From the IMG/VR virus record IMGVR_UViG_3300008120_000330, positions 1-37,092 of that record: a DNA stretch of 37,092 nucleotides; one strand, written 5' to 3'. The first letter of the stretch is position 1; the number at the start of each line of letters is the position of its first letter. This DNA is from a virus. Lineage: Duplodnaviria > Caudoviricetes. The notes beneath the pieces were generated by a model that was not told where the DNA came from, made no database searches, and was given only the letters and a program-made list of their open reading frames with translations. The position numbers were made by a program, and so were the translations under genes. Of this stretch, positions 1-37,092 are shown one piece after another.

Positions 1-999
1 CTGTCAACTGCTAATGGTTCTGGAAACTTCTTTCATCACCTTTGGGTCGGCTCCCAAACTGGAACCAATAACTTCCAGGGAATCTTCTGGCCGTGGTCGG
101 CCGGCGACAGAGACGAGGATTGGTATGAAGCCAAAGAGAAGTCGATGCCTTCTTGGCAGTTGCACCAGGAGTATCCTCGAAATCCTGAAGAGGCATTCAT
201 TAAGTCGGGTAATCCTGTTTTCGATGTGGACGCTTTGCGCACATTGGCTACTGAGGAGCCACGGCGGGGCTATGTACATGTCATCTCCCGAAAGAACATG
301 GAATACCGAGACACTCCCGATGGAGAATTTAGAGTCTGGGCAGAGCCAGACTTCGAGGGAGTTTACGTCATCGGTGCAGACGTGGCGGAAGGGTTGGCTC
401 ATGGAGACTACTCGTCTGCACATGTAGTGGACGCTCGCGACCGTAGCGTCGTGGCACATTGGCATGGCCACATCGAGCCAGACCTGTTCGGGGACCTGCT
501 GGCTGAGATTGGCTACTGGTACAACGGGGCGCTTTTGGGCGTGGAGAACAACAACCACGGTCTGACCACCCTGAAGGCGCTTCAGCGATACGGCTACAAG
601 AATATCTACCGCACCCGCAGACTCCAGCAGCGCAATCCCGAGGCCACGGAAATCCTGGGTTGGCGCACCACTACGGCCACCAAGCCGCTGGCCATCGACG
701 AACTGGCTGCCGCCATTCGTGATGGGGACATCGGATTAGCGGATGCGCTTACAGTCCAGGAACTCATTACCTTCGTCCGCCAGGCCAACGGCAGGATGAA
801 CGGCTCCCCACACGACGACAGGGTGATGTCACTGGCAATTACCTGGCAAATGCTCAAGTATGTCTGGCTCCCAGAGTACCGGACCGAGGCTCCGCCCCCC
901 AGGTATTCGCTGAATTGGTTCGAGAAGTTCTTGGTCAGCGAGGACGAGCCGTTCAAACGGGTGCCAATCGGGGCATACAACGCCAGAAACCGTGGGTAA
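1..999 (+). CDS. terL: Terminase large subunit, C-terminal part (5'-partial)
   Basis: Frame is open from base 1 (LSTANGSGNFFHHLW...). Contains the STANG coupling motif and RNase H-like nuclease motifs VIGADVAEG...DYS, GVENNNHG and HDDRVMS. Confidence 0.93.
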   Translation: MSTANGSGNFFHHLWVGSQTGTNNFQGIFWPWSAGDRDEDWYEAKEKSMPSWQLHQEYPRNPEEAFIKSGNPVFDVDALRTLATEEPRRGYVHVISRKNMEYRDTPDGEFRVWAEPDFEGVYVIGADVAEGLAHGDYSSAHVVDARDRSVVAHWHGHIEPDLFGDLLAEIGYWYNGALLGVENNNHGLTTLKALQRYGYKNIYRTRRLQQRNPEATEILGWRTTTATKPLAIDELAAAIRDGDIGLADALTVQELITFVRQANGRMNGSPHDDRVMSLAITWQMLKYVWLPEYRTEAPPPRYSLNWFEKFLVSEDEPFKRVPIGAYNARNRG

Positions 1000-1020
1000 C
1001 GACCGGGCATAAAGATGATG
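996..1020 (+). promoter_or_regulatory. Putative late promoter motif GTAACG-N16-ATG (copy 1)
   Basis: GTAACG at 996-1001 overlaps the terL stop; ATG at 1018 is exactly 16 nt downstream with no SD. Same geometry at 5381, 8313 and 32494. Confidence 0.65.
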
Positions 1021-1245
1021 GGTGCTACAAAATGTCTCGAATGTGGAGATTTGTTCTCCTTTGATGTCATGCCGCGCCGTGGCGCGGTGTGCTTTAAGTG
1101 TCATGTCAAGGGCATTCGCCTCGGGTTTAGCCACGGCAAGGCAGATTTTCATGGTCCCACCATCCGTGAGCGCCAGCGACAGCAGGAACGCCAGGCAGCA
1201 GAGGCCGGAATCAAGGCCGAACCTATTGGGCAGCGCTGGGTGTAA
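1018..1245 (+). CDS. Small Zn-ribbon protein (CxxC...CxxC)
   Basis: CLECG...CFKC motif; starts at the motif-linked ATG; tightly packed in the late operon. Confidence 0.7.
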   Translation: MGATKCLECGDLFSFDVMPRRGAVCFKCHVKGIRLGFSHGKADFHGPTIRERQRQQERQAAEAGIKAEPIGQRWV

Positions 1246-1248
1246 GCC

Positions 1249-1440
1249 GTGTGGTGGGTTTCTATTGTCGTCGCCGTCATTGGCGGTCCCTTGATGTGGG
1301 GGCTAAGCAGGTTTGACAAGCGGAATACCCAGCAACACGCGCAGAACCAGGAGGTTCTGCTGCGGATTGAGTCGAAGGTCGACCACATCGACGAGCGGCT
1401 GGACGACCATATCGATTATCACCTAAAGGAAGGGTTGTAG
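1249..1440 (+). CDS. Small membrane protein (N-terminal TM helix + coiled coil), lysis-associated candidate
   Basis: Hydrophobic N-terminus WWVSIVVAVIGGPLMW, then heptad-like RIESKVDHIDERLDDH; GTG start. Confidence 0.7.
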   Translation: MWWVSIVVAVIGGPLMWGLSRFDKRNTQQHAQNQEVLLRIESKVDHIDERLDDHIDYHLKEGL

Positions 1441-1631
1441 TGAATTATCGTGACGCACTTAAGCGTGGTATTGCTACTTTCATTGCTGGCGCTACCGCTT
1501 CTCCGCTGACCTCGGCGGTCTTTGATGTCTCGTTCTTCAAGGCGGCCGGCATTGCCGGCCTGATTGCCGTGTGGAACTGGCTTGCCCGCGTTGCTCAGGC
1601 ATGGAAGGCAGACAATGGCACGGTTGTCTAA
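1440..1631 (+). CDS. Putative holin (two hydrophobic segments)
   Basis: 63 aa; KRGIATFIAGA...AAGIAGLIAVWNW resembles small actinophage holins; coupled to the upstream gene. Confidence 0.55.
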   Translation: MNYRDALKRGIATFIAGATASPLTSAVFDVSFFKAAGIAGLIAVWNWLARVAQAWKADNGTVV

Positions 1632-3267
1632 TTCAGAATTGCTGTCTCGTTATCGCCAGCACATCGCCAAGTCGAAGCGCTGGCGGCGCGAAGAGGGCTA
1701 CGACGACACCTGGCGTCGGCTTATCGACATGTACCGTGGTCGGCATTACGAGTTTGCCACTGACGAGGACCGCCTGTTGGTGAACGTCGCCTTTGCGACG
1801 GTCAACGTCATTAGCCCCAGCGTCTCCGTGAACTACCCCAAGATTGCAGTTAACGCTCGCAAGTCCGAGGATGCGGCTCGAGCCATCGTGACCGAGGCTG
1901 TCGTCAACTACTGGTGGAAGCACTACAAGGTCAAGCCCGAGTTCCGCCGCGCGGTCAAGGACTTCCTTGTCCTTGGCCACGCATGGCTGAAGGTTGGCTA
2001 CCGCTACGTCGAAGAAGAGGAAGTCCCTACCGCTGACGACGCCTCGACAGTCAACGAGGACAACCTCATTACGCCAATTACCATTGTCCGTGATGACCGC
2101 CCGTTCGTTGAAAGAGTGTCGCCGTTTGACGTATTTGTTGACCCAGACGCAACCAGCGAAAGCGACATGCGATGGATTGCGCAGCGAATCCGTCGACCCC
2201 TGAAGGAGATTAAGGCCGACAAGCGGTACAACCGAACCGCTCGTGAGAACTGCTCGCCTTCCTCGACCTCCAGGTTTGTCGACGAACCTGACCGCAAGAA
2301 GACTTGGGATGAATCGCATCAGTACGCCGATGTGTGGGAGTTCTACGACCTGAAGACTGGCTACATGTCGGTATTCACCGAGGGAGGCGACCAGTTCCTG
2401 GTCAAGCCGACCAAGATGCCGTACGCATTCGGTCATCCATTTGTGATGATTCGCAACTACGACATTCCCGATTACTTCTATCCGCTTGGTGACCTGGAAG
2501 CCATCGAGCCCTTGCAGCGAGAACTCAACGAGACTCGTACCCAGATGATGAACCACCGTAAGCGGTTCTCGCGCAAGTATTTGTTCCGCGAGTCTGCGTT
2601 CGATGCAGATGGTCGGTCGGCATTGGAATCCGACTATGACAATGTGATGGTTCCTGTCGCGTCTGACGAAAACATCAACAATGTTGTAGCCCCGTTCCCC
2701 GCTGTTATTACCCCGCCCGAGTTCTACAATCAGTCGCAGTTGATTCAGGCTGATGTTGAGCAGATTTCTGGAGTCACGGAGTACCAGCGAGGTGGCCTGC
2801 CCGAGATTCGGCGCACGGCCACCGAGGCGGCCATCATGCAGGACGCGGCTAACGCTCGTGCCGCCGACAAGTTGGCGACTATCGAGGGCTGTATCGCTGC
2901 CGTGGCCGAACGCCTCGTGGCGTTGGCCCAGCAGTTCATGACCGGCGAACAGGTCGCCCGTGTATTTGGGCGGGATGGCGAACCGATGTGGGTCACCTTT
3001 GACCGCGACTTCATCGCTGGCCAGTTTGACTTTGAGGTTGAGGCGGGTTCGACCGCCCCGGTCAACGAGTCCTTCCGTCGACAGATGGCCCTGCAGATGG
3101 TTGACGCAATGGCCCCGTTCGCTTCTGCTGGAATCGTCAATACCCAGCGACTGGCTGCCTCTCTCATCTCGCATGGGTATTGGCCTGCCAAATATGGAGT
3201 AGCAGGTAACGATATCTGCTATTGGATAGAGCAACCGAGTAGGACTCTAGGAGAAACAAGTGAGTGA
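1615..3267 (+). CDS. Portal protein (C-terminus probably frameshifted near 3160; true end may be 3202)
   Basis: Lies between terL and scaffold; podoviral portal-like motifs RVSPFDVFVDP, EQISGV and RRTATEA; ATG at 1615. Confidence 0.88.
   Translation: MARLSNSELLSRYRQHIAKSKRWRREEGYDDTWRRLIDMYRGRHYEFATDEDRLLVNVAFATVNVISPSVSVNYPKIAVNARKSEDAARAIVTEAVVNYWWKHYKVKPEFRRAVKDFLVLGHAWLKVGYRYVEEEEVPTADDASTVNEDNLITPITIVRDDRPFVERVSPFDVFVDPDATSESDMRWIAQRIRRPLKEIKADKRYNRTARENCSPSSTSRFVDEPDRKKTWDESHQYADVWEFYDLKTGYMSVFTEGGDQFLVKPTKMPYAFGHPFVMIRNYDIPDYFYPLGDLEAIEPLQRELNETRTQMMNHRKRFSRKYLFRESAFDADGRSALESDYDNVMVPVASDENINNVVAPFPAVITPPEFYNQSQLIQADVEQISGVTEYQRGGLPEIRRTATEAAIMQDAANARAADKLATIEGCIAAVAERLVALAQQFMTGEQVARVFGRDGEPMWVTFDRDFIAGQFDFEVEAGSTAPVNESFRRQMALQMVDAMAPFASAGIVNTQRLAASLISHGYWPAKYGVAGNDICYWIEQPSRTLGETSE
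3206..3230 (+). promoter_or_regulatory. Putative late promoter motif (copy 2), upstream of scaffold/capsid
   Basis: GTAACG at 3206-3211, A at 3228 (16 nt later), then a short leader with AGGAG SD before GTG at 3260. Confidence 0.55.
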
Positions 3268-4057
3268 ATTTAATGATGTCCACGTTGACAGCCCCGCCGA
3301 GGAAGGCGGACAAGTTGCAGAGGTGGACGGGGCCGAGGACTTCGAGGCACCCACTCTAAACATCGATGAGTTTGCGGACCACTATGTGACCGTAAAAATT
3401 GATGGAGAAGATGTGCGTGTCCCGCTGTCGGAGGCGGTGGCTGGCTACAGTCGTCAAGCGGACTATACCCGCAAGACGCAGGAGTTGGCCGAGCAGCGCC
3501 AACAGTTGCAGTGGGCTTCTGCAATCCAGGCAGCACTGGAGAACAACCCAGCGCAGACAATCGAATTGTTGTCCAATCATTACGGCATTTCCAAGGCGGA
3601 GGCTAAGGTCATGGCAGACGAGTGGTCGACAGGCGAGGACTCGTGGGTAGACCCGGTTGATGCAAAGATGTCCGAACTTGACAAGAGGATTCGGGCGTTC
3701 GAGGAGCAGCAGGCTTATGCGAAACTGGAACGAGATGTTCAGGCTCTGCAAACCAAATACGGTGAAGACTTCAACCCCCAAGAAGTGGTTGCTGCTGCGC
3801 TTGCGCAGGGCAACAACAACCTGGAGGCTGTGTATAAGCAAATCGCTTTCGACCGCGTGGCTACGAAGGCAGAAGCCGCCAAGCGGCTCGCTGCCGACAA
3901 GACGGCACAGGAAGAGAAAGTGATTGAGGCCAAGCGAAACGCCAGCGTGGTGTCGAGCGGTTCCTCTGCCAAAGCAGCGAAGGAAGAAGTTGGAGCCATC
4001 CGTTCTGTCTCAGACGCCTGGGCTGCCGCCAAAAAGCAGTACGGCGTCTCCAACTAA
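3260..4057 (+). CDS. Capsid scaffolding protein
   Basis: Acidic N-terminus, VTVKIDGE...GYSRQADYTRKTQELAEQR motif, coiled coil; immediately upstream of the capsid gene; AGGAG SD. Confidence 0.88.
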   Translation: MSEFNDVHVDSPAEEGGQVAEVDGAEDFEAPTLNIDEFADHYVTVKIDGEDVRVPLSEAVAGYSRQADYTRKTQELAEQRQQLQWASAIQAALENNPAQTIELLSNHYGISKAEAKVMADEWSTGEDSWVDPVDAKMSELDKRIRAFEEQQAYAKLERDVQALQTKYGEDFNPQEVVAAALAQGNNNLEAVYKQIAFDRVATKAEAAKRLAADKTAQEEKVIEAKRNASVVSSGSSAKAAKEEVGAIRSVSDAWAAAKKQYGVSN

Positions 4058-4072
4058 CAAGGAGTAACTACA

Positions 4073-5014
4073 ATGGCTGGAAACGCTTCATTCGACGCGC
4101 TTCTCTCAACGACTCTTGCGAACTACCGCAAGCAGTTGACCGACAACGTGTTCACGGCTCGTCCGCTGACCTACTTCCTCATGGATAAGGGTCGCATCCG
4201 CATGCTGGATGGCGGTACGAAGATTGTTGAGCCGCTCATCTACGGTCAGAACTCGACCGTCGCCTCCTACTCGGGCTACGACACCCTGTCGTTGACCGCC
4301 CAGGAAGGCATCACCGCCGCTGAGTACGATTGGAAGCAGTACGCTGTGTCCATCGCCATCTCGGGAATTGAAGAGGCGAAGAACAACGGCGAAGCCGCTG
4401 TCCTCAACCTGCTCGAAGCCAAGGTCATGCAGGCCGAGGAGTCGATGCGTGAAGGCTTCAACCAGATGTTTTTCAGCAATGGCACCGGCAACTCGGGCAA
4501 GAACTGGAACGGCCTCGGCAACCTCGTGTCGTCGGTCGGAACCGTTGGTGGCATCAACCGCGCCACCTCGGGCAACGAGTTCTGGCGCTCGTACGTGAAC
4601 GCCAACGCTGGCGCTCTCACGCTCGGCAAGATGACCACGGCGTACAACACCACCTCGGTTGGCAACGACCACCCCGACATGGTGCTGACCACCCAGACCC
4701 TGTTCGAGAAGTATGAGTCGCTCCTGCAGCCGCAGTTGCGCTACACCGACACCAAGACCGCAGACGCTGGCTTCCAGAACCTGCTGTTCAAGGCTGCTCC
4801 CGTGGCGTATGACGTGCACTGCCCCGCTGGCTACATGTACTTCCTCAACAGCAAGTACCTCACCCTGGTGGGTCACTCGGGCAAGTGGTTCTCGAACACG
4901 GACTTCGTCCGTCCCGAGAACATGGACGCCCGCTACGCGCTCATCATGTGCTACGGCAACTTGACGGTCCGCAACGCCGCCAAGCAGGGTGTCATCACCG
5001 ACGCTACCGCCTGA
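4073..5014 (+). CDS. Major capsid protein
   Basis: 313 aa after the scaffold; strong AAGGAG SD; strongly C/G-ending codon bias; followed by a terminator; HK97-fold-like sequence. Confidence 0.9.
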   Translation: MAGNASFDALLSTTLANYRKQLTDNVFTARPLTYFLMDKGRIRMLDGGTKIVEPLIYGQNSTVASYSGYDTLSLTAQEGITAAEYDWKQYAVSIAISGIEEAKNNGEAAVLNLLEAKVMQAEESMREGFNQMFFSNGTGNSGKNWNGLGNLVSSVGTVGGINRATSGNEFWRSYVNANAGALTLGKMTTAYNTTSVGNDHPDMVLTTQTLFEKYESLLQPQLRYTDTKTADAGFQNLLFKAAPVAYDVHCPAGYMYFLNSKYLTLVGHSGKWFSNTDFVRPENMDARYALIMCYGNLTVRNAAKQGVITDATA

Positions 5015-5040
5015 TAGCCCGCCCATTACAGGGCACAAAC

Positions 5041-5085
5041 AGGAGGGGGTGGTCTGCCGTAGGGCGGCGGGCCACCCCTTCTTTG
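5041..5085 (+). terminator. Intrinsic terminator after the major capsid gene
   Basis: GAGGGGGTGGTCTGCCG-TAGGG-CGGCGGGCCACCCCTTC stem-loop followed by TTT. Confidence 0.75.
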
Positions 5086-5098
5086 AGAAAGGAACAAT

Positions 5099-5380
5099 AT
5101 GCCCCCCTCACCCAAGCCCAGCCCCAAGAAGCGCCCCAGCCGTAGCAGCACCGCTGATACGATGAATACCCGCATCGCAGGGAGAAAACTCAAGGCAGTC
5201 GGAGATTATTACACCGCCCAGGATGTTTCCACATCTGGTCGAGCAGGAATCCGGACGCGCAAGGCCGTTGCTGCCAAGCGAGTTGGGCAGTTGAATCGCG
5301 CTGCGGCCAAGAAGATTGGCTCCGAAGGGCCCAAGGCACCCAAGCCGCGCAACGCCCAGCGCAATAAGTACGCTCGCTGA
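5099..5380 (+). CDS. Small, highly basic (K/R/P-rich) protein
   Basis: AAAGGA SD; 93 aa, very K/R rich. A nucleic-acid-binding role is inferred. Confidence 0.7.
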   Translation: MPPSPKPSPKKRPSRSSTADTMNTRIAGRKLKAVGDYYTAQDVSTSGRAGIRTRKAVAAKRVGQLNRAAAKKIGSEGPKAPKPRNAQRNKYAR

Positions 5381-5405
5381 GTAACGCTCCAGCCTTTTAG
5401 TGATG
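5381..5405 (+). promoter_or_regulatory. Putative late promoter motif GTAACG-N16-ATG (copy 3)
   Basis: GTAACG at 5381-5386 directly follows the stop; ATG at 5403; no SD. Confidence 0.65.
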
Positions 5406-5633
5406 GCTGGAACACCTGTTTACTCTTACCACGGCACACCGGCAACGGTCGGGTCGCGCCCCTACGCTACGGCTGATGCTCGGCCTGCCCCCGCTGGTGG
5501 CATGCCATACATCGGTCACACGCGCTGTATTGCCAACAACGAAACCTGCGATGGGCCAAGGGCAAAGGGAACCGAATACTGCATCGGCCATCTGCGCAGC
5601 ATGGCCAAGGAGCAACTGAATGAACCTGAGTGA
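5403..5633 (+). CDS. Small Cys/His protein (C-x6-C-x9-C-x2-H)
   Basis: RCIANNETCDGPRAKGTEYCIGH; overlaps the start of the adaptor gene. Confidence 0.7.
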   Translation: MAGTPVYSYHGTPATVGSRPYATADARPAPAGGMPYIGHTRCIANNETCDGPRAKGTEYCIGHLRSMAKEQLNEPE

Positions 5634-6300
5634 CATTCGGTCCAAGGTCCGAACCATCACAGACATGGACACCACGGACCTGCCCAATGACCTGCTAGAC
5701 ATGTATGCCAAGGACGGCTACGAGCGCATGATTGCGCTCGAACGCCGCTGGCCGTTCTTCCAGAAGTCATACTCGCTGTCCACCGTCGCTGACCAGAGAG
5801 AGTACCTCATCTCGTCCATTGGGGCTGGAGATGCGCTGGAAATTACTTCGGTTGTCGATACTACTAATGGTGGGCAGCGATTGACCTTGATTGCCCATGA
5901 GGATGCCGAGGCCGTGTGGAACGGTTCGTCCGACCTGACTGGTCGGCCCCTGCACTTCTCCATCTGGGAAAGTCGGATTCATCTGTGGCCCAAGCCCAAC
6001 GCCGTGTATGCGCTGTCGCTGCGCGGCTATCGCAAGCCAGTTGACTGGACGGCCAATACGTCGACAGCGGTTGACGCTGACGACCGTTTGCACCAGGCAA
6101 TTGTTTACTATGTTGTTGCCCAGGTCTACCAACTTCAGGAGGATGTTGAACTCGCTACGTTCTATCGCAACTCTTTTGATGAAGCCGTTCGCCTTGTGGC
6201 TAGCGACATTATGCGTCCTTCTTCTCATCGCCCGCTGATTCTCAGCGGCTCTCGATTCCACGAGACGCAAGATGGCTGGCAGTACCCCGTCTATTACTGA
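5620..6300 (+). CDS. Head-tail adaptor (tail tubular protein A-like)
   Basis: MNLSDIRSKVR..., RWPF and IHLWPKP motifs; size and position after the capsid gene; GGAG SD. Confidence 0.75.
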   Translation: MNLSDIRSKVRTITDMDTTDLPNDLLDMYAKDGYERMIALERRWPFFQKSYSLSTVADQREYLISSIGAGDALEITSVVDTTNGGQRLTLIAHEDAEAVWNGSSDLTGRPLHFSIWESRIHLWPKPNAVYALSLRGYRKPVDWTANTSTAVDADDRLHQAIVYYVVAQVYQLQEDVELATFYRNSFDEAVRLVASDIMRPSSHRPLILSGSRFHETQDGWQYPVYY

Positions 6301-7949
6301 TGATTCAAACAATCGCTGTCAATGACTTCACTGGTGGGTTGAACTACCGAGCCGACGCATTCCAGTTGGCCAACAATGAATCGCCAGACATGCAGAATGT
6401 CGACGTTGACCCGCGCGGCGGATTCTCCTCGCGTGGCGGAATCATTGATTATTCGACAGCGGCGGTTGGTGGTGCAACCGCTGGTGCGTTTACGCCCAGG
6501 CGGTTGTTCGGATGGGACGGCGCATACAAGCACCTGATGATTGCAGCCAACGACAAAGTATTCTGGACGGCAGACGGTATAATTTCGTCTTCCATCAGCA
6601 ACACCGACAACCCGTACGGCGCATCGTTCGCACCATGGGCAGTTGGCTCGAGTTCGCTGGTCTATATTGCGTGTGGTCACAGCAATGTTGGCAAGAAGTG
6701 GAGTGGAACTACAACCACAAGCCTGACCGCAAGCGCTACTGGCGCTTGGCAGGATTCGTACGCATCGCCAACTGGAACGCACATGCCCAAGGCGAATCTC
6801 GTCGCAACACACCTCGACAGGCTGTGGGTCGCTGATACCAACGAGAACAGCACGTCCTACCCGAACAGAATCCGATTCTCACATCCAGGATTTGCTGAGT
6901 CTTGGCGCGAACTGGATTACATCGACGTGACTGGTGGTGGCTCTGGCATTACCGCCATCATTCCATTTGGCGACCAATTGCTTATCTTCAAGAAGCGTGC
7001 TGTCTACGCACTCATGGGGTACGACGAAGAGACATTCCAGTTGGTGCCATTGACAACGGAGATTGGTGCGGTCAATGCCCAATGTGTCGCCGTCACGGAA
7101 CAAGGCGTGTTCTTCTTCTCGTGGCCCGATGGGCTGTTTGTTTACAACGGAACCGCTTTTACTGATTTGTTTGTTCCACTTCGCCCGCTCCTCCAGACGG
7201 GCGAAATCACCGAAACTTCGATGGGTGGAGTTTATGTTTCTTGGGTTGGCCGGCGCATCTTTGTATCCCTACCTCTGGGCGTGGACCCTCAAGATATTGA
7301 AACATACAACCAGTCCACAATTACCTACGACAACGCGGACACGAAGTACGGCGGCAACACGAGAGCCACGACACCAACCGCTTCGTTTGTATGGGACCAG
7401 ACCATTCGTGAGGGCGGAGCCTGGACGAAGTATGTAACTGGGGATGGCTACGGATTGGGACCTGGCATTGATTTTATTCAATCCACGGGTAGACGAGTGC
7501 CTGTATTCGCCCACGTTTATCAACCGGCAATTATTGAAATCAATAAGCAGGATATTCACACCGATACTATTCGTGGGACCGAGCACACATTCGACGCTTA
7601 CTATTACACGCGGTGGCAGGATGCCGACGCATCGTCGGCCAAGAAGTTCTGGCGACGACCAGAGATGGTCGTTCGCCAACTCGGACACAACACCACTATT
7701 GATGTCGAGGTTTACCACAACTGGAATCGCGCGACGACAGATAGGTCATTCTCGGTGGCGCTAGATGCCCGCGAGATTGGTGGCGGCTACGAGTCGTGGG
7801 TATCCCCCGACCTTGGTTCGGACTTGGCCAAGGGAAATAATCTTGGTCTGGCTAACAGCGTGCAGTTGAAGATTTCTACCAATGGTTCAAACCCCTGGGG
7901 AATAAACTCCATCTCGTTCAAGTTCAATCCTCGTCGGGTCAGGGCATAA
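6300..7949 (+). CDS. Tail nozzle / DNA stabilisation protein (tubular protein B, P22 gp10-like)
   Basis: DFTGGLN N-terminus; beta-propeller-like repeats (RLWVA, RIRFS, LLIFKKRAVY, GVFFFS). Confidence 0.8.
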   Translation: MIQTIAVNDFTGGLNYRADAFQLANNESPDMQNVDVDPRGGFSSRGGIIDYSTAAVGGATAGAFTPRRLFGWDGAYKHLMIAANDKVFWTADGIISSSISNTDNPYGASFAPWAVGSSSLVYIACGHSNVGKKWSGTTTTSLTASATGAWQDSYASPTGTHMPKANLVATHLDRLWVADTNENSTSYPNRIRFSHPGFAESWRELDYIDVTGGGSGITAIIPFGDQLLIFKKRAVYALMGYDEETFQLVPLTTEIGAVNAQCVAVTEQGVFFFSWPDGLFVYNGTAFTDLFVPLRPLLQTGEITETSMGGVYVSWVGRRIFVSLPLGVDPQDIETYNQSTITYDNADTKYGGNTRATTPTASFVWDQTIREGGAWTKYVTGDGYGLGPGIDFIQSTGRRVPVFAHVYQPAIIEINKQDIHTDTIRGTEHTFDAYYYTRWQDADASSAKKFWRRPEMVVRQLGHNTTIDVEVYHNWNRATTDRSFSVALDAREIGGGYESWVSPDLGSDLAKGNNLGLANSVQLKISTNGSNPWGINSISFKFNPRRVRA

Positions 7950-8314
7950 TGCCTCGCAAACTATTCACCGCACCGACAGCGCAGTTTTTGACCGGGGAAA
8001 ATGCCCGCCCATTGCGGTGGATTCTCGGGGCACTTAACGAGTACTTCAAGACTCACATCGGTTTCTGGGGCCGTTATACGGGAACGACAGACGCAAATGG
8101 GCGTCTGGTCATTACCCATAATTGCGGGTTTGAACCCGAGGCCGTCACCGTCACGGAGCACTATGTGGACTCCGCCCCCCACGATATGGGGCCATTCCAC
8201 CTCCACAGTTTTGACGCTACGACTATTGACATTCATTTTTTGACCAAGTCAGGGCAGGACAGGACCAACCACAATGTTGAGGTTTGCGTTCATTTCGTGC
8301 CCTTTACCTCGTGA
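7949..8314 (+). CDS. Hypothetical virion/tail protein
   Basis: Coupled to the nozzle gene (TAATG overlap); 121 aa. Confidence 0.65.
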   Translation: MPRKLFTAPTAQFLTGENARPLRWILGALNEYFKTHIGFWGRYTGTTDANGRLVITHNCGFEPEAVTVTEHYVDSAPHDMGPFHLHSFDATTIDIHFLTKSGQDRTNHNVEVCVHFVPFTS

Positions 8315-8337
8315 AACGATAAAGGGTATTAGTGATG
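8313..8337 (+). promoter_or_regulatory. Putative late promoter motif GAAACG-N16-ATG (copy 4)
   Basis: GAAACG at 8313-8318 overlaps the stop; ATG at 8335; ends TTAGTGATGGCT like copy 3. Confidence 0.6.
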
Positions 8338-8769
8338 GCTGCATATACGGACCTAGGACTATGGTGGAGTGGACAGCAGCGCCCCGCTGCCCAGAAGCGG
8401 GACGCCACGCTGGCCATGAACTCCTATGCCCGCTTCCTTTCCCAGCAAAGGGGTAACCGCCAGGCAATGGACATTGACGTGGCGGGAACCAAAGGTCTGG
8501 GCAAACTGGGCGCTTCATATGCTCAGCGCGGTTTGACCTCGTCTGGAATCCGTGAGCGTGGACTTGGCGAGTATGGCGCTGGATGGCAGCGACAGAAGCA
8601 GGATGTCCTGACTGAGATGGGTCAGAAGTTGCAGGAGTTGAATCTGCAGGACGCGGCCGCCGTAGCGGAATATGACGCATTAATGCAGGAGATTAACCGC
8701 GAAAAGGAACGTCGAATTATTGAAGCGGCAGCGGCCCTGAGTGGCTTTGGCCCGTTCTTGGGGAGTTGA
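8335..8769 (+). CDS. Putative internal virion/ejection protein
   Basis: Helical and A/Q/G-rich, with RGLTSSGI motif; lies after the tail genes. Confidence 0.65.
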   Translation: MAAYTDLGLWWSGQQRPAAQKRDATLAMNSYARFLSQQRGNRQAMDIDVAGTKGLGKLGASYAQRGLTSSGIRERGLGEYGAGWQRQKQDVLTEMGQKLQELNLQDAAAVAEYDALMQEINREKERRIIEAAAALSGFGPFLGS

Positions 8770-8771
8770 TT

Positions 8772-9665
8772 ATGGCAGTTCGTAGAACCGGAAGTGCAGA
8801 TGCAATGGAAGGAAGTGCACTGGCGCGTCAGCAAATTGCCGCTGGGCGCACTATTTCGCAACCTTGGGGCGAACAGCGTTCTGCCATCACTGGCACTGGC
8901 GCTGGCAGTCGGGGTCAAAGCCAATTGCCATTGACCCAATATGAACGCACAATGGAGGCAATTAGAAACGTGCCCGCTTCATTCTGGATGGGCGGCCAAA
9001 CATCGGGTACTCCATCCGGTCAGGGTGGAGGCCAGACATCAGGTGGAGGCACGACGACAGGCGGGGGCAGTGCACCAGAAATCAGAGTTCCGCAACCAAC
9101 GGCACCAGCAGCGCAGTCTTCCAATGTGGACACATTGAGCAAGATGTATGCCGATGCCCTTGCCGAACTCCAGCGCCAGTACGGCGTGTCGCAGGAAAAT
9201 ATCAATGCGGCTATTGGCCGCATGGAAGCCGACCCGTACAACCGAGCCAATGCTTACGCCAATCTACAGATTGCTGCCCCCCGTGTCGCCGCAGACCCTC
9301 TTGCTGAGTACATGGCTGCCGCCGGTCTGTCCGGTGGCCAGTCGGCTGCAGCCCAACAGTTGTCGCAGGCCGAAGCCGACGCCTACCAGCAGGCGGTCAG
9401 AAATATGGCCAATATTATGACCACCTCGCAGGAGCAGGCAAACCTGTCCTTGAACATGCTTCGCCTTGGCTTGGAGAAGGAGCGTATTGGTGCTGTAACT
9501 GGATTGCAGCAACAGAATCTCCAGAATCAGTTGAATATGCGCAACAATATCGCTAGTCAAATTTCTAATATCTTTAGCGGACAGAATGTTGCGCCAGAAT
9601 CAATTCTTAAATTGATTGAGGCAGCGCTGGCGAAGACAAATACGAATCGTTGGGCGACGGCATGA
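8772..9665 (+). CDS. Putative internal virion/ejection protein
   Basis: Q/A/G-rich low-complexity helical protein in the ejection-protein position. Confidence 0.65.
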   Translation: MAVRRTGSADAMEGSALARQQIAAGRTISQPWGEQRSAITGTGAGSRGQSQLPLTQYERTMEAIRNVPASFWMGGQTSGTPSGQGGGQTSGGGTTTGGGSAPEIRVPQPTAPAAQSSNVDTLSKMYADALAELQRQYGVSQENINAAIGRMEADPYNRANAYANLQIAAPRVAADPLAEYMAAAGLSGGQSAAAQQLSQAEADAYQQAVRNMANIMTTSQEQANLSLNMLRLGLEKERIGAVTGLQQQNLQNQLNMRNNIASQISNIFSGQNVAPESILKLIEAALAKTNTNRWATA

Positions 9666-11080
9666 CACCCGAAGAAGAGGCAATGCTTGCGTACATGATG
9701 GGCTACGGTACCTACGGCCTGCCATTAATGCCAAGCGCGGCATCGCAATTGAATCTCGTGCAGGATGCTGGCATGATGACGTTTGACCCCGTCTTCATGT
9801 ACAACTCAGGTTTGATTACGCCCGACATGCTGTTGATGCAGATTCGCAATGCCACGCATGAACCGGTTGGCGATGCGAATGAATACGATTATGAGTCAAT
9901 GCTCAATCGCGCGTCAGCCGCTGGTGAACAGGAATTGCTCCAGGGCATGAGCGACATTATGAATGGCGTCAACACCGCCAGCGGTTATGTCCGTAGGCTG
10001 AAGGCAAAACTACTGGACGCCGACCCCGAGACATCCTCTGCCCGCATGTCGTTGTACGACAGCATGCAGAGTGAACTCGAGAAGTTTGAGAAGGTGTGGA
10101 GCAACTACCAGATTGTCGAAGAGAAGCGGCAAACTGGAGAATACTTTATTGACGAGTCAACTGGGATGCTGATGAAGCCTCTCCTTGGCGAAAAGGCCAG
10201 AGAGAATCTTCGTGCTATGGGATGGAAGGGTCCGTTGTCGGAACCTGAGTTCTGGCGAACCATTCCAGATATGGCGACCGTGGACCAGGCGGCGAAACTG
10301 CAGGAGCAGTTGCGCCCGCAGATGGAAGCGTATGAGCGCGACCAGGAGATTGTTGAATCAGGCTGGAAGACCCGCGGCTGGAAGGATATCGAAGACGCGT
10401 ACCAGCGCGCCCTCACCCAGTTCAGCATGCCACAGACGACGCGTCAACTTGGTTACGAAGAACTTGGAACCATCAATGGATTCAATGTAATTCTTCGCCA
10501 GGAAGAGGGAAAGACAAAGGCGTATAGGTACGACTCAAACGGCAAACTCAAGGCCATTTCTCAACCGTTGAGTGATACAGAAATATCTCAATTGCGCAAT
10601 GAATCCGCTGACAGAAAATACAATCCCGGAAAATACCGCCAGGAAATCAAACTTCCCAATAGCGGAAAAATTGTGTATGAAGCGGGCAAGTCTTATCTCG
10701 AAACTACCGCACCTGGCGGCAGGCCCACAACAAGAACTGAAGTCAAATCTTCGACAAAGCAACCGACGCAGGAGCAGAAGTCGCAGGACTACTGGGCCAG
10801 GCAGGCTGCTTATTACACAGCCAAGGGTATGGGCGAAGAGCGCCAGAGGAAGAAGGAAGTTGCCGCAAATGCTGAAGCGCAAGTTGCGGCCAAAATGTTA
10901 GAAGCCCAACAGAGGGGAACAGTCCCTGCTTTGCAGTGGTTGCAGCGTATGCCGCAGTTGGCGGCACTCGCTGCCATGCCGGCTCCTGAAAAGCCAAAAG
11001 CAACTCGTCCAGCACCGCGAGTTCTTTCGGACCAAGAGATTGACACAATGGCCAACATGATTGCTGGAGGAATGCAGTAG
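9662..11080 (+). CDS. Putative internal virion/ejection protein
   Basis: ATGA coupling; ~470 aa helical protein preceding the giant ORF. Confidence 0.65.
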   Translation: MTPEEEAMLAYMMGYGTYGLPLMPSAASQLNLVQDAGMMTFDPVFMYNSGLITPDMLLMQIRNATHEPVGDANEYDYESMLNRASAAGEQELLQGMSDIMNGVNTASGYVRRLKAKLLDADPETSSARMSLYDSMQSELEKFEKVWSNYQIVEEKRQTGEYFIDESTGMLMKPLLGEKARENLRAMGWKGPLSEPEFWRTIPDMATVDQAAKLQEQLRPQMEAYERDQEIVESGWKTRGWKDIEDAYQRALTQFSMPQTTRQLGYEELGTINGFNVILRQEEGKTKAYRYDSNGKLKAISQPLSDTEISQLRNESADRKYNPGKYRQEIKLPNSGKIVYEAGKSYLETTAPGGRPTTRTEVKSSTKQPTQEQKSQDYWARQAAYYTAKGMGEERQRKKEVAANAEAQVAAKMLEAQQRGTVPALQWLQRMPQLAALAAMPAPEKPKATRPAPRVLSDQEIDTMANMIAGGMQ

Positions 11081-14000
11081 TGGCGACTTGGGAGGAAATC
11101 CTAAACGCAAATCCCAGGACTACGGCGACAGGAGGGCAGAGGACTACACCCGCTGTTGTTCGTCGCAGTGATGTCATGCGGCTACCACCTCCGACGAAGA
11201 CGGAGAGTTGGTCGCTTGGTGCTGACAAGCCCAAGAGCAAGGAAGCCGGTGGACTCATGGGTGTCCTCCAGGACATTCTTGAGAGTCCTGTCGGCAAGGT
11301 GGTTGGCAAGGCTGGAGAGATTATCTCCTTGCCCGGTCGCGTTATTCCTTCTGTTGCTCAGGAAATTGCTGATGCACTCGACAGTGACCCAAACACCAAT
11401 GCTTCGTGGAATGACCTTGGCAAGCAAATAACTGACCCGACATTTGGATGGGGAACAGTATTCGGTGATGTGTTCTCGGATGACAGTTTCTGGGGTAGGT
11501 GGGGCAACAGAGCGCTAGGTTTTGTTGGTGACATTGTCACCGACCCCCTGACGTACGTTACATTTGGTGGCAGTCGAGCGCTCCGTATTGGCAGTGAAGT
11601 CGCTGGCGAAACTGCCGAACAGTTGTCGAAGCGTGCTGCACGCATTGGATTTAATCCAGTTACTGGGCGTTCGGGACGTGAGGCTCTTGCCGTTCGCGTT
11701 CTCGAAAAGACTGGTGATGCGGACCTCGCAAAGAGGGCGTACCGCTATGGTCGTTCAGCATTGGCGGACCAGAAAGATGAAGTGTTCGAGACGCTTGGAA
11801 TGGACCGAGCCGGCGTCTACTTCATGGGTCGTCGCGTTGGATTCACAAGAACTGGCCAGGCCCTTGAAGGCTCGCTTGCTTCTATGCGCACGTGGTCTGG
11901 CGACCACTTGTTCAAGCGTGCAGCAGATGTATTTACGCCCGACGATGTTGCGGATGCTAGAAAGGCTCTGGCTCGTGGCACGGCACCGACTGAACGCGCT
12001 GCAAAATATCTACACATGGTTGTATCGGACAACACCAGACGCAAGGCCGTTGGCGCAGCATCGCGCAAGGCTTCTGCCCTTGTTGACGGACTCATCAAGG
12101 AAGTCGGTGAAAAGGATTTCAGGGCGGCAACGCCCAATGTGCGGAAGATTCTTGAAGGAGAACTTCCGTTTGTCGACCCCGTGACAGGTCTTGCGACGAC
12201 AGTTGAACAGCGCGTTGCCGGCAAGTTGCGCGATTGGTTTGATGTGCTTTGGAATGATATTGATACTGCGGCCAAGGCCGTTGACCCGGCTTACGAAGCC
12301 AGCAGGGTCAAGAACTATTTCCCTCACATGATGACGGACGATGCTCTGTTCTATGTGACGAGCAAGAACACAAAGAACACATCGGCATTGAGGGAGATTC
12401 TGTTCAACCCCCTCGATAATGCTGGTTCGTTCAAGCACAGAATGACACTCGACGATGAGTTCTTCGGGGTTCCCCTCAAGGATATTGATGGGCCAATTAC
12501 CGTCGACAGGCTGAATAAGATTGCCAACGATGCTGGTTTCAAGGGTGAGTTCTTTGAAACAAACGCAGCAACGGTCATGCAGAAGTATGTTGGTTCGTAC
12601 GCAGAGCAGATGGGCTTGATTGCGCGAAAGCAGTATCTGGTCGAGAAGGGCGTTTTCCAGCCCCTGTCCGATGTACTCAAGAAGTCAGACCCACAGGTAT
12701 TGAAGGACGCCAAGAAGGCGCTGAAGTTGGCTACCGAACGCCGCACTGCCGCAATTTCTTCTGCGGCAAGCAAAGCCCGTGAGGCTTTGTCTGCCGTGAA
12801 CAAGCAGGCTTTGACTGCTGCTGGAATCTACGACGCGGGCATCCTCCTTGATGATGCTATTGCGGACATGCTCGAACACAGCAATCGTTTGTCTGCCTTG
12901 TATGAAGAAGTGCCCGATGTAATTCGTTCCCTTGAATCCGATTACGAGGCTGTCGTCGCTCGCCTTGAATTTGCACGCGCCGCACTCACCGAGCCGCAGG
13001 CTCGGCTCGAAGATGTCCAGCGTGCGCTTGTGCGCGCAGAGGCCGATGCCCAGCGTCTATTCAACATTGAAGAGGAGATTGGCAAAGTCGGGGCATTCAT
13101 TCAGGAAAACCTCGACAAGATTATGAACGAGGGTTCATTCTCTGGTAGCGACGCAATTACCAATCTTGCTAGGGAATTGAAGGAAGCGGTATCGACCGGC
13201 GTACCCGTCGATGTTGAGGGTAAGCGAGTCGAGGCGCTTATTGCCGCCTCCAAAGAATCATGGTGGAAGGTAGCAAACCCCGACAACAGCATTACTGTCG
13301 ATTCGCTCAAGAATATGAGCGAGAAGCGGGTTGCCGAAATAGTTGAATCATCAATCCGTGGCAATGCCACAGTTGGGGAGATGCGTCAGGCATTGCTGTG
13401 GGTTGCTTCCGCCAACCCTCGCCTGCGTACATCTCAGCCCGAAATGTGGGAGTCGCTGTTTGGACCCAACGGCGTAATGAGAAAAGCCGCAGACGCAGAC
13501 AGAATCCATAGGAGTCTCAACGAAAGCCGATTCAAGGGTCGTCGTGCGGCGACAATTGCGGCACGACGCTCTAATTTGATTTCAGCGGAGCGTTCGCTTG
13601 CCGTTGGCATCAGAGAGTATGTTGCTTCTCGCAGGCTTGCCAACGAATTCCTGAACGCCGATACCGTCATGGGGCGCGCAATTGCTGACGCAAAGATTGC
13701 TCAGCCTATGGACAGATTGGCCGAACTGCTGGTTCGGCCCGAGTACATGGCAGTACGCCACTACTTCGATGGACTTCTTGGTCTCGCTGAAGATGCGGGA
13801 TTCCAGGGAGTGCCCAGGGAATTGGATGTCGACGACATCATGAAGATTCTCAAGGGCATCGGTTCGAACTTTGAAAACTCCAAGTCAATTACCGTCACGG
13901 TTGGATACGACACGACTGGCAAGATTGGCTCGAAGGCCATTGAGAAGTCGCTCACTATTGACATGTCGAACATGGTCGATGATGTTGAATGGCTGATTCG

Positions 14001-17000
14001 CTATGGTGACAACGACGATGTTGATTCATATATCGAAGGAATTACCAGGGGGACAATCACCGACAGCATCACCGTGCCGACGCAGAAGTCACGCGGTGCT
14101 CGGCGTGGTGGGAAGATTGTTGACATCGGTAAGGAAAAGCGCCCGGTTGATGCGGGCAAGGGAGCGCGTGACCGGCTGCAGGCCAGGATTCTGGGCTTTG
14201 AAGATAGTGCGGAGTTCCGTGAAGAACTTGCTGAAAAGGCTTTGCGCGAAGGCGATGCGCTTGGGTCGGCGATTCAGAGCGTAAAAGCAATTGGTAATTA
14301 TTTTGATGCCAATGCAATCAAGAAATCTCTTGTTGAAGTAGTGAAGCGCGAGGCCAGGGAGAATTCTCTTCGTGGCCAGTTGCAAGCACTCGATGCAGAA
14401 ATCGCACGCGAATTCCCGGACATCCCCGTTCAGTACTTTGGTACTGAAATAAACAAGCGTGGCAAATTGATTGGGGGTGTCCGAGACGTAGCGGATGTTG
14501 TCCGCTCCGACTCGTCCGACCAATTGCAAGACCTGTTGACAAAGTTGTGGTTTGTTGCTGATGTTGAAAAGCGCATTGCCGCAACTGTCGATGTATATGC
14601 ATCGGCCAATATGGTGCCGGGTCTTGGTGTTGTCCAAGAAATTTACAATCGCGTTGCTCGTGATTTCCTGGACCGCATTGGTTCCGTATCCGAAAGCCAG
14701 GCCAATGCCTGGAGCGCTCTCAGGGATATTCAGTACAAGATTCTCAACGGCGAATACGACAGCCCGGCTAAGGCATACGAGGCAATTGAAGAAGCAATTA
14801 AGACTCCAGCCATTTCCCGTGCTGTTGCAAAGGCGCGAGGCAATGCTGATGCGCCTAGACTTCTTCGCAAGTTGAATCAGTTTGGTGGACTCAGAAGTAG
14901 TACCGTAGAGTTCAAGGAACTCAAAGCGACTAATCTCGATGTCGCCCAGTCGATGCGCAAAGAAATGATAGAGGAATTGCGCGATTGGTACCAGGCTGTA
15001 TTTCCTGGAGCAAAGCGCAATACTGGGCTTCCTATAATCAAGGAACAACTAGAAATTATTGTCAAGTCCGAGCCTGGTGTCAAGCGCAAGATTGGCAATA
15101 AGTGGGTTACGGTCGAGCGCTATGGACCAAATGCTTCGATGGAAGAACTGTCGTCGTGGTTGGCTGAAACAATCAAGTCAGTCGGGGGTGACAACAGGTC
15201 AACGCGTCGTAATGTTTTGTGGCTCCAGCGTGCGGCAGACCCGTTTATTGACCCATACGACAAGGCGGTGTTCGGCTCTCGTCAGTGGAACGTAAATGTT
15301 CCATCTTCACTTGGAGCATCGCTGCGAGCAACAGCCGCCCAACTTGAAGAAGCAGTTGCTGCCGTAAGACTTGCCGACGAAGCAAGTGCTGCGGCCAAGC
15401 AGGCTCTCGAAAAGCAGCAGACCGAATTGTCGGAGTTGGAGTTGCTTGCGGAAACACTCGGCATCCCTGCTGGCCAAAGGCCGCGGATGCCGCTGACAAA
15501 AGCACAACGCGAAGGGATGACGCAAGAAGACTTGTCAAAGGTGCGCGATGTTGTGCGCAGCATTTTTGAAATCAAGAACTCTCCAGATTATTTGGCGGCG
15601 GTTGAGCGTCGTGGATTGAACGATGTAATCATGATGCTCGCTGACGTAGCCAGCGAGGGTGGGGTAAAGATTCCTCTGGTCAGAACTCATGTGACCAAGG
15701 CTCGTGAATTATTCGACACGGGTATTGAAATCTTTATTAGGCGAGATGAGAACAGCAAGTGGGTTCCGGTCACTTCGCGTGGTCAGATTACTGATGATGT
15801 AAAGCCAGGTAATGTGGGCCAGAAGTATTGGTCGCTTGCTCGCGGAACAACTAAACGTGACGGCGGGCAGTTTGTGCCAGACGCCGCCAAGAATGTCCGC
15901 AACAAAAAGACTATTGAGAAGTTCTACAAGCGCATCGATGAACTCGATGCGATGCGCACGAGCAGAAAGATTTCGGAGAAGAAGTATCAAGCCGAAATCA
16001 ATAAGATATACGACGACCTGGATAGATTGGGACGTAATACCGAATCGGTAAGTCAGACCGAAAACATCGTCCCAATTCTGAGCGAAGGAAAGGAAGAACT
16101 ACGGAAGTACGTTCGTTCTCTTGAGAATCAACGCACCAAGTTGGTTATTGAAAAAAACAATATTCAGGGTGGCGTTGGCAGTATCACGGACGAGACAGCC
16201 GCTAAGTTGCGGGCCGCCAAGCAGGTTGAGATTGATGAACTAAGCAAGAGTATTGAAGAAGCGAATGTCAAACTGTCTAGACGTATTGACGCATCGCGCT
16301 TTGTCCAGCGCGATGGTAGTGATATTCAGTTCAGCGCAGAGGAAATTGAATCATTGTTCCTTACCGCTGGTGACACCGCTGGCGTAGAGAGACTGGCAGC
16401 CGAAGGCCGTCGAGTCGATACCTACTTGCTTGAACTTGAATACAACAGAACAAACGGCCGCATTGGCAATGCCGTCAAGAAGTTGTTGCGCGAGCAGCAG
16501 ATGTCAGATGAAACACGCGCTCTGTTGGAGCGCTGGCTCTCGCGTCCTTCGACAACCTACGGAGACAGGCCGTTGGAGTTCGTGAGTGCCGCCGGTTCGA
16601 AGGTCAGTTTCTTCGAGGCAATAGTCAAGCCGACAATTGATGCGGAGATTAAGCGCCTAACGGAATATCGCAACCGTATTCAGATGTTGATTCGTGCTTC
16701 GCAGCCCGATGTGCAACGCTCGGCCCTAATGAAGGCGCACTTCATCAACCAGGGATTGAAGAATGGTGATTTCACCATTGACGAATTGACTGGTGGTATT
16801 TCCAGGTTGCCCCGCAATTCATCGCCGTGGCAGACCACGGCTCGTAGAGGTCACCTCGAAAGGGTGTGGAGCCAGTCGGTGGACAAGAAGGTTCTCGACA
16901 AGGTCGATGAACTCGAGCGCACGGCACAGGCTGCGAAGTATCGTGAAATCGTGAAGTCAAAGGAGGCGGCTGCCGACCTTGCCGCTCGTATGCGCGAACA

Positions 17001-19221
17001 GGCAGACAAACTGGATACTGATGCACGCGGCAAACTTGGTGTTGCCGAAGGCATTGCTACCAAGATGGTTCAAACGATGGAGCAGATGACTTCTCGTCTT
17101 GGTGATGACATTGAGTACGATGTCATGGCTCGCTACGACCAACTTGTGAACCCAATCCAGGGAAGCCGCTCGAAGCGGCTGAAACCAACTGAGGCAATAG
17201 AAAAAATTCGTGACGAGATTCTGGAACTGCGTCCGATTGAGAAGGGGCCGGTTGGTCCATCGGGCACAATGCTTGTTCGTGGTGCTGATGATGCGGCCAA
17301 TGCCGCTGAAATCAAGAGACTTGCAGACCAGGCGATTTACTACTCCAAGGAACTCGAACCCAACTTCGATATGGCGACTGGCCGCATGACACTGGGTCTT
17401 GAGGTTAGTTTGCGCAAGCGGGCTGTCGCCGCAATTGCCGACCAGAAGGAAGACCTCGCTGGAGAACTCGAGAAGACCAAGAAGGCTTGGGCCAAAGAGC
17501 AGAAGGCTCTCGCTAAGCCATTGAAGTCGGCGGCCAAGGATGCTCAGAAGCGTTTGGTGAAAGCCGGCAAGACGCAGGTTGATGCAATGGCCAAGTTCGA
17601 TAGTGCTGAATTGTTTGCGATGAGCGCGGCTGAGTACGCCGAAACAATTATCCCCAAGTTGCACGCCAACCGTGAGCGGTTGGCTACTCTCATGGGAGAC
17701 ATTGAGAAATTCCTGAAGCGTACTGACAACGACATGGCGTTTGTTGGTGATGTGCTCGCATGGTTGGACGAGGCCGATTCAATCATCGATGACCTGCTAC
17801 CCCAGAGCAGCGCCGACCAGATTGACATTATGACCAGGCTTCGCACCGACCTGGCTAATCTCGAATATGAGTTTATGTCGTCGACAAACCAGGAACAGTT
17901 CCTTCAGAAGTTCAACGCTGGTCTCGCAGATGGTACTGTCGGTCAACGAATTGTCAAGGAGGTCGACAAGGCCAAGGGATTTGTTAGCCTGCAAGCATAC
18001 GGCATGCCCTCATACCAGGCGGAGAAGTGGCTAAGCGACATGTATGTAAACATGTCGCGTCTCCAGGTTCCCGAATTTGCCAGGGCACTCAGCAAGTTCC
18101 TCAGCAAGTACACCGGATTCTTTAAGGCATACGCAGTATCGACGCCTGGATTCGTTGTTCGAAACAGCATGGGCAATACATTCATGTGCATTGCTGGTGG
18201 TGCTGATATCGGAAACATGACCGAGGGACTACGCCTGTACAGGGCTTGGCGTGGAGCGGTCAAGACTGGCGACGAAGCGGGATGGCTTGCCAAGCAAGAC
18301 CCGCGCGTGACTACCGCTATCGCAGCAATGGACGCATCAGGATACGGTCGCGCTACGGAAGCGTTGAGGATGTTTAATCCCAAGCGCAAGTGGCTGGTTG
18401 ACAATGGATACGTCAATGCTTTCCGAAAGGCCAATGAAGTATCGGAAGGTTCGGCTCGCTTTATGCTCGCCTGGGACACCGTTGTGAAGGGCGGAGACTT
18501 CAACGATGCGACAGCCAGGGTCAAGCGATTCTTGTTTGACTACAGCACGACGACACCGGCGGACACGGTGATGCGTCAGTTCGTCCCATTCTGGTTCTGG
18601 ATGTCGCGCAACCTGCCAATGCAGATTGTGAACCAGTACGAGAATCCTCGTGCTTACCTCATGTACCAGAGAGTGACGAACTCAATTCGTGCCGAAGAAG
18701 ACGAGGGCGAAGTCGTGCCCAAGTGGTTGCGCGAATCGGGTGGCGTGAAGATTGCCGATGGCCTGTACGTAAACCCCGACTTCGGATTCAATAAACTGAA
18801 TCAGCAATTGTCCGAACTGGCCGACCCAATGCGGCTGACCTCTTATGTCAACCCTGGTCTTCGCGTGCCGCTCGAAGCAGTCTTCGCAAAGCGCAAAATG
18901 TACACCGACACGCAGTTCAGCGAAAAGGCGCAGGAAGTTACGGGTGGTGCGTTTTCCCCGGCAGTATCCGCTTTGGCGGTTCTGTTGGGCCAGTCAAAGG
19001 AATTGCCAGACGGCAGCATGGGCACGACCGACAGATTCAACTACGCAATGAACAACCTCGTTCCGCCGTTGGCGCAACTCAGTCGTTTGTCTGGCGAAGA
19101 TGATTACAACAAGGAGCGTCGTCGCAGTAACTGGGCAAGTTACTTCGGCATCCCCGTGCGCGAGGTCACTGATTCGATGATTGAAGCAGAGTTGCGTCGC
19201 AGAAAGCGAGAAGGTGAGTAA
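11080..19221 (+). CDS. Giant ejection / DNA-delivery protein (2713 aa); C-terminus resembles large-polyvalent-protein (LPD38-like) regions
   Basis: Uninterrupted 8.1 kb ORF; GFVGDIVTDPLTYV near the N-terminus; NYFPH; C-terminal PGFVVRN...FLFDYS...FVPFWFW typical of large podophage internal proteins. Confidence 0.75.
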   Translation: MATWEEILNANPRTTATGGQRTTPAVVRRSDVMRLPPPTKTESWSLGADKPKSKEAGGLMGVLQDILESPVGKVVGKAGEIISLPGRVIPSVAQEIADALDSDPNTNASWNDLGKQITDPTFGWGTVFGDVFSDDSFWGRWGNRALGFVGDIVTDPLTYVTFGGSRALRIGSEVAGETAEQLSKRAARIGFNPVTGRSGREALAVRVLEKTGDADLAKRAYRYGRSALADQKDEVFETLGMDRAGVYFMGRRVGFTRTGQALEGSLASMRTWSGDHLFKRAADVFTPDDVADARKALARGTAPTERAAKYLHMVVSDNTRRKAVGAASRKASALVDGLIKEVGEKDFRAATPNVRKILEGELPFVDPVTGLATTVEQRVAGKLRDWFDVLWNDIDTAAKAVDPAYEASRVKNYFPHMMTDDALFYVTSKNTKNTSALREILFNPLDNAGSFKHRMTLDDEFFGVPLKDIDGPITVDRLNKIANDAGFKGEFFETNAATVMQKYVGSYAEQMGLIARKQYLVEKGVFQPLSDVLKKSDPQVLKDAKKALKLATERRTAAISSAASKAREALSAVNKQALTAAGIYDAGILLDDAIADMLEHSNRLSALYEEVPDVIRSLESDYEAVVARLEFARAALTEPQARLEDVQRALVRAEADAQRLFNIEEEIGKVGAFIQENLDKIMNEGSFSGSDAITNLARELKEAVSTGVPVDVEGKRVEALIAASKESWWKVANPDNSITVDSLKNMSEKRVAEIVESSIRGNATVGEMRQALLWVASANPRLRTSQPEMWESLFGPNGVMRKAADADRIHRSLNESRFKGRRAATIAARRSNLISAERSLAVGIREYVASRRLANEFLNADTVMGRAIADAKIAQPMDRLAELLVRPEYMAVRHYFDGLLGLAEDAGFQGVPRELDVDDIMKILKGIGSNFENSKSITVTVGYDTTGKIGSKAIEKSLTIDMSNMVDDVEWLIRYGDNDDVDSYIEGITRGTITDSITVPTQKSRGARRGGKIVDIGKEKRPVDAGKGARDRLQARILGFEDSAEFREELAEKALREGDALGSAIQSVKAIGNYFDANAIKKSLVEVVKREARENSLRGQLQALDAEIAREFPDIPVQYFGTEINKRGKLIGGVRDVADVVRSDSSDQLQDLLTKLWFVADVEKRIAATVDVYASANMVPGLGVVQEIYNRVARDFLDRIGSVSESQANAWSALRDIQYKILNGEYDSPAKAYEAIEEAIKTPAISRAVAKARGNADAPRLLRKLNQFGGLRSSTVEFKELKATNLDVAQSMRKEMIEELRDWYQAVFPGAKRNTGLPIIKEQLEIIVKSEPGVKRKIGNKWVTVERYGPNASMEELSSWLAETIKSVGGDNRSTRRNVLWLQRAADPFIDPYDKAVFGSRQWNVNVPSSLGASLRATAAQLEEAVAAVRLADEASAAAKQALEKQQTELSELELLAETLGIPAGQRPRMPLTKAQREGMTQEDLSKVRDVVRSIFEIKNSPDYLAAVERRGLNDVIMMLADVASEGGVKIPLVRTHVTKARELFDTGIEIFIRRDENSKWVPVTSRGQITDDVKPGNVGQKYWSLARGTTKRDGGQFVPDAAKNVRNKKTIEKFYKRIDELDAMRTSRKISEKKYQAEINKIYDDLDRLGRNTESVSQTENIVPILSEGKEELRKYVRSLENQRTKLVIEKNNIQGGVGSITDETAAKLRAAKQVEIDELSKSIEEANVKLSRRIDASRFVQRDGSDIQFSAEEIESLFLTAGDTAGVERLAAEGRRVDTYLLELEYNRTNGRIGNAVKKLLREQQMSDETRALLERWLSRPSTTYGDRPLEFVSAAGSKVSFFEAIVKPTIDAEIKRLTEYRNRIQMLIRASQPDVQRSALMKAHFINQGLKNGDFTIDELTGGISRLPRNSSPWQTTARRGHLERVWSQSVDKKVLDKVDELERTAQAAKYREIVKSKEAAADLAARMREQADKLDTDARGKLGVAEGIATKMVQTMEQMTSRLGDDIEYDVMARYDQLVNPIQGSRSKRLKPTEAIEKIRDEILELRPIEKGPVGPSGTMLVRGADDAANAAEIKRLADQAIYYSKELEPNFDMATGRMTLGLEVSLRKRAVAAIADQKEDLAGELEKTKKAWAKEQKALAKPLKSAAKDAQKRLVKAGKTQVDAMAKFDSAELFAMSAAEYAETIIPKLHANRERLATLMGDIEKFLKRTDNDMAFVGDVLAWLDEADSIIDDLLPQSSADQIDIMTRLRTDLANLEYEFMSSTNQEQFLQKFNAGLADGTVGQRIVKEVDKAKGFVSLQAYGMPSYQAEKWLSDMYVNMSRLQVPEFARALSKFLSKYTGFFKAYAVSTPGFVVRNSMGNTFMCIAGGADIGNMTEGLRLYRAWRGAVKTGDEAGWLAKQDPRVTTAIAAMDASGYGRATEALRMFNPKRKWLVDNGYVNAFRKANEVSEGSARFMLAWDTVVKGGDFNDATARVKRFLFDYSTTTPADTVMRQFVPFWFWMSRNLPMQIVNQYENPRAYLMYQRVTNSIRAEEDEGEVVPKWLRESGGVKIADGLYVNPDFGFNKLNQQLSELADPMRLTSYVNPGLRVPLEAVFAKRKMYTDTQFSEKAQEVTGGAFSPAVSALAVLLGQSKELPDGSMGTTDRFNYAMNNLVPPLAQLSRLSGEDDYNKERRRSNWASYFGIPVREVTDSMIEAELRRRKREGE

Positions 19222-19709
19222 TGTTCGGTAAGAAGAACCGCAAGTACACGGGCTTTGATGGCAACGCCAAGGGGCGTCGACAGGGGACGAGCAAACTGAT
19301 TCAGTGGATTATGTTCCTGAACGCTGGCAAGTTCCGCAATCTTGGCTCATGGAATGTGCGTGACATGCGGGGCAAGGAAGGGAAGCCCAGCGTCCACGGA
19401 ACGGGGCGGGCTTTCGACATTGGGTTCAAGAACTACGAGGACGCTTGTGGCCTCATGGATTTCTTGGTGCGCCACAACGAGGCGCTAGGCATTGAGTACA
19501 TTGCCGACTATTACCCCGGCCCGTTTGGCCGGGGCTGGCGTTGCGACCGAAACGACTGGTCTATCTACAAGAAGAAGACGATGGCTGGTGCGCCGGGTGG
19601 CAAGTGGATTCATGTGGAGATTTCTCCCGAGGTGGCAGACGACGCAGGCTACTTCGATGCCGTGTTCGAGTGCCTGCTGTCGCCGGCCAAGGGGCAGTTG
19701 CCCTACTGA
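19221..19709 (+). CDS. Endolysin candidate, M15-like zinc peptidase
   Basis: SVHGTGRAFD (H-x6-D) plus WIHVE; last gene of the late arm. Confidence 0.7.
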   Translation: MFGKKNRKYTGFDGNAKGRRQGTSKLIQWIMFLNAGKFRNLGSWNVRDMRGKEGKPSVHGTGRAFDIGFKNYEDACGLMDFLVRHNEALGIEYIADYYPGPFGRGWRCDRNDWSIYKKKTMAGAPGGKWIHVEISPEVADDAGYFDAVFECLLSPAKGQLPY

Positions 19710-19948
19710 CCATCATTCATCGCAATGGTCAAAGACCTTGCGAGAATGTGAATCAACCCCATTAGTTCGAGGAGCGACGACATGCTCCCATTGCATGCGT
19801 CTTCGTACATTTCCATGAATTCGACTGCGCCTGGATGCGACACCATGAGGCTCACCTCATAGAAGGTGTCGGCGTCACGCACAATCTTCTCGGCTCGAGC
19901 CTGTAGGTCGGCTATGTCGTTGGGGTCAATTCCCTCGAAGTCGCTCAC
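19703..19948 (-). CDS. Hypothetical protein
   Basis: Last gene of the - strand arm; GTGA coupling with the upstream gene. Confidence 0.6.
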   Translation of the reverse strand: MSDFEGIDPNDIADLQARAEKIVRDADTFYEVSLMVSHPGAVEFMEMYEDACNGSMSSLLELMGLIHILARSLTIAMNDGQ

Positions 19949-20103
19949 TGCTTTGCCTTCGCCACTTCGACGTGAACTCTACCCACGGTGACAATTGCGT
20001 CTTCAATATTTCGTCGCCATGCTTTGGGCAGTCCGTCGACTTCCATTTGTCGGTGGATTTTCTTGAGCAGTTTTGTAAGTTCCGCATAGTCAGCCTTTGT
20101 CAT
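19945..20103 (-). CDS. Hypothetical protein (MTKADYAEL...)
   Basis: GGAG SD before the ATG at 20103; coupled chain of genes. Confidence 0.6.
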   Translation of the reverse strand: MTKADYAELTKLLKKIHRQMEVDGLPKAWRRNIEDAIVTVGRVHVEVAKAKQ

Positions 20104-20278
20104 CTGTCTGCTCCGCCTCGGCACCGGACATCTCGGCATGAATCTTTGCTGCAGCAGTAGAAATGATTTCCGATGCTTCGCTGTCCTTGCTAATCAAATA
20201 AATCCACGTCGCCAAAGCAAGAGCGGCAATGTGCGTGAGGGTGATGTCGATTACATCAAGCGTGGGTTCTTCATTCAT
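20090..20278 (-). CDS. Hypothetical small membrane protein
   Basis: Hydrophobic ITLTHIAALALATWIYLI; overlaps both neighbours. Confidence 0.55.
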   Translation of the reverse strand: MNEEPTLDVIDITLTHIAALALATWIYLISKDSEASEIISTAAAKIHAEMSGAEAEQTDDKG

Positions 20279-21038
20279 CTTTCAACTCCAGTTCGAAAGT
20301 GTCCATTGCCAGCATCTCCGAGATGACAGCATAACCGACGAGGTCCATCCATGTGTCGAGTAGTGACTCGTTCTGTGGCGTAGCCCCGTTATTCAATAGC
20401 GTATCCAGCCGTGCCAGTTTGTCACACAGACGAATGGCAATGCCAACATGACCGAACTCCATGATGTTCGAGTGTCCATAGTCTCGTTGCTTGCGGACAA
20501 GCAACTCGACCATACCCTCTTTGCTCCACTGCTTGAGTGACTTGAGTTGGCCGATGGCATGGTGCGCGACATCGATAATGTCGAGCCGAGGAATTTCTTT
20601 CTGCTCACGCACCGACTTGGCGATTGTCTTTCGGTATGCGTTGAGGTGTTGGAGGTTGGCGCGTTCCGGTCCGCACAACGAATGCCACTCGTCGACGATT
20701 GCTTCGGCTGCGTCTTCCCAGTAATCAAACATCTTGTACCTCAGATTGATTGAGTGGTCGATTGATAACTTGCGCTGTAGTTCTGCCATGGCCTTGCGAG
20801 CCAATCGCCAGGCGTGTGGCTTGGACACACCGATGCGCTTGCCCAGTGTACTATACGAAATGCCTTCGTAGAACACGGCCTCGACACACATGCGAGAGGT
20901 TTCGTCGAGCGATTCGACCGCCTCCTGTACAGCGAGAATGTGCTGGCGGTTGCCGTCCGTAATGTGGTCGCCCCATTGGAGCAGCCACTCCCCTTCGGTC
21001 TGTGGCTTTGCGGGTACGAGGTCAGGATTCAGCGGCAT
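20271..21038 (-). CDS. Fusion of sigma70 region-4-like HTH and DUF1599 (Nmad1) domain
   Basis: N-half SLDETSRMCVEAVFYEGISYSTLGKRIGVSKPHAWRLARKAMAEL; C-half RKQRDYG...IRLCDKLARL...NESLLDTWMDLVGYA. Confidence 0.75.
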   Translation of the reverse strand: MPLNPDLVPAKPQTEGEWLLQWGDHITDGNRQHILAVQEAVESLDETSRMCVEAVFYEGISYSTLGKRIGVSKPHAWRLARKAMAELQRKLSIDHSINLRYKMFDYWEDAAEAIVDEWHSLCGPERANLQHLNAYRKTIAKSVREQKEIPRLDIIDVAHHAIGQLKSLKQWSKEGMVELLVRKQRDYGHSNIMEFGHVGIAIRLCDKLARLDTLLNNGATPQNESLLDTWMDLVGYAVISEMLAMDTFELELKDE

Positions 21039-21450
21039 CGTCGTAGTCCGGATTGATGAGCAAGTCGGTGACTTGCTCTGGCATCAGAAGATAGCCACGA
21101 GCCACGTTATCACCACGGGAACCGAACACTCGCAGTTCCATGTTGTCGGCGTGGATGGCGATGTATCGCTTGATGCGAGCGACAGACACAACCGTGAACG
21201 CTCCGTCGAGATTGTACTGGTACACCCACCACTTGGCTTCCGTGACCATGACACCCGAGGGTTTCCAGCCACGGCCACGGGGGTTCTGTTCAACTTCGAG
21301 AACCATGCGTCCGTTGCGGTAGCGGTCCGTCTTGACTTCGAGATGACCCGACGAGATGTCGTCGAGGAATCTTTCGACCAGCGCCTCGCCCACCTTGCCA
21401 TACTCAAGGTCTGCCTTCCAGTTCGGTGCGGGAATGTCGTATGCATTCAT
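21022..21450 (-). CDS. Conserved phage protein, restriction-endonuclease-fold-like (EVKTD)
   Basis: DLEYGKVGE...LEVKTD...PSGVMVTEAKWW motif, common in phage replication modules. Confidence 0.65.
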   Translation of the reverse strand: MNAYDIPAPNWKADLEYGKVGEALVERFLDDISSGHLEVKTDRYRNGRMVLEVEQNPRGRGWKPSGVMVTEAKWWVYQYNLDGAFTVVSVARIKRYIAIHADNMELRVFGSRGDNVARGYLLMPEQVTDLLINPDYDDAAES

Positions 21451-21860
21451 GCTTTAATTCCCGTCACCTTGACTACCTGGCTGTCATCTCTCCACGCCAC
21501 GCCGTTGAGCGCATCAAGGATTGTCTTGATGTAGTTGTCGATGTCACCACGCAACTTGCTCTTCGTCTCAAGGTCAACCCTTTCGACGATGACCGCCGTG
21601 CCCTCGGTGTCAACGACAATGTGGACAGCAACTTCTCCTTCAAACATGGGGCCATCCCATGCCTCAGCAATTGCCCGCTCTGCGTTGAGCGTCTCCTTGG
21701 GGGTGTAGGCAATCACTCGACCGCCACGCTGTACGACGCGTGGTCGGTCCTTGGCTTTGGGCTTGCCCTCTATGAAGATTGAATGGGACCGTATGCTCGA
21801 ACCAGCAACTTCTCCAGTTCTTGCACGCCCGACTGCCCTCTTACCAGGTACTTTCCCCAT
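21447..21860 (-). CDS. rusA: RusA-like Holliday junction resolvase
   Basis: PKAKDRPR, DIDNYIKTILDALNG and DDSQV motifs. Start is uncertain (~90 nt overlap with the primase gene). Confidence 0.88.
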   Translation of the reverse strand: MGKVPGKRAVGRARTGEVAGSSIRSHSIFIEGKPKAKDRPRVVQRGGRVIAYTPKETLNAERAIAEAWDGPMFEGEVAVHIVVDTEGTAVIVERVDLETKSKLRGDIDNYIKTILDALNGVAWRDDSQVVKVTGIKA

Positions 21861-22672
21861 CGTAAATCAGCATCCTCCAGTATTCGCAGCGCATCGGCTG
21901 GGTTTAGGTTTGACTTCTTGCATTCGTAAGCAAGGTGTGTGAGAGTGGTTGACCTGTCCCGACCAGCCAGCGGGCCATCACGAAAGATGGCCCGACCAAC
22001 GGTGGTCAGTTGTGAAATACTAGACCACAGGTCGGGGTTGGGTGCACCATATTCAACGACTTGCTGTTTGGGTGGCGTGTACATGTTAGCCACCGCTGTG
22101 ATGATGTCGCTCGGTACACGGCGACTCATGGCGTTGTAGAGGAATGAATCCAGGGGGATTGGGTTCCCCTCTTTGTCGACCATGACTCGCTGGCCCGAGC
22201 CAACCTTGGGGTACGGGAGACGGACATAGTTGCCGACCTGGCCGATGGCCAGTGTCTCCTGCTTGGGGTTGACTTCCTTCGGGTTGAGTTCAGTCACGAC
22301 ATGTGCGGCGAGGAACATGCGCCGCATGGTTCGAGCATCGATGAGTTCATCGGTGAACACCCAGACATGATAACCGCGCCGCGTCTGTTCGACCCACGAC
22401 ACGATGCCCACTTCGTTGAACGCATCATGAAGTAGCCATGCGTCCTGTGGCCCATCGTAGTCAATGTCGGTACAGCCCCAGACGCACATGGTCTTGCCAT
22501 CTTTGGTGACGCACGGGTACACGCCGATGTGCGGACCATCGTTCAGGTGCTCACGGAAGTGCTGGCGCGTGAGTGGCTCACGAACACAGCCGCCTTCCCA
22601 CGACCCGTAGCAGTCACCTCGACCCCTGAACAGGGTGACGAAGTCGTCTACGAGTTGCTCAGAAATCACCAC
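21770..22672 (-). CDS. Archaeo-eukaryotic primase (prim-pol) domain protein
   Basis: LFRGR, HIGVYP, TDID (DxD), RGYHVW, EVNPKQ and GNYVRLPY AEP motifs. Confidence 0.85.
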   Translation of the reverse strand: MVISEQLVDDFVTLFRGRGDCYGSWEGGCVREPLTRQHFREHLNDGPHIGVYPCVTKDGKTMCVWGCTDIDYDGPQDAWLLHDAFNEVGIVSWVEQTRRGYHVWVFTDELIDARTMRRMFLAAHVVTELNPKEVNPKQETLAIGQVGNYVRLPYPKVGSGQRVMVDKEGNPIPLDSFLYNAMSRRVPSDIITAVANMYTPPKQQVVEYGAPNPDLWSSISQLTTVGRAIFRDGPLAGRDRSTTLTHLAYECKKSNLNPADALRILEDADLRWGKYLVRGQSGVQELEKLLVRAYGPIQSS

Positions 22673-23708
22673 GCACCTCTCTCAGAAACTGCGAGGGCAG
22701 TTCGCCATCACGCAGTGGAGTCAGCCTACCAGTTCCCTGTTCAATCTCGAAGTCGATGTCATCGAGCAGGGTGCCAGCGGGTCGCTTGTTCTTCACGAGG
22801 TTGAGCGTGAGCGTGTGGGCATGGATGCGCGCGTCATAGCGGAGGGCATCGAGTTGTTCCATCATGCGCTCGGAGACACTGGACTTATCCAACTTGGCTT
22901 CGAGTTCACGAATCTGGGATTCGATTTCGAATCGCTTGCGACGGACACCGATGATGTGTGTGGCCTGTTGCTCGCCACCGAACGAACCAGATGAGATGGT
23001 CATGCGTCGACCATCGGCTCCGGACGAACGAGATGTCTGATGGAGAACAAGCAAGGGGACATCGTGTCGTCGGCCCCACGCCTTCAGCGTGTTGGCCTTG
23101 GACGGGACATCTTCGCCTCCCCCTTGGAGCAGTTCGAGGTAGTCGAACACAACGAGGTCGGGCTTGTTCCCCCACACATCGCACACCTCGCCCATTGCCT
23201 TTTCCATGTCCGACAGCGACATCGGTTGGTCAAAGACAGCGAGGTTGGGGAAGTAGTCGGTTGCGGTCTGGCGCAACAGGTCGATGGCGTTGTTGTCGTC
23301 CTGTGCCACAGCACGCTCAAGGTCGTAGGCATTCACGCCGTGGACAACGCAGGCCAACTTGATGAGAACAAGAGTGCGTGGTTCGTCTGGGACGAAGTAC
23401 ACAATGTTCTTTGTCTTGTTGGCACGAAGCATCTCCAACAGGGTGAGCGTCTTGCCCGAGTGTGAGTAGCCAATGAGCAGTGTCATCTCGCCGGGGGCGA
23501 TGCCTCGCATCTGATTGTCGAGTGCGCCAAAGCCGGTGTAGATGCGCTCATGCGGTGACTGCGCCCAGCGCACAAACTCGTGCGCCGCTTCGTCCAGTGG
23601 ACGGTAGTAGTGGTGATGCTTCTGTTCCAAAGGAGCAGAGGGGAGAGGCTCTTCGCCCCTCCCCAACGCAGCCCACCGAGACGCTAGGTCTTCGGCTTGA
23701 ACAGTCAT
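22659..23708 (-). CDS. DnaB-like (SF4) replicative helicase
   Basis: TGFGALD, Walker A GYSHSGKT, VVFDYL, LVLHQ and KNKR motifs. Confidence 0.9.
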   Translation of the reverse strand: MTVQAEDLASRWAALGRGEEPLPSAPLEQKHHHYYRPLDEAAHEFVRWAQSPHERIYTGFGALDNQMRGIAPGEMTLLIGYSHSGKTLTLLEMLRANKTKNIVYFVPDEPRTLVLIKLACVVHGVNAYDLERAVAQDDNNAIDLLRQTATDYFPNLAVFDQPMSLSDMEKAMGEVCDVWGNKPDLVVFDYLELLQGGGEDVPSKANTLKAWGRRHDVPLLVLHQTSRSSGADGRRMTISSGSFGGEQQATHIIGVRRKRFEIESQIRELEAKLDKSSVSERMMEQLDALRYDARIHAHTLTLNLVKNKRPAGTLLDDIDFEIEQGTGRLTPLRDGELPSQFLREVRGDF

Positions 23709-24145
23709 CAGGCTCCCTTGGGAGGCCAGAAGGCAGCAGGTTCAGCACCCTCGGGGGCATCGGCCTGCTTGAACCACGGACGCTTGGTTCCAATGGCGGT
23801 GTCACGGTTGTCCCACACTCGGGACACGCCAGCCTTGGCGCACGCCGACAGCAACCACTTCGGCAGGTCGCCGTGTTGCTTGCCGGCAACGGTGAGGTCG
23901 CCCCCACTCGTCGAGGTGGTAGTCACCGTGAACTGCGGGCGGGGAGCGGAGGTCACCTCTGTCGTTCCGGGGAACGCAGACTTGACCATCTCGACGCCGT
24001 TAGCCGTCTGGAGTTTGTCGTTCACAAAGTTGAACGCCACTTCCCAGTCGGCAAGCGTTGCTTCCATATTATCTGACTTGACACACAGTTGAGCCGCAAC
24101 CTTCGCGGCTACCTGCATGACGATTGACTGGTCCTTGCTAATCAT
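23708..24145 (-). CDS. Hypothetical replication-module protein
   Basis: Coupled between the nuclease and helicase genes; VWDNR...RPWFK...FWPP aromatic C-terminal motif. Confidence 0.7.
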   Translation of the reverse strand: MISKDQSIVMQVAAKVAAQLCVKSDNMEATLADWEVAFNFVNDKLQTANGVEMVKSAFPGTTEVTSAPRPQFTVTTTSTSGGDLTVAGKQHGDLPKWLLSACAKAGVSRVWDNRDTAIGTKRPWFKQADAPEGAEPAAFWPPKGA

Positions 24146-24966
24146 GATTCGCCTCCTGGCGTGATGTCATTGGGTGACAGTTTACTACCCTTGCAGATTG
24201 ACCACCACGGGCACCAAGTATCGGAGCACAGATAGTGCGTGTCGTTCTTGGCCCATGATGTGTCAGTACCGACCAAGAGTGATGTCCGCACAAGCGGACG
24301 AACAATCTCTCGTAGCCAGTCGGTGTGGCTTTCGTTGCGGTGGACGGGCAACACTTGCGCCCGACCGCTACGAACCAATACGCCATAGTTGAACTGGACT
24401 GGGTACTCCAGCCAGCCCAAAGCGACAGCGGCTGATGCGTACATCGTGGGCTGAATCGCTTGTGACTGCTTCTCTTTGGCGCTGTACTTGCGGCCTGCTG
24501 TCTTCCAATCCCACAGGCCAGTAGTTGTGACGAGGTCGATGGTGCCAGCACCAACGACAGTGATGCGACCGAGGCGTTCGTCCATGAACTCATCGAGCAC
24601 GAACTCGAACTCCTTCTCAACGGCCACCACATCACCCGTCAGTGGTTCGATGGCTCGTTGCCACTCGGCCATCAGTTCGATGATGTGGTCATGGAGTTGC
24701 TCGTCGCTGTACTTGGTGCGCATGAATGGTTCGGCCAACAATTCGTTGAGCGTATTGTGCGCAACCTTCACGCCATCGGGCGAGCCGAGTAGATGTGCGG
24801 CGATGCCAGCATGGACGGCGGTACCGAGAATGGTTGCGTCGTTGGGCTTCGACCACTCGGGTCGAACGATTGCTTGACGACCACGCTCGTTACACATCAT
24901 GGCATCATTTATCCATGACTGACGCACTCGCACGGAGTAACCGTCATCGGTCTGTTGAATTTTCAT
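24142..24966 (-). CDS. PD-(D/E)XK exonuclease (RecB/Cas4-like)
   Basis: GTAVH, GTIDL, DWKT, QPTMY and a C-terminal Cys cluster CSDTWCPWWSIC. Confidence 0.88.
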   Translation of the reverse strand: MKIQQTDDGYSVRVRQSWINDAMMCNERGRQAIVRPEWSKPNDATILGTAVHAGIAAHLLGSPDGVKVAHNTLNELLAEPFMRTKYSDEQLHDHIIELMAEWQRAIEPLTGDVVAVEKEFEFVLDEFMDERLGRITVVGAGTIDLVTTTGLWDWKTAGRKYSAKEKQSQAIQPTMYASAAVALGWLEYPVQFNYGVLVRSGRAQVLPVHRNESHTDWLREIVRPLVRTSLLVGTDTSWAKNDTHYLCSDTWCPWWSICKGSKLSPNDITPGGES

Positions 24967-25411
24967 TCCTGGCCTTTCGTCTCTCTGCCCTCAAGATGAT
25001 ATGACTGACATGGCCACGAGACAACGCCAGGTTCCACATATCCATAGCATAAGTGCGTATTTGTCTACCGTCCCAGCCATCTTCGTGCATCTGCTCGACG
25101 TGCCGCATCCTGCCAGTCGATAGTTTGCGGGCTTCCTCATTCATGTTGGGTGAGGAACCCTCGGCAACTCGCTCGTTGTAGGCGACGACATCGTCGTGAA
25201 GCATGGTCTGTAACTCTAACAGCCTCAACAAATCACCGGGCTTCAGTCCTTGGCTGAGGCCCATTTCCTCAATGAGGCGTTGGACCATGAATGAATCACG
25301 GCCCCAGTTTCTCATGACCTCGACAGGTTTGTCGACGATTACATCACAAAGACATTCGGGGTCATGGTCGTCGACACCGCAGGTCGACGAGGGGTATTGT
25401 TTCCTGTACAT
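24944..25411 (-). CDS. Hypothetical protein with N-terminal Cys/His cluster and possible C-terminal HTH
   Basis: AAGGAG SD; CGVDDHDPECLC; LSRGHVSHII. Confidence 0.65.
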   Translation of the reverse strand: MYRKQYPSSTCGVDDHDPECLCDVIVDKPVEVMRNWGRDSFMVQRLIEEMGLSQGLKPGDLLRLLELQTMLHDDVVAYNERVAEGSSPNMNEEARKLSTGRMRHVEQMHEDGWDGRQIRTYAMDMWNLALSRGHVSHIILRAERRKARNENSTDR

Positions 25412-25435
25412 GGTTTCTCCTTGTACTAATACAAG

Positions 25436-25462
25436 AACCCCGGCCCCTGTTGGGCCGGGGTT
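25436..25462. terminator. Perfect 11-bp GC-rich hairpin (terminator/attenuator candidate)
   Basis: AACCCCGGCCC-ctgtt-GGGCCGGGGTT; followed by CTTGT on the - strand. Confidence 0.55.
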
Positions 25463-25489
25463 ACTAGTGGGGTGGCTCGCTCCGCTCGC

Positions 25490-25518
25490 AGTTTACACCT
25501 GCTGTCGGAGTATGTCTA
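25490..25518 (-). promoter_or_regulatory. Putative housekeeping-sigma promoter for the replication genes
   Basis: - strand TAGACA (25518-25513)-N17-TAAACT (25495-25490). Confidence 0.5.
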
Positions 25519-26070
25519 CGTTCTCCACGGGTGCCAGCCATTCCCATTCTTTACTGTCGAATAGGTGAAGATGACGATACCTGCGTGTAGATTGGTGGCA
25601 GGGTCGAACAGTTCCTCGCATGTCGTGAGAACACCGTACGATTGGAGATACCCGATGTCGTCGGGGAATCGTGGCTCGCACCAGAACCCGTTGATTTGTA
25701 GGAGTCCCCGGCTACCCCCGTTGGGGTCTGTCGGGTTGTACGAATCGAAGTTACAGCGCGACTCACGGTAGATGATGGACACCAGGGTCTCGATGATTTC
25801 CCTGTCGGCGGGCCAGCCCTGCTGTACCGCTAGTGGCACCCACTCCTGGCATGGTGTGTCTGGCCCGACCAGGGCCGGCAAACTAGCCGAGGGGATACTC
25901 TCCACATCTGCCCTGATTGCCCTCTGTAAGGGCGCCAGAGCCACGCTAGGGTGGGGTGCGGTATCAGGGACAGGGGTGACCCAGGTTGTGGCGGGCGGGC
26001 CATCGCAACTGATGCCAGCCGTAACGAACAAGGCAACGACAGCGAGGTGACCGAACAGTAATCGTTTCAT
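25516..26070 (-). CDS. Secreted/membrane-anchored lytic transglycosylase (SLT-like)
   Basis: N-terminal signal/lipoprotein-like segment; RES catalytic motif, GLLQIN, LFDPATNL and GWHPW. Confidence 0.85.
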   Translation of the reverse strand: MKRLLFGHLAVVALFVTAGISCDGPPATTWVTPVPDTAPHPSVALAPLQRAIRADVESIPSASLPALVGPDTPCQEWVPLAVQQGWPADREIIETLVSIIYRESRCNFDSYNPTDPNGGSRGLLQINGFWCEPRFPDDIGYLQSYGVLTTCEELFDPATNLHAGIVIFTYSTVKNGNGWHPWRT

Positions 26071-26231
26071 GATTTATCCTTCCAACGATGGTCGACTTCT
26101 TTCATCTTCTGATGACCGCCATTGTGGCGGTTACAGAATGGTGTTTCGAGTAGCGGTACATGGGTGGTGACCCTGCCCCCGCATTGAGGGCAGAGCCACC
26201 GGCGCACATGCTGTCCGTCAGAACGGCTCAT
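26067..26231 (-). CDS. Small Zn-finger protein
   Basis: WLCPQCG...FCNRH; coupled to both neighbours; start uncertain. Confidence 0.6.
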   Translation of the reverse strand: MSRSDGQHVRRWLCPQCGGRVTTHVPLLETPFCNRHNGGHQKMKEVDHRWKDKS

Positions 26232-26478
26232 CGGGTGAGTCCGGTGCGTGAAAGAACCGAACGAGGTCAAGCGACTCGATGTACTCAGTCAGCGAGTCGG
26301 TGATGAAGTCGGGCAGTTCTGATGTGCCGAACGGCTTGCCCTCCTCATTGTCATACACATACTCGGGTCGCACATCAAACTGAATGCTGTGCTCACGACA
26401 GTTGCCATGCTCATCGAACTCGATGTTGACAACTGGTCGCATGACCAGTGTGTATCTGTATGTGATGGTGGTGCTCAT
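26218..26478 (-). CDS. Hypothetical protein
   Basis: GAGGAA SD; ATGA coupling. Confidence 0.65.
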   Translation of the reverse strand: MSTTITYRYTLVMRPVVNIEFDEHGNCREHSIQFDVRPEYVYDNEEGKPFGTSELPDFITDSLTEYIESLDLVRFFHAPDSPDEPF

Positions 26479-26981
26479 GATTCCTCCTCTTCGTTGAACA
26501 TTGCTTGAAGCAGATTCACGACCATGCCCTCGCTGAGAGCAGCCGCATCAGTCTGCTTCCCAATTGGTAGAGCGCTCTGCGCTAGGCGCAGTGCGTTCAC
26601 ATGCTCGACGAACATGCCTGCCCCCATGTCGGGGAACTCTTCGACAGTCTGGCCACGGAACTGAATGGCTACATGCTCGATGCCCTTGTTCATGTGGAGC
26701 ATGATACGAATGCGCTTGCGTTCTCCCTCAAGCGTTTCGTCTGACTTGTCAACAGGTGAAGCCCAGCCATACATGAGAATCATGGCCTCGTTCTCGAGCC
26801 AACTGGGTGTCATACACACGGCAAGAGGGAGCAGGTCATACGGGTCACCTTGCTTGCCGAGGGCATGCCACCGTGAATCCATCGGGCCACGCAACCAAAG
26901 CGTGGCGCCGGCGTTATCGGAGTCCCACTGCTGGTCATCGTGGGCCTGGACGAGGAATGAGTTGAACATTTCGGTATTCAT
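26475..26981 (-). CDS. Hypothetical protein (MNTEMFNS...)
   Basis: GAAAGGA SD before the ATG at 26981. Confidence 0.7.
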   Translation of the reverse strand: MNTEMFNSFLVQAHDDQQWDSDNAGATLWLRGPMDSRWHALGKQGDPYDLLPLAVCMTPSWLENEAMILMYGWASPVDKSDETLEGERKRIRIMLHMNKGIEHVAIQFRGQTVEEFPDMGAGMFVEHVNALRLAQSALPIGKQTDAAALSEGMVVNLLQAMFNEEEES

Positions 26982-26991
26982 GTTTGTCCTT

Positions 26992-27189
26992 TCAGTTAGT
27001 GATGATGTCGAGAATCTGGCGCTGAATGTTGGCGAGCAAAGCAAGTTCTCCGAGAGCCTGCCTGCCCAGTGAACTATTGGGTCCACGACTACTGGCCTTG
27101 CCGTTGAGGTTATCAATGGCGATGCCGATGGTCTTGTGTAGTGCGCTCACTTCGTCAAAGGTGAGTTCGAGGTTGAGTGTAGGTTCCAT
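26992..27189 (-). CDS. Hypothetical protein
   Basis: AAGGAG SD; fills the gap in the operon. Confidence 0.7.
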   Translation of the reverse strand: MEPTLNLELTFDEVSALHKTIGIAIDNLNGKASSRGPNSSLGRQALGELALLANIQRQILDIITN

Positions 27190-27198
27190 TGTTTCTCC

Positions 27199-27579
27199 TT
27201 AGAGTTGCCGTTCGATTGCTTCTGCCAGTTCAAAGAACGGCTTGCTCTGCTCGTCGTTCCATGCGCTGATGGTCATGTATTCTTCGTGCCACTCTTGGGT
27301 GCCGTCCCATTCTTCCCAACGGTATTCCATCGTGAGATACGGGTCTGCCGATGGCAGGTCAGCCCACTCTACCACGGCATCGGGCAGAATCCCGCTGGCC
27401 CAGTTGTTCTCACCGAGTTGGTCGTTGGTCTGCTTCTCGTAGAGGGAACACAGAACACCGAGGGCGCAGTACCCACCGATGTTGCCCTCCATTGTCCTGT
27501 GTCTGAGCCTATCGTAACTCTGCTGGTAGTTGTCGCTACGCAACGCCTCGACCCACAGTTGCTTGATGTCTTTCTTCAT
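27199..27579 (-). CDS. Conserved phage hypothetical protein
   Basis: WVEALRS..Y.Q....L...YCALGVLC...ND....F.ELA..IE motif, widespread in phages; AAGGAG SD. Confidence 0.75.
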   Translation of the reverse strand: MKKDIKQLWVEALRSDNYQQSYDRLRHRTMEGNIGGYCALGVLCSLYEKQTNDQLGENNWASGILPDAVVEWADLPSADPYLTMEYRWEEWDGTQEWHEEYMTISAWNDEQSKPFFELAEAIERQL

Positions 27580-27587
27580 GTCTCTCC

Positions 27588-28481
27588 TTACTTGGTGCTG
27601 ATGAACTTGCTGTACTTACTACCCGAGCAGAAACAGTTGCCGACCTGCTTCTCGCAGAACAAGCAATAGCCACACTCGTAGCAGAACTCCTGCTCCCTGA
27701 TGCGGTTGACATCTGAACCGAGGTTCACATCGCAGGTGGGGCAGTAGAAGTAGCGGTCGAGGTCGTCGTGCTCGTTACCTGTCTCAATCCAACCACGGAA
27801 CTCGTCCCACTCGAACACGGTGCCATCTTCTTCGTCGACCCACACATCGGGGTTGTAGTCGAAGTCGTCGGCAGGCGTAACGCCGGTGGTGTTGGTGACA
27901 TGCGAGGTGTACTTGTACGACTGGGCGTACCACTGGTACTTGTACGAGTTGTTGCTGTACCACACGCCGTGGTCCCAATGACCGTCGCCCTCGTTGACGA
28001 GATAGACAGGCTTGGCCAACTGCTTACTCACAGAGATGATGGCCAACTTGCTACCGGCCGCGAACTTCTCCAACTCTGCGAAGTTCTCGGGGTCGTCGAG
28101 CACATTGGCAACACCGAGTTCGGGCAACCATTCCTCTGCGAACTGGCGAGTGTCTGACTTGCCATTCTCTTCCTTGATGGGAAGCATGCCGTTGTGTGCG
28201 AGGACGATGCCCTCGTCGACGACAAAGGGGTGGCAGTTGTCGATACTCGTAGCACCGTGAGTGGTGATACGCAGATGGAAGATGGCGTGCGCCTTGGGGT
28301 ACTCGGCTCGCATCTCGTGGAACAGGTCGATGGTACTGTCGAGGTCCATCGAACGGTGGTGGAACAGTTGGTCCTTGATGGCGAGGGCAAAGCCGAAGCC
28401 ATCAGGATTGTTGGCACCAGCGGTACGCAGATTCTTCTTGCTCGGCGTAGCACCAGGCTTGGCATAGATGAGTAGACACAT
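27588..28481 (-). CDS. Class II (Ntn) glutamine amidotransferase with C-terminal Cys-rich domain
   Basis: Cys at position 2; NPDGFG, HLRITTHG, NCHPF, AHNG and SDT motifs. Confidence 0.9.
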   Translation of the reverse strand: MCLLIYAKPGATPSKKNLRTAGANNPDGFGFALAIKDQLFHHRSMDLDSTIDLFHEMRAEYPKAHAIFHLRITTHGATSIDNCHPFVVDEGIVLAHNGMLPIKEENGKSDTRQFAEEWLPELGVANVLDDPENFAELEKFAAGSKLAIISVSKQLAKPVYLVNEGDGHWDHGVWYSNNSYKYQWYAQSYKYTSHVTNTTGVTPADDFDYNPDVWVDEEDGTVFEWDEFRGWIETGNEHDDLDRYFYCPTCDVNLGSDVNRIREQEFCYECGYCLFCEKQVGNCFCSGSKYSKFISTK

Positions 28482-28510
28482 GTGTAGTTCTCCTTTGTGA
28501 TGTGATGAAG

Positions 28511-28526
28511 TGATAGGAACCTATCA
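28511..28526. repeat. 16-bp palindrome TGATAGGAACCTATCA (copy 1 of 4)
   Basis: Overlaps the amidoligase stop codon; upstream of the GATase SD. Confidence 0.9.
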
Positions 28527-29735
28527 GGCCACGCCTCGATGAGACATGAGCGGGTGAAGGTCAGGATAGGTGGCGATGTTGTCGCTAGCCCACGCACTGA
28601 ACTGCGTCCAGTCAAGCGCACGCTTCGACACTGCGTCGTTGGCCCTGATGTCACGGGTGTACTGCCACAACGCATGGCTGTACTGAATGATGCCCTTGAC
28701 AGTTGCGGGACGCAGGCTCGAGCGGAAGTAACGCAACTCGACGGTGTTGGCAGGCTGAATGTTCACCGCAACATAGCGGTCGTAGTTCGTCTGCTGACCC
28801 TTGGCCATTGCCACACGGTTATCGCCGTTCATGCGTCCGAACTTGGCATACGACGAGCGACGACCAGCGAATCGCTGAATCGCCTCGTAGTTGCGGTCGT
28901 GGAAAGTCATGAACTTGTACAGGTGTGAGCCAGATGAGAACGAGTTCTTGCTGATGTGAACATGGATACCGGTGTCGGTACGACTCCACGCACTCATGCC
29001 GTACTCGCTGAGTCGACGCAACTTCTCGAACGGGAACATCTCCAAGTGGACACGATAGTCCGCAGGGTGAGTCACGATTTCGAAGCCGTTGATGGAGCCG
29101 TCCTCTTTGAGAATGATGTAGTCATTCTCGATACCGTCGAGGAAGAACTCGGCCGCATCGTTGAGGTTGTCCTCGTCGTCGATGTTGGTCTCGACCTCGA
29201 TGCCGATGTACGGCATGTTGCGCACACGATGACGAGCGATGCCGTTCACCGTCCACGAACGGAAGGTGAGGTTGTCGACCGTGTGATGGTACGACTGAAT
29301 CAGATGAGAGCGATGCGACTGCGGATAACACTCTCCGTTGTCGCAGTAATACTCATCGGTCCTGTCGGAGTACAACAGGCTGTTGGTCGCCTGTCTGTAA
29401 TCGCAGTTGCCACACCGCGAAACATACTCGTCCATACACACACGACATGCGAGGTCGGACTCGTAGTCGTTGATGAGATTCGTCCACGACTCGGGGAAGT
29501 AGTCACCGCACAGTGAGCACGACTCCCCGCTGTCTTCGTGGAACCAGAGGTGAACACATCGTGAGACAACTGACTGTCCGCTGTCCACGATGTAACTAAT
29601 CTCACGGTGCCGCAAGAGGTGATGTGGAACCTCGATGCTCATCGCATCGTCACGAGGAATGTTCTCTCGTGTCTCGAAGCAGAGCACCATCTCTGGTGCC
29701 TCCTCCTCCGGTACAAAGTCTTCTGATGCTGTCAT
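28524..29735 (-). CDS. Putative amidoligase (COOH-NH2 ligase, Amidoligase_2-like) with N-terminal Cys-rich region
   Basis: IGIEVET, EDGSINGFEIVTHP, TGIHVHIS, RYVAVN and TVELRYF motifs; AAAGGA SD before the ATG at 29735. Confidence 0.88.
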   Translation of the reverse strand: MTASEDFVPEEEAPEMVLCFETRENIPRDDAMSIEVPHHLLRHREISYIVDSGQSVVSRCVHLWFHEDSGESCSLCGDYFPESWTNLINDYESDLACRVCMDEYVSRCGNCDYRQATNSLLYSDRTDEYYCDNGECYPQSHRSHLIQSYHHTVDNLTFRSWTVNGIARHRVRNMPYIGIEVETNIDDEDNLNDAAEFFLDGIENDYIILKEDGSINGFEIVTHPADYRVHLEMFPFEKLRRLSEYGMSAWSRTDTGIHVHISKNSFSSGSHLYKFMTFHDRNYEAIQRFAGRRSSYAKFGRMNGDNRVAMAKGQQTNYDRYVAVNIQPANTVELRYFRSSLRPATVKGIIQYSHALWQYTRDIRANDAVSKRALDWTQFSAWASDNIATYPDLHPLMSHRGVA

Positions 29736-29783
29736 GTATTTCCTTTGGTATTGCGTGTTCTCCACACGCAGACAACACACGAA

Positions 29784-29799
29784 TGATAGGAACCTATCA
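29784..29799. repeat. 16-bp palindrome (copy 2 of 4), capping a long leader hairpin
   Basis: Identical sequence, within the 115-nt intergenic region upstream of the amidoligase gene. Confidence 0.9.
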
Positions 29800-29850
29800 C
29801 TGATGTGCTCTCTGCGTGGGGCGAGACTCATCTCGCCACACGACAGGGTA

Positions 29851-30072
29851 CTAGAACAGTACCTCTTGGTTGCGGTCGGCTCGCCAACGAGCGAGCATGA
29901 CCCCATTCACACGGAAGTCACGCGCCTCGCAGAATCCGAGCAACGAATCGAGTTGTTCGGCAAACCGAATCGTGTCCTCCACATCGGTGGCGACACGAAC
30001 GATGAGCCACGAACCACACTCATCGTCAGATTCGACAGCGAGCGTGGTCACCTTCTCGTTGTATTCCCTCAT
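29851..30072 (-). CDS. Hypothetical early protein (MREYNEK...)
   Basis: GGAGG SD; ATGA coupling. Confidence 0.65.
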   Translation of the reverse strand: MREYNEKVTTLAVESDDECGSWLIVRVATDVEDTIRFAEQLDSLLGFCEARDFRVNGVMLARWRADRNQEVLF

Positions 30073-30269
30073 TGTTCCTCCTGTTCGTAGCGTTTGTTGA
30101 GCAACACGCGATGGCGGATTGCGTTGGTCAGCATCTCGTTGAGAATGAGTTGTCTGCCAACGACGGCGAGAAGACGAATCTGTTCCCACTTGTCTTCCGT
30201 TGTCCACCGCTCGTGGGCAACGAGGTTGAGTTCGTCAAACAACTCGTTCACTTTGCTCTCGTGGCTCAT
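30069..30269 (-). CDS. Hypothetical early protein (MSHESK...)
   Basis: ATGA coupling at both ends. Confidence 0.65.
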   Translation of the reverse strand: MSHESKVNELFDELNLVAHERWTTEDKWEQIRLLAVVGRQLILNEMLTNAIRHRVLLNKRYEQEEQ

Positions 30270-30433
30270 GCCCACAGCCCTGCCTTGTAGCCCTCGTAGA
30301 GGCCACCGATTTCGATGCGCTCATCGTGAAGACGCATCTCCGTGCGAATGTCGATTTCGTCCCAGTCCATGCTGTACAACGAATCGAAGTCGGGTTCCTC
30401 GTCGTGGCGAGGAATGTACTTGGACTTGTTCAT
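30266..30433 (-). CDS. Hypothetical acidic early protein (MNKSKYIP...)
   Basis: AAGGAG SD before the ATG at 30433. Confidence 0.65.
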   Translation of the reverse strand: MNKSKYIPRHDEEPDFDSLYSMDWDEIDIRTEMRLHDERIEIGGLYEGYKAGLWA

Positions 30434-30434
30434 T

Positions 30435-30557
30435 TCAGTTGTTCTCCTTGTTGTTGTGATTACGGACACGACAGACCACGCACTCGTCGTGGTCGGGAGT
30501 GTGCTCGAAAGCCCACTCGGTGATGAGAGGCACGCTCTCATTTGTGTCGTTGTTCAT
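30435..30557 (-). CDS. 40-aa small protein downstream of hammerhead 1
   Basis: GAAAGGG SD; MNNDTNESVPLITEWAFEHTPDHDECVVCRVRNHNNKENN. Confidence 0.6.
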   Translation of the reverse strand: MNNDTNESVPLITEWAFEHTPDHDECVVCRVRNHNNKENN

Positions 30558-30572
30558 GTGATTTCCCTTTCG

Positions 30573-30635
30573 GTACACCTGTCTCATCAGACACGGGCGG
30601 TGAACTCCGTGTGACGCACCGAAGTGCGTTTCGAC
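30573..30635 (-). ncRNA. Type II hammerhead ribozyme 1 (core 30581-30635 plus pseudoknot tail)
   Basis: - strand: GTC GAAAC GCAC-TTCG-GTGC GTC^ACACGG-AGTTCACCGC-CCGTGT CTGATGA GAC AGGTGTAC. Full catalytic core; predicted cleavage between 30613 and 30612. Confidence 0.93.
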
Positions 30636-30739
30636 TAACGCTTCATGTCCTGCGAAATTGACCACGACACACCGTTTGCGAAACCGCATTGGCAGGTGTA
30701 CAGCCAGCAGAGCGTTGTGATGTATTGACGGAAATCCAT
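30635..30739 (-). CDS. 34-aa small ORF between the two hammerheads
   Basis: GAAAGGA SD; MDFRQYITTLCWLYTCQCGFANGVSWSISQDMKR; its TAG overlaps the first base of hammerhead 1. Below the ORF-track cutoff. Confidence 0.6.
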   Translation of the reverse strand: MDFRQYITTLCWLYTCQCGFANGVSWSISQDMKR

Positions 30740-30752
30740 GTGATGTCCTTTC

Positions 30753-30814
30753 GTTGCGCCTGTCTCATCAGGTGCGGTAGGCGAACTCCGCACGACGCCT
30801 CACGGCGTTTCGAC
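30753..30814 (-). ncRNA. Type II hammerhead ribozyme 2 (core 30762-30814 plus pseudoknot tail)
   Basis: - strand: GTC GAAAC GCC-GTGA-GGC GTC^GTGCGG-AGTTCGCCTA-CCGCAC CTGATGA GAC AGGCGCAAC. Predicted cleavage between 30794 and 30793. Confidence 0.93.
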
Positions 30815-30817
30815 TCG

Positions 30818-30833
30818 TGATAGGAACCTATCA
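30818..30833. repeat. 16-bp palindrome (copy 3 of 4)
   Basis: Overlaps the stop of 30831-31238; 3 nt upstream of hammerhead 2. Confidence 0.9.
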
Positions 30834-31238
30834 CTTGTAGCCCATGGCACGCAGGACGATGTCCTGCTTGGCAGGGGCGAACTTCTTGTTCATCATGAAG
30901 ATGCGGACGAGGTCGATTTCGTCCTTGCTGAACTTGATGACCTGCTTCTTGCTCGGAGTCGCGTACGACTTCTTGGTCTCACGGGCGTGTTCGAGCGACT
31001 TGAACTCGTCGCAAGTGTGGCCCTGCTTGATGAGGAACATCAACTCCATCACATACTGGCGAATGGTGTTCATCTTCCAGTCCTGGCTGACCTTTGCCGA
31101 TGCGACAGCGTAGGGCTGAGCCTTGCCATCGAACTTGCTCAGGCATTCCTCAGCCGCACTCCACCAACCGGCGAGAGCGGCCTTATTGCCACGACGAATC
31201 GCACTCTCGTGCGTGGCGAAGTTTGTCTTGCTGTTCAT
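30831..31238 (-). CDS. First early gene, hypothetical (MNSKTNF...)
   Basis: AAGGAGG SD; phage-typical codon usage; basic protein. Confidence 0.75.
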   Translation of the reverse strand: MNSKTNFATHESAIRRGNKAALAGWWSAAEECLSKFDGKAQPYAVASAKVSQDWKMNTIRQYVMELMFLIKQGHTCDEFKSLEHARETKKSYATPSKKQVIKFSKDEIDLVRIFMMNKKFAPAKQDIVLRAMGYK

Positions 31239-31253
31239 TTCATTTCCTCCTTG

Positions 31254-31269
31254 TGATAGGAACCTATCA
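31254..31269. repeat. 16-bp palindrome (copy 4 of 4; here GTGATAGG-AA-CCTATCAC)
   Basis: Directly abuts the SD of the first early gene. Confidence 0.9.
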
Positions 31270-31486
31270 CGGTTGTGGTTGTGGTTGTTCGGATACGAGC
31301 GACCAACCGCAACGGGTCGAACCATTCAGCCCGCTGTGCGCTGTTCTCCTACCCTTGCTTCGCACGGTGTAAGTGCGGATACGGAACGCCCCTGGTCAGG
31401 GTGCTATTCGACCCCAATACGACGACAAGGGGGGCGCATGGGGGCCCACCGCCAGCCCACTAGACGGAGTCCCTCCGCGCAGAGCC

Positions 31487-31531
31487 GAATCCACAGATTT
31501 CTGGAGGTTGGGGATAGCCCCTGTGGATAAC
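31487..31531. promoter_or_regulatory. DnaA-box cluster in the main non-coding region
   Basis: Perfect TGTGGATAA at 31522-31530; 2-mismatch boxes TGGGGATAG (31509-31517) and GAATCCACA (31487-31495). Confidence 0.45.
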
Positions 31532-31797
31532 TAGTGGAAGCCAGCGGTGGCTAGTGGCGTTCTGTTCACTATGCAGGGCTTATATATAGCGATGGCGACA
31601 GAGTACGTTCCGCTGAATGGGTCGAATGTCGTCGCCAAATGGATGTAATGTTCGTCTTCTCCGACCACATAACCCGTGCTAAAGATATGTCTGTAGGGGT
31701 GTTTGGTGTTGAGGTCGTACCACTCGTCTTCAATGCTGAAGGAGTCCCACCATTCGATGATTTGAATGGGGGGTGTTTTGAACTCGGTTTGGCTCAT
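31531..31797 (-). CDS. Conserved phage hypothetical protein
   Basis: IEWWDS...STGYVVGE...LA motif; ATGA coupling. Confidence 0.7.
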   Translation of the reverse strand: MSQTEFKTPPIQIIEWWDSFSIEDEWYDLNTKHPYRHIFSTGYVVGEDEHYIHLATTFDPFSGTYSVAIAIYKPCIVNRTPLATAGFH

Positions 31798-32105
31798 GAG
31801 CCTTTGACCCATTTCTTTGACGGCGATGCCGTCTTGCTGGGCGACCATTTGACTTTGTCCGCCCAGTAGGCGGCGGACATGGGACCCTTGGAGATGTTCT
31901 TGGCGTGTCGGCTCTTGAAGGCTTCCCGCTGGCCGGCAGTCTGGTTGGTCCTGACCCCCTGTTGGCCGAACCTGATGGTCTTGACCTGGCCGCCTGACTT
32001 GGCGACTACGATGTGGGACTTTGTGGGGTGGCCAGGGGTGCGCTTGGGCTTGTTGTAGCCGCTGACGCCAGCCCTGGCGAGGCGAGGGTCCTTGCCGGCC
32101 GCCAT
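31794..32105 (-). CDS. Conserved basic phage protein
   Basis: GYNKPKRTP.HPTKSH.V.AK...IRFGQQG...FKSRH...SAAYWADKVKW motif, common in aquatic phages. Confidence 0.8.
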   Translation of the reverse strand: MAAGKDPRLARAGVSGYNKPKRTPGHPTKSHIVVAKSGGQVKTIRFGQQGVRTNQTAGQREAFKSRHAKNISKGPMSAAYWADKVKWSPSKTASPSKKWVKGS

Positions 32106-32106
32106 G

Positions 32107-32364
32107 TCAGACGTCCATGTTCTGTCGACGTACGCCCTTGCTCGCCTTCTTCTTGGCACCACCACGACGAATAGCGTCAGAGACAGTCTCGCGGCGGGTC
32201 ACGCCAGCGCCGGGATTTCCGACTGGCTTCTCCTTGCCGTAGCCCTCGTGGTACCGCTTGGACTCGCCCATCTTGACCTTCTTGCCAGTCTTGGCGGCTG
32301 CCTTCTTGGCAGCCTCCTTGCCCTTGGCCGTGTACGGGAACTTCTTTCCACCAACAGTGGGCAT
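32107..32364 (-). CDS. Small Lys/Ala-rich basic protein
   Basis: MPTVGGKKFPYTAKGKEAAKK motif; AAGGAG SD. Confidence 0.75.
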   Translation of the reverse strand: MPTVGGKKFPYTAKGKEAAKKAAAKTGKKVKMGESKRYHEGYGKEKPVGNPGAGVTRRETVSDAIRRGGAKKKASKGVRRQNMDV

Positions 32365-32493
32365 GTCCCTGCTCCTTCTTTGTCGTCGTTGTTTTTGCAG
32401 GGATACTGTATACGGCCAACCGCTGCGCTTTTGGCCGTATCACTGGTGGCCCCTAACCAAAGCGTTACGCGTTACATTGTGCGCTTGTGAAAG

Positions 32494-32518
32494 GTAACGA
32501 CGACACCCAGGGGTGATG
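32494..32518 (+). promoter_or_regulatory. Putative late promoter motif GTAACG-N16-ATG (copy 5)
   Basis: GTAACG at 32494-32499; ATG at 32516; start of the late arm. Confidence 0.65.
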
Positions 32519-32838
32519 GGACTCGAAGAAAACATCCTCGACAGCCGACAGGAGGAATACCTGGCTTGGCTGTGCACCGCTCCCTCGGAGCGGCAGCCAG
32601 CCTCCAAGGAGGCGTACGCGGCCTCCCTTGGCGTCAATGTGACCACCCTCCGCCGGTGGGAAAAGAAGGAAGTCTTCCGCAAGGCTTGGCAGGCGAGGGT
32701 AGACGAAGTCCAGGGGTCGCCTGAGCGAAGCCAGAGACTCCTGCGACAGCCGAACTGTCCGATGGCGAACTCGATGACTTGATTGCCGCAATGGCTCAGC
32801 GCGAGCGCGAGACGAGGACTCACCTCAAGGCAATGTAA
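32516..32838 (+). CDS. terS: Terminase small subunit (HTH); frame broken near 32742
   Basis: First late gene; HTH YAASLGVNVTTLRRWEK. The -1 frame continues AELSDGELDDLIAAMAQRERETRTHLKAM* to 32838; the in-frame stop is at 32782. Confidence 0.7.
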
Positions 32839-32840
32839 CG

Positions 32841-32981
32841 ATGGCCGATTTAGTTGAGTGTCCAAACTGCGGCGAGGAGTATCCGCCACACGCTTGCCGG
32901 TGGCGTTGTCCGTACTGTGGTTTGAAAGACTCATGTTGCGAGGGAGAGCCTCGCTTTAGACAAAGGGATGATGACGAATGA
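32841..32981 (+). CDS. 46-aa CPxCG zinc-ribbon microprotein
   Basis: MADLVECPNCGEEYPPHACRWRCPYCGLKDSCCEGEPRFRQRDDDE; ATGA-coupled to the next gene; not in the ORF track. Confidence 0.7.
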   Translation: MADLVECPNCGEEYPPHACRWRCPYCGLKDSCCEGEPRFRQRDDDE

Positions 32982-33340
32982 GCATTTCGAACTATCTTGA
33001 GAACGCACTGCTGGACACTTTGCGCAACCAGTCGTTGGCTGTTGCCAACGTGTACCTGAAGTTGCACACGGGTGACCCTGGTGAGGCTGGCACCTCTAAC
33101 GCCGCGACAGAGACGACCCGTCAGGCTGTAACTTTTAATGCGGCCAGCGGAGGCTCTATGGCCTCCAGCGCCGCTGTGACGTGGACGAATGTGAGCACGA
33201 CCGAAACCTATACGCATTGGTCGGCCTGGGATAACAGTACTGCTGGTAACTGCTTGTGGTCGGGCGCACTTAGCGCATCCGCTAGTGTGGCCGCTGGCGA
33301 CACTTTTCAGATTACTTCGCTGACGCTGACACTTGACTGA
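32978..33340 (+). CDS. Virion structural / tail-fibre-associated protein
   Basis: MSISNYLENALLD...LHTGDPGEAG...WDNSTAGNCL motif. Confidence 0.75.
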   Translation: MSISNYLENALLDTLRNQSLAVANVYLKLHTGDPGEAGTSNAATETTRQAVTFNAASGGSMASSAAVTWTNVSTTETYTHWSAWDNSTAGNCLWSGALSASASVAAGDTFQITSLTLTLD

Positions 33341-33352
33341 TAAGGAGCCTTA

Positions 33353-33973
33353 ATGGCTACGAATTTCCCGACGAGTCTTGACTCGTTGACAAATCCAGTT
33401 GCGGGTGACACGCTTAGTTCGCCGTCGCATGCTGGTCAGCATGCTGATGCGAACGATGCTATTGAGGCTCTCCAGGCTAAAGTTGGTGTCAATAACTCTG
33501 CTGTAACTACCACTATTGACTATAAGTTGCGGAACCTTGATTCTTCGACAATCACTAATGGCTCCTTAACGGCGGCTGTTGTTGACCAGTTGGAAGAGAA
33601 CTGGAATATTGTTGCCAGCGCGGCTACTGGCACAATTAACTTCGATGTTAAGACCGCCAGTATTTGGTATTACACGAGCAACGCCTCAGCGGACCATACG
33701 GTGAATGTGCGTGGCGACGGTTCCACCACCCTGTCCAGCCTGCTTGCGGTAGGTGACAGCATTACGGTCGTGTGGGCAAATACGAACGGTACGACTGCGT
33801 ATTGGCCCAGCACTTTCCAGGTGGATGGTTCGACTATCACACCCAAGTGGCAGGGTGGTACGGCTCCGACTGGCGGCAACGCGAGCGCGATTGATTTGTA
33901 TTCGTACACGATTGTCAAGACGGCGGCGACGCCAACTTATACGGTGTTTGCTTCTCAGACCCAGTTCAAGTAG
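33353..33973 (+). CDS. Tail fibre/spike protein
   Basis: MATNFPTSLD...HADANDAIEALQAKVG anchor region; PKWQGGTAP...IDLYSYTI C-terminal domain; AAGGAG SD. Confidence 0.75.
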   Translation: MATNFPTSLDSLTNPVAGDTLSSPSHAGQHADANDAIEALQAKVGVNNSAVTTTIDYKLRNLDSSTITNGSLTAAVVDQLEENWNIVASAATGTINFDVKTASIWYYTSNASADHTVNVRGDGSTTLSSLLAVGDSITVVWANTNGTTAYWPSTFQVDGSTITPKWQGGTAPTGGNASAIDLYSYTIVKTAATPTYTVFASQTQFK

Positions 33974-33982
33974 GAGTTTGAT

Positions 33983-34927
33983 ATGCCTAATCTTGGTACT
34001 AGGTCAAACGCTTCAGCGCGAGCATACGGTTTTGGTGGTGGAGCAAATAAAATTGTTGCCTCTGGTGGAACAGAAACAACTAGCGGTCTATACAAGATTC
34101 ACACATTCACTTCGTCTGGAACATTTACAGTTTCGGCAGCCCCCGGTGGAGCAACTGTTGACATTTTGTGTGTTGCGGGCGGCGGTGGTGGTGGCGGTTA
34201 TGTTAGTGCTGGTTATGTAAATGAATGCGCTGGCGGTGGCGGTGGTGGTTTTGTTACGACCTCAGGAACCAGTATTAGTGCTGGAACATATACTGTAACA
34301 GTTGGTGCGGGTGGTGCTACTAACGCCAGTGGCAGCGCCAGTTCTATTGGTTCTCTTGCCTCAAGCACTGGTGGCGGATATGGAGGCGCTACTCAATCCG
34401 TAGTAGGTGGTGTGGCGACCCCCACATCTGGTTCTGCAGGTGCTTCGGGTGGTTCTGGTGGTGGCGGAAGTGGTGGTTTGGGTACAGGTTATTCTGGTGG
34501 CGCGGGCGGCGCTGGAACTTCTGGTCAAGGAAATGCTGGCGGTTCAGGTGGAGCCGGTGGCTATACCGGTTCAGGAAAATTTGCTTCTCATACCACCGGG
34601 GGTGCTGGTGGCGGTGGGGGTGCAGGCGCGGCTGGAGGCAATGGTGGAGCCGCACCGGCTGGGTCGTATGCGGGACAAAGTGGGAATGGTGGAAATGGCG
34701 CAAGCAATTCCTACAGCGGTTCTTCCGTAACATACGCTGGTGGCGGTGGTGGTGGTGGTTCCATTGTTAGTGGTACAAATAATACTGGAAGTGGTGGTAC
34801 GGGCGGCGGCGGTGGTGCTGGTGGAAATGGTACCGCGAATACTGGCGGCGGCGGTGGTGGAATGCTTAACGCAGGCGCCCCAGGTTCTGGTGGTTCTGGA
34901 ATTATCATCGTAAGGTACCTCGCATAA
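33983..34927 (+). CDS. Glycine-rich tail/receptor-binding-associated protein
   Basis: IHTFTSSGTF, VAGGGGG, YAGGGGG, NTGGGGGG and GGSGIIIVRY glycine-rich domain signature. Confidence 0.85.
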   Translation: MPNLGTRSNASARAYGFGGGANKIVASGGTETTSGLYKIHTFTSSGTFTVSAAPGGATVDILCVAGGGGGGGYVSAGYVNECAGGGGGGFVTTSGTSISAGTYTVTVGAGGATNASGSASSIGSLASSTGGGYGGATQSVVGGVATPTSGSAGASGGSGGGGSGGLGTGYSGGAGGAGTSGQGNAGGSGGAGGYTGSGKFASHTTGGAGGGGGAGAAGGNGGAAPAGSYAGQSGNGGNGASNSYSGSSVTYAGGGGGGGSIVSGTNNTGSGGTGGGGGAGGNGTANTGGGGGGMLNAGAPGSGGSGIIIVRYLA

Positions 34928-35307
34928 TGGCTCACTTTGCTCAAGTAGACGCAGATAATCGTGTTGTCCAAGTTCTTGTAGTCCCTGATGACCAAGAACA
35001 TCGCGGTGAAGAATTTTTGCGCGATGATTTGAACCTTGGTGGTCGCTGGATTCAAACTTCGTACAACAATAAGATTCGTAAACAGTTTGCTGGCATCGGA
35101 TTTACCTATGATTCCGATGCTGATGTTTTTATTGCTATTCAGCCAAGACCGTGGTTTGTCTTAAATAGTAATTATGATTGGGAATGCCCAATTGGCATTA
35201 AACCGCATGACGGGTCTGTTGTAACGGATGACGAATGGCTGTGGTTGGAAAAGGTATTTACTTATGGGAATCCAGCAGAAATGGTTAGGGCAATCTATGC
35301 CGTCTGA
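34927..35307 (+). CDS. Conserved partner of Gly-rich proteins (tail-fibre assembly-like)
   Basis: MAHFAQVD...WIQTSYN...RKQFAGIGFTYD motif. Confidence 0.8.
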   Translation: MAHFAQVDADNRVVQVLVVPDDQEHRGEEFLRDDLNLGGRWIQTSYNNKIRKQFAGIGFTYDSDADVFIAIQPRPWFVLNSNYDWECPIGIKPHDGSVVTDDEWLWLEKVFTYGNPAEMVRAIYAV

Positions 35308-35713
35308 AATTGTTCACCTCAGCGAAACCTCTTACATTACGATTGACGAATGTCCGCGTGATTATTTCGGCGACGAAAACAAAAAAGCCGAACGGGTTAC
35401 GCTTTTTAGTAATGGCGAACAGGTTTTAATTTGGGATGTTTTCATGAACGAAGATACCCGTTATGCCCTTTACATAGATGTTGAAGAAAAATTCCGCGAT
35501 GGTGAATGGTTGAATATTCTTTTAGAAAGCGACCCAATGTCTCTGGGCAGATTCAACCGCGAGTATGCGGTATGGACGAATGTCGGAGAAGTTATGGTCA
35601 GCCGTGAGTCATCTTTAGTTGATTTTTTTAAATCAATGAACGATAAAAATATTCTTCGAACTGAAGTTGTTCTTGAACATGGTTTAGAAAATAAAGTAAT
35701 TAAAATTCAATAA
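35297..35713 (+). CDS. Hypothetical protein, AT-rich
   Basis: ATG at 35297 overlaps the upstream gene; its stop is coupled to the next ATG. Confidence 0.6.
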   Translation: MPSEIVHLSETSYITIDECPRDYFGDENKKAERVTLFSNGEQVLIWDVFMNEDTRYALYIDVEEKFRDGEWLNILLESDPMSLGRFNREYAVWTNVGEVMVSRESSLVDFFKSMNDKNILRTEVVLEHGLENKVIKIQ

Positions 35714-36903
35714 TGGCGGCACTATACGATTCCTCAGACCTATATGAAAACTCCTCGTACACATACGAGGGGTATCCTTTGCGCACGGCATCGGGGTCTG
35801 GAACTGGAACACAGAACGCTACTGGCGTTCGTGTTCAATTAAGAAGCGCAACTGGTGATGGAACTGGTTCTTCAACCTCTACTTGTGTTCTAACTAAATT
35901 AAGGACGGCTACTGGTTCTGGAACTGGAACAGAATCGGCGGACGGGTCAACAGACCACTTCAAGACCGCTAGTGGTTCGGGTGGCGCTACCGCAGGTGAT
36001 ACTGCTGTCGGCAAGTTGATTCCTTGCCGTTTGGCTACCGGTTCTGGCACTGGTGGTTCTGATTCGTATGGTGCGTCCGCCCAGTTGCGTACCGCAACAG
36101 GTGCTGGCACGGGAACAGAACTAGCATCTGGTTACAAGACAAGTGTGCGCGTCGCCATAGGCGACGGCACCGGGACGCAAACCGATACCAACTATAAAAC
36201 CAGTATTCGTACTGCCACTGGAACAAACTCTAGCGGTTCTTCTTCTAGCGCCCAGTCACAGTTTTTCCGTGCCGCCACTGGTTCTGGTGGAGCAACCGCA
36301 GGCGACCAGGCTATTGGTCTACATACACACCTTAGGTTGTCAACGGATGCTGGTAGTGGAACATCAACTAGCAATGGTCTGCTAACGCATATTCGCACTT
36401 CAACTGGTGCTGGTGTTGGAAATGAATCTGCTAGCGGCTACAACACAAGCATCCGCTCCGCAATTGGGGATGGACTTGGTTCAAGTAGCGCGAATGGTTT
36501 CAAGACTGTTATCAAGACGGCCTCTGGGTCTGGCACTGGAACATCGTCTGCTACTGGCATTAAGTATGTGTTTAAAACTGCGACTGGTGCTGGTGGGGCT
36601 ACTGCTGGCGATTCCGCTAGTGGGTTTACGACGCGACCTCGTACGGCGACAGCCGGTGGACTTGGTTCCGCTGTTGCCCTTGGATTGCATGAGCATAAGC
36701 GTGGCGCTACGGGCGCTGGCACAAGTGGGCAGACCGCAATCCGCAACCACATTCACATTCGCGTGACTGCCTCTGGTGGCGCTGGCTCTCTCGATGTTGC
36801 GCTGTGGAAGAACGCAGGTGAATACATGGACCGCGTTATCAGAATGCGTCCAGTCCAGGGTCCAGGCTTCCGCAAGAAAGTCAACTACTCCTCCAAGAGA
36901 TAA
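35713..36903 (+). CDS. Gly/Thr/Ser-rich repeat virion protein
   Basis: Many ~20-22 aa repeats of (R/K)TATGSGTG...; lies directly before terL. Confidence 0.75.
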   Translation: MAALYDSSDLYENSSYTYEGYPLRTASGSGTGTQNATGVRVQLRSATGDGTGSSTSTCVLTKLRTATGSGTGTESADGSTDHFKTASGSGGATAGDTAVGKLIPCRLATGSGTGGSDSYGASAQLRTATGAGTGTELASGYKTSVRVAIGDGTGTQTDTNYKTSIRTATGTNSSGSSSSAQSQFFRAATGSGGATAGDQAIGLHTHLRLSTDAGSGTSTSNGLLTHIRTSTGAGVGNESASGYNTSIRSAIGDGLGSSSANGFKTVIKTASGSGTGTSSATGIKYVFKTATGAGGATAGDSASGFTTRPRTATAGGLGSAVALGLHEHKRGATGAGTSGQTAIRNHIHIRVTASGGAGSLDVALWKNAGEYMDRVIRMRPVQGPGFRKKVNYSSKR

Positions 36904-36905
36904 TC

Positions 36906-37092
36906 ATGGAACTAACCGAACTGCTCAACGAGCGGGAATGGCGGGCCTGCCGAGGCCCGTCTGACGCTAGCATCGACCAACTTGTCGAAGCATTCACTTA
37001 CTTCTGCGAGAACTATTGGGCGATTAAGCATCCTGAGCGTGGACGGATTATGTTTGAACTGCGTGAAGCGCAGGTCGAAACAATCCGCGCCT
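36906..37092 (+). CDS. terL: Terminase large subunit, N-terminal part (3'-partial)
   Basis: MELTELLNEREWRACRG...FTYFCENYWAIKHPERGRIMFELREAQ: T4 gp17-like N-terminus with Q-motif; open to the end of the window. Confidence 0.85.
   Translation, partial: MELTELLNEREWRACRGPSDASIDQLVEAFTYFCENYWAIKHPERGRIMFELREAQVETIRA

What the first reader, a model, noticed from the sequence alone, without database searches (positions are those of the whole stretch)
30555..30790. Covarying ribozyme pseudoknot placed directly against the ribosome-binding site
Seen: loop I GUUCACC can pair with the 3' tail GGUGUAC in ribozyme 1, and loop I GUUCGCCU with AGGCGCAAC in ribozyme 2 (compensatory A-U to G-C change). In both, the tail is followed at once by GAAAGG-N2-3-ATCAC-ATG. 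Inference: a repeated 'ribozyme + RBS' expression cassette giving each small ORF a 5'-OH, hairpin-protected end, like a natural RiboJ insulator. Ribosome loading and cleavage may be coupled.
Basis: partly seen in the sequence, partly recalled or inferred. Interest (0 to 1): 0.75.

Follow-up and report, generated by a model that had tools for sequence, protein, structure and literature searches.

The report
Phage hammerheads heading swappable early genes
Two small genes of an uncultured phage each sit just behind a hammerhead motif (a known self-cutting RNA fold with its known pseudoknot) that likely chops the message into hairpin-capped pieces; this is a common, already described phage layout, and nothing here shows that cutting and ribosome loading are linked.

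Summary
Two type II hammerheads lie on the minus strand (30814-30762, 30635-30581; Rfam RF02276 hits the second). Their loop I/3'-tail pseudoknot covaries (A-U to G-C), and a Shine-Dalgarno plus ATG follows each.

It is not new. Perreault 2011 described this pseudoknot, did the disrupt-and-rescue test, and reported hammerheads flanking single prophage genes. This scan noted similar layouts before (137 findings, at least 114 genomes). The layout is general: 112 of 138 phage homologs have an SD-led start within 45 nt, and 87 of 136 abut the upstream stop codon.

Coupling to ribosome loading is unsupported. The conserved pseudoknot ends 4 nt before the SD, the spacing varies among homologs, and predicted RBS access does not rise after cutting here.

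One extra: nine relatives carry a single ribozyme equal to the first one's 5' half plus the second one's 3' half. The window therefore holds a 181-bp gene cassette whose borders fall in the 5 bp that end at the cut site. The gene behind the ribozyme varies among relatives.

Best reading: constitutive processing of an early operon, with the ribozyme-RBS unit doubling as a gene-swap socket. New member of a known kind.

The parts
30762..30814 (-).
30753..30761 (-). HHa 3' tail; AGGCG pairs with loop I CGCCU (pseudoknot core); the AAC extension is weakly supported
30746..30752 (-). Shine-Dalgarno GAAAGGA of the 34-aa ORF
30635..30739 (-). 34-aa ORF of unknown function; the G of its TAG stop is the first base of HHb stem II
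   Evidence: no PHROG match
30581..30635 (-).
   Evidence: Rfam RF02276 37.3 bits
30573..30580 (-). HHb 3' tail; GGUG pairs with loop I CACC (pseudoknot core)
30566..30571 (-). Shine-Dalgarno GAAAGG of the 40-aa ORF
30435..30557 (-). 40-aa ORF of unknown function, identical in relative L151, where it follows a single ribozyme
30618..30798 (-). 181-bp segment (HHa 3' half + SD + 34-aa ORF + HHb 5' half) absent from relatives; its borders lie in the shared 5 bp that end at the cut site
30817..30834 (.). Palindrome GTGATAG-N4-CTATCAC overlapping the ORF1 stop, 2 nt before HHa; three more copies at 31254, 29784 and 28511
30831..31238 (-). ORF1, 135 aa, first gene of the small-gene block; predicted all-helical, no family assigned

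Best explanation
Two type II hammerhead motifs, each with a loop I/3'-tail pseudoknot, sit directly before the ribosome-binding sites of two small phage genes and likely cut the phage's early message, without regulation, into short separately translated pieces. Steps: (1) The block from ORF1 leftwards is transcribed as one message (inferred from gene order; no promoter was found). (2) Each motif folds, and the pseudoknot holds stems I and II in the fast-cutting geometry (shown for other type II hammerheads in PMC3088659; here supported by covariation only). (3) The cut at GUC leaves the two products joined by only the 3-bp stem II, so they would part (inferred). (4) The upstream piece would end in the stem III hairpin plus a cyclic phosphate. 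The downstream piece would start with a 5'-OH inside the stem I hairpin and pseudoknot, followed by an unpaired SD (follows from anatomy and known chemistry). (5) This would give each gene a standard leader and a half-life independent of its neighbours (inferred; the direction of the effect depends on the host's RNases). As a by-product, the conserved ribozyme-RBS sequence serves as a shared homology block behind which small genes are exchanged. Relatives show different genes there and lack the 181-bp segment (shown); DNA recombination as the route is inferred.
For: Complete hammerhead cores and covarying stems. Pseudoknot covariation across homologs. The motif fills the intergenic gap: SD-led start within 45 nt in 112 of 138 (controls 3 of 138 and 18 of 132), and upstream stop within -1 to +4 nt in 87 of 136 (frame-shifted controls 11 and 11 of 136). 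The close relative L137 keeps the fold through a compensatory stem I change. PMC3088659 (sections 6 and 11 read whole, section 7 in passages): tandem hammerheads flank single prophage genes, cleave in vitro and in E. coli, and a halovirus transcript 5' end maps near a hammerhead 13 nt before a start codon. PMC6206723 (passages): RiboJ raises transcript about twofold and protein two- to tenfold in E. coli. Different genes of 40, 59, 60, 64 and 71 aa lie behind the same ribozyme in relatives.
Against: No cleavage or transcript data exist for this phage; the runs laid were contigs, and three of them are probably DNA. The host is unknown (no hit in genome contigs, or in cultured phages). In B. subtilis the 5'-OH product of the glmS ribozyme is degraded by RNase J1 (PMC11780869, passage), so protection is not guaranteed. 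Most genes of this block have no ribozyme, and nine relatives have only one in their short loci, so strict one-gene-per-piece processing is not needed. In 31 of 117 homologs the RBS is predicted to open by more than 2 kcal/mol after the cut, against 3 in the other direction, so some members may be cleavage-activated. In the pseudoknot-blind folds of the post-cut pieces the structure is no more stable than shuffles (z -0.2 and -0.4), and the HHb piece has an alternative fold that pairs loop I with the start codon region.
Confidence: 0.6

Rival explanations
1. Translation of the upstream gene gates cleavage: a ribosome ending at a stop codon that overlaps stem II covers the 5' half of the ribozyme, so the message would be cut mainly when the upstream gene is not being translated.
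For: The TAG of the 34-aa ORF supplies the first base of HHb stem II. In 87 of 136 homologs the stop lies within -1 to +4 nt (controls 11 of 136).
Against: HHa and its orthologs in this family sit 16 nt or more past the stop, behind a palindrome. Tight packing of phage genes explains the abutment without regulation. A terminating ribosome is only briefly present (own knowledge).
Confidence: 0.13
2. The cut starts decay rather than protecting, as with glmS: the ribozymes limit or time the early genes by handing a 5'-OH end to RNase J.
For: glmS precedent (PMC6765202, PMC11780869; passages). The same cassette type occurs in genomes of Bacillota and Actinomycetota, groups that as a rule have RNase J (own knowledge).
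Against: The 3' product starts with a paired base in a 6-bp stem plus pseudoknot, with no single-stranded overhang. A strong SD follows at a consistent distance (median 24 nt to the start).
Confidence: 0.12
3. One reading: a 30S subunit loading on the adjacent SD competes with the pseudoknot, or cleavage frees the SD, so that cutting and initiation control each other.
For: The pseudoknot core ends 17-18 nt before the AUG, near the recalled 5' edge of a ribosome footprint, and the weak extension reaches the SD. 31 of 117 homologs gain more than 2 kcal/mol of predicted access after the cut.
Against: The SD is outside the helix in 35 of 37 homologs and the spacing is not fixed (-6 to 25 nt). There is no predicted gain in this window. 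The whole pseudoknot lies in the 3' product, and PMC3088659 reports that it forms without the other strand, so the cut need not change it. The extension pairs are not conserved.
Confidence: 0.08
4. The main selected role is at the genome level: ribozyme repeats are handles for gaining and losing small genes, possibly through RNA (the piece released by two cuts can close into a complete hammerhead and could be ligated into another ribozyme's cut site).
For: The 181-bp segment missing from nine relatives and from a contig of run X1 is exactly the cut-to-cut piece within 5 bp. Its 3'-half sequence matches another phage group over 40 nt exactly (L139, L143, L150).
Against: It is one event. A crossover in those 5 bp is also one of the few that keep all stems intact, so selection after ordinary recombination explains it. 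In 34 discordant homolog pairs, stem I was shared in 31 and the breakpoints mostly lay in the tail/SD or upstream. No reverse transcriptase appeared among the 34 ORFs scanned with Pfam. PMC3088659 detected no spliced or circular products.
Confidence: 0.07

Closest known systems
Type II hammerhead ribozymes with loop I/3'-tail pseudoknot, clustered around single genes in prophages (Perreault et al. 2011, PMC3088659; Rfam RF02276)
   Same: Same permutation, same core, short stem II, same pseudoknot, tandem copies flanking a single small gene, and the same proposed role in processing polycistronic phage RNA.
   Different: In the parts read, the paper does not quantify SD or stop-codon adjacency ('Shine' occurs 0 times in the main text; one halovirus case 13 nt before a start). 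It reports no cassette indel at the cut site.
RiboJ insulator (synthetic; PMC6206723)
   Same: A self-cleaving hammerhead upstream of an RBS removes upstream sequence and leaves a hairpin-bearing standard 5' end.
   Different: RiboJ is an sTRSV-derived ribozyme plus an added 23-nt hairpin placed behind a promoter. Here the natural type II stem I and pseudoknot would form the cap, inside an operon. The effect on expression was measured for RiboJ and is untested here.
glmS ribozyme
   Same: Self-cleavage ahead of a bacterial gene yields a 5'-OH mRNA.
   Different: glmS needs a metabolite cofactor and its product is degraded by RNase J1. A hammerhead needs no cofactor, and its product here begins with a hairpin.
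[quoted passage not shown]
   Same: A viral hammerhead sits just ahead of a start codon.
   Different: Type I motifs in eukaryotic RNA viruses; no Shine-Dalgarno.

Membership tests
Type II hammerhead (RF02276) | Core CUGANGA + GAAA + NUH cut triplet around three stems | tested here: met
   CUGAUGA, GAAA and GUC are present in both
Type II hammerhead (RF02276) | Stems I and III closed by loops, stem II open | tested here: met
   Stem I 6 bp, stem III 4-5 bp, stem II 3 bp
Type II hammerhead (RF02276) | Reaches the Rfam gathering score | tested here: inconclusive
   HHb 37.3 against 37 (met); HHa not reported at E up to 5, though it has the same anatomy
Type II hammerhead (RF02276) | Pseudoknot of 4 or more bp between loop I and the tail after stem II | tested here: met
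   4 and 5 bp with a compensatory change; family covariation
Type II hammerhead (RF02276) | Self-cleavage at the predicted site | not testable with these tools
   Only contig data were available
Clustered phage/prophage hammerheads | Several copies flank single genes in a phage operon | tested here: met
   Two copies 181 bp apart flank a 34-aa ORF; terminase, portal and major head protein matches mark a phage
RiboJ-type insulator (works-like only) | Cleavage leaves a hairpin 5' end upstream of the RBS | tested here: met
   Predicted stem I hairpins start at the first base of the 3' product
RiboJ-type insulator (works-like only) | Expression becomes independent of upstream context | not testable with these tools
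   Needs reporters
RBS-occluding translational switch | SD paired inside the ribozyme or pseudoknot and freed by the cut | tested here: not met
   SD 4 nt outside the core; no predicted gain in access; the folding model ignores pseudoknots

The most novel reading that the evidence does not exclude
The cut-to-cut RNA piece is itself the mobile unit. Two cleavages release a small gene with half a hammerhead at each end; it can close into a circle or be ligated into the cut site of another phage's ribozyme, and is then fixed in DNA. This would be an integron-like gene-capture system whose recombination site is a ribozyme. The window would be a snapshot of one such 181-nt gain.
Probability: 0.07. 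Interest if true: 0.85.

Novelty: new member of a known kind. Interest (0 to 1): 0.3.

Why it matters
The job of the many phage hammerheads is still open (PMC6765202, passages: 'largely elusive'). This locus adds no new RNA class. It does give counts showing that these ribozymes fill the gap from stop codon to RBS, and a natural matched pair (with and without the 181-bp cassette, same downstream gene) that would suit a test of processing versus gene shuffling. The phage and its host are uncultured, which limits direct testing to reporters.

Tried and rejected
Leaderless translation from the 5'-terminal GUG of the HHa product, which is in frame with the 34-aa ORF: the frame is not kept in L133; rejected. 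ATCAC as part of the cassette: it also precedes a ribozyme-free gene in L137; rejected. Cut-site exchange as a general rule: not seen in 34 discordant pairs. The first, looser start caller picked early ATGs in about 6 cases and gave false SD overlaps; recounted, but the opening energies were not recomputed. Expression: 8 runs listed, 5 laid (X1-X5), all contigs. The one true RNA run covers only 31143-31301 at depth 2, so it says nothing on cleavage. The X1 joined contig could be read as a spliced RNA, but the same form is in DNA metagenome contigs and X1 is probably DNA. Host: no match in genome contigs for the family pattern or in cultured phages. A sigma-70 promoter scan gave chance level (2 found, 1.8 expected). 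The source of the 34-aa ORF was not found (no PHROG match). ORF1 as the palindrome-binding regulator: no Foldseek match at E 0.001, best VIA Z 5.1, with ParB/KorB/Mos1 DNA-binding domains at Z 4.1-4.4 among unrelated helical hits; Atlas best score 0.77; inconclusive. Literature searches for SD or stop adjacency and for cassette exchange found nothing beyond Perreault 2011 and reviews; subscription papers and supplements were not seen.

Full report
Setting. The window is the whole 37,092-bp contig of a tailed phage. Terminase, portal, major head protein and an SU10-type adaptor lie on the plus strand; helicase, primase, RusA, a glutamine amidotransferase and an amidoligase-like gene lie on the minus strand (34 and 13 ORFs scanned). 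The finding lies at the head of the minus-strand block of small genes, which I take to be the early region (inference from position and gene size). The host is unknown.

The observation. Rfam finds one Hammerhead_II at 30636-30573 (37.3 bits). A type II descriptor scan of both strands finds it and a second copy at 30814-30762, and nothing else. The copies are 181 bp apart and 77% alike over 52 nt. Each has GUC-GAAA, stem III, a GUC cut triplet, a 6-bp stem I with a 10-nt loop, CUGAUGA and GAC. A core pattern that does not specify loop or tail returned 129 loci from 7 of 64 parts of IMG/VR, about 1200 stretches in all. From these and the window I parsed 143 ribozymes, 138 after removing 5 duplicates. 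A pseudoknot of 4 or more Watson-Crick pairs is possible in 91 of 138, against 24.9 +/- 4.2 (maximum 36) in 200 tail swaps. Many of the rest have 3-5-nt loops (41 of 138 have a 17-nt hairpin I). In the 44 distinct members with a 22-nt hairpin, positions 1-4 pair in 157 of 176 cells (61 and 56 off register), and position 3 shows G-C 16, C-G 12 and A-U 12. These controls do not remove relatedness.

The cassette. An SD-led ORF of 25 or more codons starts within 45 nt of stem II in 112 of 138 (median 24 nt); controls gave 3 of 138 on the opposite strand and 18 of 132 at +100 nt. An SD-led upstream ORF ends within -1 to +4 nt of the ribozyme in 87 of 136 (2 dropped for short flanks), against 11 and 11 in frame-shifted controls and 0-5 at shifted positions. 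HHb is such a case; HHa is 16 nt past its stop. In bacterial genomes a stricter pattern gave 19 loci and 20 ribozymes in Bacillota, Bacteroidota, Actinomycetota and Desulfovibrionaceae records, 15 of 20 with an SD and start by the looser caller.

Coupling. The conserved pseudoknot ends 4 nt before the SD and 17-18 nt before the AUG here. Across 37 homologs the gap to the SD runs from -6 to 25 nt (median 6, overlap in 2) and the gap to the start from 4 to 37 nt. The predicted energy to open the RBS goes from 5.7 to 6.9 (HHa) and from 5.4 to 6.0 kcal/mol (HHb) on cutting. Over 117 homologs the median change is 0.5, under 1 in 59, but more than 2 in the activating direction in 31 and in the other direction in 3 (no pseudoknots in the model, some starts miscalled). 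A subset elsewhere may therefore be cleavage-activated, but this locus gives no sign of it. The SD-ATCAC string also stands before a ribozyme-free gene in the relative L137.

Relatives. L133/L137 (amidoligase-like protein 70% identical) has one hammerhead core in 9.2 kb, orthologous to HHa, with a compensatory stem I change and a GUU triplet. A family pattern gave 14 metagenome loci. One is a copy of this genome. Nine (L140-L142, L144-L148, L151) carry a single ribozyme made of HHa's 5' half and HHb's 3' half, exact over 40 + 8 nt in all nine and 40 + 16 nt in eight (loci of 1.1-2.4 kb, several closely related). Three (L139, L143, L150) match HHa's 3' half over 40 nt in a different gene context, and one is more distant. 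L151 has the identical 40-aa gene behind the single ribozyme, and a 157-nt contig of run X1 shows the same joined form (its last six letters look like a library adapter, recalled). By parsimony the window gained 30618-30798, with both junctions inside a shared 5 bp that ends at the scissile bond; loss in the ancestor of the nine is not excluded. The gene behind the ribozyme is 40, 59, 60, 64 or 71 aa in different relatives. In 34 non-independent pairs that share only the upstream flank or only the downstream gene, stem I was shared in 31, and most switches lay in the tail/SD or upstream. The ribozyme is thus a homology block for gene exchange, but the cut site is not the general breakpoint.

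Mechanism. Shown: anatomy, covariation, position and cassette variation. From established chemistry: a cut gives a 5'-OH and a 2',3'-cyclic phosphate (PMC6765202, passages). In the type II permutation the upstream product keeps stem III at its 3' end (-5.8 and -6.4 kcal/mol) and the downstream product starts in stem I (-9.4 and -8.1), joined by only 3 bp. Inferred: constitutive processing into hairpin-capped pieces with independent half-lives (0.6).

Comparison with print. PMC3088659 (abstract, sections 6 and 11 whole, section 7 in passages; supplements not opened) describes the type II pseudoknot and its disruption and compensatory rescue. It reports tandem hammerheads flanking single prophage genes with cleavage in vitro and in E. 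coli, no detected spliced or circular products, and a halovirus hammerhead 13 nt before a start codon. PMC6765202 (passages) lists processing of polycistronic RNA into pieces of different stability or translation as suggested but unproven. PMC6206723 (passages) defines RiboJ. PMC11780869 (passages) notes RNase J1 decay of the glmS product. PMC13725137 and PMC5737381 were seen in passages only. Searches found no paper that counts SD or stop adjacency or reports cassette indels at the cut; the library lacks most subscription papers, and unopened supplements may hold such data. Earlier notes of this scan report the same layout widely (137 findings, at least 114 genomes) and reassorted ribozyme halves in another phage; these are unchecked AI notes, not evidence.

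Verdict. A real pair of type II hammerheads with the known pseudoknot in a known context. New member of a known kind, interest 0.3; the cut-to-cut 181-bp cassette is the one feature worth following.

Noticed in passing
window 31254-31269, 30818-30833, 29784-29799, 28511-28526; L137, L148, L151; L140-L147: Palindrome TGATAG-N4-CTATCA in four copies, at the same four positions in L137 with a variable centre. Other relatives carry TGTACC-N4-GGTACA at the same kind of positions, with the centre in either orientation in L145, and the palindrome type goes with the type of ORF1 protein that it flanks. This suggests an operator and an autoregulatory ORF1; the fold search was inconclusive. The copy at 30818 lies just before HHa.
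   Followed up: partly
window 30618-30798: The segment between the two cut sites is absent from nine relatives and from a contig of run X1. Its ends together form a complete hammerhead, so the released 181-nt RNA could in principle circularise.
   Followed up: yes
window 29808-29847: A 40-nt stretch with the hairpin GGCGAGA-TGAG-TCTCGCC between the 73-aa ORF and the third palindrome is 95% conserved in L140-L142, L145 and L147, and keeps its arms in L137 and L151; no Rfam match.
   Followed up: no
window 32742/32743: Near-identical contigs L131, L132, L134 and L135 have 109 extra bases here, inside the small-terminase-like gene; the window may carry a deletion or an assembly gap.
   Followed up: partly
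loci, e.g. L002, L004, L010, L026: About a third of the type II hammerheads have a 3-nt loop I, a G-C extension of stem II and no pseudoknot, yet still precede an SD and start: a second structural subclass of the same cassette.
   Followed up: no
window 27588-29735 (-): An amidoligase-like gene followed by a class II glutamine amidotransferase gene, separated by the fourth palindrome.
   Followed up: no
L137:2496-3020: The ORF1 homolog has no ATG/GTG at the expected start behind its AGGAG; it may use a rare start codon or carry a sequence error.
   Followed up: no

What the first reader, a model, noticed from the sequence alone, without database searches (positions are those of the whole stretch)
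30573..30814. Two tandem type II hammerhead ribozymes in the phage early operon
Seen: both have the complete core (CUGAUGA, GAAAC, GUC cleavage triplet), a 3-bp open stem II (GUC/GAC), a 6-bp stem I, and a stem III closed by a UUCG or GUGA (GNRA) tetraloop. Stems I and III differ in sequence between the copies but keep full pairing, so structure is under selection. Both are on the sense strand of the early genes and strictly intergenic. Established: type II hammerheads occur in phage/prophage small-gene clusters, but their function there is unresolved. Inference: self-cleavage cuts the early polycistronic mRNA without host RNases.
Basis: partly seen in the sequence, partly recalled or inferred. 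Interest (0 to 1): 0.9.

Follow-up and report, generated by a model that had tools for sequence, protein, structure and literature searches.

The report
Hammerhead pair cutting phage early message
Two intact hammerhead ribozyme motifs (RNAs predicted to cut themselves) flank a tiny gene in the early region of an uncultured aquatic phage; such pairs have been known since 2011, and because related phages put a tRNA-shaped element or a long hairpin at the same gene borders, the ribozymes likely chop one long message into separate pieces, each starting with a folded end.

Summary
Observation confirmed. Two type II hammerheads lie on the minus strand (30814-30762, 30635-30581; predicted cuts after 30794 and 30613); 60 shuffles gave no strict hit. 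The arrangement is a known and common kind (Perreault 2011; 36 of 116 viral loci with a parsed hammerhead hold two or more). Added here: of 10 related phage groups, the slot behind the first early gene holds a hammerhead in 6, a covarying tRNA-like minihelix in 2 and a long hairpin in 1 (1 unresolved); before one shared gene the two swap directly. That favours a cut-site role in mRNA segmentation. The scan noted the same swap earlier on other DNA. One contig from an RNA-labelled run joins the first cut site to the second; a strain deletion or library artefact is likelier than RNA splicing. No cleavage or transcription of the ribozymes is shown; host unknown.

The parts
30762..30814 (-). Type II hammerhead HH1; predicted cut between 30794 and 30793; stem III loop GUGA
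   Evidence: sequence, descriptor scan, covariation of stem I; not reported by Rfam
30757..30761 (-). 3' tail of HH1, pairs 5 bp with loop I (30783-30779): pseudoknot
   Evidence: class-wide signal
30746..30752 (-). Ribosome-binding site 6 nt before AUG 30739, directly behind the HH1 pseudoknot
   Evidence: sequence
30635..30739 (-). 34-aa ORF enclosed by the two cut sites (the predicted excised RNA is 181 nt, 30793-30613)
   Evidence: one homolog at 79% identity, 40 aa, same start Met (P0088); no Pfam or PHROG family
30581..30635 (-). Type II hammerhead HH2; predicted cut between 30613 and 30612; stem III loop UUCG
   Evidence: Rfam RF02276 37.3 bits, descriptor scan
30577..30580 (-). 3' tail of HH2 (with 30576) pairing 4 bp with loop I; one pair is compensatorily changed against HH1 (G-C to A-U)
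30435..30557 (-). 40-aa ORF behind HH2, with ribosome-binding site at 30571-30565
   Evidence: sequence; only identical copies among fetched loci; no family
30818..30833 (.). Palindrome TGATAG-4-CTATCA, copy 2, overlapping the stop codon of the 134-aa gene, 3 nt before HH1
   Evidence: same position before the hammerhead or minihelix in relatives
30831..31235 (-). 134-aa first gene of the small-gene cluster, all-helical, family of at least 65 proteins; used as anchor for relatives
   Evidence: fold searches without a significant match
31254..31269 (.). Palindrome copy 1, just before the ribosome-binding site of the 134-aa gene
29755..29828 (-). Long irregular hairpin before the amidoligase gene, with palindrome copy 3 (29784-29799) at its tip; candidate RNase III-type site (inferred)
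   Evidence: z -6.65; long hairpins before this gene in L196, L186, L187 (z -5.8, -5.7, -10.0)
28524..29735 (-). Putative amidoligase
   Evidence: phrog_2443 E 6e-5; PF12224 E 0.0026, below cut-off
28511..28526 (.). Palindrome copy 4, overlapping the amidoligase stop codon
27588..28481 (-). Class II glutamine amidotransferase
   Evidence: PF13230 24.5 bits, above cut-off

Best explanation
The two motifs are intact, pseudoknot-bearing type II hammerheads that are predicted to cut the phage's early polycistronic RNA after 30794 and 30613, likely serving as gene-border processing sites. The cuts would release the 134-aa gene on an upstream piece ending in the palindrome hairpin and stem III, a 181-nt single-gene RNA for the 34-aa ORF, and a downstream RNA for the 40-aa ORF onward. 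Each downstream piece would begin with a 5'-hydroxyl inside stem I and the pseudoknot, about 40 nt before a ribosome-binding site, a natural counterpart of the RiboJ insulator, which would standardise the leader and likely raise stability and translation of small early genes. The family appears to need a cut or structured border at these places rather than a hammerhead as such, since a tRNA-like minihelix (predicted RNase P / RNase Z substrate) or a long hairpin (predicted RNase III substrate) takes the same slots. Shown: sequence, structure covariation, context, replacement. Inferred: cleavage, transcription through the site, effect on stability, the host enzymes.
For: Complete cores and stems. 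Pseudoknot in both copies; over 177 distinct hammerheads parsed in 116 of 121 viral loci, loop I/tail pairing of >= 4 bp in 107 against 28.5 (max 43) with swapped tails; RBS plus ORF >= 25 aa within 45 nt in 125 of 177 against 396 of 3540 random windows. Slot behind the 134-aa gene in 10 distinct groups: hammerhead in window, L196, L186, L187 (core with extra bases), L188, L191; minihelix in L189, L192; long hairpin in L198; unresolved in L217. L189 and L191 (about 90% DNA identity over three blocks) carry a minihelix and a hammerhead before the same downstream gene. Minihelix: 97.5% of cells paired, 8 of 18 pairs changed on both sides, 9 sequences. The 34-aa ORF has a homolog. Tandem prophage hammerheads cleave in vitro and in E. 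coli (PMC3088659 section 6). RiboJ raises mRNA about twofold and protein 2-10-fold (PMC6206723 passages).
Against: No RNA evidence over the ribozymes: the one run on record as RNA that holds the stretch covers only 31143-31301, one contig at depth 2.2. Rfam reports only HH2. A cut 5'-OH end can also trigger decay (glmS; PMC6765202 passages). The minihelix and the hairpin are not shown to be cut, so the swap may reflect a shared structural role other than cleavage. The window itself has no minihelix. The nine minihelix rows come from 4 related phage groups, so the shuffle control overstates significance. The descriptor was looser (stem II >= 1 bp) than the one calibrated, and the loci were picked with a pattern drawn from these two copies.
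Confidence: 0.65

Rival explanations
1. Cleavage destabilises rather than protects: the cut separates downstream genes from the primary 5' end and feeds the pieces to exonucleases, timing or damping early gene expression (glmS-like logic without a ligand).
For: glmS cleavage leads to decay (PMC6765202 passages); the swap with predicted RNase substrates fits any role that needs a cut.
Against: Every downstream piece starts in a stem or pseudoknot directly before an RBS; the relatives' minihelix is followed by its own covarying hairpin before the RBS, a layout that fits protection of the new 5' end.
Confidence: 0.12
2. The hammerheads matter mainly as repeated DNA borders for swapping small gene cassettes; cleavage is tolerated or secondary.
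For: Genes in the slot differ among relatives. All four combinations of stem III type (GUGA or UUCG loop) and stem I type (22 nt or 23-24 nt) occur among 9 family copies. Contigs of other samples leave the window's sequence at or near the ribozymes (X8 at 30574, X9 at 30792; X17 at 30617).
Against: Recombination needs no catalytic core, compensatory stems or pseudoknot; the copies diverge in exactly the stems that would give homology (77% alike over 52 nt). More likely a by-product of the processing role.
Confidence: 0.1
3. Cut-and-religate: after both cuts the outer pieces are joined (a spliced message lacking the 34-aa gene) and the 181-nt inner piece closes into a circle, by ribozyme ligation or a host RtcB-type ligase.
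For: One 157-nt contig (depth 30) of run X17, whose library is described as RNA-Seq cDNA, matches 30496-30617 and then continues with 22 letters identical to 30799-30820. Given the 5 shared letters before C17, this is the same as joining cut site 1 to cut site 2. Longer shared blocks (13, 11, 8, 7 nt) were not used. The join was not listed in 4 DNA runs (some rows not shown) nor in IMG/VR (1 of 39 pattern hits was a hammerhead, the two-copy form).
Against: One contig, short side 22 nt, ending in letters that look like a library adapter (recalled); the tool guesses that X17 is DNA; template switching or a DNA strain with one hybrid hammerhead explains it equally, and hybrids at this junction exist in DNA among relatives. 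A joined product would rebuild an active hammerhead and re-cleave. Perreault et al. looked for spliced and circular products and found none.
Confidence: 0.07
4. Inactive relics.
For: No activity shown; HH1 below Rfam thresholds.
Against: Both cores match the consensus at every position; stems covary; position conserved over phages whose anchor protein is 30-50% identical.
Confidence: 0.03

Closest known systems
Clustered type II hammerheads flanking genes in prophages (Perreault et al. 2011, PMC3088659; Rfam RF02276)
   Same: Type II topology, loop I/3'-tail pseudoknot, several copies flanking single small genes of changing identity, proposed processing into single-gene mRNAs.
   Different: Here an uncultured aquatic phage; cut-to-cut spacing of 181 nt is shorter than all 72 spacings measured (minimum 204); a lineage-specific palindrome precedes the ribozyme; relatives swap it for a minihelix or hairpin, which the sections read do not describe.
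RiboJ synthetic ribozyme insulator (PMC6206723)
   Same: Hammerhead cut leaves a structured 5' end just before an RBS.
   Different: Engineered, one per promoter; here natural, internal to an operon and repeated.
t-elements of plant mitochondrial mRNAs (PMC1920247, search listing and start of abstract only)
   Same: tRNA-like folds that mark mRNA ends; the model for the relatives' minihelix.
   Different: Organellar; the phage elements lack D and anticodon arms as such, are not called by ARAGORN or Rfam, and are absent from the window.
RNase III sites of the T7 early region (recalled, no call)
   Same: Early polycistronic phage message cut at gene borders at long hairpins.
   Different: Host enzyme instead of a ribozyme; in this window only the hairpin at 29755-29828 looks like it, untested.
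Retrozymes and viroid-like circles (PMC4918200, PMC7761336; search listings only)
   Same: Two same-strand hammerheads enclosing a short unit that could be excised and circularised.
   Different: Those are mobile or replicating RNAs of eukaryotes; here the unit holds an RBS and a phage gene, and no circle is shown.

Membership tests
Hammerhead ribozyme type II (RF02276) | Core CUGANGA, GAAA and NUH triplet | tested here: met
   both copies
Hammerhead ribozyme type II (RF02276) | Stems I and III closed by loops, stem II open | tested here: met
   6 bp, 5-6 bp and 3 bp
Hammerhead ribozyme type II (RF02276) | Pseudoknot of >= 4 bp between loop I and the 3' tail | tested here: met
   5 bp in HH1, 4 bp in HH2, one compensatory pair
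Hammerhead ribozyme type II (RF02276) | Rfam gathering score | tested here: inconclusive
   HH2 37.3 of 37 bits; HH1 not reported; none of the relatives' copies reaches it either
Hammerhead ribozyme type II (RF02276) | Self-cleavage | not testable with these tools
   needs an assay or raw RNA reads
Clustered phage/prophage hammerheads (Perreault 2011) | Two or more same-strand copies flanking a gene in a phage genome | tested here: met
   virus record, 98% complete; terminase, portal, capsid; 34-aa gene with homolog
Clustered phage/prophage hammerheads (Perreault 2011) | Processing of the native transcript | not testable with these tools
   only contigs available; the run on record as RNA does not cover the ribozymes
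Retrozyme / viroid-like circular RNA | Circular monomer between tandem ribozymes | tested here: inconclusive
   no back-joint at these sites in 8 runs laid, contigs only; one forward join in X17
tRNA-like minihelix at gene borders (relatives) | Acceptor-like stem stacked on a 5-bp T arm with 7-nt loop, in the window | tested here: not met
   no match in the window by descriptor or covariance model with filters off; present in L188, L189, L191, L192

The most novel reading that the evidence does not exclude
The pair works as a two-ribozyme splicing unit: it excises a 181-nt RNA carrying its own RBS and a 34-aa gene (a circularisable mini-mRNA) and the flanking pieces are religated exactly at the cut sites, the product that Perreault et al. 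predicted but could not find; the X17 contig would be its first trace, and the same junction is where related phages exchange ribozyme halves and gene cassettes.
Probability: 0.07. Interest if true: 0.85.

Novelty: new member of a known kind. Interest (0 to 1): 0.42.

Why it matters
Why phages carry self-cleaving ribozymes between small early genes has been open since 2011 (PMC3088659; still called unresolved in the 2019 review PMC6765202, passages read). This family offers a clean natural comparison: near-identical phages (L189, L191) with a hammerhead or a tRNA-like minihelix before the same gene, so the two leaders can be swapped in one reporter and the 'cut plus protected 5' end' model tested directly. 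The hammerhead pair itself is ordinary. The swap was not found in print in searches (open-access library only), but this scan has noted it repeatedly on other phages.

Tried and rejected
Leaderless translation: the HH1 3' product starts with GUG in frame with the 34-aa ORF (52-aa ORF), but the other copies start with other bases or out of frame and the homolog P0088 starts at the internal AUG: coincidence. More ribozymes or RNA families in the window: none by Rfam or descriptor. Cleavage freeing a blocked RBS: predicted unpairing rises modestly after the cut (0.36 to 0.49, 0.40 to 0.71), but the program ignores pseudoknots; not used. Promoter: no sigma-70-like site near the cluster start above chance (4 found, 3.8 expected). 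Host: nearest annotated capsid proteins are <= 43% identical, no relative of the anchor gene in GTDB genomes, cluster members carry no organism; unknown. blastn of the ribozyme region against 50,697 phage records: no match. Fold of the 134-aa protein: Foldseek nothing at E <= 0.001; best Z 4.9, with several helix-turn-helix DNA-binding domains at Z 4.2-4.9, within the noise for helical models. RNA runs: X24 0 contigs, X20 1 contig upstream. Deep alignments A2 and A3 were too diverse for the locus search; A1 and A4 were used. The 40-aa ORF was too short for the locus search. 'RAGATH' and 'palindrom' did not occur in the main text of PMC5737381; its supplements, which hold the 224 motif drawings, were not read and could hold the minihelix or palindrome. 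Halovirus papers (PMC8707807, PMC7230728, passages) mention tRNA-like sequences and a hammerhead without a swap.

Full report
Observation. The window is a 37,092-base virus record, 98% complete, with structural genes on the plus strand and replication plus small genes on the minus strand. On the minus strand, 30814-30762 (HH1) and 30635-30581 (HH2) each read as a type II hammerhead: open 3-bp stem II, GAAA, stem III with a GUGA or UUCG loop, GUC triplet, 6-bp stem I with a 10-nt loop, CUGAUGA. A descriptor scan finds only these two in the window, and 60 dinucleotide shuffles give 0 strict hits. Rfam RF02276 reports HH2 at 37.3 bits (threshold 37) and does not report HH1. HH2 overlaps the preceding stop codon by one base.

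(a) Loop I pairs with the 3' tail (5 bp in HH1, 4 bp in HH2, one compensatory pair); across 5 family copies stem I is 100% paired with 5 of 6 pairs changed on both sides, the pseudoknot 96% paired with 1 of 5 changed (few, related rows). This is the pseudoknot that Perreault et al. showed to be needed for fast cleavage (PMC3088659, passages of section 7). (b) An RBS and AUG follow each tail. The 34-aa ORF between the copies has a 79% identical homolog with the same start (P0088; the other 3 of 4 hits are repetitive junk). (c) A palindrome TGATAG-4-CTATCA occurs 4 times in the window, all at gene borders of this cluster, one 3 nt before HH1. (d) A long hairpin before the amidoligase gene (z -6.65), with long hairpins at the same place in three relatives.

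How common. In these, my descriptor parsed 177 distinct hammerheads in 116 loci; 36 loci hold two or more; 107 of 177 have a loop I/tail pairing of at least 4 bp against 28.5 with swapped tails; 125 of 177 have an RBS and an ORF of at least 25 aa within 45 nt, against 396 of 3540 random windows (looser descriptor than, 41 of the loci hold less flanking DNA). Tandem type II hammerheads before small phage genes are therefore ordinary, and published: section 6 of PMC3088659 (read whole) describes copies flanking single genes in prophages, shows cleavage in vitro and in E. coli, proposes single-gene mRNAs, and reports that spliced or circular products were not detected. The 2019 review (PMC6765202, passages) still calls the function unresolved.

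Relatives. Using the 134-aa gene as anchor and collapsing near-identical contigs and leaving out those cut short (L123/L185, L195, L197), 10 groups have sequence behind its stop codon. The slot holds a hammerhead in 6 (window, L196, L186, L187 with extra bases in the core, L188, L191), a tRNA-like minihelix in 2 (L189, L192), a long hairpin tipped by the palindrome in 1 (L198), and is unresolved in 1 (L217). The minihelix is an acceptor-like 6-bp stem, a small hairpin, a 5-bp arm with a 7-nt T-like loop, then ACUR and a further hairpin before the RBS; on 9 copies from 4 groups 97.5% of cells pair and 8 of 18 pairs change on both sides, slid controls 25-34% (two rows partly misaligned). ARAGORN and Rfam do not call it. 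L189 and L191, about 90% alike in DNA, carry minihelix and hammerhead before the same gene. The window has no minihelix. I found this swap before consulting earlier notes; the scan had recorded it on other phages, which is not independent evidence. Four literature searches did not show it in print; subscription journals and the supplements of PMC5737381 were not seen.

Mechanism. Three unrelated folds share one slot between a stop codon and an RBS, and each is a plausible cutting signal: self-cleavage; RNase P or RNase Z on a tRNA top half; RNase III on a long stem (the enzyme assignments rest on general knowledge and are untested). In each case the downstream piece would start in a helix close to the RBS. 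I therefore take segmentation of the early message into pieces with protected, standard leaders as most likely (0.65), by analogy to RiboJ, which raises mRNA about twofold and protein 2-10-fold (PMC6206723, passages). Rivals: destabilisation (0.12), recombination borders only (0.10), cut-and-religate (0.07), relics (0.03). That both motifs cleave I put near 0.9, from the perfect cores and the published behaviour of the class.

Variation at the ribozymes. The genes in the slot differ among relatives, all four combinations of stem III type and stem I type occur among 9 copies, and contigs from other samples leave the window's sequence at these motifs (the X9 joint has a side of only 20 nt). One contig of run X17 (157 nt, depth 30) matches 30496-30617 and continues with 22 letters identical to 30799-30820: a single hybrid hammerhead without the 181-nt unit, whose junction coincides with the two cut sites although longer shared blocks exist. 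X17 is described as RNA-Seq cDNA, but the tool judges it probably DNA, and the contig ends in adapter-like letters (recalled). The hybrid was not listed in 4 DNA runs (some rows hidden) or IMG/VR. A DNA strain or a template switch is likelier than RNA religation; it stays as the novel case.

Expression and host. No RNA data cover the ribozymes: the one holder on record as RNA has a single contig at 31143-31301. Near-identical DNA occurs in freshwater, lake and aquatic metagenomes laid. The host was not found.

Palindrome. Each of 11 early clusters examined holds 2-5 copies of one 6+4+6 palindrome whose arms differ by lineage (TGATAG, TGAAAG, TGGAAC, TGGAAA, TGAAAC) while spacers vary within a genome. 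This looks like an operator for a phage protein, perhaps the 134-aa product (confident all-helical model, pLDDT 87.5; no significant fold match); an RNA hairpin role is not excluded. Unresolved.

Verdict. Real, well-formed, a new member of a known kind; the comparative swap makes the processing hypothesis testable but has been seen elsewhere in this scan. Interest 0.42.

Noticed in passing
window 31254-31269, 30818-30833, 29784-29799, 28511-28526: Four copies of a 6+4+6 palindrome at early gene borders; arms are lineage-specific in relatives and seem to track a residue in the conserved TIRxY helix of the 134-aa protein (Q/A with TGAT, K with TGG, V with TGAAAG; by eye, kin share labels). Candidate operator and binder.
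   Followed up: partly
L189 4462-4511, 4762-4808, 5218-5264, 6460-6506; L188, L191, L192 likewise: tRNA-like minihelix repeated 2-4 times per early cluster, not in Rfam, covarying.
   Followed up: yes
window 29755-29828: Long hairpin before the amidoligase gene, RNase III-like; long hairpins at the same place in L196, L186, L187.
   Followed up: partly
L187 4454-4512: Hammerhead with extra bases in the core (CUGAAUGAU) yet intact stems and pseudoknot; natural core variant or decayed copy.
   Followed up: no
window 30617 / 30799 (run X17): Contig with one hybrid hammerhead, junction at the cut sites.
   Followed up: partly
window 27588-29735: Amidoligase plus class II glutamine amidotransferase pair, kept in most relatives; genes of the kind recalled to accompany phage ribozymes.
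   Followed up: partly
window 11080-19221: A 2713-aa ORF in the virion module, not examined.
   Followed up: no
window 25436-25462 (minus): Terminator-like 11-bp hairpin closing the small-gene cluster after a lysozyme-like (SLT) gene 25516-26070.
   Followed up: no
window 20271-21038: Protein with sigma-70 region 4 and a weak DUF1599 (nucleotide modification associated) domain.
   Followed up: no
L032, L011, L061, L001, L044: Other viral loci with 5-8 hammerheads within about 6 kb.
   Followed up: no
L134, L159, L167, L168: Other phages with repeated TGATAG-CG-type palindromes; not checked for kinship beyond the absence of tblastn hits to the window's early genes.
   Followed up: no

What the first reader, a model, noticed from the sequence alone, without database searches (positions are those of the whole stretch)
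30613..30793. Double cleavage would excise a 181-nt mini-mRNA that could circularise into a hammerhead-containing, peptide-coding circle
Seen: the fragment between the two cut sites carries the SD and the whole 34-codon Cys/aromatic-rich ORF (30635-30739). Established: hammerhead cleavage leaves 5'-OH and 2',3'-cyclic phosphate ends, which are substrates for RtcB or ribozyme self-ligation, as in retrozymes and viroid-like RNAs. Inference: stem II (GUC/GAC) is identical in both copies and stems I and III are self-contained, so joining the ends rebuilds one intact chimeric hammerhead. A dsDNA phage could therefore produce a viroid-like coding circRNA. This is the best candidate for an undescribed system in the window.
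Basis: inference. Interest (0 to 1): 0.85.

Follow-up and report, generated by a model that had tools for sequence, protein, structure and literature searches.

The report
Twin hammerheads bracketing a phage peptide
Two self-cutting hammerhead RNA motifs flank a 34-codon gene in an uncultured phage and likely cut a long message into a linear single-gene piece, a layout described in phages in 2011; nothing found here shows the proposed RNA circle.

Summary
Two type II pseudoknotted hammerheads lie on the minus strand with predicted cuts 181 nt apart, enclosing an RBS and a 34-codon ORF that has one 79%-identical homolog. The circle reading is unsupported. Perreault 2011 described this layout, raised the circle idea and detected none. 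In viral contigs it is the norm: 382 of 464 type II hammerheads precede an RBS+ATG, 85 of 125 neighbour pairs enclose one gene, and 114 of 204 stand alone. Shared stem II is no more enriched than other paralogous features, and no order bias favours reclosure (21 vs 14, p=0.31). A relative has one ribozyme and no peptide gene. Best reading: ribozyme-RBS leaders that likely cut the transcript into 5'-OH, hairpin-capped single-gene mRNAs. One lead: a contig from a probably-DNA run lacks the unit, joined within 5 nt of the cut, and strains swap genes behind the ribozymes, as PeSL cassettes do in T4-type phages. No RNA data tested circles directly. The scan noted this arrangement before on other DNA (7 notes).

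The parts
30753..30815 (-). Upstream type II hammerhead: stem II 5' arm 30814-30812, GAAA 30811-30808, stem III, predicted cut after 30794, stem I 30793-30772, CUGAUGA 30771-30765, stem II 3' arm 30764-30762, pseudoknot tail from 30761
   Evidence: Model R1 62.9 bits; sequence; not found by Rfam
30572..30636 (-). Downstream type II hammerhead, predicted cut after 30613, with its own pseudoknot
   Evidence: Rfam RF02276 37.3 bits; model R1 68.3 bits
30613..30793 (-). 181-nt fragment between the predicted cuts (would carry 5'-OH and 2',3'-cyclic phosphate)
   Evidence: end chemistry as described in PMC3884650 (passages)
30737..30752 (-). RBS-like GAAAGGA and AUG behind the upstream ribozyme
   Evidence: Sequence; same layout in 382 of 464 related hammerheads against 394 of 2320 control windows
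30635..30739 (-). 34-aa ORF, function unknown; not membrane-spanning by hydropathy
   Evidence: homolog P0001 (40 aa, 79% identical, E 6e-13); no PHROG or Pfam family; best 19-residue hydropathy 0.82
30555..30571 (-). RBS-like GAAAGGG and AUG behind the downstream ribozyme (second copy of the leader module)
   Evidence: (repeat D4, spacing 181)
30435..30557 (-). 40-aa ORF headed by the downstream ribozyme
   Evidence: the exact protein is in the collection on 8 contigs
30817..30834 (.). 18-bp palindrome directly before the upstream ribozyme; one of four copies at gene boundaries
   Evidence: 4 found, 0.15 expected; kept at the four matching places in L124
30831..31238 (-). 135-aa ORF upstream; its stop codon lies in the palindrome
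   Evidence: no PHROG or Pfam family

Best explanation
Each hammerhead is the front end of a repeated leader module (ribozyme, ribosome-binding site, start codon) that likely cuts the phage's minus-strand polycistronic transcript, releasing a linear 181-nt single-gene mRNA for the 34-residue peptide and giving the next gene its own 5' end. Shown: the two motifs, their pseudoknot pairing, the RBS-ORF-stop layout, and the same layout around unrelated genes in many phages. Inferred: both ribozymes cleave during or soon after transcription; the products part quickly because after the cut only a 3-bp stem II holds them; each downstream piece keeps stem I and the pseudoknot as a structured 5'-OH cap about 55 nt before its AUG, which would slow 5'-monophosphate-dependent nucleases; each upstream piece keeps stem III as a 3' hairpin. 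The likely effect is separate stability and translation of small accessory genes. A likely side effect is that the conserved module serves as a DNA recombination joint for swapping such genes.
For: Family layout: 382 of 464 distinct type II hammerheads in the fetched viral loci are followed by RBS+ATG within 60 nt (control 394 of 2320); 413 of 464 have a stop triplet just before or overlapping stem II (control 1297 of 4640); in 85 of 125 neighbour pairs with an RBS the first ORF ends within -3..40 nt of the next ribozyme; the enclosed ORFs are unrelated (120 clusters among 123 named ORFs); spacing runs from 204 to 1907 nt; 114 of 204 ribozymes with at least 1450 nt on both sides have no neighbour within 1500 nt, so a pair is not required. 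Structure is kept within each ribozyme: own stem II Watson-Crick paired in 264 of 282 cases, chimeric stem II in 98 of 141; pseudoknot 91% paired with changes on both sides in 4 of 4 pairs. Relative L124 has one ribozyme at this site before a different gene. Literature: tandem phage hammerheads cleave in vitro and in vivo and were read as mRNA processing (PMC3088659 section 6; PMC6765202 section 13); a cyanobacterial RNase E is much more active on 5'-P than 5'-OH RNA (PMC10939160 passages).
Against: No RNA evidence for this phage: cleavage, product stability and translation are untested, the host is unknown, and the purpose of such processing is still called unresolved in the 2019 review. The 181-nt spacing is shorter than all 141 other pairs (minimum 204), so this fragment is the easiest of the set to circularise. 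115 of 141 pairs could form a full chimeric stem II if G-U is allowed, and the order test leans, not significantly, towards circle-competent pairs (21 vs 14). Nearest-neighbour folding gives the native stem II only about 0.002 probability even in the precursor, so it cannot judge product release.
Confidence: 0.72

Rival explanations
1. One reading: the 181-nt fragment is closed by a host RtcB-type ligase or by the rebuilt hammerhead into a stable, translated circle, and that circle is the selected product.
For: Ends are chemically right; RtcB closes hammerhead-cut retrozyme monomers to 30-80% in vitro (PMC7229834 passages); the chimeric hammerhead with its pseudoknot is complete and close to the circular MFE; shortest spacing of the set; RtcB occurs in 10 of 14 control genomes.
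Against: Perreault 2011 reports no circular or spliced product from such clusters (data not shown there). Stem II sharing is no greater than sharing of unrelated features; no significant order bias; 114 of 204 ribozymes are solitary; pair and peptide are absent from L124; no RtcB or RT match in the phage record; fold z +0.43 as a circle. A circle with an intact hammerhead would reopen: self-ligation reached about 10% for three genomic hammerheads (PMC3884650) and 1-3% for retrozyme monomers.
Confidence: 0.05
2. The pair exists mainly as a DNA-level gene cassette: recombination between conserved ribozyme-RBS modules inserts, deletes and swaps small genes, as PeSL elements do in T4-type phages; cleavage is the module's own function and the enclosed fragment is incidental.
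For: Run X19 holds a contig that runs from the downstream ribozyme's stem I directly into the upstream ribozyme's stem III, lacking the 181-nt unit (loose end at 30617 matches window 30799-30820). DNA? run X7 has 149 other letters between 30546 and 30792 (one contig, depth 2.3, 20 letters on the short side). DNA? run X9 has the same two ribozymes but a different RBS and gene start behind the downstream one. L124 has a different gene behind a single ribozyme. PeSL precedent: a flanked ORFan replaced by one chimeric element (PMC2839356 section 16).
Against: Shared blocks between the two copies are only 5-13 nt, far shorter than the ~100-bp PeSL similarity. The X9 breakpoint lies behind the ribozyme, not in it. 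Single short contigs can be other strains or assembly products. Does not explain why catalytic cores are kept. Compatible with the best explanation rather than exclusive.
Confidence: 0.13
3. RNA-level skipping or RNA-mediated mobility: after double cleavage the outer pieces are ligated (the peptide unit is spliced out), or the excised unit is copied back into DNA at a ribozyme cut site.
For: The X19 joint falls in the 5-nt block that abuts the cut (30613-30617 = 30794-30798), only 5 of 57 nt in shared blocks of 5 nt or more; X19's library text says RNA-Seq cDNA. In the family, 6 of 16 partly shared pairs part at the cut.
Against: The tool marks X19 'probably DNA' (longest contig 62,867 nt) and X19 shows no depth over 30672-30738, as for a strain without the unit, though its cover is patchy (20 of 30 bins). 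One observation; about a 1 in 10 chance by length. Crossovers inside stems would break the ribozyme, so selection alone favours junction positions; 8 of the 16 pairs part before or after the whole ribozyme, and by eye several of the 16 are local substitutions or paralogs. No RT match in the phage. Perreault 2011 found no spliced product.
Confidence: 0.04
4. The cuts act as decay or shut-off switches: cleavage destabilises the peptide mRNA, or uncouples it from upstream translation, to keep a harmful early product low, as with glmS.
For: glmS cleavage leads to degradation (PMC6765202 section 13); a 3' end with only a short hairpin is a weak shield (inference).
Against: The cut sits upstream of an intact RBS and leaves a structured 5' end in 382 of 464 cases; no ligand-sensing domain is visible; glmS-type decay needs a 5' exonuclease that accepts 5'-OH (recalled), and the host is unknown.
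Confidence: 0.06

Closest known systems
Clustered type II pseudoknotted hammerheads flanking single genes in prophages (Perreault et al. 2011, PMC3088659; Rfam RF02276)
   Same: Type II topology, short open stem II, loop I/3'-tail pseudoknot, several copies flanking single variable genes in a phage genome.
   Different: Nothing in kind. New phage, new peptide, and the shortest unit among the 141 pairs I measured; the evidence for gene swapping at the ribozymes was not in the sections I read.
Retrozymes and viroid-like circular RNAs (Cervera and de la Pena 2020, PMC7229834; review PMC7761336)
   Same: Two hammerheads in tandem release a 170-400-nt RNA with ligatable ends.
   Different: Those use type I or III ribozymes in repeated units of a mobile element, with circles shown by RNase R and blots. 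Here: type II, one copy in a phage gene row, a protein-coding insert, no fold beyond shuffles, no circle shown.
PeSL regulatory cassettes of T4-type phages (Arbiol et al. 2010, PMC2839356)
   Same: A repeated intergenic expression module brackets small orphan genes; a relative has one chimeric module in place of module-gene-module.
   Different: PeSLs are promoter-terminator elements of about 100 bp with DNA mini-circles shown; here the module is a ribozyme plus RBS with shared blocks of 5-13 nt, and no DNA circle was tested.
RNase III processing of the T7 early transcript, and ribozyme insulators such as RiboJ (both recalled, no call)
   Same: Cutting a polycistron just upstream of an RBS to give defined, hairpin-protected 5' ends.
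   Different: T7 uses a host enzyme and leaves 5'-phosphate; RiboJ is synthetic.

Membership tests
Type II hammerhead (RF02276; Perreault 2011) | Conserved core CUGANGA, GAAA and an NUH cut triplet | tested here: met
   Both copies
Type II hammerhead (RF02276; Perreault 2011) | Stems I and III closed by loops, stem II open | tested here: met
   covariation in 60 relatives
Type II hammerhead (RF02276; Perreault 2011) | Score at Rfam's gathering threshold | tested here: inconclusive
   Downstream copy 37.3 vs 37; upstream copy not reported at E<=1 but 62.9 bits with model R1
Type II hammerhead (RF02276; Perreault 2011) | Pseudoknot between loop I and the 3' tail | tested here: met
   4-bp core with compensatory change between copies; duplex -6.7 and -4.5 kcal/mol; 254 of 464 relatives have 4 or more pairs vs 20% swapped
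Type II hammerhead (RF02276; Perreault 2011) | Self-cleavage | not testable with these tools
   No raw RNA reads available
Clustered phage hammerheads flanking genes | Several ribozymes bracketing single, variable genes in a phage genome | tested here: met
   Phage gene set; layout; 85 of 125 pairs
Retrozyme / viroid-like circRNA | Circular RNA form exists | not testable with these tools
   No RNA holder on record; only contigs laid
Retrozyme / viroid-like circRNA | Highly self-paired fold beyond shuffles | tested here: not met
   z +0.44 linear, +0.43 circular; 55-63% paired
Retrozyme / viroid-like circRNA | Type I or III ribozymes in repeated unit copies, or ribozymes in both polarities | tested here: not met
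   Type II, minus strand only, one unit
PeSL-type shuffling cassette | Promoter plus terminator stem-loop | tested here: not met
   No sigma-70-like site on the minus strand and no terminator-like site at the ribozymes; the scan covers sigma-70 consensus only
PeSL-type shuffling cassette | Relatives with one chimeric module in place of module-gene-module | tested here: inconclusive
   One 157-nt contig in X19; L124 single ribozyme with another gene
PeSL-type shuffling cassette | DNA mini-circles | not testable with these tools
   No back-joint listed in the 8 runs laid; contigs drop rare forms

The most novel reading that the evidence does not exclude
Ribozyme-bounded gene units are closed and moved as RNA: the 181-nt fragment is ligated into a peptide-coding circle, the outer pieces are spliced, and the unit is gained or lost in DNA exactly at the hammerhead cut, as the X19 joint would fit. 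A dsDNA phage would then own a minimal RNA-mediated gene cassette system.
Probability: 0.06. Interest if true: 0.85.

Novelty: new member of a known kind. Interest (0 to 1): 0.27.

Why it matters
The purpose of hammerheads in phage genomes is still open (PMC6765202 section 13). This locus does not settle it, but it is a compact test case: one 310-nt transcript holds two ribozymes, two RBSs and a peptide gene, and natural variants with one ribozyme or other genes exist. The comparative counts (464 ribozymes, 141 pairs) favour a leader and processing role over circles. If the circle or RNA-mediated cassette reading were true, it would be the first such RNA from a dsDNA phage that my searches could find.

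Tried and rejected
RNA evidence: no RNA holder listed; RNA run X24 laid 0 records, and X19 and X20 are marked probably DNA. These blanks say nothing about expression or circles. No back-joint was listed in 8 runs of contigs: not evidence of absence. The metagenome scan gave 11 matches, 1 the same phage (L129) and 10 chance hits; L128 was chance too. Searches for more close relatives returned only the same phage, a fragment of it (L126), L124 and three weak hits without a ribozyme; none in isolated phages by blastn or in genome contigs. The locus of homolog P0001 could not be fetched, so whether it sits between ribozymes is open. P0002-P0004 are repeat proteins and were dismissed as chance. Host: best capsid hits are 43% or less, so host and host RtcB are unknown. 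Folding probabilities of stem II are uninformative (0.025 chimeric, 0.002 native). Leaderless start: the fragment begins with a GUG in frame with the peptide (52-aa ORF), but it lies in stem I and a normal RBS-AUG follows; rejected as chance. Rolling-circle translation: 181 is not a multiple of 3 and the ORF has a stop; fragment lengths in the family show no preference for multiples of 3 (40 of 141). Membrane-toxin reading of the peptide: hydropathy too low. Literature searches listed no paper showing circles from dsDNA-phage hammerheads or hammerheads as recombination joints; the library lacks most subscription papers.

Full report
Setting. The window is a 37,092-base virus record with terminase, portal, scaffold and capsid genes on the plus strand and helicase, primase, exonuclease, resolvase and amidoligase-like genes on the minus strand. 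The finding lies near the upstream end of the minus-strand block, in a row of small genes without family hits. Near-identical DNA occurs mostly in freshwater-type runs. The host is unknown.

Observation. Both ribozymes are real motifs. Rfam finds the downstream one at threshold and misses the upstream one; a covariance model from 60 other phage hammerheads finds both and nothing else in the window. The predicted cuts after 30794 and 30613 release 181 nt holding an RBS and a 34-codon ORF. Each ribozyme has a loop I/3'-tail pseudoknot, the contact that Perreault 2011 showed to be needed for fast cleavage (passages); in the 60 relatives this helix is 91% paired with changes on both sides in all 4 pairs (the alignment was chosen for this subtype and the structure set by eye). 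The repeat is really a module of ribozyme, RBS and start codon, present twice 181 nt apart; the second copy heads a 40-codon ORF. The peptide is probably translated: one homolog of 40 aa is 79% identical. It has no family match and no membrane-spanning stretch.

Family survey. My scanner read all 390 loci then held plus the window, with 0 hits in 565,480 shuffled bases. After dropping the window and four copies of it (L123, L125, L127, L129) and identical contexts, 464 distinct ribozymes and 141 neighbour pairs remain; near-duplicate phages are not removed and the sample is conditioned on my patterns. 382 of 464 are followed by RBS+ATG (control 394 of 2320). In 85 of 125 pairs with an RBS the first ORF ends at the next ribozyme, often overlapping stem II as here, and 114 of 204 ribozymes with long flanks have no neighbour within 1500 nt. 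The enclosed proteins fall into 120 clusters among 123. The window's layout is therefore the family norm; only its short spacing (181, against 204-1907) stands out.

Test of the circle argument. Identity is enriched in neighbour pairs (92 of 141, 2.2x shuffled), but so are stem III start, first bases after the cut, tail, upstream bases, stem I length and tail class (1.8-3.2x), as expected for duplicated modules. Where stem II differs (49 pairs), the circle chimera can pair in 23, the skipped chimera in 16 and neither in 12; circle-only 21 versus skip-only 14, p = 0.31. This leans slightly towards the circle and does not exclude it, but shows no clear selection. Own stems are Watson-Crick paired in 264 of 282 cases, chimeric ones in 98 of 141. 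Short units do not share stem II more than long ones (40 of 58 vs 52 of 83, p = 0.48). The fragment folds like its shuffles; 38 family fragments up to 330 nt have median circular z -0.87 (range -5.06 to 0.99). A circle could form the full hammerhead at little cost, which means it would also reopen; reported self-ligation is about 10% for three genomic hammerheads (PMC3884650 passages) and 1-3% for retrozymes, against 30-80% with RtcB (PMC7229834 passages). The phage record has no RtcB or RT match, though a host ligase is plausible. Trace circles as by-products in an RtcB-bearing host remain possible (my estimate 0.2).

Relatives. L124 (70% identical amidoligase-like protein) has one ribozyme at the same place, with the same stem II and stem III as the upstream copy, before an unrelated 64-aa gene; no peptide gene and no second ribozyme. 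Contigs of public runs show more forms. X8, X9, X10 and X11 cover the peptide unit. X9 keeps both ribozymes but has another RBS and gene start behind the downstream one. X7 has 149 other letters between 30546 and 30792 (weak). X19 has a 157-nt contig, depth 30, that fits 30496-30617 and continues with 22 letters equal to 30799-30820, that is, the site without the 181-nt unit; its last six letters look like adapter (recalled). The joint lies in the 5-nt shared block touching the cut, 5 of 57 nt in shared blocks. The run is marked probably DNA, so a strain with a single chimeric ribozyme is the plain reading. It matches the PeSL pattern of T4-type phages (PMC2839356 abstract and section 16). Crossovers inside stems would break the ribozyme, so helix junctions are favoured without any RNA step. 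Across the family, of 28 pairs with long shared sides, 12 share everything, 6 part at the cut, 8 before or after the ribozyme and 2 inside stems, several being paralogs or local changes: mixed.

Mechanism. Most likely (0.72) both ribozymes cleave the transcript; the products part because only three base pairs of stem II join them; the peptide mRNA and the next mRNA each start with a 5'-OH, stem I and pseudoknot about 55 nt before the AUG, and the upstream pieces end in stem III. A 5'-OH end is a poorer RNase E substrate than 5'-P in a cyanobacterial assay (PMC10939160 passages), so a stabilising, insulating role is plausible but inferred. Gene swapping at the modules is a likely side role (about 0.5 as a side role, 0.13 as the main one). 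A selected coding circle gets 0.05, RNA-level skipping or mobility 0.04, a decay switch 0.06.

Prior knowledge. Perreault 2011 (passages, section 6, first part of section 11) describes type II pseudoknotted hammerheads, clusters flanking single variable prophage genes, cleavage of three clusters in vitro and one in vivo, and states that spliced or circular products were not detected (data not shown). Its supplements (Figures S1-S3, blots) were not read and may bear on product size and stability. The 2019 review (passages and section 13) calls the purpose unresolved. PMC7761336 was seen as passages. Seven earlier notes of this scan on other genomes reach the same reading; they are unchecked and did not change mine, which I had stated before the look-up.

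Verdict. Observation confirmed; interpretation partly supported; a new member of a known, still unexplained kind. Interest 0.27. The one lead worth a follow-up is the skipped form in X19 and gene swapping at the ribozymes.

Noticed in passing
window 28510-28526, 29783-29800, 30817-30834, 31253-31270: Four copies of a 16-18-bp palindrome at gene boundaries of the minus-strand row (4 found, 0.15 expected). L124 keeps it at the four matching places, with symmetric changes in the outer pairs and a variable centre. Likely an operator for a phage regulator, or an RNA hairpin signal; one copy directly precedes the upstream ribozyme.
   Followed up: partly
run X19, contig on window 30496-30617: Skipped form without the 181-nt unit, joined in the 5-nt block at the cut site; DNA or RNA origin unresolved.
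   Followed up: partly
run X9 at 30574 and 30792-30833; run X10 at 30545; run X7 at 30546: Other strains carry a different gene behind the downstream ribozyme, a shorter region to the next palindrome (243 letters in X10 record 1 against about 745 here), or, at depth 318 in X9, a ribozyme with a near-identical stem III and another stem I in an L124-like context. X7 and X10 both part from the window at 30545-30546.
   Followed up: partly
L124:3138-3200: The relative's single hammerhead has a GUU cut triplet instead of GUC.
   Followed up: no
L269-L271, L339-L342, L281/L013, L172: Phage contigs with rows of 5 to 8 type II hammerheads, several heading consecutive small genes.
   Followed up: partly
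L333 (two ribozymes 1178 nt apart); L098 and L099: Direct repeats of upstream sequence plus stem III that end at the cut site (106 nt in L333, 44 nt in L098/L099).
   Followed up: no
window 27588-29906 (-): Amidoligase-like gene next to a class II glutamine amidotransferase; the true start of the former is probably near 29730, behind the palindrome and an RBS.
   Followed up: no
window 11080-19221 (+): 2713-aa ORF without PHROG or Pfam match, in the virion gene block.
   Followed up: no
P0001 C-terminus vs window 30634-30620 (-): The homolog's extra tail (ERSKTK) resembles the read-through of the window's stop into the ribozyme (*SKRT), a weak hint that its gene also runs into a ribozyme-like sequence.
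   Followed up: no
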